A stretch of 27,094 bases of DNA, from the NCBI GenBank assembly GCA_040771865.1, contig JAXGZF010000003.1:558001-585094 (forward strand), read 5' to 3'. Origin of the DNA: Desulfobacterales bacterium. Its GTDB lineage: Bacteria; Desulfobacterota; Desulfobacteria; Desulfobacterales; UBA2245. Of the stretch, positions 1 to 27,094 are shown piece after piece (position 1 is the stretch's first letter; every line of letters begins with the position of its first letter). The notes under the pieces are model-generated. The model made no database searches. It saw only the letters and a program-made list of their open reading frames with translations, and was not told where the DNA came from. Position numbers and translations under genes: made by a program.

Positions 1-547
1 CCGCATCGGATTGCACTACCGTGACCAGCCCCTTCGCCCGCATAATCCCCGCCTTTGCCAGTGCGTCATCCGAGGTAGAGTCCATCTGAATATACAAATA
101 ACCCTTGGATTCTATCATGCTGACGGCGAGCGGATCTTTTTCAATCACCACAAAAGGAATGCTGTGAGCGTTTAACTCGGTACATATGAGTTGGCCGATC
201 CTTCCATATCCGCAGACAATGTAATGGTCCTTTAACTGTGAAATGAGTCTTTCCACCTTCTTCCTCCCCATGATCGCTCTTAACTCGCCCCCGATAAACA
301 TTCTCAACAGCATGCCGAAAGTATAACCGCCGGTGGTGATTCCAACGGTAATCACAATAATGGTAATAAATCTTCCTGCCTCCGACAGAGGTTCTATCTC
401 CGCAAATCCTACCGTACTGATGGTGATGATGGTCATATAAAAGGCGTTAAATAGAGACATTCCCTCGACCAGGGTGTAACCGGTCGTGCCAAATGCCAGT
501 ATTGAAAAAAGCAGTATGAAGGACAGACGAAATTTTTTTAATTCCAT
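1..547 (-). CDS. Potassium channel protein, 2-TM pore plus RCK/TrkA-N domain (MthK-like), 3' end runs off the window
   Basis: Absent from the ORF track; translated by hand from ATG at 547: MELKKFRLSFILLFSILAFGTTGYTLVEGMSLFNAFYMTIITISTVGFAEIEPLSEAGRFITI... with a pore helix and TVGF filter, then an RCK Rossmann motif HYIVCGYGRIG. Confidence 0.9.
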   Translation of the reverse strand, partial: MELKKFRLSFILLFSILAFGTTGYTLVEGMSLFNAFYMTIITISTVGFAEIEPLSEAGRFITIIVITVGITTGGYTFGMLLRMFIGGELRAIMGRKKVERLISQLKDHYIVCGYGRIGQLICTELNAHSIPFVVIEKDPLAVSMIESKGYLYIQMDSTSDDALAKAGIMRAKGLVTVVQSDA

Positions 548-672
548 ACACCACGCTTTAAATTGTGTCATAATCAAAACTTCGGCAATACCGCCGATAT
601 TTTGGAAGAGCCACAATAAAATGATTTAGCAATTTTGGCCAATACTGGTCAATCGCATATCTGCTGGTGTTC

Positions 673-708
673 AAAAAAAAAGAGGCGAGGTCGGATTGAC
701 CTCGCCTC
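673..708 (-). terminator. Rho-independent terminator of the L,D-transpeptidase/lipoprotein unit
   Basis: Minus strand reads GAGGCGAGGTC-AATCC-GACCTCGCCTC followed by T9. Perfect 11-bp stem about 30 nt after the lipoprotein stop. Confidence 0.9.
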
Positions 709-737
709 GTGCGTTTTACTGTAATCGGAATGAATTC

Positions 738-1073
738 TTATTTGTGCATCTGCTTCATGAAAATATTCTCGGCTTTCTGAGCCATATCTTCAGCGCGTGC
801 CGCTGCCTGTTCGGCCTTGTTGGCTGCGGCCTCAGCTCTTTGAGCGGAATTTTTGGCGTCGGCAGCCGCATTTGTGCAAGCCGTCTGGCATTGAGCACAG
901 GCATCTTTGGCGCTCTGGGCATCGCTCATCGCTTTTGAAGACTGACTCAGCGCTTCCTGAACCTGCGCTTCCAGCTGCTGAATTTTGGAACTCGCACAAC
1001 CGGTCATGGCCAAGCCAAAACATACCAATACGCTGATGATCAAAGCCAGTTTTCCATATTTTTTTGCACGCAT
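738..1073 (-). CDS. Lpp/OprI-like alanine-zipper outer-membrane lipoprotein (111 aa)
   Basis: ATG at 1073 with SD AGAGGAGG upstream. Signal peptide MRAKKYGKLALIISVLVCFGLAMTG|C, then SSKIQQLEAQVQ (resembles E. coli Lpp NAKIDQLSSDVQ), an Ala-rich heptad repeat and a C-terminal Lys (MKQMHK). Confidence 0.85.
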   Translation of the reverse strand: MRAKKYGKLALIISVLVCFGLAMTGCASSKIQQLEAQVQEALSQSSKAMSDAQSAKDACAQCQTACTNAAADAKNSAQRAEAAANKAEQAAARAEDMAQKAENIFMKQMHK

Positions 1074-1141
1074 TACTCTACCTCCTCTAAGAAATAGTTT
1101 TACGAACTGAAACAATGATAGGTCATCTTCTCTCTTCCAGG

Positions 1142-2131
1142 TTATTTGATACTTATCAAAGCCGACGCCGTATCACCTCCCTTCGCCAATATTCCGATAC
1201 TGACCGGAACGCCATCGGCGACGTCCACAGCCCGTTCAACCAGTTCCATGGAAACGCTGGAAAGAAGTCCGCTTGCTTCCAAACGTTTTATCGTATAATT
1301 TAACATATTAGGTATGTTGCCGTAAATATCGGGATGGACTTCCAGAAATATTTTCTGATTTCTGAAGCCGATTTTGACAGGCTCATAAATAATTTCCACC
1401 ACCGTACCCGTCTCAACCTCATTAAATAGAACGGCGATATCTTCAGGATATAAACGGATGCAGCCATTGCTGACCAGACGTCCGACCCCCCAGGGAAAGT
1501 TGGTGCCGTGAATTCCGTATCCCCTGGCAGACAATCCGAGCCAGTATTTACCCAAGGGGTTGCTCGTGCCGGGCGGGATCTTGGAAACCCCGTACTTTGG
1601 CCGAAGAAAAGCAGGGATTTCCCATACAGGATCAACCTGGCGGTCCACGACTTTAAAGGTGCCGACAGGCGTTTGCCTGCCTACATTTCCGATGCCCAGC
1701 GCATAGGTTTTGACCAGACCGATCTTCGGAAAAAAATGATATAAACGCATTTCGGGAAGATTGATCACGATCGCTTCAAATCGGGTCGGGGGAATGACCC
1801 AGCAGAGCGGAATCTTTAGATCACGTCCGGCGGGTACAATCCATGGATCGATATCCGGATGGGGCATCTTTAGCTCATTAAAGCCCAAACCATAAGCTCT
1901 GGCAATGTCCAGAAGCGTTTCACCGTTTCCCGTCTGATGTGTTTTGATGTCTCCAATAACGCCACCGACATGCTGTCCGTTGACGGCGGAGAGCTCGTAT
2001 CGGTAAGCAGCCCCTCCCCACACAGACTGGCATATCAGAAGACTTGTGGCAAAACAGAACATCCAGAACAGAATTCGTGAAGTCGAAATTTTAAATGTTT
2101 GAATCCGAATAAAACTCAAATTTATTCTCAT
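1142..2131 (-). CDS. L,D-transpeptidase, ErfK/YbiS/YcfS family, with LysM-like segment
   Basis: ETLLDIARAYGLG (LysM-like), IVINLPEMRLY, NPLG and catalytic motif GIHGTN...VSNGCIRL. N-terminal hydrophobic signal. Exact start uncertain. Confidence 0.93.
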   Translation of the reverse strand: MRINLSFIRIQTFKISTSRILFWMFCFATSLLICQSVWGGAAYRYELSAVNGQHVGGVIGDIKTHQTGNGETLLDIARAYGLGFNELKMPHPDIDPWIVPAGRDLKIPLCWVIPPTRFEAIVINLPEMRLYHFFPKIGLVKTYALGIGNVGRQTPVGTFKVVDRQVDPVWEIPAFLRPKYGVSKIPPGTSNPLGKYWLGLSARGYGIHGTNFPWGVGRLVSNGCIRLYPEDIAVLFNEVETGTVVEIIYEPVKIGFRNQKIFLEVHPDIYGNIPNMLNYTIKRLEASGLLSSVSMELVERAVDVADGVPVSIGILAKGGDTASALISIK

Positions 2132-2438
2132 ATTTTTTCTATCATTTAGGACAACTCAGATAATATAACTATTTTAGATAATTTTGAATATTAAGTGAAT
2201 ATCTTAAAAAGGTCAATTGCATTCTCTTAAACAAGGAAAAAACTATTTGCTGCCAGCACTACCTTCCGTAAAATCCAATCAGGGTCGTCGGAACAGAAAT
2301 ATATTTGACAATTTTTTTAAATTTTTTGATAAATACAAATTGATACAGGAAGCAATTTTTTTAATTGCTTCAGGATATTGCAAAGTTAAATACAGGTGGG
2401 TGTTGCACTCTGAATGCAGTGCAAGGGGAAAAAGCTTC

Positions 2439-4121
2439 ATGACAACAAAGAAATTGACCGGCGCCCAGATGATTATTCAGTGTCTTGTCGATGAGGGCGT
2501 TGAATGTATTTTCGGTTTTCCAGGCGGCGCTGTGATACCGATTTACGATGTGTTGTATGATGCTCCGGTCAAACACATTCTGACGCGGCATGAACAGGGC
2601 GCGGCTCACGCCGCCGACGGTTATGCCAGGGCTACGGGGCGTGTTGGCGTTTGTCTGGCAACCTCAGGACCCGGCGCCACCAATCTGGTCACCGGGCTTG
2701 CAACCGCCCATATGGACTCTGTGCCCATGGTCGCCATAACCGGGCAGGTGGCTGTATCGGCGATTGGGAACGACAGCTTTCAGGAAGCCGACATTTACGG
2801 CATCAGCATTCCGATCACCAAATACAATTATCTGGTTAAAAATCCGGATGATCTTCAAATGACGATTCGGGAGGCTTTCTATATTGCCCGAACAGGTCGT
2901 CCAGGTCCCGTGCTCATCGATATTCCCAAGGATGTTCAAAACGCCTGGATCAGCCCTCAATCTTTAGAACCCGTCGATCTTCCCGGATATTCTACGGGAA
3001 GAAAAGCAACGGCTGAACAAATTGACGCCGTTCTCGATGCCCTGCGGCACGCCCGCCGTCCGGTGATTTACGCCGGAGGCGGCGTCACATGTTCGGGCGC
3101 CAGCAAGCAAGTCAGAGCTTTTATAAAAAAAACCCGCATTCCCATCACCACCTCGCTGATGGGAAAAGGCATATATCCTGAAAACGAGGAGCTTTCTCTT
3201 GGAATGCTGGGCATGCACGGTACCAAATACGCCAATTACGCCGTCCATGAATCGGATCTGATCATCTCCATGGGCGTTCGATTCGACGACCGCGTCGTCG
3301 GCAATGTTCAGCGGTTTGCGCCGCTTGCAAAAATCATTCATATCGATATCGACCCGGCCGAGATCGGGAAACGCCTGTCAGTCGACATTCCCGTTGTCGG
3401 AGACTTGAAAGCCGTTCTGACAAAACTCAACAGTAAGGTCAACATTCCCGCCCGGCAGGAATGGCTCGATCAGATTGCTGACATCAAAAGCAAAAACCCC
3501 CTGACTTACAAGGACGACGGAAGACTGATGCCCCAGTTCATCGTCCGCGCGCTGAGTCGAATAACCCGGGGAAGGGCGATCATTACCACCGATGTGGGCC
3601 AGCACCAGATGTGGGCCGCCTTGTATTATCAATGCATCGAACCCCGAAGGTTTATCACGTCCGGCGGATCAGGCACCATGGGGTACGGATTTCCAGCTGC
3701 TATCGGCGCCACTGTGGGATGCCCCAAGCTTCCTGTTGTCGCCATCTGCGGAGACGGCAGTTTCCAGATGTGCATTCAGGAACTGGCTACCGCCCGCATG
3801 TATCACCTTCCGGTTAAGATATTTATATTCAACAACGGGTATCTTGGAATGGTCCGCCAATGGCAGCAGATGTTTTACAATCGCCGCTATTCGCACACCA
3901 CGCTGGAGTTCAATCCGGATTTTTGTCAGGTGGCCAAAGGCTACGATATTCCAGCCATTCGGGTTACGGAGCCCGAAGAGGTTGAAGGCGCCATAAACCA
4001 GGCCCTGAAAACCGAGGGCCCGGTGCTGGTGGATTTTCACATCGAAAGAGAGGAAAACGTGATGCCGATGATTCCTCCGGGCGGCGGGCAAACCGATTTT
4101 ATCTCAGAAGGAGAGGCCTGA
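2439..4121 (+). CDS. ilvB: Acetolactate synthase large subunit (biosynthetic type)
   Basis: FGFPGGA, RHEQGAAHAADGYAR, ATSGPGATN, DVGQHQMW and TPP motif GDGSFQM...NNGYLGMVRQWQ. Start moved to ATG 2439 (MTTKKLTGAQ) behind AAGGGG. Confidence 0.96.
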   Translation: MTTKKLTGAQMIIQCLVDEGVECIFGFPGGAVIPIYDVLYDAPVKHILTRHEQGAAHAADGYARATGRVGVCLATSGPGATNLVTGLATAHMDSVPMVAITGQVAVSAIGNDSFQEADIYGISIPITKYNYLVKNPDDLQMTIREAFYIARTGRPGPVLIDIPKDVQNAWISPQSLEPVDLPGYSTGRKATAEQIDAVLDALRHARRPVIYAGGGVTCSGASKQVRAFIKKTRIPITTSLMGKGIYPENEELSLGMLGMHGTKYANYAVHESDLIISMGVRFDDRVVGNVQRFAPLAKIIHIDIDPAEIGKRLSVDIPVVGDLKAVLTKLNSKVNIPARQEWLDQIADIKSKNPLTYKDDGRLMPQFIVRALSRITRGRAIITTDVGQHQMWAALYYQCIEPRRFITSGGSGTMGYGFPAAIGATVGCPKLPVVAICGDGSFQMCIQELATARMYHLPVKIFIFNNGYLGMVRQWQQMFYNRRYSHTTLEFNPDFCQVAKGYDIPAIRVTEPEEVEGAINQALKTEGPVLVDFHIEREENVMPMIPPGGGQTDFISEGEA

Positions 4122-4624
4122 TGCAGAAGATCATCTCGATTCTTGTCCGAAACCACCCCGGCGTGCTTTCCCATGTGGCAGGTCTTTTCACACGAAGAGC
4201 TTACAACATCGAAAGCATTGCGGCCGGAGAAACCGAAAATCCTGAGGTCACACGCATCACCATCGTGGTTTCCGGGGATGAATTCATTCTGGATCAGGTG
4301 ACCAAACAACTTGAAAAACTCGTTGACGTCATCCAGGTTCAAGACCTGAAATATTCCGAATCCGTCACGCGCGAACTGGTCCTCCTGACCATCTTCGTTT
4401 CGGTCAAACAGCGTCAGAAAGTTATTGCCACGGCAAATACCTTTGATGCGGTGGTTCTGGATATCTCCGAAAAAACCATGACCCTCGAGTTTGTGGGAAA
4501 CCGGCGCAAGATCGATACCATCATTCACGCTCTGCAGGAATTTCGCATCAAGGCTCTGGCCCGAACCGGAATCGTCGCCGTTCCCCTGGAAAGTCAGATC
4601 GAAAAAGAACGCACCCTGCTCTGA
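4121..4624 (+). CDS. ilvN: Acetolactate synthase small regulatory subunit (ACT domain)
   Basis: NHPGVLSHVAGLFTRRAYNIESI, KQLEKLVDVI, RELVL, ARTG. TGATG overlap with the ilvB stop. Confidence 0.95.
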   Translation: MQKIISILVRNHPGVLSHVAGLFTRRAYNIESIAAGETENPEVTRITIVVSGDEFILDQVTKQLEKLVDVIQVQDLKYSESVTRELVLLTIFVSVKQRQKVIATANTFDAVVLDISEKTMTLEFVGNRRKIDTIIHALQEFRIKALARTGIVAVPLESQIEKERTLL

Positions 4625-4649
4625 CAAAGCCGACAAAAAGTTTTTAAAG

Positions 4650-4684
4650 GGGTGTCAGCAGTTTTCTGCGCTGAAAAGACACCC
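4650..4684. terminator. Hairpin between convergent ilvN and hemerythrin; possible terminator
   Basis: GGGTGTC...GACACCC outer stem with inner TTTTC/GAAAA pairing. No strong adjacent U-tract. Confidence 0.4.
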
Positions 4685-4724
4685 ATCACCGCAACCGTGA
4701 AGTTACGGGATCAATCCAGCCGGA

Positions 4725-5129
4725 TCATATGATTTTAAACAGAAACGTTCCGAGTCTTTGGTCGGTATTCAGGATATGATTCACCATCCATTCTCTGAGA
4801 AAAGCGATCATGTTCCGGCAAAGCTCCGGGTGCCCTTGCTCAAAATCATTCAGAAAAGCCAGAGTTTTATCCATGAATAACTTGTGTTCTTTACTGTGGT
4901 CAAGTAATTCAGGATAATTGAATTCGTTCATCAGGTTTTGTTCGGTCGTAAAATGATAATCTGTGTACCGGACCATTTCTTTCAGAATTCCCAGGATTTG
5001 TGGGGAACTGCAGGATTGGACAGAAGCTGCTTCCAACAGCTGATTGAAAAAATCAAAAAGCTTCTGATGCTGCTGATCGATTTCAGGAATCCGGGTGTTG
5101 AAACGATCCTCCCATTGAATTTTTTTCAT
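4725..5129 (-). CDS. Bacteriohemerythrin (single-domain di-iron protein)
   Basis: IQWEDRFNTRIPEIDQQHQKL, YTDYHFTTEQ, HSKEH, WMVNHILNTD supply the H/HxxxE/HxxxH/HxxxxD ligand set. ATG 5129 preceded by AAGGA. Confidence 0.93.
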   Translation of the reverse strand: MKKIQWEDRFNTRIPEIDQQHQKLFDFFNQLLEAASVQSCSSPQILGILKEMVRYTDYHFTTEQNLMNEFNYPELLDHSKEHKLFMDKTLAFLNDFEQGHPELCRNMIAFLREWMVNHILNTDQRLGTFLFKII

Positions 5130-5462
5130 AGTGTATCCTTTCGGCCCGATAAGGGCCATTTTTTCATGGGAATACTAATTGTGTTGCTGTCGCGTTTCTC
5201 CGGCGCGCAACGGAATTAAAAAAATCAGAACAAAAAGATCTGAGGAAAAACAATTTTCTTCGCATTTTCCTTTGACTTTGGCAATGAGAAATTATTGCTT
5301 GTCAATTATCATAAAAATAGTGATAATATATTTGTATTGATGTTATGCAGTACCCGGTACTCTGACCGGTTCGATTTCCGCCAAACCATTGCCGCCGACA
5401 GCATCGTTCAAACAAGGCGCAGAACATATAACGATAAAATCTGAAAAAAAGGAGGTATTTCG

Positions 5463-5924
5463 ATGGCAAAAAAAATTCTCATTGCATTTGATGATTCAAC
5501 TAACGCCAAAAGAGCCGTGGAATTCGTTGCCAATCATTTCACCGCCGACCACGAGATCACATTGATAAGCGTGATGCAGGACGTTGCAGCCCTTTGTGAA
5601 ATGGCCAGTCCCGAGCTGACCGCCCATTTTCTTTCCCAGCGGACGACCTTCTGCGCTCTGGAAGAAGAAAAAAAGCAACTCGTGATGGCCGCTTTGAAAG
5701 TTGCCAAAAAATCCCTCGAGGATGCTGGTTTCAAGAACATTGCCGTCAAGGCCGAGCCCAAAAAGAAAGGAGTCGTCAGAGACATCGTTTCCGAATCCAA
5801 GGCGGGTTACGACATCATCGTCATGGGCCGAAGAGGTTTAACGGCCGTCAAAGAATTCCTGATGGGGAGCGTCTCTCAAAAGGTGCTTCATATGGCCGAT
5901 ACAACCGTGCTGATCGTCAACTGA
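5463..5924 (+). CDS. Universal stress protein (UspA family)
   Basis: KKILIAFDDS at the N-terminus; DIIVMGRRGL...LMGSVSQKVL at the C-terminus; strong SD GGAGG. Confidence 0.94.
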   Translation: MAKKILIAFDDSTNAKRAVEFVANHFTADHEITLISVMQDVAALCEMASPELTAHFLSQRTTFCALEEEKKQLVMAALKVAKKSLEDAGFKNIAVKAEPKKKGVVRDIVSESKAGYDIIVMGRRGLTAVKEFLMGSVSQKVLHMADTTVLIVN

Positions 5925-5961
5925 TTTTTTCAGATATTTCGAGACATTTATCCGGTTTTCG

Positions 5962-5987
5962 CGGAGAAAAACATATGTTTTTCTCCG
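5962..5987. terminator. Perfect 26-bp palindrome between convergent usp and hdrA; probable terminator hairpin
   Basis: CGGAGAAAAACATATGTTTTTCTCCG is its own reverse complement. A T6 tract follows shortly after on the + strand. Confidence 0.65.
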
Positions 5988-6030
5988 TGCCGTTTTTTCG
6001 GGCGCCGCGCCGCTATGGGTAAGGCGCCTA

Positions 6031-8457
6031 TTAAATTTTCCTGTTTTTCGATAGAATTTCAATGGTTCGCGCGATCTCTTCCTCAGACGCCTGCTGCCGG
6101 AGTTTTTCCATTCGATCCATGACGCCGGCGAATCGGATTCCCTCCGCCGCGCTGATCCACTCCAGTTGAAGCCGTTCCGGACGCAGGCCGAGTTTTTCCA
6201 TCTTTTTTTGAACCTTGATCACCCGTTTTTCGGTCCAGTGATTGGCATCAATGTAATGACAATCGCCGATGTGGCACCCGCTGACCAGAATCACCGGCGC
6301 CCCCTTGGCAAAACCATGCCAGATGAATTTTTCATCTACCCGGCCCGAACACATCGTGCGGATCAGCCGGACGCTGGATGGATACTGAAGCCGGGAAACG
6401 CCGGCATAATCGGCGCCCGCGTAAGAACACCAGTTGCAGGCAAAGGCGAGGACTTTTTGATCTGCATTTTCGGCCAGCATTGCATCAATCTGGGACATAA
6501 TCTGCTCATCGGTGAAATGATTCATGATGATCGCGCCAAAGGGACATTCAGCGCCGCAGGTTCCGCACCCGGCGCAGGCCGCGGCATTGATCACGGCCGG
6601 GGTTTTTTTGACTCGGTCCACGGTGATGGCGTTGTAGGGGCATACCTCAGCGCATTTGCCGCAGGACGTGCAATGTTCAGCAACAACCTCGGAAATGATG
6701 GGTTCTGAGCTGATTTCTCCCTTGTGCATCAGCCGTATGGCCCGAGCAGCGGCTGCCGACGCCTGGGTGACGCTGTCCTTGATGTCCTTGGGTCCTTCGG
6801 CGCAACCGGCGTAAAACACGCCCCGGGTGGCCGCATCCACGGGCTGAAGCTTGGGATGGGCTTCCAGAAAAAATCCGTCCGGCGTCAGCTGAAGCCCCAG
6901 CATTTCCTGAATCCGCTGAGTGCTTGCCGACGGCTTTATGCCCAGAGCCAGAACCAGCATGTCGAGTTCATGATATTCCAGGTTCCCGGTCGCCGTGTTT
7001 TCAACTGCCACCCTGAGGCGCTTGTCGGAGAGCTCCTCAACCGTACCGGGCAGTCCCCGAAGATACTTGACTCCGAATCTTCGGCTGCGCAGATACAGGT
7101 CCTCGAATCCTTTTCCGAATGCGCGGATATCGATGTAAAAAACCTTGATATCCATATCCGGGTAATGCTCCCTGAGCAGGAGGGTGCTCTTGACCGTATT
7201 CATGCAGCAGATGTTGGAGCAATATTCCGCGCCCTTTCTTGCCGAACGCGATCCGACGCACTGAATGAACCCGACCGATGCGGGACGCCTTCGGTCCGTA
7301 GGCCGGATCAGTTCGCCCTTGGAAGGACCGCCGGCATTGACCAGCCGTTCAAACTCAAAACTGGTCAGCACGTTTTCAAACCGGGTATACCCGTATTCAT
7401 CGAGTTCCGTGGGATCATAGACATCAAGACCCGTCGCCACCACAATGGAACCGACCTTTTCCACAACCTCCTCATCCGACATGCCGAAATCAATGCAGCC
7501 TTTGGCGCAGGCGGTCACGCACTTGGCGCATACCGAGGGGGTGTGCCCCAGACATTCATTGATGTTGATCACATAGGACGAGGGCACCGCCTGGGGAAAG
7601 GGAGAGTAGATCGCCCTGCGGGAGGAAAGGCCGAGATTGAATTCATCCGGGCGCACCACCGGGCAGACCTTGGCGCATTCACCGCAGGCCGTGCATTGGG
7701 CTTCATCGACGTACCGGGCCTTTTTGACGATTCGAACCTCGAAATTGCCGACATAGCCTTTTACATCCGCCACTTCGCTGAGCGTGTAGAGTTTAATTCT
7801 GGGATGTCGACCGACATCCGTCATCTTCGGCCCGAGAATTCAGATGGAACAATCCATGGTGGGAAAGGTCTTGTCCAGCTGTGCCATGACTCCGCCGATC
7901 GACGGTTTTTTTTCCACCATGACCACCTCGTAGCCGTTGTCAGCCAGATCCAGGGCGGACTGAATGCCGGCCACGCCACCGCCGATCACCAGGGCCCTTC
8001 GGGTCAGCGGAAGGATCTGCTCGGTCAGAGGACGAAGATGCCGGACCCGTCCGACCGCCATTCTGACCAGATCCATCGCCTTTTCCGTGGCACCCTGCCG
8101 GTCGTGCATGTGCACCCAGCTGCACTGTTCGCGCAGATTGGCCATCTCCAGCATATAGGGATTGAGCCCGACCGACTGGACCATCTGCCGGAAGGTCGTT
8201 TCGTGAAGCCGGGGAGAACACGAGGCCACCACGATGCGGTCCAGGCCGTATTCAAGAATGTCCGACTTCATCTCCTGCTGGCCCGGCTCCGAACAGGAAT
8301 AGGTGACGCTGCGAGCGACGACGACGTTCGGCAGATTTTCCGCAATTTCGGCCACTTTTTTGCAATCGACCGTCTGAGCGATGTTCAAACCGCACTGACA
8401 GACGTAAACGCCGATTCGCGGTTCCTGGGTCGCCGGGGTTGTATTCTTGTCTTCCAT
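6031..8457 (-). CDS. hdrA: Heterodisulfide reductase subunit A with fused C-terminal MvhD domain; selenoprotein (Sec206 at TGA 7840-7842), 808 aa
   Basis: Track ORFs 7840..8529 and 6031..7824 are in the same frame and join as KTFPTMDCSI-TGA-ILGPKM (HdrA consensus KTFPTxDCxxCILxPK). Also IGVYVCQCG, VIGGGVAG, CVGSR..YCSNICC, two 2x[4Fe-4S] segments and MvhD motifs CNWCSYAGAD / MCSGRVD / GCHIGDCHY. ATG 8457 with SD GGAAGG. Confidence 0.92.
7795..7842 (-). promoter_or_regulatory. Bacterial SECIS element with its UGA codon
   Basis: mRNA: UGA-AUUCUCGGGCCGAAGAUGAC-GGAUGUC-GGUC-GACAUCC-CAGAAUU. A perfect 7-bp upper stem closes a G-initiated 4-nt loop 27 nt after UGA, with possible basal AAUUCU/AGAAUU pairing. 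Confidence 0.85.
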
Positions 8458-8519
8458 TGTCTTTCCTTCCAAGTTGAAATACGCGGATAATTCGGCCGGA
8501 TTGTCCGCAACACATCCGT

Positions 8520-10103
8520 TTAAGCCCAATAAATGGATTGCGCTATCAGGCTGGTCAGGTCCTTAACCTCCATGCTCAGACTTTGGCCCAGAAAGGGATC
8601 TTCCATGGCGCATTTGAGGTGAATCTGGCATTTGGGACACGCGGTTACCAGCATGTCTCTGCCGCCGGCTCTGGCCTGCCTCAAACGATTGACCTGCATG
8701 GCTTTTACGTAGGCATCGCAGCCGTTCCATGCGCATCCTCCGCAGCATATGGGACCGGTTTCGCTTTCACTGATTTCCCGGAAGCTTCGGGCCTTGAGAT
8801 GCCCGATGAGTTTTCGGGGAAGCGGCTTCAGTTCCGCTTCCTGAAGCAGGCGGCAGGGGTCCTGAAAAGTCAGGTCGGCGTCTATGGGTTTAAAATCGAC
8901 GGCGCCCTTTTCGATTTCCCGGTTCAGAAAATCGTACAGATGGATCACCTTGAATTCTGTTTCGATTCCGTGGCGCGGATAATCCACGGCAAGCGTCCGG
9001 TAGCATTCCGGACAGGCGGTGATCACCTGCTCGGCGCCGGAGGCATGGATGGCTTCGGCGTTCAAAACGGCGAGTTTTCGAAATCCCCTCTCATCTCCGG
9101 TCCATAGCAGGTCATGGCCGCAGCATCGTTCGTTGGAAAGCACGGATGGCTGAACATCGAAAAAATTGAGCAAACGAAGGGAATCCAGAAGAATATTCTG
9201 GGTCTGGGGTCCGAGAAATTTTCGAAAGAAGATGTCGAAATAAGGAGCGCAGCCTCCGAAGAACAGAATCTTGCTTTTCATTTTCAGATGAATTGAGTCG
9301 GGGAGCCAGGACCATCGATCCATATTCAGGGAAGCCGAACCCTGAACCCGCATCATCGACTGGAAAAAGCCACCGTGAGGTTCGTGGACTTTAATGCCGG
9401 CATCCTGGTAGATTTCACGGACCTCTCGAACAAATTCGGGAAAATTGACCGCCCGGGGACAGCGCTCATAGCACCGGCCGCAGGTCAGGCACGACCAGAT
9501 CCCTTCGAACACCATTGGAGAGTCGATATCTCCGGCAATCATGGCACTGGCAACCGCCCTGGGAGTAAAGGACTTTCCGGTCAGGGACAGGGGGCAGGCC
9601 GAAGAACACTTTCCGCAATCCTGGCACGAAAAGATATCGTATTTCGAAACCGCCCGCGCCACCCGCTGCACATCGACAGCTTTTGTCGCCGGCTTTTCGC
9701 TTGCCTCGACCGGACTTTTGTCAAGCATCCGTATTTCCTTGGCGAATGTATTCAGAAATTCAAAAAGCCCTTCCGCGTCGTCCGGCAAAAAGGTGGCCAG
9801 GCGAAGCCGTTGTTCTCCCACTCCCATGATGTTTAAAATCCGGCGGGCGTCATCTGTATTTTCCTGGGCCGTCAAGGCGCCGTTTCCGTAACGGCAGGAA
9901 CCGGGTCGGCATCCGACCAGTGCCACGCCATCCGCGCCTCTTTCAAACGCCTTGATAAGCAGGGCCTTGCTGATGCGTCCGGTACAGGGAATCCTCACCA
10001 TTTTGATTTCAGCGGGAATTTTGGCTCTCCGATCCTGAAGCGTTTGGAACGCCACATGAGGCCCCCAGTTGCACAGAAATAATATAATATTGAAATCGTT
10101 CAT
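8520..10103 (-). CDS. MvhD-HdrD fusion: N-terminal MvhD domain, 2x[4Fe-4S] and two CCG domains (527 aa)
   Basis: FLCNWG...IPCTGRI...GADGVALVGCRPGSCRYGNG; CQDCGKCSSACP and CLTCGRCYERCP; CCG domains GGC..ERCCG..TACPEC and DPC..ICCGG..TACPKC. Start moved to ATG 10103 to remove the overlap with the upstream gene. Confidence 0.88.
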   Translation of the reverse strand: MNDFNIILFLCNWGPHVAFQTLQDRRAKIPAEIKMVRIPCTGRISKALLIKAFERGADGVALVGCRPGSCRYGNGALTAQENTDDARRILNIMGVGEQRLRLATFLPDDAEGLFEFLNTFAKEIRMLDKSPVEASEKPATKAVDVQRVARAVSKYDIFSCQDCGKCSSACPLSLTGKSFTPRAVASAMIAGDIDSPMVFEGIWSCLTCGRCYERCPRAVNFPEFVREVREIYQDAGIKVHEPHGGFFQSMMRVQGSASLNMDRWSWLPDSIHLKMKSKILFFGGCAPYFDIFFRKFLGPQTQNILLDSLRLLNFFDVQPSVLSNERCCGHDLLWTGDERGFRKLAVLNAEAIHASGAEQVITACPECYRTLAVDYPRHGIETEFKVIHLYDFLNREIEKGAVDFKPIDADLTFQDPCRLLQEAELKPLPRKLIGHLKARSFREISESETGPICCGGCAWNGCDAYVKAMQVNRLRQARAGGRDMLVTACPKCQIHLKCAMEDPFLGQSLSMEVKDLTSLIAQSIYWA

Positions 10104-10135
10104 TTTTTCACAATAAAAGCATCTTGTTTTACGTT

Positions 10136-13100
10136 TCAGTCGGTCAATTCGGAATTTCCCAGCACTTCTTCCAGCATTTGCTCCAGATAGGCCTGGTTTC
10201 GATAAGGGCTGTCCGCGGCACCGGTGGGGCATACCGAAATGCAGTTGCCGCATCCCTTGCACAGGGCGGCGTCAACCGTGGAGGTCCAGATGCCCAGCTC
10301 GTTTCGCTTCATTGTAACCGCCTGATAGGGACATGCCTGAAGGCATCGACCGCACCCCCTGCACAGCTTTTCATCCACCTGTACGGTAAAACCCTTGCTC
10401 TGCCTCGGCCCACGGGGCATGACCGCGGCGGCGAGCACGGCAGCCGCCTCTCCTTTCTGGCGCTTTGAGACCTGAACGCGCGGAGGGTCCGCCAGATAGA
10501 GTCCCGGAATTGCGGTTGAGCCCGGATAGAGAAAGGGAATGCCGTGCTGTCCGGATTCCTGAATGGCGGCATCGACGTAGATGCCGGGCAGTCCTTCCTG
10601 ATGAATATACTGAATGTTTTTTCTGGCCCGCTCGCCGATAATCACCGCCCCGGCCTGCATGATCTGTTCGGTGCCTTCGGCCTGAATCCGGATTCGAAAA
10701 TCGCCCAGAGTTCCGCTCAACTCCATGACGGAAGCCTGTTCCCAGCGGGTCAGATTGGGGCAATCCTGCAATTGTCGGGGAAGGTTTGCGCCCGATTCCA
10801 GCCAGACAATATCCATGCCGGCCCTGGCCAGGGTCCAAGCGCTGTGAAGGGAAGCTTCACAGTCTCCGATCACCGCCGTGGTAAAATTATAATTTCTCGC
10901 CGGCACGGAAAAGAGCTTGAGCCGTTTGGCGCGCTTCACCGATCGGTTCATCAGGCGGGCAAACCGGTTCAGGGCCAGTTCTGCATCGTCAACAATGATT
11001 CGAAGCACCTCGCCGCGCAGGTTGCAGGTCTCCACCATGGAGCGGCTGATTCCCGTACCGCTGAACAGGCCGTGTTTCAGGCGGCTTCGCTGATCCGTGC
11101 AGGCGCTGCAAACAAAATTCAGCGGACAGCACACGCAGGATGCCAGCACCAGGCGGGTAATGCCTTTTTGCATCACGGTTTTGACGATATATGCGGTGGT
11201 TTCCGGAAGACAGGCCGCGTTCAGAACTTCCGCATGAACAACGTCCTCGGCCTGATTGAGCGCTTCGATATAGTCATCCATTCCATCGACCCATCCCATC
11301 GAGCGGTTGCATCGGCAGGCGAACACGCCGAGACGGATTTCGGATAAAAGGGCGGGCTCGGGCTGAGAGATCGCCATGGCGTGGCCTCTGGGCCGGTGCG
11401 CGATGTTCTCCAGAAGGCTCATGGCCCGTGCGGCTGCTGCAAACCCCCGCACCATCATGGCGTTGACATCGGTTCTGGTTCCCGGAGGCGCATAGACTCG
11501 AATGACGTCATCCCCCTTGATGGACGGAACAATGTGTGGATCGGCGATAATCAGAACGCCGGCCTGTTCGACCGATTCTTCGCAGACCTGTTGATGCCGG
11601 ATCGCCTTGACCTCTCCGCAGGCTTCGGAGCAAAGCAGGCACTGGGAGCAGATTCCGCACTGAAGACATCTTTCGGATTCAACCTTCACCTGAGGTTCGC
11701 TGAGCCCCAGACAAACCTCCAGAAAATCTTTTTTTCGCACCGCCGCCTGACGTTCGGCAAGCGTCGGGCGGGCATGAAAAGGGATATCGGCGGCAATTTC
11801 CGGAAACGGCCGGTCCTTGGGCCGGGCCGATGCCGGTTGCACTGCATCGGCGGCACCCAGACCGGCGGCAACCGATCGGGCTGATTTTCTTCCATCGGCC
11901 ATGGCCTGCACCACGGAACTCGGACCCGACACGGCATCGCCGGCGGCATACACCCGAGGAATATTGGTTCGGAAAACAGGGTCGGTCCGTATCAGACCCT
12001 CGGCAGACACCTCAAGCCCTTTTACGGCCGCCAGCGCGCCGGTCTGTCCGATGGCCTCAACGGCCGCATCAAAGTCCAGAAAGAACGCTTCGCTTTCTGC
12101 ACCCGGAACGGGCTCGGGAATGCCGCGGGAATCGGGCTTTCCAGGACAAGTTGGGATGCATTGGATCCGCTCGAGTTTTCCGTTGCGGCCGCAAAACGAC
12201 GTCACCTGGGTCAGTTCCCGAATCTGGACGCCTTCTTCCAGAGCCTGCCGAATTTCTTCGGCGTCAGCCGGCATATCCTGCTGCCTGCGTCTGTAGAGAA
12301 TCGTCGGCGCCGCGCCGAGACGAACCGCAGCCCGGGCCGCATCCATGGCGGAATTGCCGCCTCCGATGACGGCCACCCTTACCGGAAGCGATTTGAGTTC
12401 TCCGGAAAAAGCGCTGCGCAAAAATTTCAGGCACGACCAGACGCCTTCCAGTTTTTCGCCCGGAACGCCCAGTTCGCGATCCTTGCAGCTTCCGATGGTC
12501 AGAAGCACAGCATCGAAGCGCTTTCTTAAATTTTCGATATCCTTTTCAGGATCGATCAAAGCATCGGTGTGAAAGGCAACCCCCAGGGAACGAATGTATT
12601 CCAGTTCTCTTTCCAGAATTTCACTTGGAAGCCGGTAGGGGCCGATGGCGTAACGCAGCAGGCCGCCGGCCAGTTTTTCCTTTTCAAAGATGGAAACCGA
12701 AAATCCATATCTGGCCAGGTCCGCGGCGGCGGCCAACCCGGACGGACCCGATCCGACCACTGCAATCTTCTCTTTTCTCGTTGCCAGGGCCGAATCCCTG
12801 GAGCTCATCTCTTCGCAAGCCGTCTCATGATCCGCCAGGAACCGCTTGATTGCCCGAATGGAAACGGGCTCATCCAGCTCCGACCTTCGGCAGGCGGCTT
12901 CGCACGGGTGCGTGCATACCCGCCCGCAGATGCCGGGAAGCACGTTGTCCCGACGGATCAGATCCAGTGCCTCCGCATATCTTCCGACCCGCGTCAAGGC
13001 AAGATAGCCCTGGACATTGACTCCCAGCGGACATTCCTCCTGACAGGGGGGGGACTTTCGTTTGTCGATGACCGCACGGCCGGGCAGGCTTCGTCGCGTT

Positions 13101-13504
13101 TCAAAGTCAACGGCTTTCCGGGCGGAATCAACCGATGCCGGACACGCCTGGACGCAGTTTCCACAAAGGGTGCACCGATCCGGGTCGACAAAAACCGGCC
13201 TTTGCTTCAGACGAATCCTGAATCCCTGAGGCGTGTGCTTGACTGAGGTGATTTCAGCCGGCATGATGCATTGAATCGATGGGTTTCGAAGAATACGGAT
13301 CAGCCCCGGCCGGTGAGCATGATTGAACGGCGCTCCTGAAGGCAGGCGCCATTCCGGCCGGGCCAGTTCGCGGTCCATGTCCGGATTGGCGTCCACCAGA
13401 GTAACGGGAATGCCCAGTTCCCCGAGCTTGTTGGCGGCGGTGATTCCTGCCGGCGTCATGCCGATGATGATCACTCTCTGAAGTCTGTCCTTGGGCCGTT
13501 TCAT
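10136..13504 (-). CDS. HdrL-like multidomain FAD/Fe-S oxidoreductase (degenerate HdrA segments around a GltD/NfnB-like NAD(P)H module)
   Basis: CTLCGNCVQACP; PPCQEECPLG...ICGRVCTHPCEAAC; VVGSGPSG; VIGGGNSAMD; YRR; YAAGDAVSGP; ERCLQCGICSQCLLC; HdrA N-domain-like LGVFACRC...CNLR; C-terminal CRGCGRCLQACP and CKGCGNCISVCP. Confidence 0.85.
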   Translation of the reverse strand: MKRPKDRLQRVIIIGMTPAGITAANKLGELGIPVTLVDANPDMDRELARPEWRLPSGAPFNHAHRPGLIRILRNPSIQCIMPAEITSVKHTPQGFRIRLKQRPVFVDPDRCTLCGNCVQACPASVDSARKAVDFETRRSLPGRAVIDKRKSPPCQEECPLGVNVQGYLALTRVGRYAEALDLIRRDNVLPGICGRVCTHPCEAACRRSELDEPVSIRAIKRFLADHETACEEMSSRDSALATRKEKIAVVGSGPSGLAAAADLARYGFSVSIFEKEKLAGGLLRYAIGPYRLPSEILERELEYIRSLGVAFHTDALIDPEKDIENLRKRFDAVLLTIGSCKDRELGVPGEKLEGVWSCLKFLRSAFSGELKSLPVRVAVIGGGNSAMDAARAAVRLGAAPTILYRRRQQDMPADAEEIRQALEEGVQIRELTQVTSFCGRNGKLERIQCIPTCPGKPDSRGIPEPVPGAESEAFFLDFDAAVEAIGQTGALAAVKGLEVSAEGLIRTDPVFRTNIPRVYAAGDAVSGPSSVVQAMADGRKSARSVAAGLGAADAVQPASARPKDRPFPEIAADIPFHARPTLAERQAAVRKKDFLEVCLGLSEPQVKVESERCLQCGICSQCLLCSEACGEVKAIRHQQVCEESVEQAGVLIIADPHIVPSIKGDDVIRVYAPPGTRTDVNAMMVRGFAAAARAMSLLENIAHRPRGHAMAISQPEPALLSEIRLGVFACRCNRSMGWVDGMDDYIEALNQAEDVVHAEVLNAACLPETTAYIVKTVMQKGITRLVLASCVCCPLNFVCSACTDQRSRLKHGLFSGTGISRSMVETCNLRGEVLRIIVDDAELALNRFARLMNRSVKRAKRLKLFSVPARNYNFTTAVIGDCEASLHSAWTLARAGMDIVWLESGANLPRQLQDCPNLTRWEQASVMELSGTLGDFRIRIQAEGTEQIMQAGAVIIGERARKNIQYIHQEGLPGIYVDAAIQESGQHGIPFLYPGSTAIPGLYLADPPRVQVSKRQKGEAAAVLAAAVMPRGPRQSKGFTVQVDEKLCRGCGRCLQACPYQAVTMKRNELGIWTSTVDAALCKGCGNCISVCPTGAADSPYRNQAYLEQMLEEVLGNSELTD

Positions 13505-14091
13505 GCAATCGCTCCTGTCTGTCCGGCGGCTTTTTTCTCCCTGCCTTTCAAAACGGCAAGGCCGTGATCGTATCCTTTGGCAAATGCCGTCAGATTCAGT
13601 TCCTCGGTTCCCCTGGGAACGCTCTGGCGAATGGTTTCTCTGGCTGCGTTCATGGAGACGACCGGCATTGCGGCTGTCAGAAAGCCTATCATGATGATGT
13701 TGGCCATCATTTTCTGTCCCAGGGCCTCGGCCATTCGGGTCGCCGGCACGTGGTATGCATCGAAATCTCCAGGGACCGGCTTTACGAGGTCTTCGTCCAC
13801 GATCAGGACGCCTTTCTCTTTAAGCTGTTCGATATATTTTTGATATCCTCCCTGAGACATGCAGATCAGAATGTCGGCCTGGTTTACATAGGGATAGTGA
13901 ATGGGATTTGCACTGATGATCACCTGAGCGCTGCATGCGCCGCCCCGGGACTCCGGTCCGTAGGACTGTACCAGAGTGCTCTCGTTTCCATCCACAAGGG
14001 ACGCGGCTTTTCCGATGATGCGGCCCAATAGAATGATTCCCTGGCCCCCGAAACCCGTTACGATGATTTTTGTCTCTGCGAGATCCTGCAT
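13501..14091 (-). CDS. korC: 2-oxoacid:ferredoxin oxidoreductase gamma subunit
   Basis: TGFGGQGIIL, QSYGPESRGG, ANIIMIG. ATGA overlap with the next gene. Confidence 0.92.
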   Translation of the reverse strand: MQDLAETKIIVTGFGGQGIILLGRIIGKAASLVDGNESTLVQSYGPESRGGACSAQVIISANPIHYPYVNQADILICMSQGGYQKYIEQLKEKGVLIVDEDLVKPVPGDFDAYHVPATRMAEALGQKMMANIIMIGFLTAAMPVVSMNAARETIRQSVPRGTEELNLTAFAKGYDHGLAVLKGREKKAAGQTGAIA

Positions 14092-14136
14092 ACGCCTCTA
14101 TTTTTACAATTCGATTGTGTTTTGCCGGTTCAAAAC

Positions 14137-14979
14137 CTACTCGGCCAATCTGTAGATTTTTTCATACTGTTCAAAAAAGGTCGGCTTGTGAATGTCCACG
14201 AATTTGCCGAGAATGATGCCTTTTTTGAAATCGATGTCCAATTCGGACGGGGAGGCCCCGTTCTTGATCATGGTTTTGTCCCGGTACATCGTCAGCGTAT
14301 CCAAGGGTTTTTCCCTGTTTCTTCGTCCGTAATTGACCGGGCAGGGGGAAAGGGCCTCGATAAAAGCGAATCCCGGCTTGACCAGCGCTTCTTTAATGGA
14401 TTCCACCAGATCCCGAATATGCAGCATGGTCCATCGGGCTACATAGACCGCCCCGGCGGCATACGCCAGAAGCGGAAGGTTGAAGGGCTTTTCCGGATTT
14501 CCCAAAGGCGTGGTGGTTGTGCGGGAACCTTCGGGAGTGGTGGCTGCGACCTGGCCTCCGGTCATTCCGTAATTCAGGTTGTTGACGCACACCACGGTGA
14601 TGTCGATGTTCCGGCGGGCTGCATGGATGAAATGATTGCCGCCGATGGCAAAAAGATCCCCGTCTCCGCTGAACACGATGACCTTCAGCTCCGGGTTGGC
14701 CAGCTTGACTCCGGTGGCAAACGGAATGGCCCGGCCATGGGTTGTGTGAAAGGAATCCAGATTGGCGTATCCGGCCGCCCGGCCCGAACATCCGATTCCG
14801 GACACCATAACGATCTTGTCCTGATCGATTCCGCTGCTCTGAATGGCTGTCAGACAGGCCGAAAATACCGTTCCGATTCCACAGCCCGGGCACCAGATAT
14901 GCGGCATGCGATCCTTTCGAACCATATCGTCCAGAGGATGGGCCTTTTCCTTGCCGGCTTTTTTAAGACGATCGGCCAT
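14137..14979 (-). CDS. korB: 2-oxoacid:ferredoxin oxidoreductase beta subunit (TPP-binding)
   Basis: WCPGCG, SGIGCSGR, HGRAIP, GDGD...NNLNYGMTGGQ, SPCP. Confidence 0.94.
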   Translation of the reverse strand: MADRLKKAGKEKAHPLDDMVRKDRMPHIWCPGCGIGTVFSACLTAIQSSGIDQDKIVMVSGIGCSGRAAGYANLDSFHTTHGRAIPFATGVKLANPELKVIVFSGDGDLFAIGGNHFIHAARRNIDITVVCVNNLNYGMTGGQVAATTPEGSRTTTTPLGNPEKPFNLPLLAYAAGAVYVARWTMLHIRDLVESIKEALVKPGFAFIEALSPCPVNYGRRNREKPLDTLTMYRDKTMIKNGASPSELDIDFKKGIILGKFVDIHKPTFFEQYEKIYRLAE

Positions 14980-14982
14980 GAT

Positions 14983-16128
14983 CTAAAAAGCCTCCTTTAT
15001 TCGCTCCACTACACGTTGCGGCGAAATCAGCGTTCCGCCCGCATGCCCCGCCAGAAATGCCGGGGCCCTTCCGGCAGCGCACCGTTCCACCTCCAGATGG
15101 ATCTGCCCCAGATTGATTTCCACCGTCACAAAGCCTTTTACCCGTAAGGCCAGCGACCGGATCAGCGCTTCGGGAAAGGGCCAGACCGTCAGAAGCCGCA
15201 GGAGCCCGGCCTTGATTCCCTGCTTGCGGGCCATGTCCACGGCAGCCAGTGCGGTTCGCCCGGAGACGCCGTAAGAAACCAAGGCGATTTCAGCGTCCTC
15301 CATTCGATAACTTTCCGTTTGAATGATATCGTCCAGGTGGTTTCGAATCTTTCCGACGATCCGGTTCACCATGTTTTCCTGGGCTTCCACGGTCAAGGCC
15401 GGATATCCCCGTTCGTCATGGGTCAGGCCGGTCACATGAATCCGGTAACCATCTCCGGCCGCCGGCATCGGCGCTGCGCCGTTTTCAAAGGGTGAAAAAA
15501 GTCTGAAGCGGTCCTTTCGTCCTCTGGGTTTGTTTCGGGGTGTAGTCTCGATCTTTCGGGCATCGGGAATGACGACCCGTTCGCTCATATGGCCGATCAC
15601 CTCGTCCGTCATGACCAAGACCGGCGTTCGATATTTTTCGCTCAGATTAAAGGCCCGAATGGTCTGGTAAAAAAGCTCCTGAGGAGATGAGGGCGCCAGC
15701 GCGATGATTTCATAATGTCCGTGGGATCCCCACCGGGCCTGCATCATGTCTCCCTGGGCAACCTGAGTGGGCAGACCGGTGGACGGCCCGCCGCGCTGGA
15801 CATTGACCACGACGCAGGGGGTTTCCGTGCTGATTCCCAGCCCGATATTTTCCATCATCAGACTGAATCCCGGGCCCGAGGTCGCGGTCATGCTCTTTTT
15901 CCCCGCCCAGGAAGCCCCGAGCACCGAAGCCATGGCGGCAATCTCGTCTTCCATCTGAATGAAAATACCACCCATCTCGGGAAGCCTTTCTGCCATATGT
16001 TCGGCAATCTCGGTCGCCGGGGTGATGGGGTATCCTCCAAAAAATCTGCACCCGGCCGCCAGGGCCCCCTCGGCGCAGGCCACATCTCCGGTGATGAAAT
16101 GTTTTCCAGTTAATAAAGCTGATTTCAT
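14983..16128 (-). CDS. korA: 2-oxoacid:ferredoxin oxidoreductase alpha subunit
   Basis: GYPITPATEI, QMEDEIA, TATSGPGFSLM, QRGGPSTGLPT, VEINLGQ. Start moved to ATG 16128 (MKSALLTG), just after the delta-subunit stop. Confidence 0.94.
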   Translation of the reverse strand: MKSALLTGKHFITGDVACAEGALAAGCRFFGGYPITPATEIAEHMAERLPEMGGIFIQMEDEIAAMASVLGASWAGKKSMTATSGPGFSLMMENIGLGISTETPCVVVNVQRGGPSTGLPTQVAQGDMMQARWGSHGHYEIIALAPSSPQELFYQTIRAFNLSEKYRTPVLVMTDEVIGHMSERVVIPDARKIETTPRNKPRGRKDRFRLFSPFENGAAPMPAAGDGYRIHVTGLTHDERGYPALTVEAQENMVNRIVGKIRNHLDDIIQTESYRMEDAEIALVSYGVSGRTALAAVDMARKQGIKAGLLRLLTVWPFPEALIRSLALRVKGFVTVEINLGQIHLEVERCAAGRAPAFLAGHAGGTLISPQRVVERIKEAF

Positions 16129-16133
16129 CGGTT

Positions 16134-16430
16134 TTAAGTTTCCCTGATCGTATCGGTGGTTGCCGAAACTTCCGGCTGAGCCTCGGTGGAATAGATGGCG
16201 AATTCCGGGCAGATGATTTCGCAAAAACGGCAATTGACGCAGTCATCGGCCCGAATGACCTCCGGGGGGTGATATCCCTTGGCGTTGAAACGCGAAGAAA
16301 TATTCAGCACGTTTCGAGGACAGAAGGCGATGCAATACCCGCATCCTTTGCATCGATCCTCAAAAATGGTAAGTATTCCCCGCGATACCTGAATTGCATC
16401 GATATCCAGAGGAACCCTCCAAAAATTCAT
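16134..16430 (-). CDS. korD: 2-oxoacid:ferredoxin oxidoreductase delta subunit (2x[4Fe-4S] ferredoxin)
   Basis: CKGCGYCIAFCP and CVNCRFCEIICPEFAI, plus NAKGYHP. SD GGAG upstream. Confidence 0.9.
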   Translation of the reverse strand: MNFWRVPLDIDAIQVSRGILTIFEDRCKGCGYCIAFCPRNVLNISSRFNAKGYHPPEVIRADDCVNCRFCEIICPEFAIYSTEAQPEVSATTDTIRET

Positions 16431-16832
16431 AACCCTCTCCTGTGCATTTTTTGTTAATATGAATTTAAACGCCTTTTATAATTCAAAAACCTTTATACTA
16501 TTTTAGGATCATGTCAAGAAATATGTTAAACAACCTCGATTAAACGAATCAACTCATTTACTTTCAGGGGGGGTAAATAAAAATCCATTCAAAATACGCT
16601 CGCCGGAATTCAAAACAAATTTCATCCATCGGGATTCTCGGAATGATTCAGGAGTTCAACCCGAATGTATTCCAGATGCCGTCTTATTTAAATGAAGACT
16701 TCAGGGCTTTCATTAGGGCGCTACCTTTATATATAAATTGAAACGGGAAAGATCCGGGGGAATATTCCAAATGGAGGCCGTCGATCCGGTTTGTGAATCG
16801 GATCGATTTTCCTTTGAATTCAACAAAAAGAG

Positions 16833-16861
16833 TTGACAAGGTTTTTTCCAGCTATTATATT
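16833..16861 (+). promoter_or_regulatory. Sigma70-type promoter for the PxxKW gene
   Basis: TTGACA (16833-16838), 17-bp spacer, TATATT (16856-16861). Confidence 0.65.
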
Positions 16862-16920
16862 CGCCCAATCCTTTAAAGGGCCTTGCGGCTCTTTTTAAAT
16901 TTCACAAGGGGGTGATGAGA

Positions 16921-17199
16921 TTGATTTGTAATACCGTACGCAAAGGTCAGGAATGCGCTTTGATGACCGCAAAAGGATGTTCTTATAATGGTGGATTTTG
17001 CCATCCGGTCGTGGAACCCTGCGATGGATGCGGCCGAAGGACAGAAATCGAGGGTCAGTGGTACTGTACTGCGTGCCCCGAGCCGGCGCTGAAATGGAAA
17101 AATGGAAACTGCAACCTGGCGACCCATATTGCCGCAGCAGCGGTCGCAAAGACGAAGATCAATCCGCTGAAAGCATCCAAGCGCGGCGGCAAAAAATAA
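16921..17199 (+). CDS. PxxKW-family cysteine-rich small protein
   Basis: Nine Cys, PEPALKW, CNLATH and basic tail KINPLKASKR. SD-like AAGGGGG upstream. Start could be 16912, 16915 or TTG 16921. Confidence 0.82.
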   Translation: MICNTVRKGQECALMTAKGCSYNGGFCHPVVEPCDGCGRRTEIEGQWYCTACPEPALKWKNGNCNLATHIAAAAVAKTKINPLKASKRGGKK

Positions 17200-17217
17200 G
17201 ATAGGTCGTTGATCGAC

Positions 17218-17249
17218 AAACCCCGCTCGCGTCGAGCGGGGTTTTTTTT
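17218..17249 (+). terminator. Rho-independent terminator after the PxxKW gene
   Basis: AAACCCCGCTCG-CGT-CGAGCGGGGTTT running into a T8 tract. Confidence 0.9.
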
Positions 17250-17475
17250 GCTTATGACTCCGGGCGTTAAACAAGTTTTCATCCACTTGATTTTTAAGGG
17301 TCATTTGTGCTTGACATTTTTTACTCGCAGCCTATAAGAATATTTTCTTGGAATCAAACGGGGACGATTGCCGGGCATATGCGTTAGTGGTCTCAAGCGG
17401 CTGTCTGGGACAGGCTGAGAGAAACGGACGGTCGCAAGGGTCGCCGCAATTACAGAATCAAAAGGAAGCCGATTC

Positions 17476-18801
17476 ATGAATCCGCTTGCAAAGCAACTCA
17501 ACCAAATCATTGAGCAAGCCAACCCGCATATCGTTGAGATGCTCTCCGAAATGGGAGAAAAATTCTTTTTTCCCAAGGGGATACTGGACCAGAGCGCCGA
17601 GGCCAAGGAAGGGGCGTATAAACTCAACGCGACCATCGGCATCGCCCTGGAGGCGGGTCAGATCATGTATCTGAATTCCACGCGGGAAGCGCTTGGAACC
17701 ATGAGCCCGGAAGAATCTCTGACCTATGCGCCTTCCTTCGGCATTCAGACTTTGAGAAAAGCCTGGCGCGACCTGATGCTGAAAAAAAATCCAACCTTGA
17801 AAACCAGAACGTTCAGCATGCCGGTGGTGACTTCCGGAATTACCCACGCGATCAGCACCTTTGCCGATCTATGGGTCGATCCGGAGGATGTGGTGGTTTT
17901 TCCGGACATGATCTGGGGAAATTACGATCTGATATTTTCGATTCGAAAATGCGCCGTGATTCACAAGTATCCCATGTTCACCGACGATTGCCGTTTCAAT
18001 CTGGCGGCTTTCGCCCAGACTCTGGAAGATCTGGCCAGGGTGAACACCAAGCTGATCGTGTTTTTGAATTTCCCCAACAATCCGACGGGCTATACGCTGT
18101 CTGAAACCGAGGGCGATGCGGTCGTCGAGATACTGACCCGGCTCGCCCGGCAGGGGACCAACATCATCGCGGTTTTCGACGATGCGTATTTCGGGCTTTT
18201 CTATGAACCCGACACGCTGAAGGAATCCCTGTTTTCCCGAATCTGCCAGCAGCATTCCAGACTGATGGGCGTCAAACTCGACGGCGCCAGCAAGGAGATT
18301 TTCGCCTGGGGTCTGCGCATCGGTTTTATCACCTATGGCTGCACGGTTGAGGGGGATCCCTCTGCAGTATACCAGGCGCTTGAAAAGAAAACCGCCGGCT
18401 GCATTCGGTCATCCATTTCCAATGCCTCTCATATGGGCCAGTCCATTGTGCTCAGATCCATTGAGAGCCGGGAGTTCGATGATGAGATCCGACGAAAATT
18501 CACCATCCTGAAAAGCCGGGCGGAATATGTCAAACAGATTTCGCGCGACTCGAAATACCAGGAGGTATGGGATGTCTATCCATTTAATTCCGGGTATTTC
18601 ATGTGCCTGCGGCTCAAAACGGTCCATGCCGAAAACCTGCGCCAGCATCTGCTGGAACATTATGGAGTCGGCCTGATTTCCATGGGAGACAGGGACCTTC
18701 GAATCGCCTTTTCCTGCCTGGAAAAAGACCAGATTCCAATGCTGTTCGAAATTATTTTTCAGGGGATTCAGGATCTGGCTTCCAGCGCGCGCCCGTTTTG
18801 A
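17476..18801 (+). CDS. PLP-dependent aminotransferase class I/II
   Basis: NATIG, LNFPNNPTGY, DDAYFG, PLP-Lys region KLDGASKEIFAWGLRIGF, LRIAFS. Substrate not assignable. Confidence 0.9.
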   Translation: MNPLAKQLNQIIEQANPHIVEMLSEMGEKFFFPKGILDQSAEAKEGAYKLNATIGIALEAGQIMYLNSTREALGTMSPEESLTYAPSFGIQTLRKAWRDLMLKKNPTLKTRTFSMPVVTSGITHAISTFADLWVDPEDVVVFPDMIWGNYDLIFSIRKCAVIHKYPMFTDDCRFNLAAFAQTLEDLARVNTKLIVFLNFPNNPTGYTLSETEGDAVVEILTRLARQGTNIIAVFDDAYFGLFYEPDTLKESLFSRICQQHSRLMGVKLDGASKEIFAWGLRIGFITYGCTVEGDPSAVYQALEKKTAGCIRSSISNASHMGQSIVLRSIESREFDDEIRRKFTILKSRAEYVKQISRDSKYQEVWDVYPFNSGYFMCLRLKTVHAENLRQHLLEHYGVGLISMGDRDLRIAFSCLEKDQIPMLFEIIFQGIQDLASSARPF

Positions 18802-18859
18802 ATCACCGGAAATACCTTTCAATTCCGCTTTCTGAAGGCAGAAGCCGGAAACTGCGAAA

Positions 18860-20680
18860 ATGACGGAATCGAGTGCAGAAAAAGGAGTTGCCGGAATTTT
18901 AAGGCGGGTCTTATCGTTTGATCTCGCCCATGCCGGAAAATGGACCGTCTATTTTGTCCTAATCGGAATTATCGCCGGACTTGGGTCTATTGTCTTTCAC
19001 TACCTTTGCCAACTCGGTGTCCATTACTTCATGGACATGATTGCTGGCTACCGCCCTCCGGCACCGGCTGGAGAACACCACCTGCTGCAACCCACCAGCC
19101 GTGTCTTCAATCGGTGGCTTCTTCTCTTTTTGCCCGCATGCGGCGGCATCGTCAGTGGTTGGCTTGTTTACACATTTGCTCCGGAAGCCGAAGGACATGG
19201 AACTGACGCTGCCATCGACGCCTATCACCGGAAAGGCGGGTTTATACGTGGCCGCGTACCGGTGATTAAAACCATTGCATCGGCCATTACGCTGACCACC
19301 GGTGGCTCGGGGGGAAGAGAGGGGCCGATCGCACAGATTGGCGCCGGTTTCGGTTCTTTTCTGGCCACGCGGTTGAAGCTGTCCGACCGGGAGCGCCGCA
19401 TCATGATGGCGGCGGGCGTCGGCGCCGGTGTTGGTTCCATCTTTCGGGCGCCGCTTGCCGGCGCTCTGTTTGCCGCCGAGGTCCTTTATCGGGATCCTGA
19501 ATTCGAATCCGAAGTGATCATCCCGGCCGGGATTTCCTCGGTGGTCGCCTACTGCCTGTTCTGCTTGGTTTTTGGATGGGGCTCGCTGTTTGAATCCCCG
19601 GGCTTTGTTTTCCGAAACCCCCTGGAGCTGGGCCCCTATCTGGTACTCGCACTGGTGCTTGCGGCCACCGGCGCCTTCTACGTCAAATCTTTTTACGGCG
19701 TTTCACGGCTGTTTAAGAAGATCCGGATACCGAACCACATCAAGCCGGCCATCGGGGGGCTGTGTACCGGTATTATCGGTTTTTTCCTGCCTCAGACCCT
19801 TTCCTTCGGGTACGGATTCGCCCAGATGGCGATTCACAATGAGCTGACCGTAACTTTTTTGTTCACCCTGGCCATCGGCAAGGTGGTTACCACCTCTTTT
19901 TCCATCGGTTCCGGCGGCAGCGGCGGTGTGTTCGGCCCGTCGGTGGTGATCGGCGGGGCCATGGGAGGGGCCGTGGGCCAGATCTTCCACGACATCATGC
20001 CGGGGGTGGTGACAGAGCCGGGAGCTTTTGTTGTGGTAGGCATGGCCGGCTTTTTCACTGCGGTTTCCAACACCCCGATTTCGACCATTATTTTTGTCAG
20101 TGAAATGACCAACTCCTATCATCTGCTGCTGCCCAGCCTGCTCGTATGCTCAGTGGCCTATCTTGCCTCTCAACGCTGGACGATTTATGCGCGGCAGGTC
20201 AAAAGCAGAATCGATTCGCCGGCGCATGCCGGGGAATTTTTCGTGGACATTCTTCAGGCCATTCATGTCCGGGACCTGATGCCGCTGGTTAAGAAGGTGG
20301 AGCTGATTCCGCAGGACATGACCTTTCGGGAATTCAAAACCTATTTTTCAGAAACCAAACAGCATTATTTCCCCGTGATGGATCATGGAAAACGCCTGAT
20401 CGGCATCTTTTCCAGCACGGATATTCGAGCCGTGCTGTTCAGCTCCGATATCGAGAACCTGGTGGTAATGAGGGACATCGCCACCTTGGACATCATCGCG
20501 ACCACGCCCTCGGAGGATCTGAATTCGGTGCTGCAAAAATTCACCATTAAAAACATCGACAGCCTTCCGGTGGTCTCGGATGCGGATTCGGGCGTTCTGA
20601 TCGGCATGATCAACCGAAGGGAGGTCATCTCCTTTTACAACCAGCGCCTTCTGGAGATGAAGCATCAGGCCATGGCATAA
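18860..20680 (+). CDS. ClC-family chloride channel/transporter with C-terminal CBS pair
   Basis: APEAEGHG, GGSGGREGP, FRAPLAGALF, GGSGGVFGP, VSEMT; CBS motifs YFPVMD..LIGI and LPVV..LIGMI. Confidence 0.93.
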   Translation: MTESSAEKGVAGILRRVLSFDLAHAGKWTVYFVLIGIIAGLGSIVFHYLCQLGVHYFMDMIAGYRPPAPAGEHHLLQPTSRVFNRWLLLFLPACGGIVSGWLVYTFAPEAEGHGTDAAIDAYHRKGGFIRGRVPVIKTIASAITLTTGGSGGREGPIAQIGAGFGSFLATRLKLSDRERRIMMAAGVGAGVGSIFRAPLAGALFAAEVLYRDPEFESEVIIPAGISSVVAYCLFCLVFGWGSLFESPGFVFRNPLELGPYLVLALVLAATGAFYVKSFYGVSRLFKKIRIPNHIKPAIGGLCTGIIGFFLPQTLSFGYGFAQMAIHNELTVTFLFTLAIGKVVTTSFSIGSGGSGGVFGPSVVIGGAMGGAVGQIFHDIMPGVVTEPGAFVVVGMAGFFTAVSNTPISTIIFVSEMTNSYHLLLPSLLVCSVAYLASQRWTIYARQVKSRIDSPAHAGEFFVDILQAIHVRDLMPLVKKVELIPQDMTFREFKTYFSETKQHYFPVMDHGKRLIGIFSSTDIRAVLFSSDIENLVVMRDIATLDIIATTPSEDLNSVLQKFTIKNIDSLPVVSDADSGVLIGMINRREVISFYNQRLLEMKHQAMA

Positions 20681-20697
20681 ACGGCGGTCATTTGAGG

Positions 20698-21438
20698 TCA
20701 GTACTGAACGCCCATCAGAAAAAGCCCTTGAGCCGGCGCGGTGGGTCCGGCCATTTCGCGGTTCCGGCTTTGAAGCAGCGCTTCGACCGCGTTTGAAGAA
20801 AGCCTGCCCAGACCGACGGCAACCAGAGTGCCGACGATGTTTCTCACCATGAATTTCAGAAACCCATTGGCCTGAATTTCAAATACGACAAATCGATCAT
20901 CGGGTTTATGAATTTCGGCGCGATAGACGGAACGAATGGTATGGGCCCGCGGGCTGCCTGCGCCTTCAAAGGATTTGAAATCGCGGGTGCCTTCAAGATA
21001 CGTTGCCGCCTGCCGCATGGCGTTCAGGTCAAGCGTCTTTCGAATATGCCAGTGATATTGCCGGCCGACGGCCGAGCCCACGGGAGCATTGAGAATCCTG
21101 TATTGATAGGTTTTGCTTCTGGCGTCGAACCGGGCGTGAAATTTCGAGTCCGCCTCCCGGCATTCCCGGATCACGATATCCGAAGGCAGCAGACCATTCA
21201 GCCCTTTTTGAACCGTTTCGGCCGTCAGGCGGGTGTCGCACCGGAAATTGGCCGTCTGACCCAGGGCATGGACGCCTGCGTCGGTCCGGCCCGATCCGGT
21301 CAGGCGGATTTTCTGACCTGTCATAAGGTTCAGAGCGGTTTCGATGGTTTCCTGAATCGTGGGCAGGGCGATTTGCCGCTGCCAGCCGTGGTAATGCGTG
21401 CCGTCGTATTCTATGATGAGTCTGAAATTCTTTTCCAT
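20698..21438 (-). CDS. truA: tRNA pseudouridine(38-40) synthase
   Basis: YDGTHYHGWQ, GRTDAGVHALGQ, FHARF, GFLKFMVRNIVG, TAPAQGL. Confidence 0.96.
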   Translation of the reverse strand: MEKNFRLIIEYDGTHYHGWQRQIALPTIQETIETALNLMTGQKIRLTGSGRTDAGVHALGQTANFRCDTRLTAETVQKGLNGLLPSDIVIRECREADSKFHARFDARSKTYQYRILNAPVGSAVGRQYHWHIRKTLDLNAMRQAATYLEGTRDFKSFEGAGSPRAHTIRSVYRAEIHKPDDRFVVFEIQANGFLKFMVRNIVGTLVAVGLGRLSSNAVEALLQSRNREMAGPTAPAQGLFLMGVQY

Positions 21439-21664
21439 GCCGATTGCTGTCCGTCGAAGCCTCTAATTTTGCAGCCGATTCCGATGCTTGAAGGCTTGCA
21501 GATTGACAATATTCGACGATTCTGTCAAATGAATTCGAGTTCATCGGACCGGGGCTGTTTTTGACAAAGATCGCCGACGCGGACAAGTCGCGTCTTCAAC
21601 GGAATCCGGCGTAAAGTAGTTCTAACATGCTGTTTTGATTGAATGCGACCAGTGAGGGTTGAAT

Positions 21665-22849
21665 ATGAAAGATACGATGTGCAAGGGATTTAAGGCTGCG
21701 GGCATTGCCTGCGGATTGAAAAAGACAAAAGCCGGGGATCTGGGCCTGATCGTATCCGAGGTTACGGCGAAAGCTGCCGCCGTGTTTACGAAGAACAGGG
21801 TGCAGGCCGCTCCGGTGCTGCTGGATAAGGAGCGTATTCAAGGTGGAATGTGTCAGGCGATTATCGTCAACAGCGGCAATGCCAACTGCTGCACGGGTCA
21901 GCAGGGGCTGGAGGATGCCCGGACCATGGCAAGGGCCGCCGCCGATGCGCTGGGCATTGCCGAGAACCTGGTTCTGACGGCTTCCACCGGCGTGATCGGA
22001 GCGCCGTTGCCGGTCGAGAAGATTCAGGCCGTGATGCCGGAACTGATTCAGGGCCTGTCTGCCGATGGAATTCATGAGGTTGCACGGGCCATCATGACCA
22101 CGGATACGGTTCCCAAGATTGTTTTCAGAAAGGGCCGTCTGAACGGCCGCGAGTTCGCCCTCATGGCGCTGGCCAAGGGCGCGGGCATGATCCGTCCGGA
22201 TATGGCCACCATGCTGTGCTTTGCCTGCACGGACGTTTCGGCTTCGCCTCAGTTTCTGCAGAAAGCCCTGGTTCAGGCTTGCGACCGGTCGTTCAACCGG
22301 ATCACCATCGACGGAGATACCAGCACCAACGATACGGTGATTCTGATGGCCAACGGCATGTCCGAAGCCGAAATTCAAACTCCGGCCCATGAGGCGGTAT
22401 TTCAGAAAATTCTCGACGAGGCGCTGCTGGCTTTGGCCAGAATGATCGTCAAGGACGGAGAAGGCGCCACGAAACTGGTTGAAATCTTGGTTCGAGGCGC
22501 GGCCGATGACGCGGACGCCCGGCGTGTGGCTGATGCGGTGGCCCATTCAAATCTGGTCAAAACCGCGCTGTTCGGAGAAGACGCCAACTGGGGACGAATT
22601 CTGGCTGCCGCCGGCCGATCCGGCGCCCGCATGATTCCGGAAAAGACGGATCTGTATTTCGATTCGGTTCAGATGGTGAAACAGGGCTTCGGGTGCGGAG
22701 CAAAAGCCGAGGAACTCGCCACGGCGGTTTTAAAAACTCCTGAATTTTCCATTACGCTGGATTTGAATATCGGCCAGGGATCGGCCTCGATGCTGACCTG
22801 CGATTTTTCCATCGATTATGTCAAGATCAACGCCGATTACCGGTCCTGA
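21665..22849 (+). CDS. argJ: Glutamate N-acetyltransferase / ornithine acetyltransferase
   Basis: VFTKNRVQAAP, NSGNANCCTG, STGVIG, IMTTDT, KGAGMIRPDMA|TML (autoproteolysis site), DGDTSTND, DGEGATK, INADYRS. Confidence 0.96.
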   Translation: MKDTMCKGFKAAGIACGLKKTKAGDLGLIVSEVTAKAAAVFTKNRVQAAPVLLDKERIQGGMCQAIIVNSGNANCCTGQQGLEDARTMARAAADALGIAENLVLTASTGVIGAPLPVEKIQAVMPELIQGLSADGIHEVARAIMTTDTVPKIVFRKGRLNGREFALMALAKGAGMIRPDMATMLCFACTDVSASPQFLQKALVQACDRSFNRITIDGDTSTNDTVILMANGMSEAEIQTPAHEAVFQKILDEALLALARMIVKDGEGATKLVEILVRGAADDADARRVADAVAHSNLVKTALFGEDANWGRILAAAGRSGARMIPEKTDLYFDSVQMVKQGFGCGAKAEELATAVLKTPEFSITLDLNIGQGSASMLTCDFSIDYVKINADYRS

Positions 22850-22854
22850 GAATC

Positions 22855-23556
22855 ATGGCCCTGATGCGGTTGCAGAAATTCCTTTCCCGGGCCGGAGTCT
22901 GCTCGCGGCGGCTGGGGGAAACCTATATTCTTGAAGGCCGGGTTCAGGTGAACGGAAAGATCGTCAACACCCTCGGGACCAGGGTGGATCCGGACGCGGA
23001 TCGAGTTCTGGTGGACGGAAAACCGGCGGTTCTGAAGCGGCAGATGATTTACATCGCGTTGAACAAGCCTTCGGGCTATGTGACCACCTGCAGCCAGGCC
23101 GGAGAACCGATTGTTCTGAATCTGGTTGATATCGGCGAGCGTGTTTACCCGGTAGGACGTCTGGATCGGGATTCCACCGGGCTGCTGCTGCTCACCAATG
23201 ACGGCAGAATCCATCACCGTTTGTCTCATCCGTCTTTTGACCATGAAAAAGAATACGAGGTAACGCTGGCAGAGCCGATTTCCGACGGCGCGCTTCAGAA
23301 ATTGGCCGCAGGACTTCCCATGATGGGAACGCGAACCCGGCCGGCCGAGGTCCGCCGGATATCGGCCCGGCGATTTGTCATTGTGCTCAGGGAGGGCCGA
23401 AACCGCCAGATTCGCAGAATGGTCAGAAAGGTCGGGGGCCGGGTGACCGTCCTCAGGCGCACCCGCATCGCCAACATCCTGCTGGGAGATCTGCCGGAAG
23501 GCCGGTGGCGGCATCTGAGCGAGGCGGAGGTGAAAACTCTGACCCAAGGTCTCTGA
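22855..23556 (+). CDS. rRNA pseudouridine synthase, RsuA/RluB/E/F family, with S4 domain
   Basis: RLQKFLSRAGVCSRR, LNKPSG, VGRLDRDSTGLLLLTNDG, EGRNRQIRRM. Confidence 0.93.
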   Translation: MALMRLQKFLSRAGVCSRRLGETYILEGRVQVNGKIVNTLGTRVDPDADRVLVDGKPAVLKRQMIYIALNKPSGYVTTCSQAGEPIVLNLVDIGERVYPVGRLDRDSTGLLLLTNDGRIHHRLSHPSFDHEKEYEVTLAEPISDGALQKLAAGLPMMGTRTRPAEVRRISARRFVIVLREGRNRQIRRMVRKVGGRVTVLRRTRIANILLGDLPEGRWRHLSEAEVKTLTQGL

Positions 23557-23604
23557 AACGCGGCGCAAAGAAAATCCGGCCCGATCTTTCAGCGATTTTC
23601 AATT

Positions 23605-26088
23605 TTACTTCTTGAAATCATCATTCAGAGGCTGAACGTTCCACACCCTGCTTGCGTATTCCAGCACGGCGCGATCGCTGGAAAACCGGCCCATATTGGC
23701 CGAGTTGAGTATCGATCGCCGGGTCCATTCATGCGGGTTATTATAGAGCTGATCCACCTTTGCCTGGGCCTCGAGGTACGGCCGGTAATCGGCCATGACC
23801 ATATACTTGTCGCGGCCGAGCAGTTCATCGCAGATGGGGGCGAACAACCTGGAATTGTCCGGCGAGAAATGGCCCGAATATAACTGGTCAATCGCTTTTT
23901 TGAGTTCCGGGTCGCTTTCATAGATCTGATGCGGGCGATATCCGGACGCTTTCAGATCGACGACTTCTTTCGCGTTGAGGCCGAAAATGAAAATGTTGTC
24001 CTTGCCCACCGCTTCCATGATTTCGATATTTGCGCCGTCAAGCGTGCCGATGGTCAGGGCGTCGTTGAGGGCGAATTTCATGTTTCCCGTTCCCGAGGCT
24101 TCCATGCCTGCCATGGATATCTGCTGGGACAGGTCGGCGGCAGGAACCAGTTTTTCCGCCTGGGAGACGCAGTAGTTGGGCAGAAAAACCACCTTCAGAC
24201 CCCTGATTTCCGGGTCGTTGTTGACGACATCCGCCACGGAGTTGATCAGCTTGATGATGAGTTTTGCACGGGCGTATCCGGGCGCTGCCTTTCCGGCGAA
24301 AATCACGGTTCTGGGAACGATGGGGAGATCCGGGTTATTCTTGATCCGGTTGTACAGGGTAATGACGTGAAGGACATTGAGAAGCTGGCGTTTATATTCA
24401 TGAATACGCTTGGCCTGAACATCGAACATGGAGGCCGGATCGATTTTCATGCCTGTCCTGCGCAGGATATATTTGGCCAGATGGTTCTTGTTGACTTTTT
24501 TTACCTCCTGACATGCCTCTCGGAAAGCGCTGTCCCTGCTCAGGGGAACCAGTTTTTTGAGCTGTCTCAGGTCGCGGATCCAGTCTTTTCCAAGCATCGA
24601 TGAAATGAGGCGCGACAGATTCGGGTTGGCCTGAAGCAGCCAGCGCCGGGGAGTGATGCCGTTGGTGATGTTGATGATGCGGTCCGGAAAAAACGCATCA
24701 AATTCCTTGAAAATGGAGTTTTTCAGAATGCGGGTGTGCAGCTCGGCCACGCCGTTGACCTTGTGGCTGCCGACAATCGCCAGATGGGCCATGCGAACGC
24801 GCTTTTCAGCTCCTTCCTGAACCAGAGACAGCCTGGCCTGCATATCCACATCGCCGGGATGCCGGCGTTCGATTTCTTCGAGAAACCGGCGGTTGATTTC
24901 AAAGATAATTTCCAGATGCCTTGGCAGGACTCTGCTTAACAACTCAACCGGCCATGTTTCCAGGGCTTCCGGCAGGATGGTGTGATTGGTGTAGGCGAAC
25001 GTGCGCACACAGATGTTCCAGGCCTCATCCCATCCCATTTTTTCTTCATCCATGAGCAGCCGCATCAACTCGGGAATGCTGATGCTTGGATGGGTGTCGT
25101 TCAGATGAACGGCGACAAGATCGGGAAAAGCGGAGAACGGAACCTGTTTTTTCTTGAACCGGCGCATGATGTCCTGAAAGGTCGCGCAAACAAAGAAATA
25201 CTGCTGCTTGAGCCGCAGTTCCTTGTTCTTCTCAACCTCGTCGCTGGGATACAGGACCTTGGATATGTTTTCGCTGATAACCTTGCTCTCCATGGCGCCC
25301 ATGTAATCCCCGACATTGAATTCTTCGAGATTGAATTCCCGGCTGGAGACCGCGGACCAGAGACGCATGTTGTTGACGTTCTCGTTGCCGTAGCCCGGAA
25401 TGAAAACATCGCATGCCATGGCCATGACGTTTTCCGTGTCCACCCAGCGGCGCCGCAGTTTGCCGTCGTTATCCTTGTAGCCTTCGGCTCTTCCGTAATA
25501 GCGGACTTCATAAAGGTAGCCGGGACGCTTGATCTCCCACGGGCTTCCCTGACGGAGCCAGTTGTCGCAGCGTTCCACCTGGTATCCGTTGACGATGGTC
25601 TGAAAGAAGATGCCGTAATCGTAATGAATTCCGTATCCGTAAGCCGGAATCTTAAGGGTGGCCATGGAGTCCATAAAGCAGGAGGCCAGCCTTCCCAGCC
25701 CGCCGTTTCCCAGGCCGGCGTCCCACTCTTCTTCTTCAAGGTCCTGAAGATCGAAGTCGAACTCTTCGAGCATCTCTTCGCATTCTTGTTCCAGCTGCAT
25801 GTTGATGATGTTGTTCATCAGAAAACGGCCGGGCAGAAATTCCATCGAAAGATAATACACCCGCTTGGAGGTGGCTTCATAGTATGCCCGCTGGGTTTTG
25901 ATCCACCGTTCGATCAGACGGTCCCGGACGCTGTATGCGACTCCCTTGAAATAGGTGTCTTTCCGGTGCGGCCAGTAATCATTTCCCAGCGTGGAGATGA
26001 TATGCCGCTGCATATCGTGCTTCAGAGATTTGGATCGAAGGACCCGCTTCAGTGACTTGTTGCTGGGATGCCCGTTGGGTTTGCTCAT
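23605..26088 (-). CDS. glgP: Glycogen/starch phosphorylase
   Basis: YLSMEFL, LGNGGLGRLASCF, HLNDTHP, YTNHT, KRIHEYKRQ, GKAAPGY and PLP site EASGTGNMK. Start ATG 26088 (alternative TTG 26103). Confidence 0.96.
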   Translation of the reverse strand: MSKPNGHPSNKSLKRVLRSKSLKHDMQRHIISTLGNDYWPHRKDTYFKGVAYSVRDRLIERWIKTQRAYYEATSKRVYYLSMEFLPGRFLMNNIINMQLEQECEEMLEEFDFDLQDLEEEEWDAGLGNGGLGRLASCFMDSMATLKIPAYGYGIHYDYGIFFQTIVNGYQVERCDNWLRQGSPWEIKRPGYLYEVRYYGRAEGYKDNDGKLRRRWVDTENVMAMACDVFIPGYGNENVNNMRLWSAVSSREFNLEEFNVGDYMGAMESKVISENISKVLYPSDEVEKNKELRLKQQYFFVCATFQDIMRRFKKKQVPFSAFPDLVAVHLNDTHPSISIPELMRLLMDEEKMGWDEAWNICVRTFAYTNHTILPEALETWPVELLSRVLPRHLEIIFEINRRFLEEIERRHPGDVDMQARLSLVQEGAEKRVRMAHLAIVGSHKVNGVAELHTRILKNSIFKEFDAFFPDRIINITNGITPRRWLLQANPNLSRLISSMLGKDWIRDLRQLKKLVPLSRDSAFREACQEVKKVNKNHLAKYILRRTGMKIDPASMFDVQAKRIHEYKRQLLNVLHVITLYNRIKNNPDLPIVPRTVIFAGKAAPGYARAKLIIKLINSVADVVNNDPEIRGLKVVFLPNYCVSQAEKLVPAADLSQQISMAGMEASGTGNMKFALNDALTIGTLDGANIEIMEAVGKDNIFIFGLNAKEVVDLKASGYRPHQIYESDPELKKAIDQLYSGHFSPDNSRLFAPICDELLGRDKYMVMADYRPYLEAQAKVDQLYNNPHEWTRRSILNSANMGRFSSDRAVLEYASRVWNVQPLNDDFKK

Positions 26089-26562
26089 AAGGCCCTCTTT
26101 CAATTCGGAATCGTTGAAAGTGCAAAAGAAATCTTTCCAGAATCATTGAACTTTACAGAATAAAAATCAAGGCAAAAACCGGAAATCCGGCGCTGCGTCA
26201 TGCGTTTTTGCCGATTCCGGTTTGAGATCGCCGGCCCGGCCGGTTCAGCGCCGGACTTGATTGCGGCGCATTCGGGAAGAAAGACGGTTTCGAAAAATAT
26301 GACTTCCACTGTAAGAAAATCTGGAATCGGGTGTCTATTGTTTGCATGATGAGCTGATCACAGCAAGCTGCCGGGTTCTGGGAGCAATGGCTCGTTCATG
26401 GTTACATATCCGGGCGAATTCGTTATATAAGGTATAGCTCACAAATTGTGGTGTATAAATTTTTCTTGACATTACATGCGGAATGGGAAAAGGAAACAAT
26501 TTGATGCATTCGCAAACCTTTGTTTGCAGAACTGCTTCTCTAACCGGCGGATAAAGTATTTT

Positions 26563-26982
26563 ATGCGCGCTGCCAGACACATTATCGGTTTCATGCTGAT
26601 TGCGTCATTGCTTGCTTCCGGCCTGCCTTATTCCAGCCCGGACGATGCGAGCCGGGGCCGGACAACCGACCTGCGGGACGCGATTTCGCTGGTCAGGGAA
26701 TTTACGCGTACGGCTGAAAATCCCGAGACTTTTGCGAGCAGTCTGAAAAAAACGATCTCAGCCTTCCATGAAATTGCCGGTTTGAAAACAACCGCCCTGA
26801 AGGCGAAGGATTCCGGCAAGCCGCCATTCACGCCAAATTTCGATCTGCCTTGTCTGCTGTCTTCAAATGGCATTTCTATTCCAGTAAATGACGGGACAAG
26901 GATATTTCAGTCATTATTTCATTTTCACTCCGTTATCAGTTCCCCCGCCTCGCCGCCTCCTGAAAAAAGCCCGGTTTGTTGA
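26563..26982 (+). CDS. Hypothetical protein with N-terminal signal/TM segment and Pro-rich C-terminus
   Basis: MRAARHIIGFMLIASLLASGLP (basic then hydrophobic), ending HSVISSPASPPPEKSPVC. No family recognised. Confidence 0.5.
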   Translation: MRAARHIIGFMLIASLLASGLPYSSPDDASRGRTTDLRDAISLVREFTRTAENPETFASSLKKTISAFHEIAGLKTTALKAKDSGKPPFTPNFDLPCLLSSNGISIPVNDGTRIFQSLFHFHSVISSPASPPPEKSPVC

Positions 26983-27031
26983 GCTTTTGCTTCGGCATTT
27001 GCAGGATTTTTTGCGGACTGCCCGCACTCAC

Positions 27032-27094
27032 TAACAGGCTGTTGAAAAACTGCGTCTGAGGCCACCATTCAGCGTTGCGCGGCTCTCGCCAATG
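27032..27094. repeat. Possible left end of a REP/MITE-like intergenic element, truncated by the window
   Basis: TAACAGGCTGTTGAAAAAC...GCGTTGCGCGG resembles termini of IS1182-like ends and small intergenic repeats as I recall them. No second copy or closing inverted repeat in the window. Confidence 0.35.

Follow-up and report, generated by a model that had tools for sequence, protein, structure and literature searches.

The window (the whole 27,094-nt stretch of DNA analysed) carries seven genes on the minus strand, running from 16430 to 6031 in the order korD, korA, korB, korC, hdrL, mvhD-hdrD and Sec-hdrA-mvhD. Domains were assigned from Pfam and NCBIfam profile matches.

16134..16430, minus strand: korD, delta subunit, 98 aa, 2x[4Fe-4S] ferredoxin-like (Pfam Fer4_7 and Fer4)
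14983..16128, minus strand: korA, alpha subunit, 381 aa (POR_N and PFOR_II)
14137..14979, minus strand: korB, beta subunit, 280 aa, TPP and [4Fe-4S] (TPP_enzyme_C)
13501..14091, minus strand: korC, gamma subunit, 196 aa (Pfam POR)
10136..13504, minus strand: hdrL, 1122 aa, GltD/NfnB-like FAD/NAD(P)H module within an HdrA-like frame
8520..10103, minus strand: mvhD-hdrD, 527 aa, MvhD [2Fe-2S], HdrC-like 2x[4Fe-4S] and two HdrB-like CCG domains
6031..8457, minus strand: hdrA-mvhD, 808 aa, selenoprotein with a single in-frame TGA

The seven genes form a single conserved, closely spaced block. The recomputed intergenic gaps are 5, 3, 45, −4, 32 and 62 nt, and with the ORF coordinates they equal exactly those of the preliminary description, which had listed seven co-oriented genes; the −4 nt value is an ATGA overlap between the korC stop and the hdrL start. 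The domain calls likewise agree with its account of two MvhD domains, an HdrD-type double CCG in place of HdrBC, and a GltD-like NAD(P)H module, which was found here as a GltD/NfnB-type module inside HdrL. As it had also stated, no hydrogenase, formate dehydrogenase or separate HdrB/HdrC genes were found within the window, and the window contains no acl or tfr rTCA genes. Flanking genes include Usp, hemerythrin, ilvBN, DUF6811, aminotransferase and ClC genes.

A search for transcription signals gave two features.

16500..16529, minus strand: sigma-70-like promoter match, TTAACA-18-TAAAAT (10/12 consensus positions), some 70 nt before korD
5960..5989, no strand assigned: 13-bp palindromic hairpin from the terminator scan, between the convergent usp and hdrA ends

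The candidate promoter sits in an A+T-rich 440-nt intergenic region, and a GGAGAGG Shine-Dalgarno sequence precedes the korD ATG. The terminator scan of the minus strand returned no match in the intergenic gaps of the block; the matches inside the block were weak (3-4 G-C pairs) and all within coding sequence, in line with the earlier statement that no internal terminator is evident. The 13-bp hairpin is a putative terminator of the kor-hdr operon; a T-run follows it on the plus strand and none on the minus strand. A metatranscriptome (X15) yielded just two short low-depth contigs, both within hdrL and bridging no junction, with DNA carry-over possible.

KorA matched NF006412 (2-oxoacid:acceptor oxidoreductase subunit alpha) with 571.8 bits against a cut-off of 411, and contains a YPITP motif. 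Its closest solved chain is 1yd7_A, the alpha chain of a 2-keto acid:ferredoxin oxidoreductase (1.5e-122), followed by 8ys5_A (2-oxoglutarate synthase alpha, 4e-83) and 6n2n_A (4e-63); the PFOR-type chain 9bt4_B gave only 6e-14. All substrate-specific models scored below cut-off, among them the best NCBIfam matches of KorB (2-oxoglutarate ferredoxin oxidoreductase beta subunit, 241.9 bits, cut-off 364) and KorD (OGOR_delta, 66 bits, cut-off 125). The KorB translation shows GDG...NN and CxxC motifs, and 17 orthologues of KorD all keep two CxxCxxCxxxCP motifs and, near the N-terminus, the W4/R5/P7/D9 motif. In sequence, Kor leans to the clade of Kor/2-oxoglutarate type rather than to the Por/Vor type. 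Six further POR_N loci, one of them for a 1175-aa PFOR, occur in the window's genome, and the Kor of the block is therefore an additional, dedicated enzyme.

HdrL comprises Fer4, Fer4_20 and Pyr_redox_2 (GltD/NfnB-like) domains followed by an HdrA-like C-terminus. Residues 144-639 resemble NAD(P)-binding GltD-like families (NF009410, 463 bits), and the GltD-like region also matches 9n5u_A NfnA (1e-86) and 5jca_L, the NfnI large subunit (2e-83). Compared with NfnAB/NfnI (PDB 5JCA, 4YLF), residues 152-546 correspond to the NADPH/FAD-binding large subunit with two [4Fe-4S] clusters, but the window has no NfnA-type small subunit and the module is set in an HdrA-like frame: residues 9-123, 710-904 and 990-1101 resemble the window's own HdrA and 5odc_A. 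Among 17 orthologues, the cluster cysteines of HdrL, which count toward functional integrity, and its GSGPAG and GxGxxA motifs are all invariant. The HdrA-like Rossmann motifs deviate from GxGxxG (consensus GATPAG, GxSEA), which bears on the number of flavins that HdrL may bind and counts against the one-system reading developed below. In MvhD-HdrD, matches were obtained to FlpD (8e-32), CCG (5e-20, two stretches) and Fer4_8. The mvhD and hdrD parts are fused in 34 loci and encoded by separate genes in 19, providing Rosetta-stone evidence for one system.

HdrA-MvhD matched NCBIfam HdrA2 with 1194.7 bits (cut-off 1100) and carries an FlpD domain at its C-terminus. Residues 11-664 align with the bifurcating HdrA 5odc_A (2e-240) and residues 666-781 with MvhD 5odc_D (4e-38). 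The gene contains two features of selenocysteine decoding.

7840..7842, minus strand: in-frame UGA, selenocysteine U206, aligned opposite the second Cys of the 5odc_A motif DCSIC
7803..7818, minus strand: SECIS-like hairpin GGAUGYC-GGUC-GRCAUCC, 22-41 nt 3' of the UGA

TGA occupies the U206 codon in all 47 cluster HdrA copies that cover the region, and each of the 46 distinct sequences forms all six pairs of the hairpin. Pair 29/36 is U-A in 15, C-G in 27 and U-G in 4, which constitutes compensatory change in the hairpin. The window's genome encodes a tRNA-Sec on contig C8 and SelB (362.6 bits, cut-off 242), so that the selenocysteine proposed for HdrA in the preliminary description is now backed by a conserved codon, a covarying hairpin and decoding factors.

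The NAD(P)H module of HdrL allows a reading in which the block encodes a non-bifurcating 2-oxoacid:NAD(P)+ oxidoreductase, modelled on the NADH-dependent phenylglyoxylate dehydrogenase type: the GltD-like module would pass Kor electrons to NAD(P)+, with a role in regulation or repair left to HdrD and HdrA. OFORs with GltD-like NAD(P)-binding partners do exist, NCBIfam holds models for NADH-dependent phenylglyoxylate dehydrogenase, and on contig C7 of the same genome the gene of a GltD-like protein of 578 aa, whose C-terminus resembles PorD, precedes PorA- and PorB/VorB-like genes. This reading leaves unexplained the strict conservation of the Sec-HdrA with its 2e-240 match to 5odc_A, of the two MvhD domains and of the complete double-CCG HdrD, and, judging from standard potentials, it would waste about 180 mV in energy-limited anaerobes; we consider it improbable.

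The synteny check suggested in the preliminary description was carried out in Desulfobacterota, and the kor-hdr linkage was kept in relatives. Within a phylum sample of 401 genomes, 45 carried HdrL of this type, in two groups: group I, with 24 genomes at 50-57% identity (a count that includes the window's genome, at 100%), and group II, with 21 genomes at 32-38%. A total of 52 relatives' loci were compared, 40 from the phylum sample and 12 from an order-level sample, and gene order was kept in all 52 up to contig ends, two having no hdrA nearby. The complete korD-A-B-C-hdrL-(mvhD)hdrD-hdrA/mvhD order was present in 32 of the 40 phylum-sample loci; 7 end with the contig and agree up to there, and L194 has no hdrA within 5 kb. 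In the order-level sample the block is whole at 9 of the 12 loci and runs off the contig at two, and L049 has no hdrA. The block also occurs in three named records (a Deltaproteobacteria MAG, Desulfatitalea sp. UBA4791 and Syntrophobacterales Delta_01), and a Syntrophobacterales MAG locus (L052) has the hdrL-mvhD/hdrD-hdrA part at 51-75% identity. The group I/II split in identity is common to all seven proteins (KorA, 70-79% vs 51-65%; HdrA, 75-80% vs 64-69%), and the block was therefore inherited as a unit.

The conserved order is found across two groups separated by deep divergence and in no fewer than 16 families. By comparison, korB/korC lay beside none of 16 paralogous HdrL-like loci (1.5-kb flanks) but were present at L020 and L026, and no kor was found within up to 9 kb of 14 HdrL-like loci of other lineages. 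The conserved linkage is far beyond chance. That the adjacency is a functionally meaningless or lineage-specific accident has nothing in its favour except that, in general, adjacent genes do not have to interact; set against the invariant order and the kor-free paralogous loci, we regard this as practically negligible.

Gene content, cofactor motifs, selenocysteine decoding, strict block conservation and the korC/hdrL overlap are established by the results above; a Kor-Hdr contact, bifurcation, its direction, the disulfide and the 2-oxoacid are inferred, and the electron path is drawn by analogy. We moderately favour the reading that the block encodes one multi-subunit system for flavin-based bifurcation or confurcation, or at the least proteins produced in a constant ratio. 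Such a system would, on our best reading, couple NAD(P)H, a dithiol/disulfide and a 2-oxoacid/acyl-CoA plus CO2. KorDABC, a four-subunit TPP/Fe-S 2-oxoacid:ferredoxin oxidoreductase, would be the low-potential arm. The NfnB/GltD-like flavin module of HdrL would bind NAD(P)H, and Fe-S clusters and the [2Fe-2S] MvhD domains would carry electrons to the FAD of the Sec-containing HdrA, where the pair would be split. One electron would rise in potential to reach the noncubane CCG-type clusters of HdrD and from there a protein or small-molecule disulfide, the likely acceptor in the window's genome being DsrC; CoM-S-S-CoB is not expected in bacteria. The second would drop in potential (about −500 mV) and pass via ferredoxin-like domains to KorD and KorB-TPP, where it would drive the conversion of acyl-CoA and CO2 to a 2-oxoacid. 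In the reverse wiring, electrons from the 2-oxoacid and the thiol would merge to form NAD(P)H. Mechanistically, the nearest model for a Kor wired directly as acceptor would be the methanogen complex 7BKB, in which the low-potential branch reportedly runs via a polyferredoxin straight into a CO2-reducing enzyme.

The same genes could encode two enzymes in one operon linked by free ferredoxin, Kor making or consuming reduced ferredoxin and the Hdr part acting as an FlxABCD-HdrABC-like ferredoxin:NAD(P)H:disulfide bifurcating oxidoreductase. KorDABC is a full ordinary subunit set with its own ferredoxin-like delta and no added domains, the best 120 HdrL relatives (all 1086-1158 aa) include no KorC-HdrL or other Kor-Hdr fusion, and a shared operon alone would explain co-regulation. 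In addition, kor-hdrL-hdrD occurs without nearby hdrA at L049 and L194, so HdrA is perhaps not obligatory. However, korC and hdrL lie as close together as korA and korB, two genes of one enzyme; the median gap is −4 nt in either case (for korC-hdrL, 53 loci including the window, of which 36 have a gap of 0 nt or less and 52 one of at most 60 nt). Gene order does not vary in either of the two divergent groups, which is more than co-regulation tends to maintain, and other OFORs in the genome are available for bulk ferredoxin turnover. We hold the two-enzyme arrangement to be possible but doubtful.

The block belongs to a cluster type already in print. Sedano-Nunez 2018 (PMC5947623) names "HdrAL/POR (Sfum_0012-0018)" in Syntrophobacter fumaroxidans; the supplements do not mention these tags. 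As far as the accessible text describes it, that cluster and ours are both uncharacterised seven-gene sets from the same phylum that join an HdrA/HdrL-type set to a four-subunit 2-oxoacid:ferredoxin oxidoreductase; their gene-for-gene identity draws on one sentence of the paper. The paper labels its enzyme POR; our Kor resembles Kor/2-oxoglutarate-type chains more closely than PFOR-type ones. Against the one-system reading, the S. fumaroxidans proteins were undetected in the proteome under the conditions tested (PMC5947623), and we found no experiments on any member of the kor-hdrL-hdr cluster type in the literature, as the preliminary description had implied in calling such neighbourhoods noted without biochemistry. 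The window locus is a further member of this uncharacterised kind.

Related wiring has been proposed elsewhere. In the accessible parts of Rubin-Blum 2019 (PMC6315080) and Mitchell 2024 (PMC11636981), the rTCA clusters of tubeworm symbionts and of Thioflavicoccus mobilis have korABCD genes scattered among flxABCD-hdrABC (and tfrAB), and Hdr-Flx is proposed to shuttle electrons directly to KorABCD. Both arrangements place a four-subunit Kor inside an Hdr-type putative bifurcating set, and the published hypothesis is the same: NAD(P)H electrons are split, then passed directly to the OFOR on one side and a thiol-dependent acceptor on the other. The symbionts, which are Gammaproteobacteria unlike the window's host, use FlxABCD for NADH input and HdrBC as the disulfide site, whereas the window has a single fused HdrL and an HdrD-type fusion with an MvhD domain. 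Methanogen MvhAGD-HdrABC and Fdh-MvhD-HdrABC(-Fmd) complexes (PDB 5ODC, 7BKB, 8RVU) share the Sec/Cys position with the window's HdrA but have a hydrogenase or formate dehydrogenase donor and HdrBC; the window has no such donor, and HdrD replaces HdrBC. The HdrL proteins of Desulfobacterium autotrophicum HRM2 (Strittmatter 2009, PMC2702500), as described in the available text, are like ours soluble HdrA/glutamate-synthase-small-subunit fusions that have an NAD(P)H site, and an mvhD gene comes next after hdrL. Their loci are linked to dsr and fdh genes, and neither "kor" nor "oxoglutarate" occurs in that text. HdrL1 and HdrL3 are selenoproteins, whereas the window's HdrL has no in-frame TGA.

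The preliminary description had proposed DsrC as a thiol partner reached through HdrD. DsrC was found in 41 of the 45 carrier genomes; G268, G297, G375 and G399, which are 94-100% complete, gave none even at E 0.01, and dsrA was not found in 9 of the 45 (counted by eye from the list). No universal thiol partner is therefore established, and the proposal does not extend to all carriers. Neither dsrAB in the window's genome nor dsrA in its genus was found, and the block is therefore not tied to dissimilatory sulfite reduction. For the window's genome itself the proposal remains plausible: DsrC is present with both C-terminal cysteines, and its gene adjoins TusA, DsrM-like and DsrK-like genes.

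The seven open reading frames given in the preliminary description were reproduced exactly, on the minus strand from 16430 to 6031, with gaps of 5, 3, 45, -4, 32 and 62 nt. In the window they are flanked by a convergent usp gene, hemerythrin, ilvBN, DUF6811, aminotransferase, ClC channel, truA and glycogen phosphorylase genes, which are unrelated to them, so the block is self-contained. Searches with Pfam and NCBIfam, together with annotation of the neighbouring genes, detected no hydrogenase, formate dehydrogenase, HdrB, HdrC or HdrE gene in the window, bearing out the earlier observation that hydrogenase or formate dehydrogenase and HdrB/C are absent and that HdrD-type CCG domains are present instead. 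The block and the elements bordering it are as follows.

16430 to 6031, minus strand: korD, korA, korB, korC, hdrL, mvhD-hdrD (fused) and (Sec)hdrA-mvhD (fused), seven genes.
Upstream of korD: A+T-rich region of 440 nt, carrying a promoter-like match and a good Shine-Dalgarno sequence.
5960 to 5989: 13-bp A/T-rich palindromic hairpin between the convergent ends of usp and hdrA-mvhD, followed by a T-run on the plus strand only.
16912 to 17199, plus strand: gene for a small Cys-rich DUF6811 protein (Pfam, 5.6e-36), divergent and just upstream of the operon promoter region.
17218 to 17244: strong terminator-like hairpin, after the DUF6811 gene.

The Kor proteins constitute a complete four-subunit (alpha/beta/gamma/delta) 2-oxoacid:ferredoxin oxidoreductase, as assigned with Pfam and NCBIfam. 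KorA contains POR_N (9e-71) and PFOR_II (6e-20) domains and scores 571.8 bits with the alpha-subunit model NF006412 (cut-off 411), KorB has the TPP-binding fold (TPP_enzyme_C, 3e-35) with cluster cysteines, and KorC is the gamma subunit (POR, 4e-34). KorD is a 2x[4Fe-4S] protein (Fer4_7, 9e-12) with two CxxCxxCxxxCP motifs, and all eight of its cysteines are invariant in an alignment of 17 orthologues. Six further POR_N loci, one of them a 1175-aa PFOR, are present in the same genome, which argues that Kor is a dedicated extra enzyme.

The preliminary description held that the 2-oxoacid substrate cannot be read from sequence, and rightly, as all substrate-specific NCBIfam models score below cut-off. 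Assignment as a 2-oxoglutarate-specific enzyme (KorABCD/OorDABC) is not supported by the scores with the alpha (NF007206, 393.7, cut-off 579), beta (NF007207, 241.9, cut-off 364) and delta (NF042987, 66, cut-off 125) models, nor is assignment as a pyruvate enzyme (PorABCD) by that with PorA_Arch (99.5 bits, cut-off 550). The nearest substrate-specific models are the 2-oxoglutarate ones, and the structural neighbours lean likewise: the PDB chains 1yd7_A (1.5e-122), 8ys5_A (4e-83) and 6n2n_A (4e-63) are of the Kor/2-oxoglutarate type or of broad specificity, while the PFOR-type chain 9bt4_B is distant (6e-14).

HdrL (1122 aa) unites an HdrA-like protein and a GltD-like NAD(P)H/FAD module in one chain and is followed by a gene that starts with an MvhD domain, in agreement with the definition of HdrL by Strittmatter et al. 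2009 (PMC2702500); the accessible part of that paper does not mention kor. Residues 9-123, 710-904 and 990-1101 are similar to parts of HdrA, and residues ~144-639 form the GltD/NfnB-type module. This module has the canonical motifs GSGPAG for FAD and GxGxxA for NAD(P)H and matches 5jca_L, the large, NADPH-binding subunit of NfnI, at 2e-83. Across alignments of 10 and 17 orthologues every Fe-S cysteine is invariant, and both HdrA-like Rossmann motifs deviate from GxGxxG. Because of this deviation, HdrL may serve mainly to take in NAD(P)H electrons and as a scaffold for Fe-S clusters, and the classical bifurcating flavin may reside in HdrA. The database names of HdrL orthologues are generic, for example 'FAD-dependent oxidoreductase' or '4Fe-4S ferredoxin'. 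Among the best 120 HdrL relatives, which are of near-equal length and include a Desulfonema ishimotonii protein (56% identity), no KorC-HdrL or other fusion was found. The window hdrL contains no in-frame TGA; one each is present in the orthologues at G274:C12:72154-75498 and G380:C244:12791-16102 (genome, contig, positions) and likewise at locus L172, so that in some lineages HdrL, too, may be a selenoprotein. In one 60%-complete genome, two pieces of an HdrL orthologue lie ~940 kb apart on one contig (G009:C1:961310-962245 and G009:C1:19188-19991), covering residues 1-312 at 60% and 848-1115 at 56% identity; the gene may be split, or the contig mis-joined.

In the MvhD-HdrD protein (527 aa), an MvhD domain is joined to an HdrD-type unit (Fer4_8, 2e-10; CCG, 5e-20, in two stretches), and both C...CCG...CxxC patterns are present in the HdrD translation, as in an HdrC+HdrB fusion. 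The block and its flanks contain no membrane or cytochrome b gene, and assignment to the membrane-bound HdrDE type of Methanosarcina was rejected; the window HdrD is of the soluble HdrD-like type. Membership of the FlxABCD-HdrABC family was likewise rejected, with none of the FlxABCD, HdrB and HdrC genes in the window, and the likeness is one of proposed function only. MvhD and HdrD are encoded by one gene in 34 loci and by two genes in 19, and this natural fusion/fission pair argues that the two work together.

HdrA (808 aa) carries a C-terminal MvhD domain and scores 1194.7 bits with NF040770 (HdrA2, cut-off 1100), placing it in the HdrA2/MvhD-fused class. Residues 11-664 match 5odc_A, the bifurcating HdrA solved in Methanothermococcus/Methanothermobacter-type complexes, at 2e-240, and the C-terminus matches the MvhD chain 5odc_D (4e-38) and FlpD (Pfam, 4e-46, residues 669-785). 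The gene contains one in-frame UGA; the encoded U206 aligns with the second Cys of the DCSIC motif of 5odc_A. The TGA is kept in all 47 cluster HdrA genes that cover the codon. A hairpin, GGAUGYC-GGUC-GRCAUCC, lies 22-41 nt past the UGA, with all six pairs formed in 46/46 distinct sequences and one of them covarying (U-A 15, C-G 27, U-G 4). The window's own genome contains tRNA-Sec as well as a SelB that scores above cut-off. The selenocysteine codon is real and ancient, in a gene with the features of a bacterial selenoprotein gene.

The proposed linkage of kor and hdr genes, which a lack of conservation in relatives would have undermined, held throughout a synteny survey of an order-level and a phylum-level sample. 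Among 40 relatives of the same order, 11 encode a full-length HdrL of 53-88% identity and two more a diverged HdrL. The complete seven-gene order was found at nine of 12 loci, two being cut by contig ends and one lacking hdrA; at this last locus, L049, kor-hdrL-mvhD/hdrD is present and hdrA is absent from the remaining 1.4 kb. Of 401 genomes sampled evenly across the phylum, 48 match HdrL at E<=1e-135, 45 of them over the whole protein (the carriers) and three as N-terminal paralogue matches. The carriers comprise 24 at 50-57% identity (group I, including the window's genome at 100%) and 21 at 32-38% (group II). At 40 carrier loci (genome G334 left out), the block is complete in 32, contig-cut but in agreement in seven, and without hdrA within 5 kb in one (L194). 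By identity, all seven proteins divide into groups I and II in the same way, indicating that the block travels as a unit. A contig-wide search with the HdrL alignment, which drew on generic GltD-motif patterns, gave at least three true orthologous loci among the matches listed.

The gap between korC and hdrL has a median of -4 nt and is <=0 in 36 and <=60 nt in 52 of 53 loci, based on heuristic start calls with a few obvious outliers at cut loci; the korA-korB junction, which lies within one enzyme, is equally tight. No korB or korC was detected beside 16 paralogous HdrL-like loci of the same relatives (1.5-kb flanks), nor any kor gene near 14 HdrL-like loci of other lineages (Bathyarchaeia, Bacillota, Chloroflexota and others, up to 9 kb). 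Chance adjacency of kor and hdr is excluded by the conserved order across relatives and by paralogue loci that lack kor. The block is real, highly conserved and functionally intact.

By analogy with the solved Hdr complexes, we lean towards reading the block as a coupled bifurcating or confurcating system. In such a system, the MvhD domain would pass mid-potential electrons to HdrA, whose flavin would send one electron of the pair to a disulfide-reducing CCG subunit and the other to a low-potential exit of ferredoxin-like type. NAD(P)H would be the mid-potential donor, entering via HdrL, a disulfide at HdrD the high-potential acceptor, and Kor itself, entered via KorD, the low-potential acceptor. 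The net reaction would be a reductive carboxylation driven by NAD(P)H and disulfide; in reverse, electrons from 2-oxoacid and thiol would be confurcated onto NAD(P)+. A plain 2-oxoacid:NAD(P)+ oxidoreductase was also considered, which we regard as improbable.

A more specific form of the coupled reading is put forward tentatively. Here Kor would be wired directly, with no free ferredoxin involved, into a bifurcating supercomplex of the Hdr type as its low-potential arm, and in this supercomplex NAD(P)H and a DsrC-type disulfide would drive reductive carboxylation of acyl-CoA and the reverse reaction would merge 2-oxoacid and thiol electrons into NAD(P)H, DsrC being used outside dissimilatory sulfite reduction. 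Less probably than a coupled system, Kor and Hdr may be two separate enzymes that communicate via free ferredoxin. Complex prediction of KorD with the Fe-S-rich HdrL pieces 1-240 and 560-1122 gave a score of 0.01, the mark being 0.32 (17-row alignments, without controls), and weighs neither way. In the sole RNA sequencing run, X15, hdrL is represented by two short contigs (10627-10964 and 11953-12337) and usp by one, and none of the three spans a gene junction.

DsrC had been suggested as the thiol partner of HdrD, which remains plausible for the window's organism and does not extend to all carriers. Matches to DsrC were found in 41/45 carriers versus 223/401 of all sampled genomes, and matches to dsrA in 36/45 versus 202/401 (both cross-tabulated by eye). 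Even at E 0.01, no DsrC was found in four carriers, three belonging to a single family (completeness 96, 96 and 100%) and the fourth to another (94%), so DsrC is not a universal partner. The window's genome (98.3% complete) gave no match to dsrA or dsrB and is one of nine carriers without a dsrA match, and the block is therefore not bound to dissimilatory sulfite reduction; dsrA was also not found in the congener G001 or in G017, of the nearest family. The window's genome keeps a DsrC with both C-terminal cysteines (C6:296115-296414), a few genes from TusA, DsrM-like (Nitrate_red_gam) and DsrK-like (CCG + Fer4) genes, making DsrC a good candidate thiol partner in this organism. The surrounding locus (L198, contig C6, 289000-303500) looks like a Dsr remnant without sulfite reductase.

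The cluster type and the idea of coupling are already in print, and the window instance adds comparative detail. 'HdrAL/POR (Sfum_0012-0018)' is listed for Syntrophobacter fumaroxidans, undetected in the proteome, in the accessible text of Sedano-Nunez et al. 2018 (PMC5947623), the supplements of which do not contain these locus tags; for the window copy, the label 'POR' is not supported by the subunit assignments. In rTCA clusters of tubeworm symbionts, korABCD is interspersed with flxABCD-hdrABC, and electrons are proposed to be shuttled directly to OFOR (Rubin-Blum et al. 2019, PMC6315080; Mitchell et al. 2024, PMC11636981; accessible portions of both). A Sec-hdrA1-mvhD1-pyridine nucleotide-disulphide oxidoreductase locus of Desulfococcus multivorans, described in the accessible portion of Dorries 2016 (PMC5109826), may be of the same cluster type; proteomics in relatives, from that paper, suggests butanol, propanol and butanoate as substrates. 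The cluster is not mentioned in Plugge 2012 (PMC3570798), and nothing relevant was found in Nobu 2020 (PMC7382037). The preliminary description knew of no biochemistry on hdr clusters with oxoacid oxidoreductase genes, and our literature search likewise found no biochemical characterisation.

To this literature we add a quantified synteny survey with a paralogue control, a universally kept Sec codon with a covarying hairpin, a conserved overlapping korC/hdrL junction, and carriers in which dsrAB or DsrC was not found. If the block is one machine, it would represent a new class of flavin-based bifurcating enzyme, in which electrons at -500 mV would go directly into C-C bond formation or come from 2-oxoacid oxidation. 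It would then bear on the way in which anaerobes short of energy meet the cost of ferredoxin-dependent CO2 fixation, and on the role of DsrC outside sulfite reduction. The block is common, with 45 carriers among the 401 sampled genomes of the phylum, and since it is strictly conserved and cultured carriers are named in the literature, the question is directly testable at the bench.

An OFOR is joined to an NAD(P)H module a second time, and more simply, on contig C7 of the window's genome (locus L199, 5132-8906, minus strand). There, a GltD/NfnB-like protein of 578 aa that carries a PorD-like ferredoxin domain at its C-terminus precedes PorA-like (480 bits) and PorB/VorB-like subunits. In two further loci, L063 (Ca. 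Fraserbacteria MAG) and L118 (delta proteobacterium MAG), a GltD-like gene is directly followed by a distant korA-like gene (~29% identity), an OFOR-GltD pairing outside an Hdr context. Anaerobic-digester and wastewater sequencing runs of two studies, one of which may be the source, contain DNA of the block itself at a share of at least 0.79.
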